From sequence record KT184313.1: DNA of 64,000 nt, one strand, 5' to 3'. The notes below the pieces were generated by a model. The model saw only the letters and a list, made by a program, of their open reading frames with translations. It ran no database searches and was not told the DNA's origin. Origin of the DNA: Enterobacteria phage KhF1. The position numbers were made by a program, and so were the translations under genes. Below, piece after piece: positions 1-64,000 of this stretch (the stretch's first letter is position 1; each line of letters starts with the position of its first letter).

Positions 1-150
1 AAAAAAAATTTNAAAAATTTTTTNGGAAAAACNNGNAANNAAAGGGTATGCNCACGNCNCCCAAAAAANANAACNAAAANAAAAAATTTTTTTTANANCC
101 CGCNAAAATTTTTTTTNTTTGTTTTTGGGGGAGGGGGGGAGTAAGAGGGG
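1..150. other. Low-quality / ambiguous sequence (N calls, homopolymer runs) at window start
   Basis: Multiple N characters and poly-A/T/G runs; ORFs here translate with X residues. Confidence 0.6.
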
Positions 151-179
151 GAGAGGGGTTGGGCTGGCTGTCTATAAAA

Positions 180-362
180 ACCTACCTGCACAATTCTAAA
201 ATGATTTTTCTTGCCCGACCTGAGCGGGGTCTGCACGTTTTGAAAATGAAAAAGCTCTTTGGAGATTACCTGCACAGTTTGAAAATGAATTTTCTCTTTG
301 GAGTTCAAAATTCTCTCTACAGATTTCTCTACAGAGATATACCTGCACAATTCTGAAATGAA
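180..362. repeat. Cluster of short direct repeats (ACCTGCACA-N-TT-N-T-N-AAAATGA units, about 4 copies; TCTTTGGAG x2; TTCTCTACAGA x2)
   Basis: Repeated near-identical 20-nt units at about 184-204, 232-252, 268-290, 338-360; non-coding, downstream of the 435-1220 gene. Confidence 0.5.
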
Positions 363-434
363 AAAGCCCTCCTTACCTGAAAAATTTACCAGATAAGAAA
401 GGCTTAGTCTATTGTGAATATCCTACGAAGTTTC

Positions 435-1220
435 TTAGCTCTTTGCGTCTAAGAAGGTAACTTCTGGCGAAGAGAAAACTGTCTCTATATCCTCATCAGT
501 TCTTGCATAGATGTAAGTATCTGCATCACTGCCAAATGTTACTGCAATCCTGTGATTGCTCTTCGACAGGTGGGTAACTAGAGCGTTACTTAGAGACATC
601 TTTTCAACCGGAGGGTTACTTTGATGTATCTTACCTTTTCTTCGTCTGAAGAGGGTAACTGCATTATCCGTGAACACAACTACACCTGCAAAGTATTCTG
701 GTTCACAGTAGTTCTTCCAACCTGAGCGTAACTTGTGGTACATCTCTCCTTCATAGACATATAGATAAACATCTACACTCTTCATCACCTGATTAATGAT
801 AACTGTGACGGCTTGAGGGTCTAGCCCACCGATACCTGCACCAATCATAGGTAACCCGACTTTCTTCAACTGATTGACTTCACAGTATCTGTTAAGCTGT
901 TTCAAAGATGACTCTAAAGCACTGTATCGGGCATCTTTACCAGTCTTAAGCTGAGTGTAAAGGTTAGCTATACGACCTTGTTTTAAACGTGCTACAGAGA
1001 AATTACCCAGTAAATTTTCACAGGGTTTGTGTCCTATACCACCTGCATATAGATAAACTTCTGTATCGGTCTCATATGCTTTTGGGTAAAGTTTAGAAAT
1101 CTTGTCAGCGATACCTGCACCCATTAAATTCATACAGTTGCAACCGTGACCGATGATGTCAAACTTACCTTTATCAAATGCGGCAAAGATATCACCATTG
1201 ATTATTTTTACAATACCCAT
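435..1220 (-). CDS. Macro-domain (ADP-ribose binding/processing) protein with about 110-aa C-terminal extension of unknown function
   Basis: N-terminal IINGDIF...DIIGHGCNCMNLMGAGIA resembles macro-domain Gly-rich ADP-ribose-binding motif; 261 aa. Confidence 0.6.
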   Translation of the reverse strand: MGIVKIINGDIFAAFDKGKFDIIGHGCNCMNLMGAGIADKISKLYPKAYETDTEVYLYAGGIGHKPCENLLGNFSVARLKQGRIANLYTQLKTGKDARYSALESSLKQLNRYCEVNQLKKVGLPMIGAGIGGLDPQAVTVIINQVMKSVDVYLYVYEGEMYHKLRSGWKNYCEPEYFAGVVVFTDNAVTLFRRRKGKIHQSNPPVEKMSLSNALVTHLSKSNHRIAVTFGSDADTYIYARTDEDIETVFSSPEVTFLDAKS

Positions 1221-1421
1221 TTAACATCTCTCCCAAGATTCTTTATCTTCTGAAGGTTTTACACGTTGCCCCTCATGGTCTACCCAGATACATCCACAAC
1301 CTTCACAGATTACTGGCATTGCATAACCAGCTTTAAAGTCATCTTCAGTGATAAGACCTTTTAAGTCACCTGTATCACGTCCAAACATTTCTATAGAACA
1401 GTCTTTGCAGAAGTCAGCCAT
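1221..1421 (-). CDS. Small Cys-rich (CxxC...CxGCGC) putative zinc-binding protein
   Basis: ORF 1221-1511, probable start at internal Met (MADFCKDC); two Cys pairs. Confidence 0.35.
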   Translation of the reverse strand: MADFCKDCSIEMFGRDTGDLKGLITEDDFKAGYAMPVICEGCGCIWVDHEGQRVKPSEDKESWERC

Positions 1422-1641
1422 TGATAATTGCCTCTTGAATGATGATACCTTTACCACAACGGCTTTTAAAGTCTTCCAATGGTTGGGAGATGAAGCCACG
1501 CAAGCAATCACTAAATACTAAGTTTTTCCTGTAGGCTATCACATCGTTTGCTGTAAACGGGATGACTTCATTTCTTCCAATGAATACTGCTGACCGGATG
1601 AGTTTCCGTGTCTTTTTATCTCTGGCTAGAATTACTCTCAT
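1414..1641 (-). CDS. Hypothetical protein (75 aa)
   Basis: ORF tightly packed between neighbours in leftward block. Confidence 0.3.
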   Translation of the reverse strand: MRVILARDKKTRKLIRSAVFIGRNEVIPFTANDVIAYRKNLVFSDCLRGFISQPLEDFKSRCGKGIIIQEAIING

Positions 1642-1942
1642 AATTTACCTTCTCAGTTAGCTCATATAAATCAACATGCTCAATACTATCAATGTTGATA
1701 TCAATCTTTTTGAAGCGTTCTATCACTTCGTTGTCAGTCATCCATATCAGACACCAATGATTCTGAATGGATTCTTCAAGAAGGTCAACACAATCTTTAA
1801 AAGTTTTTGTATCACTTCTCGTTCCAACTACTGCGATTGTTCCATATAGCCACCCACCATTGCCATAAGATACTTGCGCTACGCCAACTTCTTTACCTTT
1901 CTCGTAGTAAACGGCTACAAAGTCTCTTCCATTAATCTGCAT
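1616..1942 (-). CDS. Hypothetical protein (108 aa)
   Basis: ORF in co-oriented tightly packed block. Confidence 0.4.
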   Translation of the reverse strand: MQINGRDFVAVYYEKGKEVGVAQVSYGNGGWLYGTIAVVGTRSDTKTFKDCVDLLEESIQNHWCLIWMTDNEVIERFKKIDINIDSIEHVDLYELTEKVNYESNSSQR

Positions 1943-1944
1943 AG

Positions 1945-2217
1945 TTACTTCCTCGTTTTGAGAACTGCTAAGATTTCTTTAGAGTCTGGTAAGAACCATG
2001 TGTAGTGATTCTCTTTGATTTCTGGATGAGTGTCAACCTTTATTTTGCACTCTTTACCAACATGCTTAAGCTGTGCTGTGATACCTTGCATAAAGATGTG
2101 ACACATTACATTATCCATAATCGTAGGTAAGAAATCAATCCTCATGTAAGTATCTTTCGGTCTCGGTAGAAGTAAGTAACCTTCTGTGTAGAAAGTTTCA
2201 TCATTACTTTGTGTCAT
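1945..2217 (-). CDS. Hypothetical protein (90 aa)
   Basis: ORF abuts neighbours with 2-nt gap. Confidence 0.4.
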   Translation of the reverse strand: MTQSNDETFYTEGYLLLPRPKDTYMRIDFLPTIMDNVMCHIFMQGITAQLKHVGKECKIKVDTHPEIKENHYTWFLPDSKEILAVLKTRK

Positions 2218-2483
2218 TACTGCTTATTCCCTAATAAAATCATATCAATAAGGTTATTAGCTTTGATTGTGCACTGGTAAAATCCATCACGATAGAACTC
2301 AAGGGCTGCTGCCACATCACTACCAGTATTACCTTTGATAGTAAATCTTGAATCTTCTTGAGTGTACTTATCACTCTCACTTACTTGGGAGTTTTTGAAT
2401 GTACTGTTCACTTTGTTCGTTGAACACCCTGACATAATTATCAGTAACACAAACATTATAAAACTCTGGCTTAGTTTTTTCAT
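2217..2483 (-). CDS. Lipoprotein; candidate o-spanin (Rz1-like)
   Basis: Signal peptide with lipobox IMSGC; start embedded in a different frame inside the 3' part of the upstream membrane-protein gene. Confidence 0.4.
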   Translation of the reverse strand: MKKLSQSFIMFVLLIIMSGCSTNKVNSTFKNSQVSESDKYTQEDSRFTIKGNTGSDVAAALEFYRDGFYQCTIKANNLIDMILLGNKQ

Positions 2484-2724
2484 ACGTTAGTACCTCTTTT
2501 GTGTGCTTATTCTTAGCAAGCACATCTTTCAAATCATTTTTGTAATTGGTGCTGAGTGTGGCTAAACCTTCCTGATAAGCATCTTTGGCAACACTTATTA
2601 GTTTCTCATTATTTAGCTCAGTTTCAGCAACTTGGTAGTCTCTGTAAGAGTATCCTCCCCAGACACCTGTCCCAACTAAGAAAACAATTATGAAAGTAGC
2701 TTGACAGAACTCTTTAAATGTCAT
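2377..2724 (-). CDS. Membrane protein with N-terminal TM helix; candidate i-spanin (Rz-like)
   Basis: N-terminal hydrophobic segment ATFIIVFLVGTGVWGGY followed by charged periplasmic region; overlapped by lipoprotein gene. Confidence 0.4.
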   Translation of the reverse strand: MTFKEFCQATFIIVFLVGTGVWGGYSYRDYQVAETELNNEKLISVAKDAYQEGLATLSTNYKNDLKDVLAKNKHTKEVLTYEKTKPEFYNVCVTDNYVRVFNEQSEQYIQKLPSK

Positions 2725-2743
2725 TTAACAATCTCCTGAAATG

Positions 2744-2766
2744 AAAAAGGCTCCCGAAGGAGCCTG
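2744..2766 (-). terminator. Intrinsic terminator (GGCTCC-TTCG-GGAGCC + U-run on minus strand)
   Basis: GC stem 2749-2754/2759-2764 with tetraloop; T-run on minus strand (A-run 2744-2748 on plus). Confidence 0.6.
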
Positions 2767-2776
2767 TATCTTAACC

Positions 2777-3256
2777 TTAACCGAGGACTTTAGCAAGGAT
2801 ATTCGCAGCCATCGAAGAAGCTTTTGCAGCAGCAACTACGCCAGCTTTGACAGTGCTATCCTTAATAGCAGATACCGTTGCAGCATCAGTAAAGAGATAA
2901 GTGATTGTTTTGGAACCACTTGTAAAGGAAAGCATAAGGGTAGTTTCCAGATTGAAAGAGCGATACGGAGCACCTTCTTTAACGATACCTTCAGCACCTA
3001 ACTCTGAAGCCTTACCCATATCATAGATAGTCATCAGGTTTTCTTTGTGTGCAGTCGTTGAACCAACACCTTTTACGTGCTTCTTAACGTTCAACAATGC
3101 ACGATATTCACGAATGCTGCCATCAGCTTTTACATTAACAGCACGGAAAATTTTACCTTCAAAGTTACCTTGAATCATTTTACGAACTACTTCAGATTTG
3201 TTTGCCGTATCGTCCAGTGCTACCGTAATGATATTGTTCATAAGTTCTTCTCTCAA
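2777..3256 (-). CDS. Hypothetical protein (159 aa)
   Basis: ORF followed by intrinsic terminator. Confidence 0.45.
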   Translation of the reverse strand: MREELMNNIITVALDDTANKSEVVRKMIQGNFEGKIFRAVNVKADGSIREYRALLNVKKHVKGVGSTTAHKENLMTIYDMGKASELGAEGIVKEGAPYRSFNLETTLMLSFTSGSKTITYLFTDAATVSAIKDSTVKAGVVAAAKASSMAANILAKVLG

Positions 3257-3948
3257 TGTTTAACTAACATGGTTTTAATGTGTGGAAGGATTCTGTTTAC
3301 CTTCTGAACATTCTTCTCTGTATCTTCTATAAAGCATACTATATTAAAGTAAGGAAGAATGCAAGACTGAATCATCCTCACTTTCAAACTTTCTGCACTT
3401 ATAGAGTTAGTTCCAAAACCACGCATAAAAAGCAAGTAATCATGCTCTATATTGTGCCTTAAAAACATCTCAGTAGGTATTCTCTGAGATTCACCTCTTG
3501 CTGTCAAGAGTCCAACTGCTGCATGATTTGCAATTGCATCAATAATGTTGAAAACATATGTTGGTTTTGCTCTTACAGAATCAAGAAGATTAGTGTACTG
3601 TGAGAATGACCCATCAGTCAATTCCGTTGAGCAATCTTCGTGATTAAAATTTGTAAGAACACCATCAATATCTGCTAAGATGAGGTTACCTTTTTCTACA
3701 AGGTCTTTATTGACTATCACTAAGCTATCACGCCTTACACCTATAGTTTGTCCAGTCTCTTTGTCCACAACGTTCACAATGGGTTCTGATGTGTGGAACT
3801 CTTCAAGTGAACATACAACCTCTCTTGCAGTGTCTTCAAAATCTCTGCACTGTTCTGGAGTCCATACACAGGAATCAAGACCTAACTCATGAGGATGCAA
3901 GTCATAAGCGTGGCACAGGACTTCATCAGACTTTCTTAATTTTTTCAT
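3253..3948 (-). CDS. HAD-like hydrolase/phosphatase (possible nucleotidase) with N-terminal extension
   Basis: ILADIDGVLTN matches HAD motif I (DxDx[TV][LV]) but lies about 95 aa from N-terminus; 231 aa. Confidence 0.4.
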   Translation of the reverse strand: MKKLRKSDEVLCHAYDLHPHELGLDSCVWTPEQCRDFEDTAREVVCSLEEFHTSEPIVNVVDKETGQTIGVRRDSLVIVNKDLVEKGNLILADIDGVLTNFNHEDCSTELTDGSFSQYTNLLDSVRAKPTYVFNIIDAIANHAAVGLLTARGESQRIPTEMFLRHNIEHDYLLFMRGFGTNSISAESLKVRMIQSCILPYFNIVCFIEDTEKNVQKVNRILPHIKTMLVKH

Positions 3949-4474
3949 GATTTACCTTAGAAATGTTTGTTGCAAATTCACATTGAGCGATAACTTTCAT
4001 ATTGTTATAGACATCTTGAGAGTATTTCTTAGCTTTAGGGATTCTGTACGAATACCCAGCATTATATGATGCTAAAACTTTTTGTAAAGTCTTCTTTGAC
4101 TTTGGCTGACCATGCACCTTTGTCCAAAACTCAAGCTCTTTGTGAGTTTCCTTCGCAGCATAGTCAAAGTCTTTTAAGAGTTTCTTTTTAGCCACATTAG
4201 GACTAATTTTGTTACGCTTTACAACAGTCTTCAAGTGATTCTGGAAAATACCATAATCATGTGTCTTTTTATTCTCTACCTTCAGACCTAACTCTGACTC
4301 TTGTAAGGCTATAGCAGCTAGAGTGATACCCCAACCTTTACCCATGTTATTCTCACCATACTGGTAAGCTTTTAACATGTTTACTTTTTGGCTAATTGAT
4401 AGCTCTGGGCAGTCAACTGCATAAGATAAGTGTGCTGTAAACATTAAGCACAAACCTAGAATCAATTTCTTCAT
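3926..4474 (-). CDS. Secreted lytic transglycosylase (SLT domain), probable endolysin
   Basis: Sec signal peptide MKKLILGLCLMFTAHLSYA; SLT motifs ALQESELG, GIFQ, SYNAGYS. Confidence 0.6.
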   Translation of the reverse strand: MKKLILGLCLMFTAHLSYAVDCPELSISQKVNMLKAYQYGENNMGKGWGITLAAIALQESELGLKVENKKTHDYGIFQNHLKTVVKRNKISPNVAKKKLLKDFDYAAKETHKELEFWTKVHGQPKSKKTLQKVLASYNAGYSYRIPKAKKYSQDVYNNMKVIAQCEFATNISKVNHEKIKKV

Positions 4475-4534
4475 TGGTTCTCCTGTTTAGTTTATCGTGA
4501 CAACAATTATACAGTACTCTGCACAAAATACAAA

Positions 4535-4561
4535 TAAAAAAGGCCGCCGAAGCAGCCTTTT
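4535..4561 (-). terminator. Intrinsic terminator downstream of rIIB-like gene
   Basis: Minus strand reads GGCTGC-TTCG-GCGGCC followed by T6; stem 4542-4557. Confidence 0.6.
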
Positions 4562-4574
4562 AAGAAATTACTTA

Positions 4575-5684
4575 TTAGATTTCACGTTTACGCTGAGAGA
4601 TAAGTTCACCAGCAGTGCCAACGATGACATGCAGAGCTTCAGTCTTGCCATCCCACGCTTTCAGTACCTTACGTTGATTATCAACGATTGCTGCAACTTC
4701 ATAACGAGACGAGCGCATCTTCATATCATTGTAATCAGTTGGAACAGATACAACATCTCGTGGATGGACACGAACCTTCAGAATTGTATCGCCTGAGAAG
4801 CAACGAACATAATCCCAAGCACCAACGTGAAGACCTTGAGAGCAAGTCACGTTACGGTTATTATCAACCATCCAACGTGGCATTTCTACAACGTTACCCA
4901 AATCATTAGGTACTTTGTAGGTGTGGGAGTCAACCAGCTTGCCTTCACGAGTGGATACTTTCTTCCAACCAATGATGTAGCCTTCCTCATCAATTTCGAC
5001 ATCAAGGTGAGATACGAAGCCCCAAAGTTGTTCTACAGAGTCTTTAGATGGGTTTTCCATCAGTTTTTCGAAGAACATCACAAGGCGTTCAAAGCCTTTG
5101 TCTCCAGTCTTCATCATGTGAAGAATACGGTCAACCAGAGTAGAACGCATCTCAACAGCACCGTAGAATAGCTTGTCGCCTTTGATTGTGATAGCACCCT
5201 GAGTGAAGTTTTCGATAGACTTACGAATGTTCATCAGTTCAAATGCTTTCTTGAACTCACCTTTCACAACATGAACTACAATCTCTTGATAGTTCGGATG
5301 AGTAGACTCAACAATTTCAGATTCTGAACCATAAGTCATAATTACAGAATCACCAGTAATCATGTACTCAATCTTGTCATCTTTCTGCATAGCTTCGTGC
5401 AGTTTATTTACTGGAGCTTTCTGTACAGCGTCTTTAACTACCTTTTCAACTGGTTTTCCATCTTTCTTCTTAAAGGTCTTAGCAACTTGTTTCAAAGTCT
5501 TCGTAGCTGGTGTAGAAGTTGCCTTCTTATTCCCTTTTAAGGTTGCTTCATGACGCTCTACAGCACGACCGACTGAACGGGTTGAAGTATTAAATTTCTG
5601 TGCAATAGCTGTTTTAGTCAGCTTACCTTCTTTAACCAGTTTGTAAATTTCTGCGTCAATCTGTGCTTTAGTTTTAGTAGTCAT
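4575..5684 (-). CDS. rIIB: rIIB-like protein
   Basis: 369-aa ORF immediately downstream of rIIA-like gene; assignment mainly by synteny and size. Confidence 0.45.
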   Translation of the reverse strand: MTTKTKAQIDAEIYKLVKEGKLTKTAIAQKFNTSTRSVGRAVERHEATLKGNKKATSTPATKTLKQVAKTFKKKDGKPVEKVVKDAVQKAPVNKLHEAMQKDDKIEYMITGDSVIMTYGSESEIVESTHPNYQEIVVHVVKGEFKKAFELMNIRKSIENFTQGAITIKGDKLFYGAVEMRSTLVDRILHMMKTGDKGFERLVMFFEKLMENPSKDSVEQLWGFVSHLDVEIDEEGYIIGWKKVSTREGKLVDSHTYKVPNDLGNVVEMPRWMVDNNRNVTCSQGLHVGAWDYVRCFSGDTILKVRVHPRDVVSVPTDYNDMKMRSSRYEVAAIVDNQRKVLKAWDGKTEALHVIVGTAGELISQRKREI

Positions 5685-5733
5685 CTTATTACTCTCTCTT
5701 GTTAGTTAATAAATCATTTTGTGATGCTATTTT

Positions 5734-5758
5734 AAGGGGCTTTGAAGCCCCTTGTCAA
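5734..5758 (-). promoter_or_regulatory. Hairpin (AGGGGCT-TTGA-AGCCCCT) overlapping a candidate sigma70 promoter for rIIB (TTGACA-18-TAAAAT on minus strand)
   Basis: Inverted repeat 5735-5741/5746-5752; minus-strand TTGACA at 5753-5758; weak U-run so not a strong terminator. Confidence 0.25.
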
Positions 5759-5763
5759 ACACT

Positions 5764-8130
5764 TTAATCGTAAATTGTAGTCCCTTCTGGAACACATTTT
5801 ACATCAAAACCTAAGAACTTACTCACTTCGATGGGTGACACTTTATTCCAATCTAAATGAGAAAGCAAGAAGTTTTCTTGTTTTCTTTTTGAAAGATAGT
5901 TTGTCACCTTAATAACCATACGGTCACCAGCTTTCTTAATTTTCTTGTAAAGCTTTGTATCGTTGTCAAGGCAGTCTTTCAAAGTTTTCAATACACTAAT
6001 GGTATAAGTGTATGCAAATGGTGCAGCAACGTATTGGATTTTACCGAACATTGCCTCTACAGCCTCTTCATTTCCTTCTAGGAAGATAGTTTTGTTTGTA
6101 TCCCTTGAATAACAATACCCGCGAGAAATCTTCCTGTTATTAAACGTAAAGTTTCTGGCAATAATCCAACTGCTTGTAAGGTCAAGGACACCATTCATAT
6201 AGATACGCGTCATATATCTGTTATGGTTAATCCAGTGAACATCAGTTAAGCTGTCGTTCAAGAGTTTCTCATCTACTTCAATCCAATCTTCTGGTATCTT
6301 TTTCCAATTTGCTTTTCGGAAAACATAGACTGTCTTACCTGTAACATTAGCAACTGACTTAGCTACATCTTCTGGAGATGAGCAAAAACATTCACCATCA
6401 ACTGTGTCACCGATTGCCTTAATGTAAAGCTGAGGTTCTTCAATTGTGTCTAAGTCCTCTGACACCTCTTTGTAGGAGGCTACACCTTCTGCTGGAACAG
6501 CTTTCCAGAGTTTTACAACACCTCTTACAGCTTCTTTACGTTGGTAATGGTGTTCCTTATCAGACATTTTCACAATCTTTAACAAGCTTTTATCAAGTTT
6601 GTGCAGATTGATTAAGTCATCTAACTCTTTTTCAGTCGAGAATACAAAGACAATACCATTGTATCTGTGAAACAGACTTGACTCACTGGCATAGTCTCGA
6701 CATGCACCACGCAAGATTTGGTTGCGTCCTACAGTCTTCTCAGTACCATTTTTATTGCGACGGTCATTTATAACAAACAAAAACTGTTCAATTTGGCTTT
6801 TACGCATTGCGCCAAAGATATTGAACATACTTGCCTCTTGAGTGTAGGAAAGTGCTGTTGCACGAATCTTACTCTCTAAAGAGTTGAACTTGACATAAGC
6901 AACTGGGTCATAAAGATAATCTACTTTAGGGATGTTGTTTCCGTTCCTATCAACCTTAATATTACCTTTACCGTCACGTTCATAAATGACTGAGCCGTCT
7001 TCTGCGTAGATAATTCCACGACGAATGTTTAGTAATTCTTCTTCCAGAGAATCAAGCTTAACGCCTCCCCACTCTAACTTTGGACACACAGCATTAAACA
7101 TCTCTCGTGAGTTCAAACGTAACTCAGCATAAGCCTGTGCAGCATCCATGAGTGTAGGTTGACTGTTAACTTTCTTGATAACATCCTTTGTAATTGCTTC
7201 AGTTATCTTTTTAGTAGCCTCAATGATAACATTTTTTGTCGTGTCATTCATCTGCAATGCTTCACGAGAAGCTGCAATAGCGACTGAACCAATAGGCATG
7301 TAGATGTTTACAAGGTCTACGCTCCTACGGAAAAATTCTGGCAATACTTTGAAGAAATCATCACCAAGTAATGCTTCCATGTTAACAGGGTAGGCAATGT
7401 TACCCATCACCACATTAAACTCTGTCCTGTTATCACTAGAACGCCAGCTGTGCTTATGAATCATGGCATCATAAACACCTTCTTCACGGGCAATGACGTT
7501 CATATCTGCTAATACATCGTCGTACTCAATATTACTTTCTGGTTTTACAGTGAAGTATGAGTACACATTCCCAGCTTCTTCAAAGAACTTTGAGATACGG
7601 TGGTCAGCAACCGCCACACGTACAGCTAAACCATTAGGTTCTTTTGTTGGGTTAGTTGTCAGCTTAGTTACTTGAGGGATACCATTCTCAAGATAAACAG
7701 AGTACTTATTAACAACACCATCAACATAGCTAGATACTGTGAATGACTGAGCAATTGCAAATGGTGACTTTGAGCCGATACCCATTGCACCAATGTAGTC
7801 ATTAGAGTCATTCTTCGTAGAAGCTCCATAGTTTAGGTACAAACTCATAACTTTATCATGAGTCAATCCAGTTCCAAAATCACGAACTTCGAAGTAAGGC
7901 TCAAAACGAGTAGGTAAATGCACATGGAATGGGATGTTCTCTTTTCCAGCTTCTTTCTGAGCATCTACTGCGTTACATGACAGTTCACGAATCACTGCCC
8001 TTTCTTTAAAGGTATATACACCAGAACTCAAAAGGCTGAACATCTCAGGTGTCATTGTAATCTGTGCTTGAGACGTCTCTAAAGAAGTTGAACTCTTAAT
8101 CACTTCTGCGTGGTCATTTACCATGCGCAT
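5764..8130 (-). CDS. rIIA: rIIA-like protein with N-terminal GHKL/HATPase-type ATPase domain
   Basis: IRELSCNAVDA ... VRDFGTGL ... GAMGIGSKSPFAIA match GHKL ATPase N, G1 and G2 boxes; 788 aa; adjacent to rIIB-like gene. Confidence 0.6.
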   Translation of the reverse strand: MRMVNDHAEVIKSSTSLETSQAQITMTPEMFSLLSSGVYTFKERAVIRELSCNAVDAQKEAGKENIPFHVHLPTRFEPYFEVRDFGTGLTHDKVMSLYLNYGASTKNDSNDYIGAMGIGSKSPFAIAQSFTVSSYVDGVVNKYSVYLENGIPQVTKLTTNPTKEPNGLAVRVAVADHRISKFFEEAGNVYSYFTVKPESNIEYDDVLADMNVIAREEGVYDAMIHKHSWRSSDNRTEFNVVMGNIAYPVNMEALLGDDFFKVLPEFFRRSVDLVNIYMPIGSVAIAASREALQMNDTTKNVIIEATKKITEAITKDVIKKVNSQPTLMDAAQAYAELRLNSREMFNAVCPKLEWGGVKLDSLEEELLNIRRGIIYAEDGSVIYERDGKGNIKVDRNGNNIPKVDYLYDPVAYVKFNSLESKIRATALSYTQEASMFNIFGAMRKSQIEQFLFVINDRRNKNGTEKTVGRNQILRGACRDYASESSLFHRYNGIVFVFSTEKELDDLINLHKLDKSLLKIVKMSDKEHHYQRKEAVRGVVKLWKAVPAEGVASYKEVSEDLDTIEEPQLYIKAIGDTVDGECFCSSPEDVAKSVANVTGKTVYVFRKANWKKIPEDWIEVDEKLLNDSLTDVHWINHNRYMTRIYMNGVLDLTSSWIIARNFTFNNRKISRGYCYSRDTNKTIFLEGNEEAVEAMFGKIQYVAAPFAYTYTISVLKTLKDCLDNDTKLYKKIKKAGDRMVIKVTNYLSKRKQENFLLSHLDWNKVSPIEVSKFLGFDVKCVPEGTTIYD

Positions 8131-8158
8131 AATACTTTCCTCTTAGTTTACTGTTAAA

Positions 8159-8335
8159 TTACTTATTAAACATTTTACCAGAACCACCACAAATAGGGCA
8201 ACAACCTGCTCTTGTATACCCTTCTCCGTTACAGTAGTCACACTTTTTGTGTTCTGCAAAGTACTTACAAAGAAGGCAAACAAATATTGCTACACTACCA
8301 AGTGACAGTAAAATTTCTATCCAATATGCTTGCAT
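8159..8335 (-). CDS. Small membrane protein with DnaJ-type CxxCxGxG zinc-finger repeats (58 aa)
   Basis: Manually translated: MQAYWIEILLSLGSVAIFVCLLCKYFAEHKKCDYCNGEGYTRAGCCPICGGSGKMFNK; below ORF-track cutoff. Confidence 0.3.
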   Translation of the reverse strand: MQAYWIEILLSLGSVAIFVCLLCKYFAEHKKCDYCNGEGYTRAGCCPICGGSGKMFNK

Positions 8336-8652
8336 GACTCACCTCTCATGTTTTTGTAAAGGATAAAGCTTCTGTCATGAACGATACTTGTAGATACTGC
8401 AAAGTTACTTTCAAGCATCTGTTTGTTTGGATTGTAGAAGCTTTTTTTAAACTCGTCAAGCGCAAACTGGTGATGTTGTGGAAGACCTTTTACACAAACC
8501 TTTATTGTGATTGCTGCTGCAACCTTTCCAGTCAGTTCTTCTTTAGCTGCTACTAAAATTTTGTTGAGGAACTTATGACCATCTTCAGTCTTCTTGATGT
8601 TCTCCCAACGTTCTTCTAAGACAATGTTGATGTTCATTTCTTTGATTTTCAT
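8317..8652 (-). CDS. Hypothetical protein (111 aa)
   Basis: ORF downstream of NAD-module terminator. Confidence 0.45.
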   Translation of the reverse strand: MKIKEMNINIVLEERWENIKKTEDGHKFLNKILVAAKEELTGKVAAAITIKVCVKGLPQHHQFALDEFKKSFYNPNKQMLESNFAVSTSIVHDRSFILYKNMRGESCKHIG

Positions 8653-8667
8653 AGTTTTCTCCAGAAA

Positions 8668-8692
8668 TTAAAAAGGCTCCCGTAGGAGCCTC
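8668..8692 (-). terminator. Intrinsic terminator downstream of NAMPT-like gene
   Basis: Minus strand AGGCTCC-TACG-GGAGCCT followed by T5; stem 8674-8691. Confidence 0.65.
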
Positions 8693-8705
8693 TTATCATA
8701 TACTT

Positions 8706-10487
8706 TTAAAGCTGCTTGTCAATATTATTTCGAATATCACCAAGCGTTGTGTAACCGAACTGCTCAGAGTCGCTAAAGACTAAACGTAAAGCACAAGCTG
8801 GATGTTCAAGTACATCTGCAAAGCTCTGGAATCCATAGCCATCTACAGCTTTCAACTTATCACCATCCCACATAGGTGCTACACCACCAAAAGCAGACTT
8901 CTTAACACCACTATCTGTTTTAGGGTCTTTTGCAAGCATAATCTCTTTACCACCAATGCTTGCAAGAGTTGCTTTAACAGCAAATGCAAAGGTGTCACGA
9001 GTCATGTACTGGTAAGTGTAAGAGCCTACGCCAAACACTACGTTAGAGCTTGCAAAACCCATTTCATACAGACGCTTCAGGATTTCGTTTGCACGTTCCA
9101 GCGTGATAGAGTCGCCATAGATAAGGCCAATGTGCTCATCCAGTACCTTAAAACCTTTAGAGTTAATAGTTCCTCCAAAGATGTTGTACAGTGTCTTAAT
9201 AGCTCCATCAATCTCAGCTACAGGACGTGTTACAACGTTTGCAGAACCAACCATATAAGCGTTTTTCAACAGCACTGTATCAGCAACTTCAAAGTCTTCT
9301 CTGTCAACAACCATTTCGTAGCCTTCTGACAGTAGCCATCCAGCAATACCATAATTGATGTTTTCAAGCTTCATGTTCAGAACAGCATTCAACATTGTGT
9401 CGCTGGCTTCCAGCTTGCTAAGGTGCTCATAATAAGCCTTTTTAGCACACTCTAAGTGGATTGCTTTATAACCTGTGACAATATGTACAGGGTCTCCAGA
9501 GTCAGGACGAATTACCAGTTTACCGTCACGTCCCATAATCTCTTTGCGAAGTGCTGGTAAGATTTCTGACACAGTTCTCCAGAAGTTATAAGTGTCTGAA
9601 ACAATACTTGCAATACCAGTCGGGTAAGTCTCTGTTAAGAAGCGACGGAAGGTTTGCAACTCACCTTTGAAGCGTCTTTCTTCTTCAATCAATTCATTAC
9701 CACCTTCCCAAGCAATGTTTGCACACATTACAGAGTGTTCAGTGGCTGGTACAGAACCACCAATATCAGAGATTGGGTAAGACTGCCCGTAGATGCGTTT
9801 AGCTGTATATACAGCAGGGAAGCTATCAGTTCCTTTAAAGCTGGTTAAGTGGCCTACAGCATTAAATGCGTCATCAGTAAAGCCGGACATACCACGCATA
9901 GCAAAGTCATGGCACTGATAAGGTAAATGTAAGTCATTGTCACAAGTAAGGTCAGCCCACTTCTTACAGATACGTTTGTAGTGCAATGCAATAGTTGCGA
10001 TGGTACAAGCCTTCCAAATCTCAGCAGAGAAAGCATCTTCCAGATACCCTGCTACCCAATGGAAACCTGAAACAGTGTTCTGGAAGACAACCATTGGGAC
10101 ACGCATAGGGACAACTGTACCTTCTTCTACAGCGTATACTTCAACTGGCAGATAACCCAAGTCGTGAAGTGCTTCCCAATGCTCTCGACCGATAGCATCT
10201 TTACCCAGAACACCATTCATGACTTCTAAGATTTCGTCAATTGCTTCTTTTTTATCACGTTCAAAGAAGGTGGCATTCCAATGGTCTATCAAGTAATCTT
10301 TAACAAAACGTTGAATACCAAAAGCCACTACACCGTCAATTGCCAAAGGGCTGTTAAACCATTTGTCGCTACGTGGTGTCAGGTTGAACATCAAATATTC
10401 TGTTGCACTAGGGTACTGGTAAACATGACCAGATTTGTAAGCATCTGCGTTTAAACCTGCTGGTACTGCATAAAGTGATTTAGTCAT
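8706..10487 (-). CDS. Nicotinamide phosphoribosyltransferase family enzyme (NadV/NAMPT-like; possibly Namat-type)
   Basis: Matches NAMPT blocks: DAYKSGH, HDFAMRGMSG, FKGTDS, PATEHS, VSDTYN, IRPDSGDP, NSKGFKVL...YGDS, VFGVGS; 593 aa with about 80-aa insertion. Confidence 0.85.
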   Translation of the reverse strand: MTKSLYAVPAGLNADAYKSGHVYQYPSATEYLMFNLTPRSDKWFNSPLAIDGVVAFGIQRFVKDYLIDHWNATFFERDKKEAIDEILEVMNGVLGKDAIGREHWEALHDLGYLPVEVYAVEEGTVVPMRVPMVVFQNTVSGFHWVAGYLEDAFSAEIWKACTIATIALHYKRICKKWADLTCDNDLHLPYQCHDFAMRGMSGFTDDAFNAVGHLTSFKGTDSFPAVYTAKRIYGQSYPISDIGGSVPATEHSVMCANIAWEGGNELIEEERRFKGELQTFRRFLTETYPTGIASIVSDTYNFWRTVSEILPALRKEIMGRDGKLVIRPDSGDPVHIVTGYKAIHLECAKKAYYEHLSKLEASDTMLNAVLNMKLENINYGIAGWLLSEGYEMVVDREDFEVADTVLLKNAYMVGSANVVTRPVAEIDGAIKTLYNIFGGTINSKGFKVLDEHIGLIYGDSITLERANEILKRLYEMGFASSNVVFGVGSYTYQYMTRDTFAFAVKATLASIGGKEIMLAKDPKTDSGVKKSAFGGVAPMWDGDKLKAVDGYGFQSFADVLEHPACALRLVFSDSEQFGYTTLGDIRNNIDKQL

Positions 10488-10532
10488 CTTTTAATCTCTC
10501 TCAAAATGGGGCTTTCAATCCCCTATAAACTT

Positions 10533-11429
10533 TCAATCAAGGTTTGCTACAGTAACTTGACTATAATGTGTTAAGCCACGGTCTTTAGCTTCGCCTAAAG
10601 AGTTTGTAGTGTAAATATGGTCGATACCGTTGTCAAGAAGGTTTTCAACACCTTTAGAGAAGATACCATGTGTTACATAAAGCTCAACACGTTTTGCACC
10701 TGCTTCACGTAGGTGTTTAGCTGCCTCTACGAAGGTTCGACCACCATCACAGATATCATCAAGAATCATGACGGTTTTATCGGTCAAATCAACATCGTCA
10801 AGGATTCGCATACCAGTGATTTCTCCAGTCTTAAGATTTCGCACCTTAGACATTGTGATATATGGTTTATCCACCTCTTTAGCAGTCTCTGCAATCTTCT
10901 TAGAAGCACCTGCATCTGGGGCTACTAAGTAATCAATTAGAGGGTCATTTGCATAGTGGACTGCAATCTCCTTTTGAGGAATACTCTGGAAGCAGTTAAA
11001 CAGGTTATCTGGTACATAGCTGTGAGGGTCAACTGCACAGACTGCGCCAAACCCCATTGCATTAATCTGTTTAGCAAAAACCTTTAAAGCTGCTGCGTCG
11101 CCTTTAAACATGTGACGGTCATAACGTGCATTTGGTAAGTAGTAAAAGATGACAGTCTTTAAAGCATAATCATGAGGAATTAAATCATCAATTGCTTCTT
11201 TAGCAAGTGCCACAGCAAACAATGTATCCTTATCATAACCTTTTACAATCATAATCACATTGTTGATGGATGATGCTGCATAAGCAGTGAAATCAACAAA
11301 CTCTGGCGAAAAGTGTCCACCAATCTCACCAGAAGGAAATTGGATGATGTTAAACTCTTCTTCATGAGTTCCTTTAGTTGGTGAATGAACTGTAACACGG
11401 ATAGATGTTTTCATAGTTTTCTCTCTCAA
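10533..11429 (-). CDS. Ribose-phosphate pyrophosphokinase family enzyme (Prs-like; possibly Adps-type ADP-ribose pyrophosphokinase)
   Basis: PRPP-binding loop VMILDDICDGGRTF; NARYDR ribose-phosphate loop; C-terminal KRVELYVTHGIFS; 298 aa. Confidence 0.8.
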   Translation of the reverse strand: MREKTMKTSIRVTVHSPTKGTHEEEFNIIQFPSGEIGGHFSPEFVDFTAYAASSINNVIMIVKGYDKDTLFAVALAKEAIDDLIPHDYALKTVIFYYLPNARYDRHMFKGDAAALKVFAKQINAMGFGAVCAVDPHSYVPDNLFNCFQSIPQKEIAVHYANDPLIDYLVAPDAGASKKIAETAKEVDKPYITMSKVRNLKTGEITGMRILDDVDLTDKTVMILDDICDGGRTFVEAAKHLREAGAKRVELYVTHGIFSKGVENLLDNGIDHIYTTNSLGEAKDRGLTHYSQVTVANLD

Positions 11430-11704
11430 TCAAAAGTTACGTTTGTTACTGCCATTGCAGATTTGCATTTTTCAGGGTCTACAACGTGATAAAGTACACT
11501 ACAGTTACCTGTGCTGTCTGGTACAGGTTTAACCCATTGTTGCTTGACAGTTGGTTCGCCTAAGTCTTTGTAAGAACCATCTGTAAAGTTGTTTACCATC
11601 TCAAGTGCAATTGGCTCTGGAACATGACCACGTATCATGTACATTTCACAACCATTACCTCCTTCACTGACTAATGGTAAAATCTCCCACTTTTCTTTAG
11701 CCAT
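11426..11704 (-). CDS. Hypothetical protein (92 aa)
   Basis: ORF with 4-nt overlap to Prs-like gene. Confidence 0.4.
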   Translation of the reverse strand: MAKEKWEILPLVSEGGNGCEMYMIRGHVPEPIALEMVNNFTDGSYKDLGEPTVKQQWVKPVPDSTGNCSVLYHVVDPEKCKSAMAVTNVTFD

Positions 11705-12212
11705 TATAAGTTGCCCTATAAACTGTCTCGAACTTCAACAGGAGAGATATTGCCAAATCTGTATAGTTGTTGTCAAGCACATCTGGCATATTATTTTTGA
11801 TATATTTCTCTTGCTCTTCATAGGTCATCTTGGGGATACTTAGGAGGCTATCTCCTTGCTTCTGGTTATCAGTTTTAGTTTGGATAAACCAGTTTGCACA
11901 GTGATGTTCACCACCTTTTGTAACAGGTTTGTGATGACCTAATGTAAATGTTTGCTTACCCGTATACCTGCAAAGATTGTTCAGTGTTGCAATGGTGTTC
12001 TTCACAACACACCATTCATACAGGTTATCTATGGTGTAGTGTGGGTAATAACGGACAAGTGCTCTTTCACGGAAGTTATCACGATTCCAAAGAACCATGT
12101 GATTAGAATTTGAAGGGTCATATTTGTGGGAGTCTATAAACTCTTGACGCTCATCAAAGCTGAGTCTTAGAACTGACATTGCAGCAGAACGTTTTAGGTT
12201 TGACAGATACAT
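11697..12212 (-). CDS. Hypothetical protein; weak HNH-like His/Cys cluster
   Basis: LGHHKPVTKGGEHHCANW cluster; not a clean HNH motif. Confidence 0.35.
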   Translation of the reverse strand: MYLSNLKRSAAMSVLRLSFDERQEFIDSHKYDPSNSNHMVLWNRDNFRERALVRYYPHYTIDNLYEWCVVKNTIATLNNLCRYTGKQTFTLGHHKPVTKGGEHHCANWFIQTKTDNQKQGDSLLSIPKMTYEEQEKYIKNNMPDVLDNNYTDLAISLLLKFETVYRATYNG

Positions 12213-12262
12213 ATCATCTCCAAAATAAAAGGGAACCTTTACAGTTCCCTTATAGTATCTGT

Positions 12263-12583
12263 TTACTGAGCTACTTTCAAGATGCTTGTGAATGAAATCT
12301 CACTCTCATCCATAAACTCTTTTGCTTCCCCAGTAACTTTTACAAAGTTATCTAGGCAGATAATCTTCTTATCTTTCTTGCTGTAGGTTAGCTTAACCTT
12401 TTCAATATCTTTCTTAGAGCTTTTCTCTTCATTAAAGAGTTTTACAGCTTCTTTGAATGGTAGGTATGAGCCATCATCATCGCTAATAAAACCTGTACCA
12501 CAATAGTAGAAGTTATATTCTTTAGCCATAAACTGGCACAGTACGAAAATCTGTAATTTACGAGTGTTATAAACTTTGCTCAT
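12263..12583 (-). CDS. Hypothetical protein (106 aa)
   Basis: ORF in packed block. Confidence 0.4.
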   Translation of the reverse strand: MSKVYNTRKLQIFVLCQFMAKEYNFYYCGTGFISDDDGSYLPFKEAVKLFNEEKSSKKDIEKVKLTYSKKDKKIICLDNFVKVTGEAKEFMDESEISFTSILKVAQ

Positions 12584-12585
12584 GA

Positions 12586-12843
12586 TTATTTAGCCTTCTT
12601 ATTACGTTTACGGTTACGAGCTTTCTTAGCTGCTCGTTTAATAGCTGCTGCACCAGACGGACGGTGGGCTTGTTTCTTACCACCTTTGCCACGGCCTACA
12701 TAGATACTTTTCATAATCTCATTAGCCAGCTTCTCATCCATCTTAAAGTTCTGCATAAGATGAGTCACATCAACACCAGTGAGCATACCTAATGAAGCTA
12801 GTGCTGCTTTTACTTTTGATTTAAAACTATTCCAGAGTCCCAT
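12586..12843 (-). CDS. Small basic protein with Lys/Arg-rich C-terminal tail
   Basis: C-terminus AAIKRAAKKARNRKRNKKAK; possible nucleic-acid binding. Confidence 0.4.
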   Translation of the reverse strand: MGLWNSFKSKVKAALASLGMLTGVDVTHLMQNFKMDEKLANEIMKSIYVGRGKGGKKQAHRPSGAAAIKRAAKKARNRKRNKKAK

Positions 12844-12968
12844 TTCATATCTCTCTCAATCTTTTCACAAAAGGTTTTAAGTTCTTCTTCAGTGACACCA
12901 AACGGTTAAGTTTGTTCTGTAGAACATTGTAAAGTGGCCTTTACCGATAACCTACTTTACGACGAGAC

Positions 12969-13454
12969 TTACTCGGCTCGCCACTGACAATCACCTTGCC
13001 ACCCATACTCTTTTCTCCAGAGGTTTTGGTTATCAGAACCACGATACGGTTTAACTGTTGGTTTAGATGAATCATACTTACCATCAATCACCACGTCAAC
13101 ATATTTCATTACATCTAGGTGAATTTTTTCGTGTAACTGAAAACCTGTCCAGAGCCAGATAGACTTCTCTGGGTAAACAGTTTTAATACGTTTACATATA
13201 TTGGTAACCTCTTGAATATTTCTATCATCCAGAGGTTCTCCACCAAGTATTGACAACCCACTGACAGCATCGTCACCCATTAACTGGATGATTCCATATA
13301 GGTTTGCATAAGTGAACACTTTACCAGCATTAAACTTCCAAGACTCCCTGTTAAAGCAGCCTTCGCAGTGATGCTTACAACCAGCTACGAAGAGGCTTAC
13401 ACGAACCCCTTCACCATTAGCTGTGTCAAATGGTCGAATCTCCATGTAATTCAT
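12969..13454 (-). CDS. nrdG: Anaerobic ribonucleotide reductase activating protein (radical SAM)
   Basis: CKHHCEGC radical-SAM-type Cys cluster near N-terminus; 161 aa; near nrdD. Confidence 0.7.
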   Translation of the reverse strand: MNYMEIRPFDTANGEGVRVSLFVAGCKHHCEGCFNRESWKFNAGKVFTYANLYGIIQLMGDDAVSGLSILGGEPLDDRNIQEVTNICKRIKTVYPEKSIWLWTGFQLHEKIHLDVMKYVDVVIDGKYDSSKPTVKPYRGSDNQNLWRKEYGWQGDCQWRAE

Positions 13455-13463
13455 CTAGTTACC

Positions 13464-13763
13464 TCACCAATACATATAAGTGTTCTTAGCGGCTTTCTTT
13501 GGAGACTTGCTATCAATGTCAAAGTCTTCATCTAAGAAGGATGTCTTAGAAAGCTGCCTGATTTGTGTTCTTGTAAGACGTTTAGTAGCCTTCTTAATCT
13601 CCCTACAAGGTTGACTTGTAAAGTCATAAGAGCCACCTTTTCTGGACATCATATCAGAGTGGTAGTAGACCTCTGAAGCATTTTCTCTGTTACGTACCTC
13701 ATTTCTCCACTCATAAAGTCCATGAACGTTCTTTAAACCTTTTCTTCGAATTGTTTTACTCAT
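13464..13763 (-). CDS. Hypothetical protein (99 aa)
   Basis: ATGA start/stop overlap with upstream gene. Confidence 0.4.
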   Translation of the reverse strand: MSKTIRRKGLKNVHGLYEWRNEVRNRENASEVYYHSDMMSRKGGSYDFTSQPCREIKKATKRLTRTQIRQLSKTSFLDEDFDIDSKSPKKAAKNTYMYW

Positions 13764-14155
13764 TCAAACACCACCTGACAAGGAACCTGTTTAGTAATAA
13801 ATTCTTCACAGTGCTCTTTAATGAAGTTTTGTAATGGTACACAATCTTGTGCGCAAGTCATTAGCATAATGTACTCTGGATTCATGATGTTTTCAAGACT
13901 GTAGAAGACAACATCATCAGATAGTTCGTGACCATCTTCTTCAGACCAAGTTCCAGTGACTACAGCTAATTTGTCAAGCAATTCATTAGGCAATGCTACA
14001 CCATCTTCTACAGAATCACTTAGAACATTGTCGCCGATATACAATGTGAAGACCGTGTGGAATGTTGAGTATCTTACGTGATTCTTTTCACAAGAGCCAC
14101 ACTCTGAGGCATAATCTTTAATCCACTCTAACTGTTTTTGGCTCAACTTAATCAT
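13760..14155 (-). CDS. Hypothetical protein (131 aa)
   Basis: Start/stop overlaps with neighbours on both sides. Confidence 0.4.
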   Translation of the reverse strand: MIKLSQKQLEWIKDYASECGSCEKNHVRYSTFHTVFTLYIGDNVLSDSVEDGVALPNELLDKLAVVTGTWSEEDGHELSDDVVFYSLENIMNPEYIMLMTCAQDCVPLQNFIKEHCEEFITKQVPCQVVFE

Positions 14156-14352
14156 AATTTCACCTTAGTTGGTAATGCACTGAATGCTATGACTAACCCT
14201 AAAAATGGTTTGAAGCATGACCATAAATCCATCTGACCATGATATGAGAAACTCCATTGTGGGTCTGAAAAACCCCATACCATAACACTAACCCCAAAGA
14301 AGAAGACTAGAATATGGAGTATGTATATCAACGCTTTTGATATCTTAAACAT
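14152..14352 (-). CDS. Small membrane protein (66 aa)
   Basis: Hydrophobic segment ILHILVFFFGVSVMVWGF. Confidence 0.35.
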   Translation of the reverse strand: MFKISKALIYILHILVFFFGVSVMVWGFSDPQWSFSYHGQMDLWSCFKPFLGLVIAFSALPTKVKL

Positions 14353-14505
14353 TTTAACTTACCTTTCAATTCACAATAAGAGAGTCCTAAAAAGAACCCT
14401 AGTAAGACAGAACCTATGAACAACCCAATAATACTCTCTGCCATATCTAACATCCAATAAAAAGGTGATGTAAGCCTAACAAGACTCACACCACCATGTC
14501 AAGTT

Positions 14506-16650
14506 TTACATAGAAACTCTGTCACGAATCTCAGCGATTTTTGCATCGTTCATTCGGGATTCACCTTTAATCTTAGTCCATCCAAGATACCCACACACCC
14601 TGTTAATCACAGAGATATCATGTGAGTGACAAACTTCACATTCTTCAACATCAGCCTTTGGCCTGTTACCACAATGTTCACAGATTGCTAAGTCAAAGTT
14701 AAGTCCCTGATAGAAACCTTTCAACATTCCTCTTGTAATACAACTTTTAAGTGCTGATAAGTTTTCTGGATTAGCTACCCTTACATACTGGATTCTTCCG
14801 CCTCTACAGATATGGAAGAAGGGTTCTTCTAAGTCCTGCTTCTCAAATGGTGTAATATCTGCTGCAACATTCATATGGAAACTGTTTGTAAAGTATTCCT
14901 TATCAGAAACACCTTTGATAACCCCAAACATATCTCTGAACTGTTTTAGTTGAGTTCCGCAAAGTGATTCTGCTGGAGTACCATAGACGGCATATAAGAA
15001 GCCATCTTCATTTTTAAACTCTTCGGTTTTCATGTTGATGTATGCCAGAACATCATATGCAAAACTATAGCTTCCAACTTCATGAAGTCGTTTACCTTCA
15101 GCAAGAACAGACAACTCATCAAGCGCAGTAACACCAAAAGAAGCTGTGAAGGACTTCACAATATCCCAACCAACCCTGTCAGTAGGCTTCTTAGTTCCTT
15201 TATACAGACCACCTTGTGTAAATGCAAGAGGGTTAGAACTTGCTGGCATATTAGCAATCATTTCGTAACGTTTCTTGTGGAAGCTGCGAATCATTTCTAG
15301 GTACTTATCAAGCTCTTTCCAGAAGTCTAAACCATTCTCTTTAGAATACTGGTAAATCATTGGTAAGTTCAAAGATACAGCACCAATGTTAGCACGACCA
15401 ACGTAGAACTCTTCCCCATTCTCGTTAAGATACGGAGATAAGAACGCTCGGCAACCCATCGGTGAAATTACCTTGCCAGAACGCTCAAAAGCCTCTGCTA
15501 CAGCACCATGACCAGATACACTTAAGAAATCTGGATACATTGCTTTAGAGCAACACTCAATAGCTTTACTGTACAGGTGGCCTTGACAGATATTCTCATT
15601 GTGTCTCTTCTGGTCATAAATATAAACCAGTTTAGGGAATACAACAGGTTTCTTACTCTTACCTTGACCATTCATACGAACATCTAGGAGAGTACTTGCA
15701 ATCATATATTGCAGTCGGTTATCTTCATTGGACATATCTGAGTCAAGTAACCCGAATGTCAAAGTTGTGAATGCAAAATCACCACGGCTACAAGGCACGG
15801 TATTTAGTTTCATCTCAAGTGACTGAAAACCTTGAGTCAGTTCAATTTGTAACTGCTCCATTACATAATTGTGGTAATGCTCTTTAGGAATACCATAAGA
15901 TGATGCTTTCTCAGCATGATAGCGTAGAGACTTCTTAGCATACGGTACAAGTACCTTATCAATCTCTGCTAAAGTAAAACCACCAAATTGCTGTGCAGTT
16001 GCTGAAAGTACTACGTCACCAATAACCTGTAAGGCCGACAGCACAGACTTTGGTTCACAATATTCGATGCCAGACATTTCAAAGCCACCTTTCAGGACTT
16101 TGCCAATGTCAAACAGGCAACAGTTGATACCACCAAAAATTAGGTCTCTTAAATCATGGATATAGATAAATCCTTTTTCAATGGCTTCAAGTTCCTCTGG
16201 TGTTAAATGGTACTGTTTAAAGATTTCTTTAGTCAGGTAACCACGAATAATTGAACCTTTTGTAGAAATTAAACTGCTGTCAAAATTAGCGTTTTCTCGG
16301 TCGCCTAAGAAAAGTGTATCTTTGGTCTTCTGGTAGAGTTCATCCCAATTTTGAGCAACTTCTTTACGGTAATTTCTATATGTTGAGTAAGACTCATAAA
16401 TCTCGTGATTGACTTCTGCCAAAGCACCCTCAACAATACTGTGAATATCATTTACAGAAATTAGCAAATTATTCTGCTTAGTGGACTTTACCAGAATCCT
16501 CATAAATGCTGACTCAAGAGCTTGAGTAACATCTGGTGGAAGCTCTTTATAACCAACTCTGTTAGCTGACTTTGTGACTGCTGCTAAAACTTTTTTGATA
16601 TCAGGTTCTTCAAGTGAGCCATTCTTTTTAATAATCTGTACTTTGTTCAT
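14506..16650 (-). CDS. nrdD: Anaerobic ribonucleoside-triphosphate reductase (class III)
   Basis: N-terminal ATP-cone; C-terminal zinc ribbon CEHCGN...CEVCH and glycyl-radical motif RVCGYLG; 714 aa. Confidence 0.9.
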   Translation of the reverse strand: MNKVQIIKKNGSLEEPDIKKVLAAVTKSANRVGYKELPPDVTQALESAFMRILVKSTKQNNLLISVNDIHSIVEGALAEVNHEIYESYSTYRNYRKEVAQNWDELYQKTKDTLFLGDRENANFDSSLISTKGSIIRGYLTKEIFKQYHLTPEELEAIEKGFIYIHDLRDLIFGGINCCLFDIGKVLKGGFEMSGIEYCEPKSVLSALQVIGDVVLSATAQQFGGFTLAEIDKVLVPYAKKSLRYHAEKASSYGIPKEHYHNYVMEQLQIELTQGFQSLEMKLNTVPCSRGDFAFTTLTFGLLDSDMSNEDNRLQYMIASTLLDVRMNGQGKSKKPVVFPKLVYIYDQKRHNENICQGHLYSKAIECCSKAMYPDFLSVSGHGAVAEAFERSGKVISPMGCRAFLSPYLNENGEEFYVGRANIGAVSLNLPMIYQYSKENGLDFWKELDKYLEMIRSFHKKRYEMIANMPASSNPLAFTQGGLYKGTKKPTDRVGWDIVKSFTASFGVTALDELSVLAEGKRLHEVGSYSFAYDVLAYINMKTEEFKNEDGFLYAVYGTPAESLCGTQLKQFRDMFGVIKGVSDKEYFTNSFHMNVAADITPFEKQDLEEPFFHICRGGRIQYVRVANPENLSALKSCITRGMLKGFYQGLNFDLAICEHCGNRPKADVEECEVCHSHDISVINRVCGYLGWTKIKGESRMNDAKIAEIRDRVSM

Positions 16651-16667
16651 TATTGCCCCTTTACATG

Positions 16668-16692
16668 CTAAAAAGGTCTCCGAAGAGACCCT
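16668..16692 (-). terminator. Intrinsic terminator immediately upstream of nrdD
   Basis: Minus strand GGTCTC-TTCG-GAGACC followed by T5; stem 16675-16690. Confidence 0.6.
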
Positions 16693-16698
16693 TTCATT

Positions 16699-16905
16699 TT
16701 AAATCTTTTTAGAAAACTTCGCAAAGAGTTCTCTTAGTTTTTCAGTGATACCTAACTGTATCTCTAATATTTCAAAGATAACCCATAGTAACATGGCCCC
16801 AAACAATGAACCTTGTTCAAAATCAGTAAATAGGTTAACAATCAGCATACCAATCACAATAGCTGGTGCATCGACAACCAAACCTTCCCAAATGCGTTTA
16901 AGCAT
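16699..16905 (-). CDS. Small membrane protein (68 aa)
   Basis: Hydrophobic helices; overlaps glutaredoxin gene stop. Confidence 0.35.
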   Translation of the reverse strand: MLKRIWEGLVVDAPAIVIGMLIVNLFTDFEQGSLFGAMLLWVIFEILEIQLGITEKLRELFAKFSKKI

Positions 16906-17140
16906 TATTCACCTCTGCCATAAAATTCTGTAGCGTCCCAACAGGTTTTAGGTTTTGTCCATCAGTTTTCATGATGAATGGCATCTGACGAACTGGCATC
17001 TGTGCAATATCCATCAGGTCTGACAGTTCATAGTCCTGCCCTAACATTCTCACAACATGGTCAATACCACGAGCTTTTGCAAAATTCTTTGCAGTCTCAC
17101 ACTGAGGGCATCCAGTTTTGGAGTAAATCACATAAGTCAT
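16898..17140 (-). CDS. Glutaredoxin-like protein (NrdH/Grx family)
   Basis: N-terminal redox motif YSKTGCPQCETAK; 80 aa; adjacent to nrdB. Confidence 0.7.
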   Translation of the reverse strand: MTYVIYSKTGCPQCETAKNFAKARGIDHVVRMLGQDYELSDLMDIAQMPVRQMPFIMKTDGQNLKPVGTLQNFMAEVNNA

Positions 17141-18213
17141 TAAGGAACCTCTAAAAATCCACTATTCAAATCATCTACAACAGTATTCAACAGGTACGCA
17201 CCGTTCTGTTGCTCCTGATTAGCATTCTGCTCTTTATCAATTTCCATCTTCTTAATCATATACTTCAAAGGTGGTTCTTTAGGAGCTACAAAATCTCTGG
17301 GAATGCCAAACATATCATACAGTGGGGCAGCATTATAGTAAACCCACTCATGAAGAAGTTTTGTATTTAAGCCAACTACAGCACGTCCTTCGGAGAAGAT
17401 ATAATACGACCATTTCTCTTCACTTTCAACTACTTCATCTAAGATTACTTTAATCTCTGGAAGAATTTGTTGAAAAGCTTTCTGCCACTCATCATCTCTT
17501 AAAGTTTCTTTTAAAACTTCAATATCAATCTTGGTGTGAAGGATTTCATCAAGCATAATTTTCTGGACAGCTTGAGCAATACCCTGAAATTTATCCTGAG
17601 CATCAAGTGCAAAGGTACATGCAAAGGATGCCATGAAGGAAATGCCTTCAAGTGCAGTCACTGCAAATAGACCTTTTAGAATCACTTTATGGAAGTGTAA
17701 TGGGTCTTTGTCCAGAAGTGAGTCACGCACATAACTGAGACGATAGTTTATGCCTTCATCCAGTAATTCTTCAAGAACACGATTCACAGTTTTTAATCGG
17801 TCTTGCACAGCAACATTCTGATTAATCTCATCTAAGATTGTTTCAGGGTTTTTAATACATTGCCTTACAATCTCTGAGTAAGTAAGAGCATGTAGGTTTT
17901 CAATCTCAGACTGCTTCATAATTGCAGTTGCATAGATGTCATCAGAGATGAATGGTGCAAAGGCGAATGCCAAGCTCTTAGCAACTTGGGTATCTGCTTC
18001 CCATTGCCACTTAAGAATCTCAAGCATTACACCTGACATTGATGCTGGGACACTCTCAAAATCAAGACGTGATTGTTCAAAAGGGAACTCATCTTCTGAC
18101 CAGTCTTGTGCTTTTTGTTGTTTATAAAGTTCAAAGATTTTTGGGTAGTGCTTATTAAGTGAGTCAAAAGTTTTTCTCTCACCACCTAAAAAGATTGGGT
18201 GCTGGTTAATCAT
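17140..18213 (-). CDS. nrdB: Ribonucleotide reductase small subunit (class Ia)
   Basis: LEGISFMASFA and DEILHT iron-ligand-type blocks; start set at internal ATG (MINQHPIF) preceded by AAGGAG. Confidence 0.85.
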   Translation of the reverse strand: MINQHPIFLGGERKTFDSLNKHYPKIFELYKQQKAQDWSEDEFPFEQSRLDFESVPASMSGVMLEILKWQWEADTQVAKSLAFAFAPFISDDIYATAIMKQSEIENLHALTYSEIVRQCIKNPETILDEINQNVAVQDRLKTVNRVLEELLDEGINYRLSYVRDSLLDKDPLHFHKVILKGLFAVTALEGISFMASFACTFALDAQDKFQGIAQAVQKIMLDEILHTKIDIEVLKETLRDDEWQKAFQQILPEIKVILDEVVESEEKWSYYIFSEGRAVVGLNTKLLHEWVYYNAAPLYDMFGIPRDFVAPKEPPLKYMIKKMEIDKEQNANQEQQNGAYLLNTVVDDLNSGFLEVP

Positions 18214-18467
18214 AGTGTGATTTCTCCTTTCTTTATCATTTCTAAGGCTTGTTTTCTGTCTAAAACTTCCCAATTTTCTTTGTTAAACATCTCATAAGGT
18301 CTTGCGTAGATTTTACCATCTGCTGTAGAGATGTAAGAGATACCAGCAACCCATGAGTCATCATTTTGTTTTATCATCATGTCTGTGCTACTCACATAGT
18401 ACATCGTTTTCCGAGGCTTGTGGAGCAAGTATATAGGTCGCTCATGTTTTTCTATTAAATCTTTCAT
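18210..18467 (-). CDS. Hypothetical protein between nrdA and nrdB
   Basis: ORF 18210-18551; start assumed at internal Met to avoid overlap with nrdA; ATGA overlap with nrdB start. Confidence 0.35.
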   Translation of the reverse strand: MKDLIEKHERPIYLLHKPRKTMYYVSSTDMMIKQNDDSWVAGISYISTADGKIYARPYEMFNKENWEVLDRKQALEMIKKGEITL

Positions 18468-18522
18468 GGTCTCTCCAAAGTTATTTTTAGAGGGTCTTTT
18501 ACGACCCTCATAATTGTTAAAA

Positions 18523-20757
18523 CTAAACACCACAACCCTCGCAATAAGCATCTTGCAGTGCAGATTTACCTACACCAATGCGGCTGTTAAGGTAGTACAT
18601 GGTTTTCATACCTACCGAGTTGGCATAAATCATGTACTTCAAAGCTTGAGCCAATGATACCTTCTTAGCTTTTGCGTAGTCAACATAGAAATCTGAAGAG
18701 ATAGCTTGACCAGTGAACTTTTGAACAATTGCATAACAATCAATCATATCAAAGGTGTCAATATCCCAAGCAATTTCATAGACATACTTCAACTCTTCAT
18801 AATCTGGAACAATAAACAGTACGTTACCAGTTGCAGACTTTTTAGTTAAAATAAAGTCACGAATTGGGTACAAGCCATTTGTCGTGTTAGTTGCTAGTGA
18901 AGAACTCTCATTAGGCATGTAAGCTTCTAATACAGAGTTTCGGATTCCACCATTTTCTTTGATACGTTGTGCTAAGTCATCCCAATCATATCGTAGTTTT
19001 GCATCATGCTTTTCATCAATCTTCTTGTTAGCTGTCTTTGGAGGAACCCAGCCTTCAGGATACTTAGTGAACTTCATGTATTCTGGAACGCCACGCTCTT
19101 TAGCAAGTCTCAGAGAGGCTTCATGCAGATAGTAAGAGTGCATCTCTGCCAGTTCATGAAGTTTCGTTTTACCTGCTCGTGAAGAGTAGTTCACGTAGTT
19201 CTTCGCAAGGTAATGAGCCACATTTGTAAGGCCAATCCCAACAGAACGACGCTTCTGAACATGGTTACGCATCGACGGATACGGATAATCCATAAGGTCA
19301 ATAACGGAGTCAACCATTGCAAGAGCATAATAAGCAACGTCAGCGTATTCATCTTCTGAAATTCTCCCTGCAACCAAACTAGCTAGGAAGCAAAGAGCCA
19401 CCTCACCATCCTCTTTCACAGCATCGTCTCTGTAAAGGTCTGTCTCTTTCTCAAAACCATACACTGGCAACACAATTTCCATACAAAGATTTGACATCTT
19501 CAATGGTTCTTTAAATGGTGTATGTGTGTTCGCATTGTTAGTGAAGAATGGATACACACGACCTGTAGCATAACGCTGTTGAATAAACAGCTTGGCAATT
19601 TCACGAGCCTTTACTCGTCTGTGCTTAACTCCTGAATGTACTGCGTGACCAACTGCCATAGCAAACTCATCAGCAGATGCTGTGTAGAACATGTCATAGA
19701 GTTTTGGTGCATCTTTGTAAGAGAATAGCAACCAATCTGTATCATACTGAACACACTGCCAGAAATAATCGTTTGTGCCGAATGAGTAGTCCATCTCATT
19801 AATACGTTTAGAAGGAACCGTTGTAGGGTGCTTCAAACGCAGTAAATCTTCAATCTGCGGGTCTAGAGCAGTGTAGAAGTTATTAGCTGAACCGCCACGA
19901 CTCTTCTGTTTGTTTGCCTCTACAGATGAACGTACAAGCTTGTAATAAGGTAGTTTACCCATGTGCTCAATCGTATTTTGACGGATACCATCACCAATAG
20001 TACGTGTCTCCATCAGCATACCAATACCAGCTTGCTTTGTGGTCATATCATAAGCAACCTTTGCAGCAATACCAAGAGACTCAGCAGTATCATTTGCCTT
20101 AATCAAACAGCATGACGCATAACCGGATTTAGTTGCTCTTAAACCGTTTAAATAAGGCGTAGGAGCGTTAATCTTCAGGTCAGATAGGTAAGTGTACAGC
20201 TTGATAACATCTTGCAGTCTACGGTGCTTTGGTTGCTTCTCAAAGGCTTTCATAGCCATACCCATAAACATAAATTGTGGTGACTCAAACAGTCTTCCCG
20301 TTTTAATATCACGGATACCGTACTTGTCTCTGAACTGTTTCAAGACTGCATAACCGTAAGAGATATCTTTTGAGTGCACGATGTAACCTTGCAGGTATTC
20401 AAGCTCTTCCTGTGAATAATCCATCTTCTCCCAAAGTCCTGCTCTCTCCATATTTTTAACGAAGGTAATCAGCGTAGGAACCTTAGTAAAGCCTCCAAAG
20501 GCTTCTTTGTAGATAATACCCAAAAGCAGTCGTCCAGCCATATCTGAGTACTCTTGAGTTTGTTTATCAACACAAACATCAATCATGGCTTGGTGCATCT
20601 CTTTTGTAGTGCAACCCTCATAGACACGTTTCATAGCTTCCATAGTGACTTCTGACCAGATAATTCCACGTTTATCTGCCCATGATGCCCACTTATTCAG
20701 TCTTTCTGGGTCAAAGCTTACTACTGTACCATTTGATTTTTTAATTGTCTTAATCAT
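18523..20757 (-). CDS. nrdA: Ribonucleotide reductase large subunit (class Ia)
   Basis: N-terminal ATP-cone; active-site block SNLCMEIVLP; 744 aa. Confidence 0.9.
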   Translation of the reverse strand: MIKTIKKSNGTVVSFDPERLNKWASWADKRGIIWSEVTMEAMKRVYEGCTTKEMHQAMIDVCVDKQTQEYSDMAGRLLLGIIYKEAFGGFTKVPTLITFVKNMERAGLWEKMDYSQEELEYLQGYIVHSKDISYGYAVLKQFRDKYGIRDIKTGRLFESPQFMFMGMAMKAFEKQPKHRRLQDVIKLYTYLSDLKINAPTPYLNGLRATKSGYASCCLIKANDTAESLGIAAKVAYDMTTKQAGIGMLMETRTIGDGIRQNTIEHMGKLPYYKLVRSSVEANKQKSRGGSANNFYTALDPQIEDLLRLKHPTTVPSKRINEMDYSFGTNDYFWQCVQYDTDWLLFSYKDAPKLYDMFYTASADEFAMAVGHAVHSGVKHRRVKAREIAKLFIQQRYATGRVYPFFTNNANTHTPFKEPLKMSNLCMEIVLPVYGFEKETDLYRDDAVKEDGEVALCFLASLVAGRISEDEYADVAYYALAMVDSVIDLMDYPYPSMRNHVQKRRSVGIGLTNVAHYLAKNYVNYSSRAGKTKLHELAEMHSYYLHEASLRLAKERGVPEYMKFTKYPEGWVPPKTANKKIDEKHDAKLRYDWDDLAQRIKENGGIRNSVLEAYMPNESSSLATNTTNGLYPIRDFILTKKSATGNVLFIVPDYEELKYVYEIAWDIDTFDMIDCYAIVQKFTGQAISSDFYVDYAKAKKVSLAQALKYMIYANSVGMKTMYYLNSRIGVGKSALQDAYCEGCGV

Positions 20758-20773
20758 TTTCGAATCCTACAGA

Positions 20774-20798
20774 TGAAAAGAGCCTCCGAAGAGGCTCC
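20774..20798 (-). terminator. Intrinsic terminator upstream of nrdA
   Basis: Minus strand GAGCCTC-TTCG-GAGGCTC followed by TTTTC; stem 20780-20797. Confidence 0.55.
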
Positions 20799-20803
20799 CT
20801 AGT

Positions 20804-21139
20804 TTAAATCTTGAAAATTTGCTCATTCTGCCACATATCGTAAAACTTATCACTTACTTTTGTGATAGACGAAGCGTGCATACAATTTAAGAGCCATGAT
20901 GGAGTCTTGCTATCCATGATTATTTTGAGCTTTTGTGCGACGTTGCCATCCATATCTGAAACAACATAATTACCGCGTATTTTACATACAACTTTTCCAA
21001 ACAAGATTGCACTTCTTCCTCTTCGGTCATCACAGTACATAACTGTGTCTCCGTGTTTAACGTCCCGTCCGAGACTGTCAACACCTAATTTAGCACCAGA
21101 GATAATGGCATCGTAATCTAACTTCTTTGCTTTAAACAC
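20804..21139 (-). CDS. Hypothetical protein (111 aa)
   Basis: ORF in packed block. Confidence 0.4.
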   Translation of the reverse strand: MFKAKKLDYDAIISGAKLGVDSLGRDVKHGDTVMYCDDRRGRSAILFGKVVCKIRGNYVVSDMDGNVAQKLKIIMDSKTPSWLLNCMHASSITKVSDKFYDMWQNEQIFKI

Positions 21140-21464
21140 GGTATTTCTCCAAGTTTCTTTTTAGATATAACCAACCGTAGTCAGTCCTTTCTACACCCAT
21201 AAAAAGTGGAGCCATCACAACTTTACCAAAAGTATTCCTGTGTTGGCAGATTTCAAAAGAATACTCTTTCTCAATGTCAATCCCGTATTTGTACAGGACT
21301 GCTTTTAAAACTTGTTCATTATCCAGAAGTGTATCTGGAGTCTCACCATACTTTTCAAGTAACGGGTCATTCATAAACACCGTCATAGAAATATTGTAGT
21401 TTGAGAAGTGGCTCTTCTGAGCCACACCTTCTTTATTAATGTTCTGTGAATCCATTATAACCAA
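21132..21464 (-). CDS. Hypothetical protein (110 aa)
   Basis: ORF; start uncertain (overlaps upstream gene). Confidence 0.35.
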   Translation of the reverse strand: MVIMDSQNINKEGVAQKSHFSNYNISMTVFMNDPLLEKYGETPDTLLDNEQVLKAVLYKYGIDIEKEYSFEICQHRNTFGKVVMAPLFMGVERTDYGWLYLKRNLEKYRV

Positions 21465-22191
21465 CCCCTTTTAACCAGCACTTCAGGTTATTAGCATCAT
21501 AATTCAGTTTCGGGTATGAGGTTACATGGAACTGCTCACCATCATAGTAGACAATATCTGCAATCCATAGTCCATTCTCTTTACAGAAGTCTTTATCTGC
21601 TTTAGAGGTAATTGGATTAACTTCTACAAAACCATCTACACCCAAATCCTTTAAGCTACATACAATACCTTTGCAGATAACGCATGTGTCAGATACTACC
21701 ACAAAAAGTTCTTGGCTTTCAAGTTCTACAATGTATTCACCAAGCTGAACTTTAGGGAGATTAGATTGCTTCATAATCTTCCCATCGGCTGCGCGAACAA
21801 TTGCATACCACTCTTTACCATCAACTACTGACATTCTGATGATACACTCTTGACCAGTACGCTTCTCAATATCTGCAAGACGTTTTAAAGCTTCTTCATA
21901 GTCGTCTGTGTACTTCAGGTCATTATTATGGCAAACGGCTTCCATAGCGCCATTGTGGTCATGCTGTGACAGATAAATCAGACCGTCAAGAACATATTGC
22001 AAATCTGCCTGAGCATCCAGTGTCTCAATGGGGTCTTTCTCTTCAATTGCTTTTACAAGCTCTTTTGCTTCTTCAAGCATACATAGAGATTGAGATTTCA
22101 AAGACTCCCAATACTCATCACTGTAAGGTTGCTTTTGAGTGTTTCCACAACGAAGATTCCAGTTTTTTACTGATTCTCTTGAGTTAAACAT
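21436..22191 (-). CDS. Hypothetical protein (251 aa)
   Basis: ORF; no recognisable motif. Confidence 0.45.
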   Translation of the reverse strand: MFNSRESVKNWNLRCGNTQKQPYSDEYWESLKSQSLCMLEEAKELVKAIEEKDPIETLDAQADLQYVLDGLIYLSQHDHNGAMEAVCHNNDLKYTDDYEEALKRLADIEKRTGQECIIRMSVVDGKEWYAIVRAADGKIMKQSNLPKVQLGEYIVELESQELFVVVSDTCVICKGIVCSLKDLGVDGFVEVNPITSKADKDFCKENGLWIADIVYYDGEQFHVTSYPKLNYDANNLKCWLKGVGYNGFTEH

Positions 22192-22430
22192 TTGGACTCC
22201 TTAAAATATCTGTTAACCTTTAGCTCTCGTGTTTCAATATATTCCAGATGTTCACGTAGCTCTTGACGTTTAAGCATTAGGTGCTGCATTTGAGATTCAA
22301 CAGCTTCAACCTCTTTAATTATTGACTCTCTGGCATTTGCAAGAATGCGCTCAAGTTCTTCAATCTTGCTGTCAACTTTTGCTACATGACTCACAGCTTT
22401 ACTTTTGTTAAACATTTTATTCTCTCTCAA
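22167..22430 (-). CDS. Hypothetical coiled-coil protein (87 aa)
   Basis: Heptad-like charged sequence. Confidence 0.35.
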   Translation of the reverse strand: MRENKMFNKSKAVSHVAKVDSKIEELERILANARESIIKEVEAVESQMQHLMLKRQELREHLEYIETRELKVNRYFKESKCLTQENQ

Positions 22431-22436
22431 TAGTTA

Positions 22437-22934
22437 TCAAGCACAGTTTGCTTTCATTACCTTATGGATTCTTTTTTCAGCATCTTCATAAGTTTCTTTA
22501 GTAATAAACTTAATTGCTGCAATATTGGCATTGTAGAAGAGCCTGAGCTTCGAGTCAATCCTTTTTGTCATTACATCGAATTTATGTTGAAGGTTTGCTT
22601 CACCATAGACTAGACCACCTTTTGTGTAGTAGGTTTGAATAATGTAAAAATCAAAAGATTCTTTTCCAAAGCTTTCAATATCTTTTTTAATATACTCAGA
22701 AGAGGTTTCGTAAGTCATCCAATCACTCTCCTTAGTGACTACCTTCTTCCGAGTCTTCCCAGCAACTTTTCTTTTTGTCACACTGTTAAGCTGTTTCTTT
22801 CCGATATAATATTGTCCAGTCTTCTTACAGTGCACTAAATAGACAAAGCCAAAATGTTTAGTGGGGTCAACTTCCCCACATAAAGATACCCAATGACCGT
22901 AGGTAGGGCAATTGCCAAATCCTTTAATCTTCAT
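22437..22934 (-). CDS. Possible GIY-YIG-type endonuclease
   Basis: GFVYLVHCKKTGQYYIGKK resembles GIY-(9-11)-YIG motif, with downstream basic residues and Glu/Asn. Confidence 0.35.
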   Translation of the reverse strand: MKIKGFGNCPTYGHWVSLCGEVDPTKHFGFVYLVHCKKTGQYYIGKKQLNSVTKRKVAGKTRKKVVTKESDWMTYETSSEYIKKDIESFGKESFDFYIIQTYYTKGGLVYGEANLQHKFDVMTKRIDSKLRLFYNANIAAIKFITKETYEDAEKRIHKVMKANCA

Positions 22935-23964
22935 TCATACACGGCTCCCAATTATATTTCTTGAAAGAGAAATTGTCTTTTGGATTTCTCTCTTGATATG
23001 CTATCCAGAAATGCTGTTCCATTAACTCTAATGGTGTTTTGGTAACAGTCTGTCCATCCCATGACACATAGGTATAAGAATCTTTTTTAGCATAAAGTTC
23101 ATAGATAGCGTCAAGACACTCTTTGTAGGTCTCTTTACCCTCTAAAGCATTCATCACAGCTACTTTACCAGCACCTTTTAGGCCGAAGTAGTTGTCTGCA
23201 TTATCTCCAGCAACAGCCTGATAGCACAAGAATTTAAAACCTACACCAACTGTTTTTGCAGCTTTTGGTTTTGATTTGATAGGACAATCCCAGATATCAC
23301 CAACATTATTGTCAGCAATAAAGATTAGTGGTGATTTTTCATAGGTCATATCAATGCAGTAAGTCCCTTCAGCTTGTCGAAGGTCTTTGTCAATGCTCAT
23401 AAGAGCAGCTTTCTTACCCATCTTTTCAGCTTTAGCAATTACGATTGAATCGGCTTCGAAGCCACCCTTTAAGAGTTTGAATTCTGGTCTTGACAGAAGA
23501 TACTCACGACAAGCAACTAAGTGTGTTGGTGTGACAGCATCTTTACGGTTACCTTGATATTGGTGCTCAAGACCTTTAATGTCTTTATGTTTATGCACAC
23601 CTTTCTCTGTTAAATAACCTACCCAAGTTCTCTCTTTACCAACAATCTTAAGCCATTCCTGAAGCACCTGTTGAGTAGCCATGATAGCTTCTTTTTCACT
23701 CTTAGCTTCTTTCCAAGTCTGTCTTTCCCATTCATCTTCATCAAATGCTAGGCCAAGCTCTTCTACAAGGATTCTCTGGTCTGCTAACCATCTTGCAGCA
23801 TCTTTTGCATTATCAAATGATTCAGATTCTTCTGCTGTGAGCTTATTGACATATTTATATTTTGCTTTCTCAACTACACAAGCACCTTTATAGGCAATAC
23901 TGTCAGAGTCAATAAAGACATGTGTAACTGAATCGGGAAGTTTTTTTAATGTGTACTTCTCCAT
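22924..23964 (-). CDS. 5'-3' exonuclease (T7 gp6-like)
   Basis: MSIDKDLRQ and GDNADNYFGLKGAG resemble T7 gene 6 exonuclease blocks as recalled; 346 aa. Confidence 0.5.
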   Translation of the reverse strand: MEKYTLKKLPDSVTHVFIDSDSIAYKGACVVEKAKYKYVNKLTAEESESFDNAKDAARWLADQRILVEELGLAFDEDEWERQTWKEAKSEKEAIMATQQVLQEWLKIVGKERTWVGYLTEKGVHKHKDIKGLEHQYQGNRKDAVTPTHLVACREYLLSRPEFKLLKGGFEADSIVIAKAEKMGKKAALMSIDKDLRQAEGTYCIDMTYEKSPLIFIADNNVGDIWDCPIKSKPKAAKTVGVGFKFLCYQAVAGDNADNYFGLKGAGKVAVMNALEGKETYKECLDAIYELYAKKDSYTYVSWDGQTVTKTPLELMEQHFWIAYQERNPKDNFSFKKYNWEPCMNED

Positions 23965-23980
23965 TGTGACTCTCCATATG

Positions 23981-24010
23981 AAAAAGCCCCATACTAAGTA
24001 CAGGGCTTTA
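23981..24010 (-). terminator. Possible intrinsic terminator downstream of SSB gene
   Basis: Stem AAGCCC/GGGCTT with large 14-nt loop then T-run on minus strand. Confidence 0.3.
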
Positions 24011-24026
24011 AAGTAACTTTTAGAGA

Positions 24027-24884
24027 TTAGTCTTCTGTATCGAAGTCTTCATCTTCTTCGTCATCTGGGTCTGGCAAGTCTTCATCGTCACCATCATCAG
24101 AATCATTCGAAGGTTTGTGGTCTTTTGCGTCTTCTTCAGTGATTTCACCGTTATCTTCAACACCATCAAGACCAAGCATAGCCAGTTCGTCTTCATCCAG
24201 TTCAGGTTCACCGTTAGCACCGTTGCCACCAGTGTAAGGTACAAGAGTATCAATGATAAACTGTTCCTGAATAGGTTTTGTCAGAACATTGTTCTCAAAA
24301 GTGTAGAAGTGAGTAGAAAGAATCACACTACCAAAAGAACCGTTACCGACTGCAATATCTGGATGAATTACATCATAGTTCTTGTCATCTTCATGTTTAT
24401 CAGATGCTTGAGCTTTGATTTTCTTCATCGGCTGTTTAACAGCTACACGTTTACCATTTACTTCTTCAATCAGCATTACAGGGAATGACTGTTTAGCTGT
24501 CCACACAGCACCATCTTTATAAGCTGCTGCACGACTTACTTTCAAGATGTAGTAAGTGTCTGCTTCAAAAGGTGGTTTACAACCAAACTTCTCTTCGAAG
24601 TCGTCTGCATCAACTGCTTCAGTAGTAACTTTATCCCATCCTTCTGGATTTTTCTTAGACTTAGTAAACTCTTTAAACAGTTTGTTACCGTCTTCTGCCA
24701 GAATTGATACGCTGTAGTTACAATCTTTTCCTGGGAATTTCTTATCAATAGACTTACCTTTTCCCGGACGTGGTGAAGTATTCAGGTAATAAAACCAGAC
24801 ATCTTTCAGCAGGTAACGCAGAGTTTGACGTTCAGTACCGTTGTACTTCTCTACCGGAGCTTTCATTTTAACAACTTTAGACAT
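24027..24884 (-). CDS. Single-stranded DNA-binding protein (T7 gp2.5-like) with acidic C-terminal tail
   Basis: Long Asp/Glu-rich C-terminus (DDGDDEDLPDPDDEEDEDFDTED); position in replication module; 285 aa. Confidence 0.5.
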   Translation of the reverse strand: MSKVVKMKAPVEKYNGTERQTLRYLLKDVWFYYLNTSPRPGKGKSIDKKFPGKDCNYSVSILAEDGNKLFKEFTKSKKNPEGWDKVTTEAVDADDFEEKFGCKPPFEADTYYILKVSRAAAYKDGAVWTAKQSFPVMLIEEVNGKRVAVKQPMKKIKAQASDKHEDDKNYDVIHPDIAVGNGSFGSVILSTHFYTFENNVLTKPIQEQFIIDTLVPYTGGNGANGEPELDEDELAMLGLDGVEDNGEITEEDAKDHKPSNDSDDGDDEDLPDPDDEEDEDFDTED

Positions 24885-24957
24885 TATTTTAAACCTCTAT
24901 CTCAATTTATGAAGAGTACCAATTCTAATTTGTTGATACTCTATTGTCAAACATTAA

Positions 24958-25107
24958 TTACTGGAAGTTGTGCTTATCTTTAGAAGCTGCTTTACGTGCA
25001 GTTTTTCCAGTTCTTACACGTTTTTCTTCATAGTATTTTGCTGGTTTTCCAACAGTGGCTTTTAAAGAGTCCCCAAAAACTTTTTCAAATGCTTTAGAGT
25101 GTTTCAT
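24958..25107 (-). CDS. Small basic protein (49 aa), tentative
   Basis: Manually translated MKHSKAFEKVFGDSLKATVGKPAKYYEEKRVRTGKTARKAASKDKHNFQ; below ORF-track cutoff. Confidence 0.25.
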   Translation of the reverse strand: MKHSKAFEKVFGDSLKATVGKPAKYYEEKRVRTGKTARKAASKDKHNFQ

Positions 25108-25397
25108 GATATTCTCCGATATACTTGATATTCAAACACATTTTCTTTCATTATAAACAGCCAACCAATATTATGTTCAGGTATAGTAATAGTGACTGTG
25201 ATAATACTGTGATGGAACTTTTCTTCTACCTCAACACCCCCATCACATTTCATGTAGAGCATTCTATAGAACCTATCAATCTTTGTCAAACACTCTTCCT
25301 GAAATTTATTTAAACTTTTTTCTTCAAAGAAGGGTGTGAACCCCTCTCTTTTATAACTATCACTCAGTTTCAAACGGGCAGTCATCTGCATCCTCAC
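25104..25397 (-). CDS. Hypothetical protein (97 aa)
   Basis: ORF; start uncertain (overlaps primase-helicase stop). Confidence 0.35.
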   Translation of the reverse strand: MRMQMTARLKLSDSYKREGFTPFFEEKSLNKFQEECLTKIDRFYRMLYMKCDGGVEVEEKFHHSIITVTITIPEHNIGWLFIMKENVFEYQVYRRIS

Positions 25398-27351
25398 TTA
25401 ATACAGGTGGAATCGTTGAGCTTTGACGTTGTTCTTCAGTATAGACTTCACCAGTCTCACGGTCAAACACTTCATCCTCATAATGAGGCAAAGAGTCATC
25501 ATAATGGTCTTCAGCTTCACCAATACCAAACTGTTGACGAATATTTTCTGCTGCGCCATCAATGTCAACACCACATCCAGAAGCTTTAATAAGACGTCCT
25601 GTATCTGGATTATACCAAGTATGACCAGCAATACCTGTTGACTTACCATGACGACGACACTTAGTTAACTTGATTTTTGTCAAGTTTTTCTTAACTGGGT
25701 CTGGGTCAACCTTGTTACGCATTAACAGAATGTTATTCATAGAAATCTGAAAATACGCACCAGAACCTTTGATATCCTCTTCAGAGATATCTCCACCTTC
25801 AGAGTTAGCTTTCTGACCACCTGCACTCTTACGAACGTGACATACGTTTACCTGCGCATACTGGTAGCGTTTGCAACGACGCAATAGCTCAGACAAAACT
25901 TCTTCTTCATCCGTATCAGAACGTGACAGGGCTAACGTGATAGGGTCAAGAATGATAATCTTACAGTCTAAACTGTTAACAAGATAGTCAACAAACTCTA
26001 GCAGGTTATCTTGGTCAATTGCCCCTTGATGGTCAACGATATGGATACGACGGCCTTTAGATAGTTCTGCGTGTGCTCCTTTTAATTCATCCCAATCCCG
26101 TTCATCATAAGGAATCTCAGAAATCTGCTTGCTCAGGTGGATTGCACAGAGCATCTCCATCAACTCTTCATAGGTATCTTCTACAGGAATTACACCGATA
26201 TTATAATCAGTTTCTTTCCAAGCTGAGTAAATCATCTCACGAGTGTAAGCTGACTTACCTACTGAAGATGGTGCTGCAATAGTTGTAATCTCACCTAAAC
26301 CGTAACCACCATAAGTCAGCCTGTTCAAATCTCCGAAAGATTCTGGGAAAGGAATCAATGGAATCTGACCACGATTCTTCATTGCCTCAAAACCATCTGC
26401 GAAGTTCTTGATACCAGCAGGGCAGTAACGGGGTGCATTGTAGATACGCTGCTTAAATCCTTCCAGAACTGTATCTTTTTCTTTATAGAACTTTGTCCAC
26501 CATTCGTTAAGGTCTTTTACACCTTCTGGATACTGGAATAAACGAACCTTCTCAATAGGTAGGATACCAGCAGCCTCTTTAGTGGCTTTAGCACCTGCTT
26601 CATCGTTATCAAAGCACAAGTAAATCTCATCAAATGATGTAATGTACTGATAGTTATCCTTGATAGACTTGATGTTTGCACCTGATGGAACAGATACGTG
26701 ACAGTAATTCTTACGACGAGATTTGTCCTTAATCGCAAGAGAAGTCATATAGATTGCTGTCGCACATTCCATCTCACCTTCCCAGATGAATAGACGGTTA
26801 CCACCTTCTGGAGCAATCCATGAACCGAACATTGCCAGTTCACCTTTAATGTCTCCAACACCACCAGAAAAGTCTTTTAACTTACCTCGTAGGTGCTCTT
26901 TTGGATGGTCTTCTGGGTAACGGTGACGAACACGATATCCAACATGCTCTAGCTTGCCATCTTCATTGCGTTTGTAAGTTGGGTAGAAATGCGCGTCAAT
27001 TTCACCATCACTGTCAATGTCAACCTTGATACCCAAACGCTCAAGAACTTTTGCAGGAATCTTCCTGTCTTTCAAGTCCATCGCTTCAAGGTTTTCTTTC
27101 ACATCGTCTAAATCCATTCCACGGAAAGTACGGTTTTTATTGTCTGAACCAGTAGAATAAGTGCTCACGATTTGTCCTTTATCAAAATCCCACTCTGGGA
27201 AACCTTTGTTACAACTAAAGCAAGTCATTGAATAAGAACCATCGTCATGATGATAGATTGAACCAGCATCTGATGAACCACAACGTGGACATGCGCAATG
27301 ACCAACAAACTGACCAGCCTCTTTCAATTTACGACCTTTAGACATTAGCAC
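25360..27351 (-). CDS. DNA primase-helicase (T7 gp4-like: zinc ribbon + TOPRIM + DnaB-type helicase)
   Basis: N-terminal zinc ribbon CPRCGSSD...CFSCNKG; helicase Walker A APSSVGKSAY; 663 aa. Confidence 0.85.
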   Translation of the reverse strand: MLMSKGRKLKEAGQFVGHCACPRCGSSDAGSIYHHDDGSYSMTCFSCNKGFPEWDFDKGQIVSTYSTGSDNKNRTFRGMDLDDVKENLEAMDLKDRKIPAKVLERLGIKVDIDSDGEIDAHFYPTYKRNEDGKLEHVGYRVRHRYPEDHPKEHLRGKLKDFSGGVGDIKGELAMFGSWIAPEGGNRLFIWEGEMECATAIYMTSLAIKDKSRRKNYCHVSVPSGANIKSIKDNYQYITSFDEIYLCFDNDEAGAKATKEAAGILPIEKVRLFQYPEGVKDLNEWWTKFYKEKDTVLEGFKQRIYNAPRYCPAGIKNFADGFEAMKNRGQIPLIPFPESFGDLNRLTYGGYGLGEITTIAAPSSVGKSAYTREMIYSAWKETDYNIGVIPVEDTYEELMEMLCAIHLSKQISEIPYDERDWDELKGAHAELSKGRRIHIVDHQGAIDQDNLLEFVDYLVNSLDCKIIILDPITLALSRSDTDEEEVLSELLRRCKRYQYAQVNVCHVRKSAGGQKANSEGGDISEEDIKGSGAYFQISMNNILLMRNKVDPDPVKKNLTKIKLTKCRRHGKSTGIAGHTWYNPDTGRLIKASGCGVDIDGAAENIRQQFGIGEAEDHYDDSLPHYEDEVFDRETGEVYTEEQRQSSTIPPVLSEDADDCPFETE

Positions 27352-27538
27352 CTCTTCGTTGTAGTTCTTCCTTCAATCCATTTTCAATCTTGTCCAGTTC
27401 ATGAATTTCATCTGCAATCTCTTTCCTTCGTGATTCAACTCTCTTAAGACGTTCAATCATTACCTCATTGGAAAGAGATGAGAGTTCCACTAAACGGTGG
27501 TCAATAACTTTAAAATTGTCTTTTACTCTCATCTTCAT
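27338..27538 (-). CDS. Small coiled-coil protein (66 aa)
   Basis: Charged heptad-like sequence; overlaps primase start. Confidence 0.35.
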   Translation of the reverse strand: MKMRVKDNFKVIDHRLVELSSLSNEVMIERLKRVESRRKEIADEIHELDKIENGLKEELQRRGANV

Positions 27539-27546
27539 TCTCTCTT

Positions 27547-28290
27547 TTAAACTTTAATGATGGCTCTTAGCTTGTTCTCAAGGTCTGCAAGAGTACCATT
27601 ATTATGAATAATGTCACGCTCATATTTTGTAGAAATCCCATTTTCTGAAACATGTGATGAAACTTTGTCCACATTGTCTCTTTTTACTTCAATAGTTTGG
27701 TGTGCAAATCTACTCAGCCATTCAGCTTCAGAGTCAAATCTTAAATCACTGATTAAGACAAAACCATATTGGTTTCTAAGTGAGCACATTTCATGGAATC
27801 TAACCATTCTTTTTTCAAGGTCTTTAGACCAGAACTTGTCGCCCATTACTTTACGGACAACTTCAGTACCCCAAACCTGTTGAATTTGTCTTGATGAGAA
27901 TTTATACTTTTTACTAAACCCCAGACGTGTTAATAGGGTAGGTTTAGCAACCTTCTTAAGTTCCATGATTAAGCGTCCTGTCAATTCTGACATAAGTTTA
28001 AAGTCCATATGGTAACGTTCATCTCTGAAGGTGAACTCCATAGCTTCCGTAACTTTAAACATCAGTTCAGAGTATGATAAGTCAAAAACCTGTGGAGTCT
28101 CTTTAGTTTCACCGTACAGGTCATTCCAAGTCAAGTCAAATATCTTTGATGCAGATAGTTTAAGGTTGTCTGCAAAGGCCATTACAGCAACATTGTAGCC
28201 ATACTCATCCTCTAAGATGTTCTTCACAATAGAACATGAGGTGTCTTTTCCAGAACGTGCCTTTCCAGTAAATGCGATAATATTACTCAT
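27547..28290 (-). CDS. Deoxynucleoside monophosphate kinase
   Basis: N-terminal P-loop AFTGKARSGKDT typical of phage dNMP kinases; 247 aa. Confidence 0.7.
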   Translation of the reverse strand: MSNIIAFTGKARSGKDTSCSIVKNILEDEYGYNVAVMAFADNLKLSASKIFDLTWNDLYGETKETPQVFDLSYSELMFKVTEAMEFTFRDERYHMDFKLMSELTGRLIMELKKVAKPTLLTRLGFSKKYKFSSRQIQQVWGTEVVRKVMGDKFWSKDLEKRMVRFHEMCSLRNQYGFVLISDLRFDSEAEWLSRFAHQTIEVKRDNVDKVSSHVSENGISTKYERDIIHNNGTLADLENKLRAIIKV

Positions 28291-28351
28291 TTTATCTCCC
28301 TTAATTACTAAAAAGCCCCCAACTAAGGAGGCTTGTAAGATTTATAAAGAC

Positions 28352-29152
28352 TTAGTGCAGTTGCTCAGCAGACTCTTTTTCAGCCATAGCTGAGATTTGC
28401 TTCACAAAATCATCACCGAAGTTAATGCGTAGTTTCTCTTCAATGATTGAAGCACCAATATTCACCAAAACATCATTGATTGCTTGCATACTAACGCCAC
28501 CAGTCATTTCCTCAATGAACTCAATACTCACACCCATCATCTGTGACAGTTGGATTAGTGCAACGATATTCATCATCGTAGAGATAGCTGGAATCATCAG
28601 TGCAACTTTCACCTGAAGTGGTTCAATGTCAGCTACAGAGTCATTTTCAACAGCTTCTTCCAAAGACTCTTTAGTTTGCTGGATAATCTCTTTGATTCGT
28701 GGGTTTAATTCTTCTACGCCCCAATCAAGTTTTTCATATCGTGAAAGTTTCTCTTCCATACGCTTCTCAAGAACAGCCATAACAGCACTCGTTGATGAGA
28801 TAAGCGTATCAATAATGAAATCAGTGTCCTTAGTCAGCAACAGTTCCTTATCTTCGTCTGACATCCTGATATAGTCATTCTTTTGCATTTCATAAAAAAT
28901 GAACTCAGCAAGTGCATCAACACCAACCGCAATAGATGCCAGAGCAAGTGTAGTGTCTGTTAACATCATGTTGACCTGTTCTGCAAAAGCACCGTTATCA
29001 GACTTGTCTTCAGGCAAGTTATAGCTTGCAGGCATAAACTGTTCTGTGTAGTTGTTACCACGAAGAATCATAGCCATGCTTTCTACGGCATTGATTAAAA
29101 ATGCTTCGTCAATACCTTTTTCTTCAAGCATCTTTTCTACATCGGTATTCAT
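28352..29152 (-). CDS. Hypothetical acidic protein (266 aa), early region
   Basis: ORF near the divergent promoter region. Confidence 0.45.
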   Translation of the reverse strand: MNTDVEKMLEEKGIDEAFLINAVESMAMILRGNNYTEQFMPASYNLPEDKSDNGAFAEQVNMMLTDTTLALASIAVGVDALAEFIFYEMQKNDYIRMSDEDKELLLTKDTDFIIDTLISSTSAVMAVLEKRMEEKLSRYEKLDWGVEELNPRIKEIIQQTKESLEEAVENDSVADIEPLQVKVALMIPAISTMMNIVALIQLSQMMGVSIEFIEEMTGGVSMQAINDVLVNIGASIIEEKLRINFGDDFVKQISAMAEKESAEQLH

Positions 29153-29153
29153 A

Positions 29154-29576
29154 TTATTTCTCTCTCAGTTGGTTAAGTTTCTTTCTAGAACATTTTAAGT
29201 TTTCGGATGAAGAAAAGTCAAGTGTCTTTTCAGAACGTGGATAATAGTGTCTATCCCAAGAAGTTTCAACATCGTTAATCAGTGACGCTAGATTACACAG
29301 GTCTGTACCACTTTGCAATCTCTTTTTAAGAGAATCTAGTAAAGCAACTGTGTCTTTAGCTTTACGTCTCGCTGTAGCAACATCTTTCATATGCTCAAAT
29401 ACAGAGCATTTTAAGTCATCTTCATAGTTTTCAGACAACTCTATTTCATGTTGTATATCAACCATTCTCCTGTGATGGTGAGCATATTCCCGTTGAGCAG
29501 CAATGTCAAGTTCTTCCAACTTCTGCAAAGCTCTAACAAAGTCAGCTATGTCTGGGTGAACAAACATTTTCTGCAT
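29154..29576 (-). CDS. Hypothetical protein (140 aa), first gene of leftward block
   Basis: ORF immediately left of divergent intergenic region. Confidence 0.45.
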   Translation of the reverse strand: MQKMFVHPDIADFVRALQKLEELDIAAQREYAHHHRRMVDIQHEIELSENYEDDLKCSVFEHMKDVATARRKAKDTVALLDSLKKRLQSGTDLCNLASLINDVETSWDRHYYPRSEKTLDFSSSENLKCSRKKLNQLREK

Positions 29577-29833
29577 GTAAGCCTCTTTTAAGTAACTATT
29601 AAGTTTTAATCTTTTATCTTAACGTATTCTATACGTTATACTTTAAAGCTTTTTAAAAGCTATTAAATAATCTTTTAAGAATTTTAAAGTATCTGTATAG
29701 TTAAACTGTTAAGTAACCTTTTAAGTAAAAACCCACTTCGCAAAGATTAACACCTTGTCAAGTGCATTGTCAACTTGCTTTTTATAATTTTTTGCAGTAA
29801 TGTATGAGGTTAATGATTTTAGAGGGAGTAAAA
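29577..29833. promoter_or_regulatory. AT-rich divergent intergenic region with promoter-like hexamers and repeated CTTTTAAG / TTAAGTAAC motifs
   Basis: Separates leftward and rightward blocks; TATAAT at 29783-29788; TTGACA on minus strand at 29756-29761 and 29768-29773; GAGGGAG RBS before pol start. Confidence 0.4.
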
Positions 29834-32533
29834 ATGGAAAACGTAGATTTTAAAAACTTACATTTAGTTGGTGATACAGAAACTGATGGTTTACTCCTTG
29901 AGTTCACTAAAGTGCACGTAATGGCCTTTGCAGACTATAAATCTGACGATGAAGAGCCACCTGTATGGGTCTTTACAGATGAACCTATTCTCGGTCACAA
30001 GTACACCAAGTACATCAAGGGTGGCTTACGTGAAGGTATTGAGTTTGCGTTAAAGGCAAAACGTCTTTGCATCCATAATGGTCTCGGTTATGACTGGTGG
30101 GTTTTCAATCACATTGCACCTGATTTATGGAACTTTGATAATCCAAAGTGTAAACCGTGGAGTAATTTCTTTCAGGATTCTCTTATCCAGTCTCGTGTTC
30201 AGTGGATGGATAGACCAACTCCAAAGGGTTATAAAGGTGCTCATGGTTTGGCTGCATGGGGTGCTCGTGTTGGTGTTCGTAAACCAGAGATTGAACACTG
30301 GGGTGTGTGGAATGCAGAAATCTTCACTCGTGTTGTAGAAGATATCCGTATTAACGCCAAAACTAAACGGGCACTTGATAACGAGTATCTCAAGCTTAAG
30401 AAGTGTGGCATAGACACTTATGAAACTTACATGAGAGCTAAAGAGACATCTTTCTGGATGAGCCAACAAGCTATCAATGGTTGGAAAGCTGATAAAGAGC
30501 TTATGGAGTTTCATGTAAAGGAACTTGACAAGTTGACTAATGAGCTTGCTTCAGAGGTTGAACCACATCTACCTCCAACTATTAAGACCAAAGGTAAAGT
30601 CACTGGAGAAGAGTTTGCAAAAGCTTGGAATGAGTATGTTGAAGCATTTGGTCATGCAGATGGACTGAAAAGAATTACCAAGTACCCTAAGACGAAGTAT
30701 CGTCAGCAGGTTCGTAATGGTGAGATGCAGACTTACGCTATCAAACCTTTTGGTAAACCAACTACCAAGATTTTCAACATTGAGAAGCGGAACTGCTACA
30801 CTCCAACTAACACAGTTACTGGAGAAGAGTACAAAGAAGGCTTTGTAGCAATGAAGGATGCTCGTGCAATTTGCAATGAGTTGAATGCAAAGATTGGTAA
30901 GAAATGCAAAGACTGGAAGCCAGTAAAAACAGTCAAAACTGTGAAGTACTATAACAGCCACGTTGTTAACCACTTTGAACTTGAGTCAAGTCGCTACACA
31001 GGATTGATTGATGCACCATATACACCAATTGAGTTTGAAGTTTCTCGTATGACTCAGGTAGCAGTTGTAAAAGACTACTTGAAATCAGTTGGTTGGATTC
31101 CAGATGACTGGAACTACAAGAAAGACTCAGACGGTCGCCCTGTCAAAGTTTGTCGTTTCAAAGACAATAAAAAGATGATTACAAAACATCCTAAGTGGCA
31201 GGAGATGGTAGAACGGTGTGGATTGAGTTATGTCGAGCATGAAGGCGTCCAGTACATCGAGCATAACTGGTCTGTGAAGAAGTACACAGATTTGCTTGAA
31301 CCTTGCTTAATCCGTACTTCACCAAAACTTACGGAATCATCTTATGATACGATTGAAGGTGAGCTTGGACAGAAGATTGCTAAGTACTATACTTTGATGC
31401 ACAGACGCAGAACTATTGAGAACTCAAAGGATGATGAAAAAGGTTGGTTGAACCAGATTCGTCCTGATGGTCGCCTTAGTGCTGGCGCAATGGTGTTTGG
31501 TACTTCAACTGGACGTATGACACAATATGGTATTGTAAACGTACCGTCTGGTGCTGCTGTCTATGGGGAACCAATGAGGGCAGTGTGGATTTGTGAGGAA
31601 GGTACTAACGTTGTCTCTGTAGATATGAACTCAGCCCAGCTAGTTCTTCTTTGTAACTTTATGGGTGATAAAGAGTTCACCAAAGCGGTAACGCAAGGTA
31701 AAGAAGAGATTGAGTTTATTCGTCAAGAAGATGGACGCTATTACTGCAAACATTTTGATGAGTACCTCAACCCAGAGATTGATAAGTACCTTCGCTATGA
31801 CTCTGAGAATGACCTGTACGTTGTCTATTCAGGGACTGATGCACATACACTGAACAGTATTTACTTTAGCTTGAATGATGAGCAGGACATCTTGACTTGT
31901 CGAGCTACTCAGGATGAGAATCTTCTTCATGAGATTAGTAAAGGTCGTAAGAAAGCTAAGAATGGTATCTATGCACTGCTGTTCGGTGCAGGGGATGAGA
32001 AGTTTGCTAAGACGATTAAAGCTGCAACTACTCAGGAAGGTGCACTGACTAAACAAACTTACTTTATTCGTTTGCCTAAAATTAAGAAGCTACTAGATGA
32101 CTTGGAAGCTGACTACAAAGCAACTAAAAAGGCACTTGAAGAGGTGTTTGGTAAGACTGCTGCAATCTCTAAAGGGGGTTTTGTAAAGGTTGCTGGAGCT
32201 TGGTTGTGGTGTAAATCTCCACACAAACTGTTGAACTACCTTTTGATGGGTTCAGAGGCCCAGATTCAAAATGAGGCAATTAACCTTGCTTGTCGTCGCA
32301 TGATTGACGAAGGGTTGATGAAGCTAAATGGGCGTAAACCAGCTATAGGTGCTCGCTTATTGTGCGCATATCACGATGAGACTAGCTGGGAATGTCCAGA
32401 GAGTATGACGGCAGAAGTAAAAGCAGTTACTGATTGGTATTACGGGCAAGCTTCTAAGAACTTAGGTCTTAAGAAAGAAACACTTGTAACTGGTACAGGT
32501 AAGGTTGGAAAGAGTTGGCTTGAGGTTCACTGA
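29834..32533 (+). CDS. DNA polymerase, family A, with 3'-5' exonuclease domain
   Basis: Exo I VGDTETDGL; motif A VVSVDMNSAQL; motif B KAKNGIYALLFGAG; motif C AYHDETSWE; start at ATG 29834 after GAGGGAG. Confidence 0.9.
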   Translation: MENVDFKNLHLVGDTETDGLLLEFTKVHVMAFADYKSDDEEPPVWVFTDEPILGHKYTKYIKGGLREGIEFALKAKRLCIHNGLGYDWWVFNHIAPDLWNFDNPKCKPWSNFFQDSLIQSRVQWMDRPTPKGYKGAHGLAAWGARVGVRKPEIEHWGVWNAEIFTRVVEDIRINAKTKRALDNEYLKLKKCGIDTYETYMRAKETSFWMSQQAINGWKADKELMEFHVKELDKLTNELASEVEPHLPPTIKTKGKVTGEEFAKAWNEYVEAFGHADGLKRITKYPKTKYRQQVRNGEMQTYAIKPFGKPTTKIFNIEKRNCYTPTNTVTGEEYKEGFVAMKDARAICNELNAKIGKKCKDWKPVKTVKTVKYYNSHVVNHFELESSRYTGLIDAPYTPIEFEVSRMTQVAVVKDYLKSVGWIPDDWNYKKDSDGRPVKVCRFKDNKKMITKHPKWQEMVERCGLSYVEHEGVQYIEHNWSVKKYTDLLEPCLIRTSPKLTESSYDTIEGELGQKIAKYYTLMHRRRTIENSKDDEKGWLNQIRPDGRLSAGAMVFGTSTGRMTQYGIVNVPSGAAVYGEPMRAVWICEEGTNVVSVDMNSAQLVLLCNFMGDKEFTKAVTQGKEEIEFIRQEDGRYYCKHFDEYLNPEIDKYLRYDSENDLYVVYSGTDAHTLNSIYFSLNDEQDILTCRATQDENLLHEISKGRKKAKNGIYALLFGAGDEKFAKTIKAATTQEGALTKQTYFIRLPKIKKLLDDLEADYKATKKALEEVFGKTAAISKGGFVKVAGAWLWCKSPHKLLNYLLMGSEAQIQNEAINLACRRMIDEGLMKLNGRKPAIGARLLCAYHDETSWECPESMTAEVKAVTDWYYGQASKNLGLKKETLVTGTGKVGKSWLEVH

Positions 32534-32594
32534 TTAGTATTGACAAGGTTCTCATGGAAGAGTACCTTATACTGTATCTTATATAGGAGGGCTT

Positions 32595-32804
32595 ATGAGC
32601 CACCGTGGAAGAACTCATGCAGCAATGATGAAAGGTGCTTCAAAGGAGACTATCAAGAATCGTAAGCAAAAGTTGTTTGAGAGAATGAACAGACTCATTG
32701 ATAACACTCCCCTGTCTGGTGGTGAGAAAGTTTTCCTTAAAAGTAACCTTAAAAGCATTGCACAAGAACTTATAGACATTGAATATTGGAGATATCAAAA
32801 ATGA
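32595..32804 (+). CDS. Hypothetical protein (69 aa)
   Basis: ORF downstream of polymerase. Confidence 0.35.
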   Translation: MSHRGRTHAAMMKGASKETIKNRKQKLFERMNRLIDNTPLSGGEKVFLKSNLKSIAQELIDIEYWRYQK

Positions 32805-33019
32805 CACTTGCAGACGTTATTCAGCAACTTCATGATAACTGCTATACTCCAGAGCTGATTCAGGAGATGTGCATTGTAGTCATGCCTAGTAGGTTCGTAA
32901 AAACCTTTAACAGTGACACTTTAAGGTCTGCACACATTCTTATTGTTGAAGGTAAGATTGCAAAAGACCGTACTGGAGTACTCAAAGGTGAACGTATTGA
33001 TATTCTGGAGTTGCTATGA
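32801..33019 (+). CDS. Hypothetical protein (72 aa)
   Basis: ATGA overlap with previous gene; GGAG RBS. Confidence 0.35.
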   Translation: MTLADVIQQLHDNCYTPELIQEMCIVVMPSRFVKTFNSDTLRSAHILIVEGKIAKDRTGVLKGERIDILELL

Positions 33020-33162
33020 AGAAAATGTACAGTCTCTGGGGGAGGGTTGGTAAAGGTTTTGACTGGACACTTCTTCGTTCAAACGTTAAACGTAGTGAAT
33101 TACCAGAACTCATCACTCACTATTTAAAAACATACAGAGAGGTAGATTATCGTGAACAATAA
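33016..33162 (+). CDS. Small hypothetical protein (48 aa), tentative
   Basis: Manually translated MKKMYSLWGRVGKGFDWTLLRSNVKRSELPELITHYLKTYREVDYREQ; ATGA overlap. Confidence 0.25.
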   Translation: MKKMYSLWGRVGKGFDWTLLRSNVKRSELPELITHYLKTYREVDYREQ

Positions 33163-33412
33163 GGTTAAGAGTTGTGTGAAAGCAATGGTTGCACTTGGAG
33201 TAATTTTTCTGGCTGGCTGTAACCCATCTTATGAAAACAAAGATGCCTCTTACAGCCTCCCTCCAGAGATGCAAGACTGCAAAATCTACAAACTCAATGG
33301 GGATGCTATAAGCAGGGATATTGTTGTTGTCAGATGCCCAAACTCTCAAACAACAACATCTTATAGATATGGCAAAAATGGTCAATCACACACTACTGTT
33401 ATTGATGGATGA
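33152..33412 (+). CDS. Small lipoprotein (GTG start)
   Basis: Signal peptide with lipobox LAGC (VALGVIFLAGCNPS); 86 aa. Confidence 0.45.
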   Translation: MNNKVKSCVKAMVALGVIFLAGCNPSYENKDASYSLPPEMQDCKIYKLNGDAISRDIVVVRCPNSQTTTSYRYGKNGQSHTTVIDG

Positions 33413-33626
33413 GACTAATATGCAAGTTTTAGTACACTATATCTACTGCTACGATGTTGTTTATTCCACTGCAACCGTGGCCCAACGTAACCCAATCGTA
33501 CCGCGAGAAGGTGAATTGGTTCGCATTGAGGGTTGGACTTACACTGTGGAAAACATCATTCATAAGTTTGATGTTGCTGGTGATGTTCAAGTTATTGACG
33601 TAGAGATTGTTGGTAAGAGAAAATGA
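33405..33626 (+). CDS. Hypothetical protein (about 73 aa)
   Basis: ORF 33321-33626, start assumed at internal ATG overlapping lipoprotein stop. Confidence 0.3.
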   Translation: MDETNMQVLVHYIYCYDVVYSTATVAQRNPIVPREGELVRIEGWTYTVENIIHKFDVAGDVQVIDVEIVGKRK

Positions 33627-33814
33627 ACAAAGAAGATAAGCATAAAAATGCTGTACGGACTCCTGATGGAAAGGTTCAATCCTTCATCCTGACAGTTGGT
33701 GGAAAGCCGTTTCGTTGCCACTGCGGAGCAAACTGTTTTCATAAACCAGATAAAAATGACTTAGAGCTTTACGCATGTAATGCTTGCAATACTTGGTATC
33801 ACTCAGAGGATTGA
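33623..33814 (+). CDS. Small Cys/His-rich putative zinc-finger protein
   Basis: CHCGANCFH...CNACNTWYH; 63 aa. Confidence 0.4.
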   Translation: MNKEDKHKNAVRTPDGKVQSFILTVGGKPFRCHCGANCFHKPDKNDLELYACNACNTWYHSED

Positions 33815-33816
33815 TT

Positions 33817-34341
33817 ATGATTGACAATAGGCGCAGAAATATAATCATCAAAAACTTCCGCGAAGTGTCTCAAAATTTAAGGCTAGATGATGTCAGACTT
33901 AGGAAATCTTGGTATGACATGAAGGTATTAGAATATTCTAAAAATCAGCCAATTAAGTTATCTATCTTAGAACATTGGTATACAAACTTTGCAACACCTG
34001 AAAATCATAATAAATTATACAAAAACTATGTAGATGTTTGTAAAAAGCTTGGTGTAGCAATAGTCGACGACAGTATTGGATTGCTTTATGACCTGTACAC
34101 AAGGTTCTCTGAATATGCTTTTAATGTTCAGTTCAAGAACTACTTAAAGTATGATGATGGTTCATTAAAGTTGTACAACTATGGTTATGGAAAACTAGCC
34201 TGCAAACAAGATGATGGTTCTTTTATAGACTTCTACACAGGGGTTTTTGTGTACTTACCTGAACAGTGTATGTCACTATCTGATTTAGCAGTCTCACAAT
34301 TTGGTATCTTTATTCCAGTAAAATCACACATGCTAAGGTAA
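33817..34341 (+). CDS. Hypothetical protein (about 174 aa)
   Basis: ORF 33784-34341, start assumed at internal ATG (MIDNRRRN). Confidence 0.4.
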   Translation: MIDNRRRNIIIKNFREVSQNLRLDDVRLRKSWYDMKVLEYSKNQPIKLSILEHWYTNFATPENHNKLYKNYVDVCKKLGVAIVDDSIGLLYDLYTRFSEYAFNVQFKNYLKYDDGSLKLYNYGYGKLACKQDDGSFIDFYTGVFVYLPEQCMSLSDLAVSQFGIFIPVKSHMLR

Positions 34342-34346
34342 TTTGA

Positions 34347-35447
34347 ATGACAATTCTATACAAACAAAATAAAGATGGCTCTTTTAACGTCTGGTCATGT
34401 GTCGCTGTAGGTGACAAAGTTGTTACCACGTATGGCAAAGAAAATGGCAAGATGATGTTTGAAGAGTATACAGCAGAACCTAAAAACATCGGTAAAAAGA
34501 ATGAGCGTAACGCTGAACAGCAAGCTCTCTTTGAAGTTGCTGCTAAGTATAAAAAGCAGGTTGACCGCAAAGGCTATGCTTACACAAAAGAGTCTGCACA
34601 GAATACTGAGAAGGTAGGTGTGCAGCTTGCTCATGATGCTGCAAAGGTTAGTCATGCAAAGTATCTGAAGTTCCCTGCTGATGCTCAACCAAAACTTGAT
34701 GGTGTCCGTTGTAGAATTTCAAGAGATGCTGATTCAGTCAGTTTCACAGCTTATTCTCGTGAGAATACTGTTTACAACGTTCCAATAGAACTAATCCCAG
34801 ATTTGCTTTTGTTGCTTAAATTACATCCGCAAGTTGAAGACTTTGACGGAGAGATTTATGCTCATGGTTGGGACTTAGAAGATATTGTATCTATGATTAA
34901 GAATGCTGACAATCCAGACCGTCACCTTCTTAAATTCTACTGGTATGATATCTGTGACAATTCAAAATCTTGGCCTGAGCGTCGTGAAGTTATTGATAAC
35001 TCACCTATTGTTGAGCTTGGGGATACCTGTAGAGTTGTTCCTGTACAGACTATCCGTGTAAATTCTTGGGAAGAGTTTGATGAAGCTCATGATAAGTGGG
35101 TTGAAGCTAAGTTTGAAGGTGCAATGTACCGTTCAATCTCTGAAGAATCTTTCTATGAGTGTGGTCACCGTTCATACTTCTTGATTAAGCACAAGAAGAT
35201 GCACACTGAAGAGTTTAAAGTGACTGGTGTAAAGACTGATAAGCGTGGTCATGGTAAGTTCGTTGTAGAGACTCTTCCTAACGTCTTTGTAGATGTTTCA
35301 TGGAAAACTACACACGAGAAGAAACAGTATCTTGCTGAACATCCTGAAGAGTTTATCGGGAAACCTTTAACGGTTCAGTTCCAGAAGATGACTCGTAAGG
35401 GGTCTTTACAGTTCCCTGTTGGGCTAGTTATACGAGATTACGAATAA
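34347..35447 (+). CDS. ATP-dependent DNA ligase
   Basis: Motif I KLDGVRC (KxDGxR adenylation lysine); 366 aa. Confidence 0.85.
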   Translation: MTILYKQNKDGSFNVWSCVAVGDKVVTTYGKENGKMMFEEYTAEPKNIGKKNERNAEQQALFEVAAKYKKQVDRKGYAYTKESAQNTEKVGVQLAHDAAKVSHAKYLKFPADAQPKLDGVRCRISRDADSVSFTAYSRENTVYNVPIELIPDLLLLLKLHPQVEDFDGEIYAHGWDLEDIVSMIKNADNPDRHLLKFYWYDICDNSKSWPERREVIDNSPIVELGDTCRVVPVQTIRVNSWEEFDEAHDKWVEAKFEGAMYRSISEESFYECGHRSYFLIKHKKMHTEEFKVTGVKTDKRGHGKFVVETLPNVFVDVSWKTTHEKKQYLAEHPEEFIGKPLTVQFQKMTRKGSLQFPVGLVIRDYE

Positions 35448-35454
35448 AAAGTTG

Positions 35455-35482
35455 TTGACATAAAAAATTTGGTGAGTATACT
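35455..35482 (+). promoter_or_regulatory. Sigma70-like promoter (TTGACA-16-TATACT)
   Basis: -35 TTGACA at 35455-35460, -10 TATACT at 35477-35482; followed by inverted repeats (GGTGAGTA/TACTCACC; CATCACTTAA/TTAAGTGATG). Confidence 0.45.
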
Positions 35483-35516
35483 GAGCAGCATAAACCAACG
35501 GGTACTCACCAGCATC

Positions 35517-35646
35517 ACTTAAGAGTCTTTTAAAAGGGTTTTTAAGTGATGTTTGGTAAAGTATGGTTCTGTCCGGTAATGCGATGTATGCTATGGTTTG
35601 GTGTGGGTAGTTAGTCTCAGCTACATTAAAATGAGACTTACCTTTT
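35517..35646 (+). repeat. GT-rich repeat element, copy 1 (ends in hairpin AGTCTCA/TGAGACT + T-run); approximate boundaries
   Basis: Shares TCTTTTAAAAGG, TGTCCGGT core and terminal hairpin architecture with copies 2 and 3. Confidence 0.5.
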
Positions 35647-35790
35647 TAAAAGGTCTTTAAACAGGGTCTTTTAATAAGGTCTGGTCGTGTCCGGTTCGGT
35701 AGTGTTGGGCTTGGCTTGGTCTGGTCTGGTAAGGGTGGATGGTAGTAGCCACGTTAAAAATCTACCAAGTTTCTAAAGAGTCTTCTGTTG
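35647..35790 (+). repeat. GT-rich repeat element, copy 2 (ends in hairpin TGGTAG-N-CTACCA); approximate boundaries
   Basis: Near-identical 5' part to copy 3 (CTTTTTAAAAGGTCTTTAA..AGGGTCTTTTAAT.AGGT); GGT-rich centre. Confidence 0.55.
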
Positions 35791-35824
35791 AGGGTTCTTT
35801 ACAAACAACTTAACAATCAACTAA

Positions 35825-36430
<606 letters not shown>

Positions 36431-36432
36431 TT

Positions 36433-36873
36433 ATGAATACGAAAGCATTAGCAGCAAAGTTTAGTTACGGTGACACTGTATCACATTCTGAGATGGACAC
36501 CTTCTTAGGTATTGTGAAACCAACTTATCAAGGTGACATTGTTAAGTACGAAGATGAAATGAAGGCTTATGCGCTTACACGTCTAAACCGACTTGAGAAG
36601 TTTATTGAGAAGCTTCTTAAAGAAGAGAAGATTTATCTGGTTGCTTCAATGGGTGTTGGTTATCGTGTGGTTGAACCTAAGCATCAAGCAACTATTGCAA
36701 AACGTAAAATGTCTGGTAAGATTGGTCGTGCTTTAAAGCAAGCCACTCAAGCAATTGAGAATGTGAACACTATGGCACTTAGTCATCAAGAACGTTCACG
36801 GTTGATTGAACAGCAAAACCATTTAGCTGCTATGAAAGCTAACATTAACAAGCAACGCAGAAAACCTTTCTAA
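36433..36873 (+). CDS. Hypothetical protein (146 aa), basic C-terminus
   Basis: ORF 2 nt after upstream gene; followed by strong terminator. Confidence 0.45.
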   Translation: MNTKALAAKFSYGDTVSHSEMDTFLGIVKPTYQGDIVKYEDEMKAYALTRLNRLEKFIEKLLKEEKIYLVASMGVGYRVVEPKHQATIAKRKMSGKIGRALKQATQAIENVNTMALSHQERSRLIEQQNHLAAMKANINKQRRKPF

Positions 36874-36882
36874 GTTGACTAG

Positions 36883-36908
36883 GTAGCCTCTTCGGAGGCT
36901 CCTTTTTA
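36883..36908 (+). terminator. Intrinsic terminator (AGCCTC-TTCG-GAGGCT + CCTTTTT)
   Basis: GC stem 36885-36900 with UUCG tetraloop and T-run. Confidence 0.7.
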
Positions 36909-37030
36909 AAAGGTCTTTAAGAGGGTCTTTTAATGAGGTACGGCGCGGTTAGGTAAGGTCTGGTAGGGTAGGGTGAGGTTTGGTATGGAAGGATGGCAGT
37001 AGCCTTATAAAAAATCTGCCAAATAAGCTA
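36906..37030 (+). repeat. GT-rich repeat element, copy 3 (ends in hairpin TGGCAG-N-CTGCCA); approximate boundaries
   Basis: 5' part near-identical to copy 2; terminal hairpin carries compensatory T/A to C/G change relative to copy 2. Confidence 0.55.
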
Positions 37031-37067
37031 TAAAATCTGTTGACAAGTCAGGTGTTATAGCTTATTT
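37025..37067 (+). promoter_or_regulatory. Sigma70-like promoter (TTGACA-17-TATTTT) bracketed by 8-bp inverted repeat AGCTATAA/TTATAGCT
   Basis: -35 at 37039-37044; inverted repeat arms 37025-37032 and 37054-37061 (operator-like). Confidence 0.4.
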
Positions 37068-37112
37068 TTATACTCAATGTAATACAAAATTTAATATAAC
37101 TTTGAGGTCATT

Positions 37113-37496
37113 ATGAAAAAGATTTTATTAGCTGCTGCAATGGTTATGGTAATGAATTTACCAGTCAATGCAACAGAACTTCCAAATGTGGACTTATCAG
37201 GTGTTCCAGAAGACACTTGCCAGATTGTTAAAGGTGTTGCCCTATCTAAAGGTGAACTACTTAAACCAATCTCTGAAGAGTCTTTAACAGAGATGACTGA
37301 TAAGGTAACTGACTATCAGTATCGTGTTCTTGCAGAGTATTTCCTGCAATCTGCAAATATTAAAGAGAAGCACCCTGATGATATTGATGTACAGGCTATG
37401 CTCAATCATCGTATCCAGTTTAAAGAAGATTTGATGCAAAAAGCTATGTATGGTGTTGAGTATTTCTTAGAAAACAGAAGCTGCACAGGTATTTGA
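37113..37496 (+). CDS. Secreted/periplasmic small protein
   Basis: Sec signal peptide MKKILLAAAMVMVMNLPVNA; 127 aa. Confidence 0.45.
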   Translation: MKKILLAAAMVMVMNLPVNATELPNVDLSGVPEDTCQIVKGVALSKGELLKPISEESLTEMTDKVTDYQYRVLAEYFLQSANIKEKHPDDIDVQAMLNHRIQFKEDLMQKAMYGVEYFLENRSCTGI

Positions 37497-37497
37497 T

Positions 37498-37710
37498 ATG
37501 GCTCTTAAAAAGTTACATCCCAGAAGCGGTTATGGTAAGATAATTGACGATACAGACGGCTTTACAGTCTTTACAGTCATCTGTCAGGATGATTCACAGA
37601 TTGAAAAGGCTCTTGACGATTATCTTAATGATGAACGTGAAAAGGTCAGAGCTACAAACATAGACTCATTAATTGATACTTCACGTAAACGGAAGAAGAA
37701 AGATGAATGA
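37498..37710 (+). CDS. Hypothetical protein (70 aa)
   Basis: ORF 2 nt after upstream gene. Confidence 0.35.
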   Translation: MALKKLHPRSGYGKIIDDTDGFTVFTVICQDDSQIEKALDDYLNDEREKVRATNIDSLIDTSRKRKKKDE

Positions 37711-38002
37711 GGTTTTTGACCCTTATGCTCCACAAGATGATTGGGAGGCTGATAGAGAGGCTGAAATGGAGAGTTATATTTGTCCAATGGATGTAGACGA
37801 GATGAGGGATTTCGTTGCACATCGTTTTAAGAGAGAGATTAAATCCAGAGGTCTTTCTCAAGAGCAAGTTGCTAAAATTTGTGGTATCTCTCAAGCTCGT
37901 GTATCCAACATAATCCACCTCACTGGGAATGTCTCTCTTGAGTATATGTTGGGTGTCTGTGAAAAATTTGGTGTTAATTTTAATTTAAGGTTGGCAGATT
38001 AA
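37703..38002 (+). CDS. Helix-turn-helix (XRE-like) DNA-binding protein
   Basis: RGLSQEQVAKICGISQARVSNI matches HTH pattern; start at internal ATG 37703 overlapping upstream stop. Confidence 0.45.
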   Translation: MNEVFDPYAPQDDWEADREAEMESYICPMDVDEMRDFVAHRFKREIKSRGLSQEQVAKICGISQARVSNIIHLTGNVSLEYMLGVCEKFGVNFNLRLAD

Positions 38003-38003
38003 T

Positions 38004-38363
38004 ATGAAACGTGAAAACATTATCCACTCTGAAAACTTTGCATTAGGCTTTTATGGTGTACCTACTCACCTTGAAAAGTATTATGGTGTGAAGATTCTCT
38101 CCAATCTCATTATGGCTTACAAAGATGGTAAGATTAAGCATACTGAGAAGAAACGTGTCATGGGCTATATGGCTGTAGGTTCAGCAATCTCAAACATTAA
38201 GCTGGAAACAACTAGCAGCCAGATTGTAAAAGACCACTTCATCAAAGAGCTTTACCACAACCTTGATGGTGTAGATGTTCAGGCTGTTTGGCTGGATGTT
38301 GATGGTCATAACTACACAAGTTTTGTTTTCAAAAATGATGACATTAAGTGCTTGTTCCCATAA
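38004..38363 (+). CDS. Hypothetical protein (119 aa)
   Basis: ORF in packed rightward block. Confidence 0.4.
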   Translation: MKRENIIHSENFALGFYGVPTHLEKYYGVKILSNLIMAYKDGKIKHTEKKRVMGYMAVGSAISNIKLETTSSQIVKDHFIKELYHNLDGVDVQAVWLDVDGHNYTSFVFKNDDIKCLFP

Positions 38364-38376
38364 TAGGTGATTAACT

Positions 38377-38892
38377 ATGATTGATATCTACTTACAAGAT
38401 GCTCATGCAGATTTCCTTAAAGAAATGCTTAAAAAGTTTATGGCTTCACAGTATGAGAATGAAGCATCTTTTAAAATAGTTACATGTGGCGACGAAGCTG
38501 GTTTTGTTGAGATTGAACATGAAGGTACTGGAAAGACTGTTTGTAAGCTACCTGATAGCATGTTCTCTAAAACGTTCTTAACAAAGACTAGTATAAATGT
38601 TAAGCTTGTTCCTCAGATTGAAACATACTCTGGTACAGGTTACCCTAAAGGCTTCAAGTCACTGATGAAACACTTCTTAGATGACTTTGTGAGTAATCTT
38701 CTAAGTGAGGTAACAGAAAGCCGTACAATATTAACTGTAGAGAATATAGGGAACACTATCAGGGTTACTTCTGACCGATATTCTATGAGCCTCTTCGACT
38801 TTGTACCTAAGAACTTTGATGGTATTCTGGATGAAGAAGATGTCTGTGTAGACTTTATATTGGTTCTTGAACCAGTTTTTGAGGTTAAATAG
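38377..38892 (+). CDS. Hypothetical protein (171 aa)
   Basis: ORF in packed rightward block. Confidence 0.4.
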   Translation: MIDIYLQDAHADFLKEMLKKFMASQYENEASFKIVTCGDEAGFVEIEHEGTGKTVCKLPDSMFSKTFLTKTSINVKLVPQIETYSGTGYPKGFKSLMKHFLDDFVSNLLSEVTESRTILTVENIGNTIRVTSDRYSMSLFDFVPKNFDGILDEEDVCVDFILVLEPVFEVK

Positions 38893-39153
38893 ATGAAAAT
38901 TGAACACTGCTATGAGTCTGATGGGACACCTATCCGATGTCCACATTGTGGGTGTACAGACTTACAAGGTGAAGTTCATGTGATTGTTAATGGTCATATA
39001 GCTGAAGAAAGTACTACATGTGTTGGTTGTGGTGAGCATCTATCATTCTGGGCTTATGGTTCATACCAACCTACACCACACCTAATATACCATAGCAATA
39101 AAGCCGTGAAGAATGTTATCAACTGGTTCATTAAGAAAGGATTTACAAAATGA
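38893..39153 (+). CDS. Small zinc-ribbon protein
   Basis: CPHCGC ... CVGCGEH; 86 aa. Confidence 0.4.
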   Translation: MKIEHCYESDGTPIRCPHCGCTDLQGEVHVIVNGHIAEESTTCVGCGEHLSFWAYGSYQPTPHLIYHSNKAVKNVINWFIKKGFTK

Positions 39154-39695
39154 TTAAATTAATCTTTGCAAGTGGTGAAAATGGGGAGTTTGGTACTCCA
39201 ACTGGTATGCCGTGGCCTCGACATAAACAGGACATGCAAGAGTTTAAGAGACTCACTAAAAATAACTTAGTAGTCATGGGTAATGAGACTTTTAAGACTC
39301 TGGGTAGTAAACCTTTACCAGAACGTGCAAACCTCATCTTAACAAATTCTGTACCATACTTAGGTATAGACTTTGGCAAAGATGATGTAATGTATGCTAA
39401 AGCCAGTAAAGAGTCATTTGGAGCATTTTTGAAGTATCTTGATAGCTCTATTGATGAAGATGTCTTTGTAATTGGTGGTGCAGGTGTCCTTGTCAATGCT
39501 TTACCGTATGCTGGTGTGGTGTTCCATACAGTCTTCCATAAAGTTACTGAAGAGGCCACTGTGCATTTACCTTTTGAAAACTTCTTTGAGAAGCTGTATG
39601 ATAACCGTGTATTTACAAAGGTACAGTCAAAACCATCAGAGGATGGTAAAGCAACCTTTGAAATTTATGTTCCACAAGTAAAAGGACACTTTTGA
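39150..39695 (+). CDS. Dihydrofolate reductase
   Basis: N-terminal MIKLIFA...GxxGxxxxMPW and downstream LVVMGNETF resemble DHFR; 181 aa; adjacent to thymidylate synthase. Confidence 0.8.
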   Translation: MIKLIFASGENGEFGTPTGMPWPRHKQDMQEFKRLTKNNLVVMGNETFKTLGSKPLPERANLILTNSVPYLGIDFGKDDVMYAKASKESFGAFLKYLDSSIDEDVFVIGGAGVLVNALPYAGVVFHTVFHKVTEEATVHLPFENFFEKLYDNRVFTKVQSKPSEDGKATFEIYVPQVKGHF

Positions 39696-39696
39696 T

Positions 39697-40596
39697 ATGT
39701 CACAAGCAGATTCAAGTTATAAAAATATCCTGAACCATGTTTTATCAGTCGGTGAACTGCGTACTACACGAACTGGAGATGTTATCTCTGCATTCGCTCC
39801 ACCTCAGTTTCGTTTTGATATGAGGACTGGTTTTCCACTATTGACATCTAAACAGGTGTTTACACGGCAAGTTATTGGGGAAGCTTTATGGTTCCTGAAC
39901 GGTGAGAATAAGCTTGGTGAACTCCGTTACCGTACTTGGGGTGAAAATGATGGAGAACGCTGGACTATCTGGTCTGATGATTTTAAGCGCTGGTTAAGCT
40001 CTAATTATTCTTCTGAACAAGATTGGTTAGAAGATGCAGGTGGAAGAATCTATGGGGTTCAGTGGAGAAACTTTGAAGGTCATAATGGTTGTGTTGTAGA
40101 CCAGTTAGAAACCCTAGTAACAAAGATGAAAGGTGATATCACAGACCGTTACATGCTTGTTAATGCTTGGAATGCAGCAGATATTGCAGCAAACTCAATG
40201 GCTTTAGCACCTTGTCATGTCCTGTTTCAGATTTATATTACTAATGAAGGTGAAGTAGATTTGCAATGGTATCAGCGTTCTGTAGACACCTTTTTAGGAC
40301 TTCCGTTTAACATTGCGTCTTATGGTTTTATTCTGGAAGTTCTTTGCAAGATGACTGGATATACTCCACGATACTTGATAGGTGTCTTTGGAGATACCCA
40401 GATTTATCAGAATCATATGAAGCAGGTTTATGAACTGATGAACAATGAAGAGTTTCATGCACCTACTTTTGAGATTGGTATACCACTTAATAATTTAAGT
40501 GACTTAAAACATCTTACTGCAAGCGACTTTATTGGTGGCATTAACAACTACCAACATGCAGGGAAGATTGAAGCACCTCTGTCAGTAGGCAAGTAA
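39697..40596 (+). CDS. Thymidylate synthase
   Basis: Active-site block ALAPCHVLFQ (catalytic Cys); 299 aa. Confidence 0.85.
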   Translation: MSQADSSYKNILNHVLSVGELRTTRTGDVISAFAPPQFRFDMRTGFPLLTSKQVFTRQVIGEALWFLNGENKLGELRYRTWGENDGERWTIWSDDFKRWLSSNYSSEQDWLEDAGGRIYGVQWRNFEGHNGCVVDQLETLVTKMKGDITDRYMLVNAWNAADIAANSMALAPCHVLFQIYITNEGEVDLQWYQRSVDTFLGLPFNIASYGFILEVLCKMTGYTPRYLIGVFGDTQIYQNHMKQVYELMNNEEFHAPTFEIGIPLNNLSDLKHLTASDFIGGINNYQHAGKIEAPLSVGK

Positions 40597-40598
40597 AA

Positions 40599-40632
40599 CA
40601 AAAAAGGCTCCCGTAAAAAGGAGCCTTAAATT
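40599..40632. terminator. Bidirectional intrinsic terminator at convergent gene junction
   Basis: GGCTCC-CGTAAAAA-GGAGCC hairpin 40606-40625 flanked by A-run upstream and T-rich downstream. Confidence 0.55.
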
Positions 40633-41004
40633 TTATCTTTCAGTATTCTTTGTGTTCTTTTCAGTAATAGCTTGGAGGGCTGATACTGATTGAGCCAGAT
40701 TGTTCACACTGTCAGAGAATTTATCAAGAGTTTTGGTAAGTTTTGCGTTTTCACCCTTAACATTCTCTAACTGAACTTTCTGGTTCTCCATCCCTAGCTG
40801 AATCAGTCTCATGTCAGACTGTAAATCACGAATAGCTGAATAGTTACTTTTGGAATAATTATCTAGCTGCTGTAACTTTGTTGTGACAGACACTTCTTGT
40901 TTACCACTTGAAACCTGCATCGTGGTATACATCCCAATAACACTAAAAATACCAACTACAATTGCACCAATATTATTTTTAAAAGCTTCCTCTAGCCACT
41001 TCAT
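40633..41004 (-). CDS. Membrane-anchored coiled-coil protein (123 aa)
   Basis: N-terminal TM IGAIVVGIFSVIGMYTT then coiled-coil-like region. Confidence 0.4.
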   Translation of the reverse strand: MKWLEEAFKNNIGAIVVGIFSVIGMYTTMQVSSGKQEVSVTTKLQQLDNYSKSNYSAIRDLQSDMRLIQLGMENQKVQLENVKGENAKLTKTLDKFSDSVNNLAQSVSALQAITEKNTKNTER

Positions 41005-41199
41005 TTATTTCTCCCCCTTAAAAGCTTTTTCTAAGTTATCTACGAACTCATCATCAATAGGTGTGTCTGTTTTACTCGCAAGGTATCTTGCAAGCTTAAA
41101 GAACACTTTCTCAATCATGTATTCACTTAGAAGGGATAAAATGAGTTTCCAGAAGAAGCTACCTAGATTTTTTAGAAGAATTGCTAGGATTGTAGGCAT
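41005..41199 (-). CDS. Small hydrophobic protein (64 aa)
   Basis: Hydrophobic N-terminus; ATGA-type junction with downstream gene. Confidence 0.3.
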   Translation of the reverse strand: MPTILAILLKNLGSFFWKLILSLLSEYMIEKVFFKLARYLASKTDTPIDDEFVDNLEKAFKGEK

Positions 41200-41278
41200 T
41201 TAATCACCTCATCAGCCAAGATGGTGAGAATACCCATAAAAAATATTAACACCATCTCAACAATCAGTCAACAAGGGA

Positions 41279-43663
41279 TTAAGCAGTTCTTACCCAAGCC
41301 ATTAACTTGTAGAACTGGTTAGTAACACTAAATGCTGAACCAGAACCTGTACCACCAGTGTTACCACTAACTGTATGAGTGTGAGCACCGATACCTACAG
41401 AGTGGGTGTGAGCACCAGTGTTACTTGTAGTACCAGACCATGTGTGTGTATGGTTACCAGTCGTGTTAGTGTTAGGGAATTTGTTATCAGTTCTGTCAAG
41501 CCAGTCAAGAGTTCTTGTCTTATTGTTACCAATAGTGGTATATCCGTACTGAGCATCACCACCATTAACCAATAGCAGACCTAAGTGGTGAGCGTGGTTA
41601 CCAGCAGCACTTGTTGTACCACTTACAGAGTGAGTATGACCACCAGTGCTATTAGTGTTCTTCGTACCATAATCAAAAGAGGAAGTGGTAGCAGAGAAAC
41701 TATGGGTGTGTGATGGTAAGTTACCAACAGCTAACGTCACAGAATCTGAACCACCTGTTGTAGCAACATCTGAACCGTTTGCTGCTGCAATTCTGATAGT
41801 TCTACCAACACCATTGTTCAGGTACGTCCAAGTTAGACCAGGAAGTGCTGTATTAGGGTTAACGTTGCTGTTAAACCACGTTACAATACCTACTGGATAG
41901 ATTTTATTAAGGTCTGTAGAGTCACTAATTGCTTCTGCAATCTTCTGGTCAGTCTCTGCTTTAGTGTATGCACCGATATCTGAAGGGGTTGGTTTAAAAT
42001 CAGTTGTGTAAAGCTGTGCCTCTCCGGCATAGTCACCATTTTTGTCATAGGCATAGGTAAATGTTGCCAGTCCATTTGAGCCATACACAAAAGAGATTCC
42101 TCTTGCATGTGCAGCAGTCTTATTAGAGTGAGCAACATGAATTGCCAATTCTCTCAGTCCACTAGCAACCTGATTGTTTCTGACAAAACCTGAATATCCA
42201 AGATTAAAACCTGAAGGGTTTTCAAGGTTATCTACAGAAACAGTCATTAAGGATTGGTTTAATAACTGAGTTTTAACAAAATATCTAGCATCTAAGTTAG
42301 ACCAATCAGAAGGTTGAACTTGACCAGTAATGGTTAGGTTCTTATTAGCCTTAATCGCTGAAGGCATAAGAGTAATTTGAGTCCCAGAGTAGCTGTTGTT
42401 TAATGCCACATCAGTAGAATTTGTGCCACCCACACCTACCCACCACCTAGATACATTCTGGGTATCAACACCACGGATATATTGTGGCTGCCCCTGTGTT
42501 AAGTTTCTTAATACTACGCCTTCATTATTTGATACAATAGTTTGCACATTCACAAATGTGTTAGCAACATTAAGCTTAGGTAGGTTACTCAAAGTTGCTG
42601 CCGGAATATATCTAGAGTCAATATTAGTCCAATCCGAAGGTTGAACTTGACCAGTGATTCTGAAGTTCTGGTTGACTGAGATATAGCCATTATCAAGTCT
42701 GATATTTGAACCGTGTACATAGTTGTGTAGCAGCACAGAGGCTGTGTTATCCCCGTTCCCTACATACCACCTGTTAGTGTTCTGAGAGTCAACACCCTGA
42801 ATGAATAGTGAGCTAGTTGTTGCATTTTTCAACCTTAAAGCAGCACTGTCACTGATAATAAGTAGGTTTCTGCTAAACGTGTTAGTGCCAGTGAAATTGT
42901 TATTCGCAGCTAACTGTGCAAATCTCTGATTAGCAACTGTCTGAGTAAAGTATCTAGCATCTAAGTTAGAGAAATCTGAAGGTTGAACTTGACCAGTGAT
43001 TGCTAAAGACTTATTAACAGAGACATTACTTGCAACAGTCAAGGCTGAGTTGTATTTGTTATTGTACAGCTTTACTTCGTCAGAGCCATTACTACCAATA
43101 CCAACCCACCATCTAGCCGAACCATCTAGGTTTACACCTTCGATATATTGTGCATTATTTGCATTTTGGTTTCTAAGGCGAAGTAAGCTAGCATCACCTT
43201 GAATATTTTGAGTTCCAGAGAATGTGTTTGTGATAGCTAGTCTTGCATACCTTGCATCATTCTCTTCATTAGTTCTCATCCCAAGTTCATTAGGGCTTGG
43301 CTTATTCAGAGTATGATAAACAGTTGCCGACCTTGAAGTGTCTGCAATAGTCAGTTTAAGGCCATTTGCGTTGATTTTAAAAGTCTTTAAAACATCCCCA
43401 ATATTAATCTCAGAAGAGCCTGTTGGGTTAAATACTACCTTACCACCATAAAGTAACTTAACAATCCCTAAGTCACCCGCCATAGTGCTGCCAGCAATCT
43501 GAACAAATCTTTCAAGTTTAAAAGATGCTAAGAAATCTTGATAGGTCATTCGACGGTCTTCATCGCCAAGCATTTCAGGTCTCTTTTTAACTCTGACATG
43601 AAGAAGGTCATCTGAACGGATTGTATCGATTGAGTTTAATTCACTCAACTTGTAATCTGCCAT
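41279..43663 (-). CDS. Long tail fibre protein with internal repeats and His-box C-terminal tip
   Basis: Four roughly 105-aa repeats ending ITGQVQPSD(F/W)(S/T)N(L/I)D(A/S)RY; C-terminal HTH/HxH repeats; 794 aa. Confidence 0.7.
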   Translation of the reverse strand: MADYKLSELNSIDTIRSDDLLHVRVKKRPEMLGDEDRRMTYQDFLASFKLERFVQIAGSTMAGDLGIVKLLYGGKVVFNPTGSSEINIGDVLKTFKINANGLKLTIADTSRSATVYHTLNKPSPNELGMRTNEENDARYARLAITNTFSGTQNIQGDASLLRLRNQNANNAQYIEGVNLDGSARWWVGIGSNGSDEVKLYNNKYNSALTVASNVSVNKSLAITGQVQPSDFSNLDARYFTQTVANQRFAQLAANNNFTGTNTFSRNLLIISDSAALRLKNATTSSLFIQGVDSQNTNRWYVGNGDNTASVLLHNYVHGSNIRLDNGYISVNQNFRITGQVQPSDWTNIDSRYIPAATLSNLPKLNVANTFVNVQTIVSNNEGVVLRNLTQGQPQYIRGVDTQNVSRWWVGVGGTNSTDVALNNSYSGTQITLMPSAIKANKNLTITGQVQPSDWSNLDARYFVKTQLLNQSLMTVSVDNLENPSGFNLGYSGFVRNNQVASGLRELAIHVAHSNKTAAHARGISFVYGSNGLATFTYAYDKNGDYAGEAQLYTTDFKPTPSDIGAYTKAETDQKIAEAISDSTDLNKIYPVGIVTWFNSNVNPNTALPGLTWTYLNNGVGRTIRIAAANGSDVATTGGSDSVTLAVGNLPSHTHSFSATTSSFDYGTKNTNSTGGHTHSVSGTTSAAGNHAHHLGLLLVNGGDAQYGYTTIGNNKTRTLDWLDRTDNKFPNTNTTGNHTHTWSGTTSNTGAHTHSVGIGAHTHTVSGNTGGTGSGSAFSVTNQFYKLMAWVRTA

Positions 43664-43675
43664 TATAAATTTTCC

Positions 43676-43700
43676 TCTTAAAAGGGGCTATCAAGCCCCT
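43676..43700 (-). terminator. Intrinsic terminator downstream of short tail fibre gene
   Basis: AAGGGGCT-ATCA-AGCCCCT hairpin 43681-43699 with T-run on minus strand. Confidence 0.5.
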
Positions 43701-43709
43701 GTAAAGAAA

Positions 43710-44897
43710 TTAAGCTGTTCTCTGCCATACATACAGTACGAAGGATGGCTGCTCAATGTTAAAAGCTTGTCCACCACCAACACTGTTAGTGTTCCCGCTA
43801 TGCGTATGCTCAGAAGAAGAAACTGTTACAGTACCATTGTGTGTATGTGAACCAATACCAACCGTATGGCTGTGAGCACCAATACCAACCGTGTGGTTGT
43901 GGTTACCAGTCGTGTTAGTGGTCACACTGAAAGAGTGGGTGTGTGAACCAGCAACTTCACAGACAGCATCTGCTGAGTACCATGATTGGTCATTCCTTGA
44001 AGACCAAACCATTGCAGGTCTTTCCGATAGACCACCACCTGATTCATAGGTCAATCTGTGGTTATGAGCACCAGCAGAACTTGTTGACCCACTACCAACA
44101 TGGTTATGGTTACCAGTCGTGTTAGTGGTCTTAGTTCCATAGTCAAAAGAGTTAGTAGTCTTAGTTCCATAATCAAAAGTTGAAATTGACACCGTTGCAT
44201 TATGAGTATGACCACCACCACTAAGAGACACAGAGTGTGAGTGTTGTGGCATGTTATTAACTGACAAAGTGACAGTTGAAGCACCAAATACAGAGCCTGC
44301 TGGTCTTGTATCAGAGTCATAACCAACCAATGCTCTACCTTTTGAAACTAACTCCCAAGTTCCTCCACAAATTAAATACGTAGAAGGGTTTGCAGAGTTC
44401 ATGGAAAGATGGATAGTACCTACTGGATAAGAAGCCTGAACAGCCTTGTACAAGTTATTTACTGCTCTTGCTGTAGCATACTTATCTGCATCTTCGTTAT
44501 AAAGGTTAGATGTTGTCCAGTTCTGAACATTACTCAATCCTACCTGTGCCTTAGTTGTATTATGTGGGTTGCTCTTGTCCTGAATATGCTGTTGAACAAG
44601 ATTATTAACCTCTTCTGAAGACATAATCTGTAGATTTGCTCTTGCCTGAGCTACATTAACAATATCTGATAAGTTATTTGCAGCAACTAACTGAAGAGCA
44701 TTAATAACGTTATCTAAACCAATTTGTGTTTTAGTCACACCATGAGGGTTATTTCTTAGGCTTGAGTGTGGAGCAAGTAATTGCTCAAGAGTACATCTCT
44801 TATCCTCAATACCCTGCTTAAGATGGAAGATATCACTAAGGTCAATTGGTAAGGCTGCTTGAGGCAAGGCACTAATTTGAATTTCACCTACCGCCAT
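43710..44897 (-). CDS. Tail fibre protein with His-box C-terminal tip
   Basis: N-terminal NPH..TK.Q(I/V)GL.NV repeats; C-terminal HSHS/HTHN/HNH repeats; C-terminus similar to long fibre; 395 aa. Confidence 0.65.
   Translation of the reverse strand: MAVGEIQISALPQAALPIDLSDIFHLKQGIEDKRCTLEQLLAPHSSLRNNPHGVTKTQIGLDNVINALQLVAANNLSDIVNVAQARANLQIMSSEEVNNLVQQHIQDKSNPHNTTKAQVGLSNVQNWTTSNLYNEDADKYATARAVNNLYKAVQASYPVGTIHLSMNSANPSTYLICGGTWELVSKGRALVGYDSDTRPAGSVFGASTVTLSVNNMPQHSHSVSLSGGGHTHNATVSISTFDYGTKTTNSFDYGTKTTNTTGNHNHVGSGSTSSAGAHNHRLTYESGGGLSERPAMVWSSRNDQSWYSADAVCEVAGSHTHSFSVTTNTTGNHNHTVGIGAHSHTVGIGSHTHNGTVTVSSSEHTHSGNTNSVGGGQAFNIEQPSFVLYVWQRTA
44122..44181 (-). repeat. Perfect-frame 30-bp tandem duplication inside tail fibre gene
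   Basis: Two adjacent 30-nt units differing at 2 positions, encoding FDYGTKTTNS twice. Confidence 0.7.
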
Positions 44898-44899
44898 TA

Positions 44900-52921
<8,022 letters not shown>

Positions 52922-52922
<1 letters not shown>

Positions 52923-53161
52923 TACATTTTTCCTGCTCTTCTAAGTTCGTTGTAAGCAATTTCCTCTTTATACGACCTCTGAATCTCAAGAAATTGTCTC
53001 AATGATAATAAATCAGAGAATGTCATAGCAAAGAGTTGGTCAAGTGTTTCTTTACACCCTTCCATACCATAAATAGCAAGCACAAATTTCATCTCGTCTG
53101 CTTCTTCATAGGTTGCCTCTACAGCAGCATCAGTTAGTGGTGTCTGTAGAGTGTTACCCAT
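52922..53161 (-). CDS. Tail assembly chaperone, T portion (frameshift extension)
   Basis: In -1 frame relative to upstream chaperone gene; that frame is open across the upstream stop. Confidence 0.45.
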
Positions 53162-53163
53162 GT

Positions 53164-53562
53164 TTACTGAGAAGTTAGGCTTTTGAAAATGCTTGCTTCG
53201 AAAAAACTTCCGAAGTTTGCCTCCAGCGCAAATGCTAAGTAATCAATAAACTCACCGTAGTTTGCTTGGAAGTACGTATCAATATTAAGTGGGAAGTCGT
53301 CAACAGTTGCCCCTTGAAATAATAAGGTAGCCATCTCTTCAAGGTTAATTTCTTCAATTCTGTCAAAACAAGCTTCAACAAGCTCTTTAAATGGAACCAT
53401 TGGAGCTTCCTTCTTACCCTTGTCAGTCAGACTTGATAGCATCTGTGCAAAGGTTGGAACAACAATTTTACCCAACTTCATAGACATCTTAATACCATCT
53501 CTTGCCCCAAGCAGAACGATATTTACTTTCTTACCATTAATTACTCTAGATTCTGTTTTCAT
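53164..53562 (-). CDS. Tail assembly chaperone (gpG-like)
   Basis: 132 aa between tube and tape measure; slippery heptamer T-TTT-TTC 13 codons before stop. Confidence 0.5.
   Translation of the reverse strand: MKTESRVINGKKVNIVLLGARDGIKMSMKLGKIVVPTFAQMLSSLTDKGKKEAPMVPFKELVEACFDRIEEINLEEMATLLFQGATVDDFPLNIDTYFQANYGEFIDYLAFALEANFGSFFEASIFKSLTSQ
53200..53206 (-). other. Candidate -1 programmed ribosomal frameshift slippery site (UUUUUUC)
   Basis: X-XXY-YYZ heptamer in zero frame of chaperone gene; -1 frame continues into downstream ORF. Confidence 0.45.
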
Positions 53563-53587
53563 TGTGATTCCTTAATACTTTTAAAAG

Positions 53588-53623
53588 AAACAAAAAAGGG
53601 GAAGACCTTTTAAAGTCTCCCCC
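53588..53623 (-). terminator. Intrinsic terminator downstream of tail tube gene
   Basis: Imperfect hairpin GGGGAAGAC/GTCTCCCCC followed by T-run on minus strand. Confidence 0.45.
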
Positions 53624-53635
53624 TTATAGGATTTA

Positions 53636-54082
53636 TTAAACACTTGACGCTGGAATTGTAGAAGTGTAGTCTAGCTTCTCACAACCAAAAATCCAAGTTT
53701 TAGAGTTCTGGTCACGACCAAGTTCAATCTGTGGTAATTCCTGCAACCAAGCATTAATACCAGTTGCCAGAACAGAGCCTGATGGGTCGTAGATTACGAA
53801 GTTAGAAGAGATATCTTCTTCAAGTTCCATATTGTCTTGTTTAGCTTGAATTGCAGAAAGCATCTGGTTAGAGAGAGAAGTCTGCATTAACTCAATCTCA
53901 ATAGTACCTGTCTTGTCTGCATTTCTTGTCAGAGCAACCTGACCACCTGCACCAACAACTGGTGTCACAAGTGGTGATGTTCTCTGTAGACGCAAGAATG
54001 AGTCTGGGGCAAAGCCTTCAATGGCAATACCATTCCAGCTACATACAACGTCTTTAGGGGAATATTGCTGATACATAGCCAT
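53636..54082 (-). CDS. Tail tube protein
   Basis: 148 aa directly downstream of sheath gene. Confidence 0.5.
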   Translation of the reverse strand: MAMYQQYSPKDVVCSWNGIAIEGFAPDSFLRLQRTSPLVTPVVGAGGQVALTRNADKTGTIEIELMQTSLSNQMLSAIQAKQDNMELEEDISSNFVIYDPSGSVLATGINAWLQELPQIELGRDQNSKTWIFGCEKLDYTSTIPASSV

Positions 54083-54097
54083 TCCAATTTACCTCTA

Positions 54098-55450
54098 TTA
54101 TTCGTAAGCCACTGTACCTTTCAAGTCAACAGCCAAGATAGCCCCTGCTAAGATACCTGCGAAGGTAACGTCTTTCAGGATACGTGCTTTCTTGTCTGCC
54201 AAAGCAACTTGAGAGGCTTTAGGAACATTAACTGTGTAAGATGACAGGAAGTTTCTGTTGACTGCTCTTTGCAGAGAGGTTTCAATGACTTGACGAATAC
54301 GGGTAATACCAGTATCATCATAAGTAATCTTACCACCCTTCTGGTTAATTAGCAAGTCTCTCAGAGAAGTTTTCAGGTCTGATTCTAACCAGTCAACACC
54401 ACGGACGATATCAATCCATTCCCCACCAGAAGTAATCCCTCTACGAACCACTGGAACACCACCATCAAGGTCAATAAAGTTACAGTGACGTACATCTAAA
54501 GCAGACTTCTGAATACTTGTCAGAGGTCTCTGATTAGATGGTTGTAGAGAAGCTGCTACGCCAGTTAGCTGAGCATTACCCCAAGCAATTGAGCCTGCAT
54601 CATATGGAGCACCATAAGCAATGTATGCCATCTCTGGATAATCTTCTGCTGCTGCGTGATGCCACAAGCAAACTGTACGAGTGTACATATTCTTAGCAAG
54701 CTGTGCTGGAACATCATTTGCACTGGCTAATTCTGTACCTTGTAGGGCTGTTACATCGGAGTTAGCCGTAAAGAAGATTTTCTTACGAGCCTGAATCTCA
54801 GAAGCCATTGCTAAGACAAACTGTTGCGTTCTGTCTTCTGCTGCAATGAAATACCAGTCAGTAGAGTAAGCTTCGATAGCTGCCAGAGCAGTTGCTGCTG
54901 TATCGGCAGTTGTACTTGCAATATATACAGTCTGTGCTGTGGTTGTTACTTTCACAAAGTCATTATCACCAGCTTTGGTAATAATCATTGTGGCAGAGCC
55001 ATTGCTACCAGTTACATTCACAGAAACCTTATCTTTGATTGTTGGGTCAGCTTCAATCTGTGTTTTAAACTGTTGCAACACTACCTCAGCAGTGTCTGAA
55101 TCTTGTGCTGTGTACTGGTATGGTTGAGAAATTCCACCGCCAGCAGCTACAGTAATTGAGTAGTCTGTACTTTCGGTAACGGCATCAGGAATTGATACAG
55201 TGTACTGCATAGCACGTCTACCAATATAAAGCTGAGTTACTTTAGGAGTCTGACTCCAAAGTTGTTTAGCAGCCTTATATGCAGCAGAGTTTTCATCGAA
55301 ATCTTCAGCAACTTCAGTTAAGGAAGTGTAACCACGTACTCTTTCTTCAAAATTATCTGTTGAAGCTAAGAATAGTGGCAAACCAAAACCTTCTCTTGTA
55401 GTTCCTGCGGTGTTCAATGTAATATCTACATTAACAATTGGATTCCACAT
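54098..55450 (-). CDS. Contractile tail sheath protein
   Basis: 450 aa, upstream of tube/chaperone/tape measure. Confidence 0.55.
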   Translation of the reverse strand: MWNPIVNVDITLNTAGTTREGFGLPLFLASTDNFEERVRGYTSLTEVAEDFDENSAAYKAAKQLWSQTPKVTQLYIGRRAMQYTVSIPDAVTESTDYSITVAAGGGISQPYQYTAQDSDTAEVVLQQFKTQIEADPTIKDKVSVNVTGSNGSATMIITKAGDNDFVKVTTTAQTVYIASTTADTAATALAAIEAYSTDWYFIAAEDRTQQFVLAMASEIQARKKIFFTANSDVTALQGTELASANDVPAQLAKNMYTRTVCLWHHAAAEDYPEMAYIAYGAPYDAGSIAWGNAQLTGVAASLQPSNQRPLTSIQKSALDVRHCNFIDLDGGVPVVRRGITSGGEWIDIVRGVDWLESDLKTSLRDLLINQKGGKITYDDTGITRIRQVIETSLQRAVNRNFLSSYTVNVPKASQVALADKKARILKDVTFAGILAGAILAVDLKGTVAYE

Positions 55451-56050
55451 TTATTTTACCCCTTTGGAGTCTACATCTAGATGGATAGTATATTCTGGTG
55501 GCTCTTGTCCTTCTTCATAAACCAACTCACCATCAACAATGACACGCTCAATAATACTTCCACGTTCATCCTTCAGGACTGAGTTTTTTACAAGAGTTAC
55601 AACAAGAGGTGCAGAATTTTCGAAATCTGTATTGAGATAAGTATAGTCATTCGGGATAGCTCCAGTGTCCAGTACTGTAGCTCCTGTTTCTTCAAGGATT
55701 AAATCTCTGACTGAACTCATCTCTAGTCGTTGTTTAAGCTCAAGCATAATACTGTGAGCACCTTTACCATTCACCGTAATTAATACAGGAATCTGAAAAG
55801 CAATTCTGTAGCAAACTACATCATCCTCAACAAACTTATCAAGAACCCAACCATAAGGTGTTGCAGCATCTTGACAATATACGGTAATAAATGGCTGGTC
55901 AGGTTTTAAACCTTTGTCATTTGAGTTATCAGAAGGGTAAGCTCTAATTACATTTGGTCTATTATTCTTATCACGAGCTAGTCTGTGACCAATAACATCC
56001 ACTAAGGTTCTAACTAGACCTTTTTCAAGTTCTGCTGTTTCTAACTGCAT
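55451..56050 (-). CDS. Head-tail joining / tail completion protein
   Basis: Synteny between capsid and sheath. Confidence 0.35.
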   Translation of the reverse strand: MQLETAELEKGLVRTLVDVIGHRLARDKNNRPNVIRAYPSDNSNDKGLKPDQPFITVYCQDAATPYGWVLDKFVEDDVVCYRIAFQIPVLITVNGKGAHSIMLELKQRLEMSSVRDLILEETGATVLDTGAIPNDYTYLNTDFENSAPLVVTLVKNSVLKDERGSIIERVIVDGELVYEEGQEPPEYTIHLDVDSKGVK

Positions 56051-56426
56051 TCATTTTATCCCTTCTAATAATGATATATTCATAATGGGACGTATGGGCT
56101 AATTGCTGTGACCAATCCATAGTCATAAATACTTCATACTCATGACCATCAATCATAACAATGTCAGACTCATTCCACTCTACATCATCTGAAGTTCTAA
56201 GTTTATATGTGGTATACAGGATTCTTGTATCGGTAAGCCTAATACCTTCCGGTAAAGCAATCTGTGTACCATTCTTTACAGAACCTTTGATATATGGCTG
56301 GATATTACCTTTACAGTTAACCTCTACAACATCTTGTGAAGCTACCCAATCACCATCATCATTATAATAACCGTCTTCAGAGACTTTACGCTTTACTACA
56401 AAGCTGTGTCTGTTTAAGAGTCTCAT
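56025..56426 (-). CDS. Head-tail joining protein
   Basis: Synteny. Confidence 0.35.
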   Translation of the reverse strand: MRLLNRHSFVVKRKVSEDGYYNDDGDWVASQDVVEVNCKGNIQPYIKGSVKNGTQIALPEGIRLTDTRILYTTYKLRTSDDVEWNESDIVMIDGHEYEVFMTMDWSQQLAHTSHYEYIIIRRDKMNAVRNSRT

Positions 56427-56905
56427 TTCTTAATACCCTTCTTAGTAGAAATTTTATAAGCAAGGTTATCTCTTAAGTCACCTGTCTCAACAAGAGGTGC
56501 ATTAAAGCCTTTTTTCTTGACTGTGGAAGGTGCGTTAGGAGGGAGGATAGCAGAATTACCAAAACCCCTTTTAATTGCCTTTTGAGCATTCTTTGCAAAT
56601 GCTTCTAAGGTATTTGAAGGGTCTGTGTTGAGACTGCTAAGTTGCTTATATAGATTCTTCTTAGTCTGCTCTAACAAGGTCTGTTTGTTTAGCATCATAG
56701 TGATTTCAAACAACCTACGATATACTTTACCAGAAGCTGAAGGAACCCCAATAACTTCTTGTAAATACATTAAAGCAGGATAAGAAAAACCAGAGCTATG
56801 TTGACCTTGTTCTTGAAAATACCCAACTTGAGCATTAGCCGTTTGCAAGTTCTTCATAGCCCCGACTAATTTTGCTCTAGCGGGGTGAATAACCCTTTTA
56901 ACCAT
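56423..56905 (-). CDS. Head completion / neck protein
   Basis: Synteny. Confidence 0.35.
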   Translation of the reverse strand: MVKRVIHPARAKLVGAMKNLQTANAQVGYFQEQGQHSSGFSYPALMYLQEVIGVPSASGKVYRRLFEITMMLNKQTLLEQTKKNLYKQLSSLNTDPSNTLEAFAKNAQKAIKRGFGNSAILPPNAPSTVKKKGFNAPLVETGDLRDNLAYKISTKKGIKK

Positions 56906-57354
56906 TATTCATCTCGCTCGATAATAAATACGCCATTAACACGGTTGCAGTAATCTCTGCCTTCGTATCTGGCAGCATCACCATATTCTGTGTATTTCTT
57001 GACAGAGCAAGGATTATGACGACGCATGTCAATATCACACTGATTAATACCACCTGCATAGGGTAGTCCTGAAACAGAGCTTTTAACAAGGTCGTCATAA
57101 ACAGCTTTCAGAGATTTGAATCTGGAAGAGTTACGTAAGTAAACACCACCAACTTTCTCATCTCCCATCTTGGCTACTTGAAAGAGTAAATATTTAAGAG
57201 CTTTGATGGCTGCTTTCTTTTCATCCTTTCCAGATTCTAGGTAGAACCACTCTAGCACAGACTGTTCAATAAGAATTTCGTCATTATTGGTGTCTGTGCA
57301 GAGGATTCTTACTCTATCAAGAGGGTTATTGGCTGGGTCGCCTGTATAACACAT
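56905..57354 (-). CDS. Head completion / connector protein
   Basis: Synteny. Confidence 0.35.
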   Translation of the reverse strand: MCYTGDPANNPLDRVRILCTDTNNDEILIEQSVLEWFYLESGKDEKKAAIKALKYLLFQVAKMGDEKVGGVYLRNSSRFKSLKAVYDDLVKSSVSGLPYAGGINQCDIDMRRHNPCSVKKYTEYGDAARYEGRDYCNRVNGVFIIERDE

Positions 57355-57375
57355 TCATAACCCTCCTTAAGAATA

Positions 57376-58482
57376 TTATTCGCCTTTAGCGTCAGCACGA
57401 ACATCTACCAGCAACTGAGGACGAGTACAGTATGGCAGCATGTAAGAGTGGGCTTCGAAGTCAATACCTTCGTCACGGTCTTTTTCGTATTCAAATACGT
57501 ACAGTTCCTGACCAAGTGTATTTGCATAACCCATCTTAGGACATGGGCCATATGCCACTTCGAAGATGTTGTTAGCTTCACCCAGCATAGATACGTTAGG
57601 GAAAGCATGACCAACACCAACGGTGTCTGCTACGCTGTCAATGCTCACCAGAGTGTGAACCTTACCACGCTTGTCTTTGAACTTGCCGTTGTACTGGACA
57701 AACTTCACACCACCGTAGTAGAAAGTGTTCATGTGAGCCTGAACTCCGTCAGTACCACCAGTTCTCAGAGAACCAGTAATCTGTTGCCAAGCCAGTGGAG
57801 TCTGCTGTGCAAGATAAGCGTCACGAATCTTAGGATGCTTGGTCAGTTTGCTGAAGAATACACGGTCAACAACTACGTGAATTTCTTCACCGTTGATTAC
57901 AGTGCCAGTCTTAGCTTCGTCTTCCATGTGCATACGCAGTTCTTCAATAGAAGCGTCAATGTCAGCATTAGGGTTGTCAAGGTCGAAGTAAACAGTCTTC
58001 TTCTCAACGTCGAACTGCTTGTACAGGTCAGCATACAGAGTACCACGAGCATCAACAACTTTACCCTTCAGAGCTTGCATAAACAAGAACTCACGAGTAA
58101 TATCGAACTTGGTACGAATCTTCATCAGCTTCTTAGCACGTACTACAGCTTCAGTAGTCAGTTCGTTTGCAGTGCCTGGCTGACGTACACCCTGAATCTC
58201 ATCAGGAGTAATGCTTTCAACTTCTTTGAAGTACATCATTGGGAAGCTGATTTGACGAACACGCTCAGGTGCGCTAGTCTCTGCTTTACGGCTATCACGG
58301 TCTACCGCATCAAGCAAGCTAACATCCCAATCAGTCAAGTCCATAAGGAAAGTAGTTTGGGTGATTGGTGCTGAACGGAACAGACCTAAGTTGGAAATAT
58401 ACCCATAAGTATTTGGGATAGACTGGACTTCACCAGTCAGGTCAGCAAGGAAAAATCTGCTTTTTTCAGAATTAGTCAACAT
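57376..58482 (-). CDS. Major capsid protein
   Basis: 368 aa directly downstream of protease/scaffold and decoration-like genes. Confidence 0.6.
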   Translation of the reverse strand: MLTNSEKSRFFLADLTGEVQSIPNTYGYISNLGLFRSAPITQTTFLMDLTDWDVSLLDAVDRDSRKAETSAPERVRQISFPMMYFKEVESITPDEIQGVRQPGTANELTTEAVVRAKKLMKIRTKFDITREFLFMQALKGKVVDARGTLYADLYKQFDVEKKTVYFDLDNPNADIDASIEELRMHMEDEAKTGTVINGEEIHVVVDRVFFSKLTKHPKIRDAYLAQQTPLAWQQITGSLRTGGTDGVQAHMNTFYYGGVKFVQYNGKFKDKRGKVHTLVSIDSVADTVGVGHAFPNVSMLGEANNIFEVAYGPCPKMGYANTLGQELYVFEYEKDRDEGIDFEAHSYMLPYCTRPQLLVDVRADAKGE

Positions 58483-58515
58483 TGTAAAATTCTCCAGAAT
58501 GTCTTATTATTGTTA

Positions 58516-58893
58516 TTACAGGCCAGTTGGTACGAAATCAATACCTTTAGCAGCCAGAGCTGTCTTGACTGCATCAGCATCAACACCTGATTCAAGAGTA
58601 AGCAGGTCTTTTAGTTCTGCGTCACGGGAAATACCAACCACTTTCAACTGACCGTGGTAAGACAGTTGCAGGTCTGCATAAAAGTTAACGATACATACAG
58701 AATCAGCCTGAGCTTCTTCTCCTGCTGCAACTTTAGTACCATCTGCTTTCAGAACTTCACCTACACGGTATTCTGTTGAAGCAACTGGGGTGTACTCTTT
58801 ACGAGAGTGGCCTGTTGGGGTAACCTGTTCCCAAAGAATGATATCATTCAGAGGTTCTCTTTTACCTAACTTAGTAAAACCTTGATATGCCAT
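58516..58893 (-). CDS. Head decoration / capsid accessory protein
   Basis: 125 aa between protease/scaffold and major capsid. Confidence 0.35.
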   Translation of the reverse strand: MAYQGFTKLGKREPLNDIILWEQVTPTGHSRKEYTPVASTEYRVGEVLKADGTKVAAGEEAQADSVCIVNFYADLQLSYHGQLKVVGISRDAELKDLLTLESGVDADAVKTALAAKGIDFVPTGL

Positions 58894-58904
58894 TATTGTG
58901 TTCC

Positions 58905-60251
58905 TTATTTGATAAGAGATTTTAGAGCATTCTGGAGAGCCAGTTTGCGTTGTTCAGCGGTGTCTTCGGAAGCATTCTTAGCTGGTTCTTTTTCTTCTTC
59001 AACCAAATCAGCTTCGCCGTCATTACCCATTTCTTCCATAGCATTAGAATGTTCAAGAACAGCACCAGCAGTTTCTTTCAGCTTGGTAATTTCTGATTCT
59101 TTTTCTTCCATTGCAGAAGCATGGGACGCGATAGTTTCATTAAGTTTCTGGTTAGCACCTTCCATAGCATTCATAAACAGAACGCTCAGAGGGTTATCAA
59201 GACCAGCACCTAAAATAGTCGTTGCAGCTTCTTTTGCATCAAACCCAAAAGCTTCAGCAGAAGCAGAAATCTTATTAGTCAAATCTGACAAAGCAGCTTC
59301 CTGTTCTTTAGCTTTCATTTGAGCAACCTGAAGACGCAAAGCTTCTAGTTCTTGCTTTTCTTGTTCAGTCATTTCTTCACCTGAATTGTTAACGTTTAAA
59401 CTTACAGGAGCCTCTTCAGAACCTTGTAAGTAATTTAAGAAATCATCTTGAGACATGATTGAGTTAATTAAACCAAGTTCAAGAGCTTCCTGAGCAGAAT
59501 AAACATTCGCCTCAGTATTCTTTACAGCTTCTTCAGAGAGATTACGAGATTCTGCTACAAAACCTGTAAAGGTTGCGTAGGTATCATTAATTCTCTTTTG
59601 AAGTCTTTCTTTGCTTTCTTCTGAGAGTGCTTGGAATGGTGAACCCATCCCTTTAAATTCACCAGCTTTAATGACGTTAATTGTTACGCCATTCTTTTCA
59701 AATGCCTTAGTTAATTCCTGATGAACCATAATTACACCAATAGAACCAACATCTGCATCTGGTGATGCAATAATTTCTTCAGCAGAAGATGCAAGAGCGT
59801 ATGCAGCGGAACAAGCGAACTCATCTACATAAGCAATAATTTTCTTTTGGCCTCTTGAAGCCATAATGTGACGTGCTAATTCAAAGCAACCTGAAGCTTC
59901 ACCACCACCAGAATCGATGTGCAGAACAATAGTCTTGATTGACTCATCTGCTAAAGCTTCGTCAAAGCCTCTACGCAAACCTTCATAAGAGCTTAATCCA
60001 CCTGTACACATTGCATCAATGAATGTCATACGATGGGTTAAACCACCCATAATAGGAATAATAGCAATGTCATCTTTTACTTTTAAAAGACTTCTTGCTT
60101 CACCTTTGGGTTTATCAAAGTTTACTGCTGCTTGGACATCACCCAGCAATCTGTTATTCACATAAGTTGCTGCTGAGTGAGCTAATGATTCAGTGGCTAG
60201 TAAAGGTTGGTTGAATAATCTATCAGCAAGTCTGAAGATATTCGAACTCAT
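58905..60251 (-). CDS. Prohead protease (S49/ClpP-like) fused to scaffold-like C-terminal domain
   Basis: S49-type motif IDSGGGEASG; C-terminal charged coiled-coil region; 448 aa. Confidence 0.6.
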   Translation of the reverse strand: MSSNIFRLADRLFNQPLLATESLAHSAATYVNNRLLGDVQAAVNFDKPKGEARSLLKVKDDIAIIPIMGGLTHRMTFIDAMCTGGLSSYEGLRRGFDEALADESIKTIVLHIDSGGGEASGCFELARHIMASRGQKKIIAYVDEFACSAAYALASSAEEIIASPDADVGSIGVIMVHQELTKAFEKNGVTINVIKAGEFKGMGSPFQALSEESKERLQKRINDTYATFTGFVAESRNLSEEAVKNTEANVYSAQEALELGLINSIMSQDDFLNYLQGSEEAPVSLNVNNSGEEMTEQEKQELEALRLQVAQMKAKEQEAALSDLTNKISASAEAFGFDAKEAATTILGAGLDNPLSVLFMNAMEGANQKLNETIASHASAMEEKESEITKLKETAGAVLEHSNAMEEMGNDGEADLVEEEKEPAKNASEDTAEQRKLALQNALKSLIK

Positions 60252-60262
60252 TTTTACTCACC

Positions 60263-60595
60263 CTATTTGTTTAAATCTACAGAGACTGAAGAGATAACAT
60301 AGATACCTTCTTCAGCGAAGAATTGAGGTTTGCTAAGAGCACCAGTTGCCACGCATTTATCGTTAGCATCCCACAAGCTATAGTGTGAGACCGTTGCAGA
60401 AGCTGGGACAGTAATATTAACTGTGTCTTCTGAGGCAATTAAGCCATTATCCGGTTCAGAAAAATAAATAGCCACTGGCTGAGTAACCTTATTTGCTGTA
60501 GGGTCTGCCGTTGGGTCTACATTGTGTAAAATAATAGTCGTTGGGGTTAGCGTGGCGAGGATTTTATTCTTACCATCAATAGTTAATGTTCCCAT
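60263..60595 (-). CDS. Hypothetical head-module protein (110 aa)
   Basis: ORF in structural block. Confidence 0.35.
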   Translation of the reverse strand: MGTLTIDGKNKILATLTPTTIILHNVDPTADPTANKVTQPVAIYFSEPDNGLIASEDTVNITVPASATVSHYSLWDANDKCVATGALSKPQFFAEEGIYVISSVSVDLNK

Positions 60596-61095
60596 TAATT
60601 AAACCTTACTTTTTGTTTAAGGACTGTTGAATGGTTACCAGATTCATCTACCACATTTACAATCATATCATATACTTTGCCTTTGACAAGTACTTTGTAA
60701 TCATTTTGTGAAAAAATGTATTCAAGTCTGTTTGTTTCTTTATTAACTGTCATTGGAGATTGAAATGCAGTGTCGAGGGTAATGAAAGCGGCTTCAATGC
60801 TATTAACATTGATACGTTTATTCTCGCAGTTATATAACTTTACACCCAAAAGGCATGAACTGTCAAATGGAATTTTAACAATTTCACTACAATTTCCTAA
60901 AATAAACGGTTTTCCACTCATTGGTGCATCAAGTAACCTGCAAATAGTGAAAACGTCAGAGGTTCCACCATCACTTACATAACCTGAAAGGCTGACCCTT
61001 GAGCCAGCCTCTACAGATAATTTGTCAGTGATAATAAGAACACCTCTATACGAATGCACTCGTGTAGCATTTGAAATAGAGATAACTTCAGCCAT
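60595..61095 (-). CDS. Hypothetical head-module protein (166 aa)
   Basis: ORF in structural block. Confidence 0.35.
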   Translation of the reverse strand: MAEVISISNATRVHSYRGVLIITDKLSVEAGSRVSLSGYVSDGGTSDVFTICRLLDAPMSGKPFILGNCSEIVKIPFDSSCLLGVKLYNCENKRINVNSIEAAFITLDTAFQSPMTVNKETNRLEYIFSQNDYKVLVKGKVYDMIVNVVDESGNHSTVLKQKVRFN

Positions 61096-62570
61096 TATTT
61101 ATTTGCCTTATTTGCTGTGCTTGGGTCTTTCGCTGAAGGTGTCTTTGCAGTGCCTTCCCCAGCGGTCTTATAACCATCTCCTGAACGGCTTTGGCTATTT
61201 GGAGAAAGCTTTTCAGATACTGGTTGAGACTCATCAGCAGGAGGAAGACCAATATGCTCTCTAAGCTTGTTAGATAGCTCTTTGTCAACTTCCAAAGCAC
61301 CTACTGCAACAGTCTTCTGGATATAAGAACCAATTGCTTCAAGGTCTGGAGTTTCGATATCATCATATGTGATTTGTACATGTTCTTCATCATCCCACAT
61401 ATTAAGAGCATAAGTCTGTGCAACTAAATCACGGTTAATTACGTTCTTAATTTGCTTCAGCAGAATATCTACTGACATTGCTAGTAAGCTTGTCTTAGAA
61501 TCTGCAAGAGAGAATGAACCATATTTTGACTGACCCATAGCAAGAACATCTGACATAAATGCCATCATAATCTGCTTGGAATATCTGTCAATAATAGAAC
61601 CTGTATCGTATGCTTTAGCACCCTGTCTAGAAACTAATGAGAACTCGAAAATATCCTCTTTAGTATCTGGGTCGATATATCTAGGCCAGATTAAACCTGC
61701 TCTATCATTAGCAATCATATCGTTAACAACAGTTTTGCAGTATTGTACGAAAGCTTTCTTTTCAGGTTCTGCATTTTCATCCAGATAATCTGGTGGTAAA
61801 CCAATCTTTGGCATACCTACCAAGTCTCTTGAAACACCAACAGCTTCGTACTCTTCAATCTGAACTTTATACTTCCACGGTACATAGGCATTAAGTAATG
61901 GTGAACGACCTTCTGGGTTTCCATATTCATCATCATACTTAAACAGCATGAATTTAGCTCGTGGAAGTTTTCTTGTTAGCGGTCTTTCTCCAAGATTAAT
62001 TGCTCCAGCAATATGTGAAACATTTCTCAGATTCTGTCTGACACCAGTAACTTTTCTAAAGTCTTCGTCAAAATACCACTTATCAAGTGTTGATTGGTTT
62101 CTGATTGGTAATTTAGCCCATCCAATTAGACCATCATCAAATTTTGACTGGTACTTTCCTTTTTTACCCTGTCGCTTCTTATAAACTTTCTCGTTAACAC
62201 AGAACCCATAAGTGCAGAATGACATTACAGAATTAATAAAATCTGCCCAATCATGCTCCATGTCATCCATTAAAGAATTAAAGAAGTCTGCTCTTTCAAG
62301 CATTTTAGGGTCTTGCTCTTTTCCCTTTGGAGGTACGAATCTCCAGTTGACTTTTCTGACAAACATCTTAATAATATTTACAGATGCTGCTACAGCAGGG
62401 TCACGCATCATTAATTGGAAAGTTTTAATACTTTCAGGGAACCTTAGTGCCTGACGAGGTTCTTCATAGATTCTTCCATTCTTAACCTTCAGACCCAAAG
62501 AACCTACTTCACCCATTCTAAATGGTGGTAAGCTTTCTTGTGTTTCTGTAATATCTGCCATTCTTCTCAC
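61095..62570 (-). CDS. Portal protein
   Basis: 491 aa directly downstream of terminase large subunit. Confidence 0.6.
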   Translation of the reverse strand: MRRMADITETQESLPPFRMGEVGSLGLKVKNGRIYEEPRQALRFPESIKTFQLMMRDPAVAASVNIIKMFVRKVNWRFVPPKGKEQDPKMLERADFFNSLMDDMEHDWADFINSVMSFCTYGFCVNEKVYKKRQGKKGKYQSKFDDGLIGWAKLPIRNQSTLDKWYFDEDFRKVTGVRQNLRNVSHIAGAINLGERPLTRKLPRAKFMLFKYDDEYGNPEGRSPLLNAYVPWKYKVQIEEYEAVGVSRDLVGMPKIGLPPDYLDENAEPEKKAFVQYCKTVVNDMIANDRAGLIWPRYIDPDTKEDIFEFSLVSRQGAKAYDTGSIIDRYSKQIMMAFMSDVLAMGQSKYGSFSLADSKTSLLAMSVDILLKQIKNVINRDLVAQTYALNMWDDEEHVQITYDDIETPDLEAIGSYIQKTVAVGALEVDKELSNKLREHIGLPPADESQPVSEKLSPNSQSRSGDGYKTAGEGTAKTPSAKDPSTANKANK

Positions 62571-62577
62571 CTAGCTA

Positions 62578-63990
62578 TCAACGTCTAAGCCCCTCATATG
62601 GGTTTCCTCTCACTAAGTCTGTGTGAGCACCCATTGATGGTGGCTTGAATAATTTAACTTCGTTCAGACTGTTGAAAGCATCACTGGTAGCATCCACTTG
62701 GTCATCTTTAGTTTTGCCGTCACCACAAAAGCCTTCAAGTTCTTGAAAATAAGCTTCGTTCCAACTACCTCTCAAGACTTTTACAAGTCCAGCTTCAGAA
62801 GCAGCAGAAAATCCCGCAAAGCGGGTAACTTTATCTTTATTTGTTGGTTTGGCCCTTGCTCGATAACCTTTCTCGGCAAGTTTCCTGATGAGGGATGTTG
62901 CGTAGGATTTACCAGCAGCGCCTGGGTCTTGAGGGATAAAAATACCAGTTCGCTTACCGTCACTTTCAGCAGTCAAATTAATTTGTGTTTCGACTCCAGA
63001 GGGTCTATCTCTAAATCTTACTACATCAATGATATAATAGCAACCGTCTTTTTTAGATTTACCCATCTTAACACCTGCTGTCCAGTCTGGATTAGGGTTA
63101 ACCTCAGATGGTAAAGTTGCTGCTAAGTCCCATGCTCTAACATCAAACACATCTTCTGGGAGTGAATCAACAATCTCACACCATTGTCTTTGCCAATAGT
63201 TTGAACCTTCTGCACGAGCCTTCCAGTTACCGAAACGAAGTCTTGCAACGTTTACAGGAGTGTTGTTTTCAAGCTTACCGCGATACTTTGGTTCTAAGAA
63301 GTCAAGAATTGGATTATCATCAATTGTACCAGAGATGAAGGTGTATGTTTGAGGAATCTCAAGAGGGAACATTTCAAGAATCTTGTCTCTCTCCCAATCA
63401 GAAACCATCACACCATCATTCATTACATACCAACGAATACGACCACACTTTTCAGGGTCTGGGTAACCTTCTTCATCTAAGAATGGTTCTACCCAATCGT
63501 AAATAAAGTGGTCTCTATCTGGGTTCATGGAAATCTTCATGTATGAATCACCTTCAGCACCAGAACGTAGACGGGTTTGTAGGTATGAAATCTGTGAAGC
63601 AGAGAAGTGTGTACCTTCGTCAAAGTAAATAGCTGAGTATTCAATCCCCTGATGACCTTCAGCGTGCTTTTCAAGTTCTAGGTAGGTAAACTTGATAGTT
63701 GCCCCAGAAGGGAATGTGATAGTCATTTTCTGCTCGTGAGGAATCCCACCAAACTTACCAAATAGTTTCTTTGCAGCAGGCCATAAACCACCTTGTAACT
63801 GTGTTGTATTTCGACGGAAATATACAGCATTATAGTTAGGGTCTTCAATAAATCTTAAAGAGTCCATTAACAATGCAGCAGTTTTACCAGCACCAGCAGC
63901 ACCACCATAAAGAACCAAGTCAGCATTAGTATTTAAAAAGACCTCTTGAGAACCCGGCTGAGGGGCTACATAGTTCTTATCAGTCATCAA
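62578..63990 (-). CDS. Terminase large subunit
   Basis: N-terminal Walker A LVLYGGAAGAGKTAAL; 470 aa; first gene of structural block. Confidence 0.85.
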   Translation of the reverse strand: MMTDKNYVAPQPGSQEVFLNTNADLVLYGGAAGAGKTAALLMDSLRFIEDPNYNAVYFRRNTTQLQGGLWPAAKKLFGKFGGIPHEQKMTITFPSGATIKFTYLELEKHAEGHQGIEYSAIYFDEGTHFSASQISYLQTRLRSGAEGDSYMKISMNPDRDHFIYDWVEPFLDEEGYPDPEKCGRIRWYVMNDGVMVSDWERDKILEMFPLEIPQTYTFISGTIDDNPILDFLEPKYRGKLENNTPVNVARLRFGNWKARAEGSNYWQRQWCEIVDSLPEDVFDVRAWDLAATLPSEVNPNPDWTAGVKMGKSKKDGCYYIIDVVRFRDRPSGVETQINLTAESDGKRTGIFIPQDPGAAGKSYATSLIRKLAEKGYRARAKPTNKDKVTRFAGFSAASEAGLVKVLRGSWNEAYFQELEGFCGDGKTKDDQVDATSDAFNSLNEVKLFKPPSMGAHTDLVRGNPYEGLRR

Positions 63991-64000
63991 TTTGAAGATA

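What the first reader, a model, noticed from the sequence alone, without database searches (positions are those of the whole stretch)
53164..53562. Tail assembly chaperone with a canonical -1 frameshift slippery site (U UUU UUC)
Thirteen codons before the stop of the 132-aa gene between tube and tape measure, the zero frame reads AGT TTT TTC, giving the X-XXY-YYZ heptamer T-TTT-TTC at 53206-53200. The -1 frame is open from there into the downstream 79-aa ORF (52922-53161). This is the G/GT arrangement of tailed phages and predicts a fusion protein of about 200 aa.
Basis: partly seen in the sequence, partly recalled or inferred. Interest (0 to 1): 0.4.

Follow-up and report, generated by a model that had tools for sequence, protein, structure and literature searches.

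The report
Phage tail chaperone frameshift site

Summary
On the minus strand, a 132-aa tail assembly chaperone gene (53562-53164) lies between the tube and tape-measure genes. It carries an in-frame T_TTT_TTC (53206-53200), and the -1 frame runs open from there to 52922, predicting a 213-aa fusion.

The window is a Felixounavirus. The main evidence:
- All 80 related IMG/VR loci (21 clusters at ≤60 % identity, 35-66 % GC) keep T_TTT_TT[C/T] in the same register. The joint codon-usage null probability is about 1e-18.6.
- In every complete locus the -1 frame stays open for 76-123 codons, encodes a conserved domain and ends near the start of a long downstream ORF (the tape-measure gene in annotated relatives).
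- The window's own ATG for the 79-aa ORF has no Shine-Dalgarno sequence, is ATA in one congener, and is absent in most lineages.
- Synonymous diversity falls about ten-fold between the slip site and the G stop.
- A GGAGG lies 13 nt upstream and is conserved (P ≈ 8e-5). No downstream structure was found.

The same heptamer is already annotated as ribosomal slippage in the sister genus Mooglevirus and published. All six Felixounavirus records inspected list two separate genes. No experimental proof was found for this phage group.

Verdict: interpretation supported, already known, low interest.

The parts
53164..53562 (-). Tail assembly chaperone gene ('G' equivalent), 132 aa, zero-frame product
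   Evidence: ORF list. Pfam PF21822 Phage_TAC_15 E = 1.7e-19, 71 bits against a cut-off of 22. phrog_1613 and phrog_3840 'tail assembly chaperone'. The start has an AAGGA Shine-Dalgarno 6 nt upstream.
53200..53206 (-). Slippery heptamer T_TTT_TTC (U_UUU_UUC) in X_XXY_YYZ register; codons 120-121 (Phe-Phe) plus the last base of Ser119
   Evidence: Register verified. Identical in 74 of 80 related loci and T_TTT_TTT in the other 6. Null P about 1e-18.6 over 21 clusters. Zero nucleotide diversity in 33 unique Ounavirinae sequences. H_HH.U_UU.Y is listed among the most efficient -1 motifs in E. coli (PMC4066793).
53220..53224 (-). GGAGG Shine-Dalgarno-like element 13 nt upstream of the heptamer; candidate 5' stimulator
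   Evidence: Read from the sequence. GAGG or GGAGG at exactly 13 nt in 17 of 21 clusters. GAG rather than GAA at the invariant Glu in 17 of 21 against 8.5 expected, P = 7.7e-5; in the Felix cluster GAG before a G-starting codon is otherwise 7 %. SD-like sequences 6-17 nt upstream are the experimentally supported stimulatory range (PMC4066793). Function here is inferred.
53162..53200 (-). 13-codon linker read in the -1 frame after the slip (RSKHFQKPNFSVN); it overlaps the last 11 codons and the stop of the zero-frame gene
   Evidence: Translation. G-frame third-position diversity is 0.022 here against 0.235 in the single-coding part of G, and T-frame third-position diversity is 0.000. It is the only stretch still matching Erwinia phages at DNA level (window 53217-53177). 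phrog_3840 aligns through it (fusion residues 1-151, 162.8 bits, against 147 bits for the zero-frame product).
52922..53161 (-). 'T' segment: the 79-aa ORF as usually annotated; C-terminal domain of the predicted 213-aa fusion
   Evidence: phrog_4963 'tail assembly chaperone' E = 2.8e-55. Conserved motif L.EL...W..DD...A...LD across 21 clusters, always in the -1 frame. No Shine-Dalgarno before its ATG. The ATG is ATA in L019, shifted in Mooglevirus and absent in Kolesnikvirus and most distant clusters.
50691..52922 (-). Tape measure protein gene; its ATG overlaps the T-frame stop (TAATG)
   Evidence: Pfam TMP_3 and phrog_4036. In 20 of 21 cluster representatives the -1 ORF stops within -29 to +64 nt of the start of a long downstream ORF.
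53636..54082 (-). Tail tube protein gene (context)
   Evidence: PDB 9mt4_P 'Tube protein' E = 2.9e-96 and 9c39_G.
54098..55450 (-). Tail sheath protein gene (context)
   Evidence: phrog_205 'tail sheath' E = 2.4e-122. PDB 9mt4_Q E = 5.9e-291.
53596..53625 (-). Intrinsic-terminator-like hairpin plus T-tail between the tube and chaperone genes (context)
   Evidence: 13-bp stem with 6 GC pairs and a T-rich tail. Annotated as a Rho-independent terminator in XTG1, wV8 and Michonne.

Best explanation

Most ribosomes translate 53562-53164 and release a 132-aa chaperone. A minority slip while tRNA-Phe occupies both the P site (UUU) and the A site (UUC). They move back one base on U_UUU_UUC (53206-53200), re-pair on UUU_UUU, and continue in the -1 frame through a 13-codon linker and the '79-aa ORF' to the stop at 52922. 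That yields a 213-aa fusion.

The likely stimulator is pairing of the 16S rRNA 3' end with the GGAGG 13 nt upstream, not a downstream structure.

By analogy with lambda gpG/gpGT, the shared N-terminal domain would coat the tape measure protein, and the rare C-terminal T domain would recruit tube subunits. This fixes a high G:GT ratio from one mRNA, and neither protein ends up in the virion.

Shown here: the sequence anatomy, family membership, conservation, and selection on both frames. Inferred: the slip itself, its frequency, the role of the GGAGG, and the binding partners.
For: Anatomy and register. Chaperone family membership. Tube, sheath and tape-measure context.

Conservation of the heptamer:
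- It is present in the same register in Felixounavirus, Suspvirus, Mooglevirus, Kolesnikvirus, Pectobacterium phage Arno162 and the rV5-like phages CR3 and Av-05.
- It is present in 80 of 80 IMG/VR loci forming 21 clusters with GC from 35 to 66 %.
- The null probability is about 1e-18.6, although Phe-TTT is only 21-33 % and Ser/Cys NNT only 13-21 % in the GC-rich clusters.

Frame architecture:
- The -1 frame is open for 76-123 codons after the slip in every complete locus. The +1 control frame is mostly short.
- The -1 product is a conserved domain that ends near the start of a long downstream ORF in 20 of 21 representatives.

The T-segment ATG is dispensable:
- ATA in the Felixounavirus locus L019.
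- Displaced in Mooglevirus.
- No early Met in Kolesnikvirus or in most distant clusters.
- No Shine-Dalgarno sequence in the window.

Synonymous-site suppression: diversity is 0.235 across single-coding G, 0 at the heptamer and 0.022 from the slip to the G stop.

Other support:
- phrog_3840 aligns better to the fusion than to the zero-frame product.
- The CL1 record, with T7, encodes exactly the predicted fusion as one ORF.
- The upstream GAGG is enriched, P = 7.7e-5.
- The motif class is efficient in E. coli (PMC4066793).
- The orthologous site is annotated as ribosomal slippage in Moogle and Michonne and reported in print.
- The lambda precedent and its 30:1 ratio are described in PMC5009743.
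Against: - I found no protein-level or reporter evidence for any Felix O1-like phage. The Bas63 virion paper and the PhageMaP preprint say nothing about it.
- There is no stem-loop or pseudoknot at 5-9 nt downstream in this lineage (z -0.5 to +0.6), and there is no Rfam match.
- This genome does have an ATG 2 nt after the G stop, so some free T protein could be made by reinitiation.
- The GGAGG is missing in 4 of 21 clusters, including Kolesnikvirus and CR3. Its codons also encode a conserved Leu-Glu-Ala.
- A T6 run could in principle also give the same product through RNA-polymerase slippage.
- The 21 clusters are not strictly independent, so the joint P value is an approximation.
Confidence: 0.85

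Rival explanations
1. The same 213-aa fusion is made, but mainly by RNA polymerase slippage. The polymerase would add one extra U on the T6 run, possibly helped by the small nascent hairpin (53226-53210) that abuts the run in a terminator-like geometry. Standard translation of the U7 mRNA would then give S-F-F-R…, which is identical to the product of ribosomal frameshifting.
For: - The terminator scan flags CTGGAG-GCAAA-CTTCGG followed by AAGTTTTTTC.
- The hairpin folds at -6.5 kcal/mol and ends 3 nt before the run.
- Hairpin-stimulated slippage on short runs is documented for Roseiflexus IS630 (PMC5009743).
- Record CL1 carries T7 at this site, which shows the run is length-unstable at some level.
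- Six clusters naturally have T7-T8 runs.
Against: - Efficient slippage is described for runs of about nine A/T. T5C5 shows none without a strong GC hairpin. Here the run is T6 and the hairpin is weak, with two G·U pairs.
- The hairpin is not conserved across clusters (mean z -0.24). It appears only where the Leu-Glu…Phe-Gly codons happen to allow it.
- What is conserved is the X_XXY_YYZ register, including the third base of the preceding Ser/Cys codon.
Confidence: 0.07
2. There is no recoding. The heptamer merely encodes a conserved Phe-Phe. The 79-aa ORF is an independent gene translated from its own ATG at 53161 by termination-reinitiation after the chaperone's TAA 2 nt upstream. This is how most Felixounavirus records annotate it.
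For: - ATG lies 2 nt after the G stop in the window and in most congeners.
- All six Felixounavirus records inspected annotate two separate CDSs.
- Phe-Phe is invariant at protein level.
- In a single genome, the chance of such a heptamer in the overlap is about 0.09.
Against: - Codon choice at Ser/Cys-Phe-Phe is fixed against the codon bias of 21 lineages.
- The ATG is ATA in L019, displaced in Mooglevirus, and absent in Kolesnikvirus and most distant clusters. There the first Met lies 28-76 codons in, inside or beyond the conserved domain.
- No Shine-Dalgarno sequence precedes the ATG.
- The 36 nt before the G stop, upstream of the ATG, show a ten-fold loss of synonymous variation. A single-coding region would not show this.
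- In rV5-like phages the -1 frame is open across about 125 codons, spanning the gap to the small annotated ORF.
Confidence: 0.04

Closest known systems
Tape measure chaperone with annotated ribosomal slippage in Mooglevirus phages Moogle, Michonne and Mijalis (Ounavirinae)
   Same: Orthologous genes: 75 % chaperone protein identity to Moogle, about 70 % for the fusion and about 80 % at DNA level. They share the same T_TTT_TTC in the same register, the same GGAGG 13 nt upstream, and the same order tube - chaperone - (-1) T - tape measure. It is reported in PMC4319497 and PMC5543628.
   Different: Only detail differs. The Moogle zero-frame product is 133 aa and ends 3 codons later. The first ATG in its T frame lies 5 codons further downstream. 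The window's genus (Felixounavirus) is annotated as two separate genes in every record inspected.
Phage lambda gpG/gpGT tail assembly chaperones (Levin 1993; Xu, Hendrix and Duda 2004, 2013, 2014; summarised in PMC5009743)
   Same: Two overlapping ORFs lie between the major tail (tube) gene and the tape-measure gene. [quoted passage not shown] The rare fusion carries an extra C-terminal domain, and neither product is in the virion (for lambda). No downstream structure is evident here. I recall the same being reported for lambda, but this is from my own knowledge and was not checked.
   Different: - Lambda slips on G_GGA_AAG (own knowledge); here the heptamer is U_UUU_UUC.
- No sequence similarity to lambda G or T was tested or seen. 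The Pfam family is Phage_TAC_15, not the lambda one.
- The host phage is a contractile-tailed myovirus.
- A conserved upstream SD-like element is present here.
Phage P2 gpE/gpE+E' (myovirus tail chaperone frameshift; Christie et al. 2002; recalled from my own knowledge, not checked here)
   Same: A contractile-tail phage with a -1 frameshift on a T-rich run in the small gene preceding the tape-measure gene.
   Different: The protein families differ as far as tested, since no P2-type family appeared in the Pfam or PHROGs hits.
E. coli dnaX tau/gamma -1 frameshift
   Same: It shares the use of an internal Shine-Dalgarno-like sequence at a fixed short distance upstream of the slippery heptamer as stimulator. 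The stimulatory range of 6-17 nt is given in PMC4066793.
   Different: dnaX slips on A_AAA_AAG, also has a strong downstream stem-loop, and produces a truncated rather than an extended product (own knowledge). No downstream structure is present here.

Membership tests
G/GT-type frameshifted tail assembly chaperone of long-tailed phages | The gene pair lies between the major tail or tube gene and the tape measure gene | tested here: met
   Tube 53636-54082 (PDB 9mt4_P, E = 2.9e-96). Tape measure 50691-52922 (Pfam TMP_3, phrog_4036). The chaperone pair lies between them.
G/GT-type frameshifted tail assembly chaperone of long-tailed phages | [quoted passage not shown] | tested here: met
   T_TTT_TTC at codons 119-121 of 132. 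Present in 80 of 80 related loci forming 21 clusters, null P about 1e-18.6.
G/GT-type frameshifted tail assembly chaperone of long-tailed phages | The second ORF is in the shifted frame, is open from the slip site, and does not depend on its own initiation signals | tested here: met
   The -1 frame is open from 53245 to 52922. No Shine-Dalgarno sequence precedes the ATG. The ATG is lost in L019 and absent in most lineages. Alternative GTG or TTG starts in distant clusters were not examined.
G/GT-type frameshifted tail assembly chaperone of long-tailed phages | Both reading frames are under selection in the overlap | tested here: met
   Third-position diversity is 0.022 (G frame) and 0.000 (T frame) between the slip and the G stop, against 0.235 and 0.141 in the single-coding parts.
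G/GT-type frameshifted tail assembly chaperone of long-tailed phages | The fusion protein is actually produced at a low fixed ratio and is required for tail assembly | not testable with these tools
   No proteomic or reporter data were found for Felix O1-like phages.
G/GT-type frameshifted tail assembly chaperone of long-tailed phages | The G domain binds the tape measure protein, the T domain binds the tube protein, and both are absent from virions | not testable with these tools
   There is only indirect support. No chain in the PDB matches the chaperone or the fusion, while the tube and sheath of close relatives are solved.
Pfam PF21822 Phage_TAC_15 (tail assembly chaperone) | The score is above the curated gathering threshold over most of the model | tested here: met
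   71 bits against a cut-off of 22, covering model positions 1-124 of 127.
dnaX-like SD-stimulated -1 frameshift signal | An SD-like sequence lies within the stimulatory distance upstream of the heptamer and is conserved beyond coding needs | tested here: met
   GGAGG at 53224-53220 with a 13-nt spacer. GAG rather than GAA in 17 of 21 clusters, P = 7.7e-5. The stimulatory range of 6-17 nt comes from PMC4066793. The stimulation itself was not tested.
dnaX-like SD-stimulated -1 frameshift signal | A downstream stem-loop lies 5-9 nt after the heptamer | tested here: not met
   The fold of the downstream 89 nt gives z = -0.54, with no hairpin at the right spacing. The Felix cluster gives z = +0.59. 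Some GC-rich clusters do have such a hairpin.
Hairpin-stimulated transcriptional slippage (Roseiflexus IS630 type) | A stable nascent-RNA hairpin lies immediately 5' of the slippage run and is conserved in relatives | tested here: not met
   A weak hairpin is present in the window (-6.5 kcal/mol, z = -0.94). It is not conserved over 21 clusters (mean z -0.24).

The most novel reading that the evidence does not exclude
The fusion might be produced partly or mainly by RNA-polymerase slippage rather than by the ribosome. The slippage would occur on the T6 run and be promoted by the terminator-like nascent hairpin (53226-53210) that abuts it. That would make this a phage structural-gene example of hairpin-stimulated transcriptional recoding. 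The T7 allele in the CL1 record would then be a DNA-level echo of the same slipperiness.

A milder and more probable novelty concerns the whole Phage_TAC_15 family, from 35 % to 66 % GC phages. It appears to use a fixed module of SD-like GAGG, a 13-nt spacer and U_UUU_UUY. Downstream structure is optional and lineage-specific.
Probability: 0.07. Interest if true: 0.4.

Novelty: already known. Interest (0 to 1): 0.15.

Why it matters
The practical value is for annotation. All six Felixounavirus GenBank and RefSeq records inspected list two independent small genes: finno, SeKF_63, XTG1, wV8, BPS15S6 and JLBYU32. Kolesnikvirus records either truncate the second part or omit it. The evidence says all of these should carry one chaperone CDS plus one ribosomal-slippage CDS, as the Mooglevirus records do.

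Felix O1-like phages are widely used for Salmonella and E. coli typing and biocontrol, and they are being engineered. Anyone who recodes, deletes or refactors this region must preserve the heptamer, the upstream GGAGG and the dual-coding linker.

The family-wide survey also gives a clean natural dataset for studying how -1 signals are maintained against codon bias. One heptamer is held in 21 lineages across a 31-point GC range, with an SD-like element at a fixed 13-nt spacing.

It does not change what is known about how tails are built.

Tried and rejected
- **Downstream stimulatory structure.** I folded 89 nt after the heptamer in seven lineages and 57 nt in 21 cluster representatives. The Felix O1-like cluster has nothing at 5-9 nt spacing. 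The only solid hairpin in the window lies about 48 nt downstream, too far for a canonical stimulator.
- **Rfam, permissive threshold, 52800-53700.** Only sub-threshold noise.
- **Upstream hairpin plus T-run as a terminator or slippage element.** It is present in the window but not conserved, so I rejected it as a family feature.
- **Chance heptamer encoding a conserved Phe-Phe.** Rejected by the codon-usage test.
- **Independent translation of the 79-aa ORF as the sole route.** Rejected on the ATG loss and the synonymous suppression.
- **Solved structure of a chaperone homologue.** None found.
- **Experimental evidence in the literature.** Xu et al. 2004 is not held. The PhageMaP Bas63 essentiality preprint and the Bas63 cryo-EM paper do not discuss these genes. 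The PRFect paper gives no Felix O1-specific information.
- **Not run.** I judged the large protein-database searches and structure prediction unnecessary for the question. The Pfam and PHROGs hits were decisive for family membership.

Full report
**What is in the sequence.** On the minus strand the window carries, in order:
- a 450-aa tail sheath gene (55450-54098);
- a 148-aa tube gene (54082-53636);
- an intrinsic-terminator-like hairpin (53625-53596);
- a 132-aa ORF (53562-53164);
- a 79-aa ORF (53161-52922);
- a 743-aa tape measure gene (52922-50691).

The 132-aa ORF reads …GGA AGT TTT TTC GAA…. T_TTT_TTC therefore occupies 53206-53200 exactly in the X_XXY_YYZ register, with Ser119-Phe120-Phe121, and TTT is 13 codons before the stop. 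The -1 frame is open from 53245. After a slip it reads RSKHFQKPNFSVN and then runs straight into the ATG of the 79-aa ORF, giving a 213-aa fusion (121 + 92 residues).

**Identity of the genes.**
- The window is a Felix O1-like myovirus, genus Felixounavirus. The region is 96-100 % identical to roughly 200 sequenced phages of E. coli, Salmonella and Shigella.
- The 132-aa protein is a tail assembly chaperone. It matches Pfam Phage_TAC_15 at 71 bits against a cut-off of 22, and phrog_1613 at 2.9e-48.
- The 79-aa ORF matches phrog_4963, also labelled tail assembly chaperone.
- The tube and sheath match solved virion chains of close relatives: 9mt4_P 'Tube protein' at E = 2.9e-96, and 9mt4_Q at E = 5.9e-291.
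- The 743-aa protein is a tape measure protein.
- No solved chain matches the chaperone or the fusion. That fits a non-virion assembly factor.

**Is it more than chance?** Within this one genome the case is only suggestive. In-frame X_XXY_YYZ heptamers occur at 0.35 % of codons in the window's ORFs of at least 100 aa, so about 0.09 are expected in the 27-codon stretch where a -1 slip would produce a fusion. This is, however, the only in-frame TTTTTTC among those ORFs.

The comparative evidence is decisive.
- Seven lineages carry the same heptamer in the same register: Felixounavirus, Suspvirus, Mooglevirus, Kolesnikvirus, Pectobacterium phage Arno162, and the rV5-like Vequintavirinae phages CR3 and Av-05. 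The last two share only 27-29 % chaperone identity with the window.
- An alignment-driven scan of IMG/VR returned 80 loci. That scan selects on the peptide E[AVK]N[FY][GS][SC]FF, so Phe-Phe is present by construction, but codon choice is not.
- All 80 loci have T_TTT_TTC (74) or T_TTT_TTT (6). In all 79 complete loci the -1 frame is open for 76-123 further codons. The +1 control frame is mostly short.
- The loci fall into 21 clusters at about 60 % identity or less, with GC from 35 to 66 %. I used each locus's own frequencies of Phe-TTT and of T-ending Ser/Cys codons. In the GC-rich clusters these fall to 21-33 % and 13-21 %. The joint probability of all 21 clusters carrying the heptamer is about 1e-18.6. 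This treats clusters as independent, which is an approximation, although synonymous sites should be saturated at that divergence.

**Is the -1 segment really read through from the slip site?** Five observations say so.
1. The -1 product is a conserved domain (motif L.EL…W..DD…A…LD) in all 21 clusters. In 20 of 21 representatives its stop lies within -29 to +64 nt of the start of a long downstream ORF, which is where the tape-measure gene sits in annotated relatives. One locus has no such ORF in the DNA held.
2. The window's ATG at 53161 has no Shine-Dalgarno sequence and is not conserved. It is ATA in the Felixounavirus locus L019 and lies five codons further on in Mooglevirus. It is missing in Kolesnikvirus and most distant clusters, where the first Met is 28-76 codons in.
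3. Among 33 unique Ounavirinae sequences, G-frame third-position diversity behaves as follows. It is 0.235 in the single-coding part of the chaperone gene, 0.12 in the overlap upstream of the slip, 0 at the heptamer, and 0.022 in the 36 nt from the slip to the G stop. T-frame third positions are 0.000 in that last stretch and 0.141 in the T segment proper. If the 79-aa ORF were read only from its ATG, those 36 nt would be single-coding and should vary like the rest of the gene.
4. The only stretch that still matches Erwinia phages at the DNA level is window 53217-53177, that is, the heptamer plus the following 23 nt.
5. phrog_3840 aligns further and better to the fusion (residues 1-151, 162.8 bits) than to the zero-frame product (147 bits).

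The GenBank record of phage CL1 adds an illustration. It has T7 instead of T6 and therefore encodes, as one ORF, exactly the predicted 213-aa product.

**Mechanism.** I found no stimulatory structure at the canonical 5-9 nt spacing in this lineage. Folding z-scores are -0.5 to +0.6 and Rfam is silent. Several GC-rich clusters do have a strong hairpin just downstream (z about -3.7 to -3.9), so 3' stimulators appear to be lineage-specific.

What is conserved is an upstream Shine-Dalgarno-like element.
- GGAGG lies at 53224-53220, 13 nt before the heptamer.
- GAGG or GGAGG occurs at exactly that spacing in 17 of 21 clusters.
- At the invariant Glu codon, GAG is used 17 times against 8.5 expected from local usage (Poisson-binomial P = 7.7e-5). 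In the Felix cluster, GAG before a G-starting codon is otherwise used only 7 % of the time.

Sharma et al. 2014 (PMC4066793) support both parts of this signal.
- They rank U_UU.C as the second most shift-prone A-site tetramer in E. coli.
- They list H_HH.U_UU.Y among the most efficient heptamers.
- They treat SD-like sequences 6-17 nt upstream as the experimentally supported stimulatory range.

The most likely mechanism is therefore tandem slippage of two tRNA-Phe from UUU_UUC to U_UUU_UU, assisted by rRNA pairing with the upstream GGAGG. That step is inferred, not shown.

**Rivals.**
- *RNA-polymerase slippage on the T6 run.* This would give an identical protein. The terminator scan flagged a small hairpin (53226-53210) abutting the run, which resembles hairpin-stimulated slippage. 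However, the hairpin is weak and not conserved (mean z -0.24 over 21 clusters). Efficient slippage is described for runs of about nine, and T5C5 gives none without a strong hairpin (PMC5009743). The conserved feature is the ribosomal register, including the third base of the preceding codon. I give this rival about 7 %.
- *No recoding, with the 79-aa ORF translated only by reinitiation.* The ATG loss and the synonymous suppression contradict this. I give it about 4 %. Some free T protein made in addition to the fusion cannot be excluded.

**Comparison with what is known.** This is the G/GT arrangement first shown in lambda, where the G:GT ratio is about 30:1 and neither product is in the virion (PMC5009743). 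It is known to be widespread in long-tailed phages (Xu, Hendrix and Duda 2004, as cited).

[quoted passage not shown] The Moogle and Michonne records carry a two-piece CDS at the same TTTTTTC, and Michonne's is noted 'ribosomal slippage'.

Other records are less complete.
- Six Felixounavirus records annotate two separate CDSs: finno, SeKF_63, XTG1, RefSeq wV8, BPS15S6 and JLBYU32.
- Among Kolesnikvirus records, Roscha1 leaves the T segment unannotated and phiEa104 annotates only a 37-aa fragment.

I found no experimental demonstration of the fusion in this phage group.

**Verdict.** It is a textbook kind of recoding, already annotated at the orthologous site in a sister genus, and it sits in a genome region nearly identical to many sequenced phages. 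I classify it as already known, with low interest (0.15).

The modest additions from this work are:
- the family-wide conservation statistics;
- the conserved SD-like element at a fixed 13-nt spacing;
- the absence of a 3' structure in this lineage;
- the evidence that the genus-wide two-gene annotation should be corrected.

Noticed in passing
L008 657-663 (Escherichia phage CL1, OK040806.1): The slippery run is T7 instead of T6, so the record encodes the whole 213-aa fusion as a single in-frame 'tape measure chaperone' and has no separate 132-aa product. This is either a homopolymer sequencing error or a real length variant of the run. If real, the phage would make almost only the fusion.
   Followed up: partly
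window 53596-53625 (minus strand): A strong intrinsic-terminator-like hairpin (13-bp stem, T-rich tail) lies between the tube gene and the chaperone gene. It is annotated as a Rho-independent terminator in XTG1, wV8 and Michonne. It would lower transcription of the chaperone and tape-measure genes relative to sheath and tube, adding a second layer of stoichiometry control upstream of the frameshift.
   Followed up: partly
L019 (IMG/VR Felixounavirus contig 3300045988_004167), codon equivalent to window 53161-53159: The ATG that starts the annotated 79-aa ORF is ATA (…VNIGNTLQ…) in this otherwise near-identical genome. The independent ORF therefore has no start codon there.
   Followed up: yes
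window ~53116-53151 (minus strand), and the equivalent positions in L004 (Moogle) and L012 (PC79-13): A hairpin lies about 48 nt downstream of the heptamer, inside the T segment (CTACAG…CTGTAG). It is much stronger in Moogle and PC79-13 (CCCCG…CGGGG against CCCCA…TGGGG). That difference is a compensatory pair of synonymous changes. It is too far away for a canonical frameshift stimulator, and its purpose is unknown.
   Followed up: partly
L073, L074, L082 and other GC-rich IMG/VR clusters, 3-45 nt after the heptamer: Several GC-rich relatives have a stable hairpin starting a few nucleotides after the heptamer (z about -3.7 to -3.9 against shuffles). The AT-rich Felix O1-like cluster has none. 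The 3' stimulators of this conserved frameshift therefore seem to be lineage-specific.
   Followed up: partly
window 52922 (TAATG), and the T-stop to long-ORF junctions in the 21 cluster representatives: The stop of the -1 (T) frame overlaps the tape measure ATG by one base here. In most related clusters it lies within about 5 nt of, or overlaps, the start of the long downstream ORF. That suggests translational coupling between the frameshifted reading frame and the tape measure gene.
   Followed up: no
L015 731-844 (phiEa104, NC_015292.1); L006 970-1205 (Roscha1); L007 381-782 (SFPB); record LR699048.1: Annotation problems appear in relatives. phiEa104 annotates only a 37-aa fragment of the T segment. 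Roscha1 leaves the T segment unannotated. SFPB names the chaperone 'tape measure protein'. VpaE1_ev035 labels this region with head-closure, neck and sheath names.
   Followed up: no
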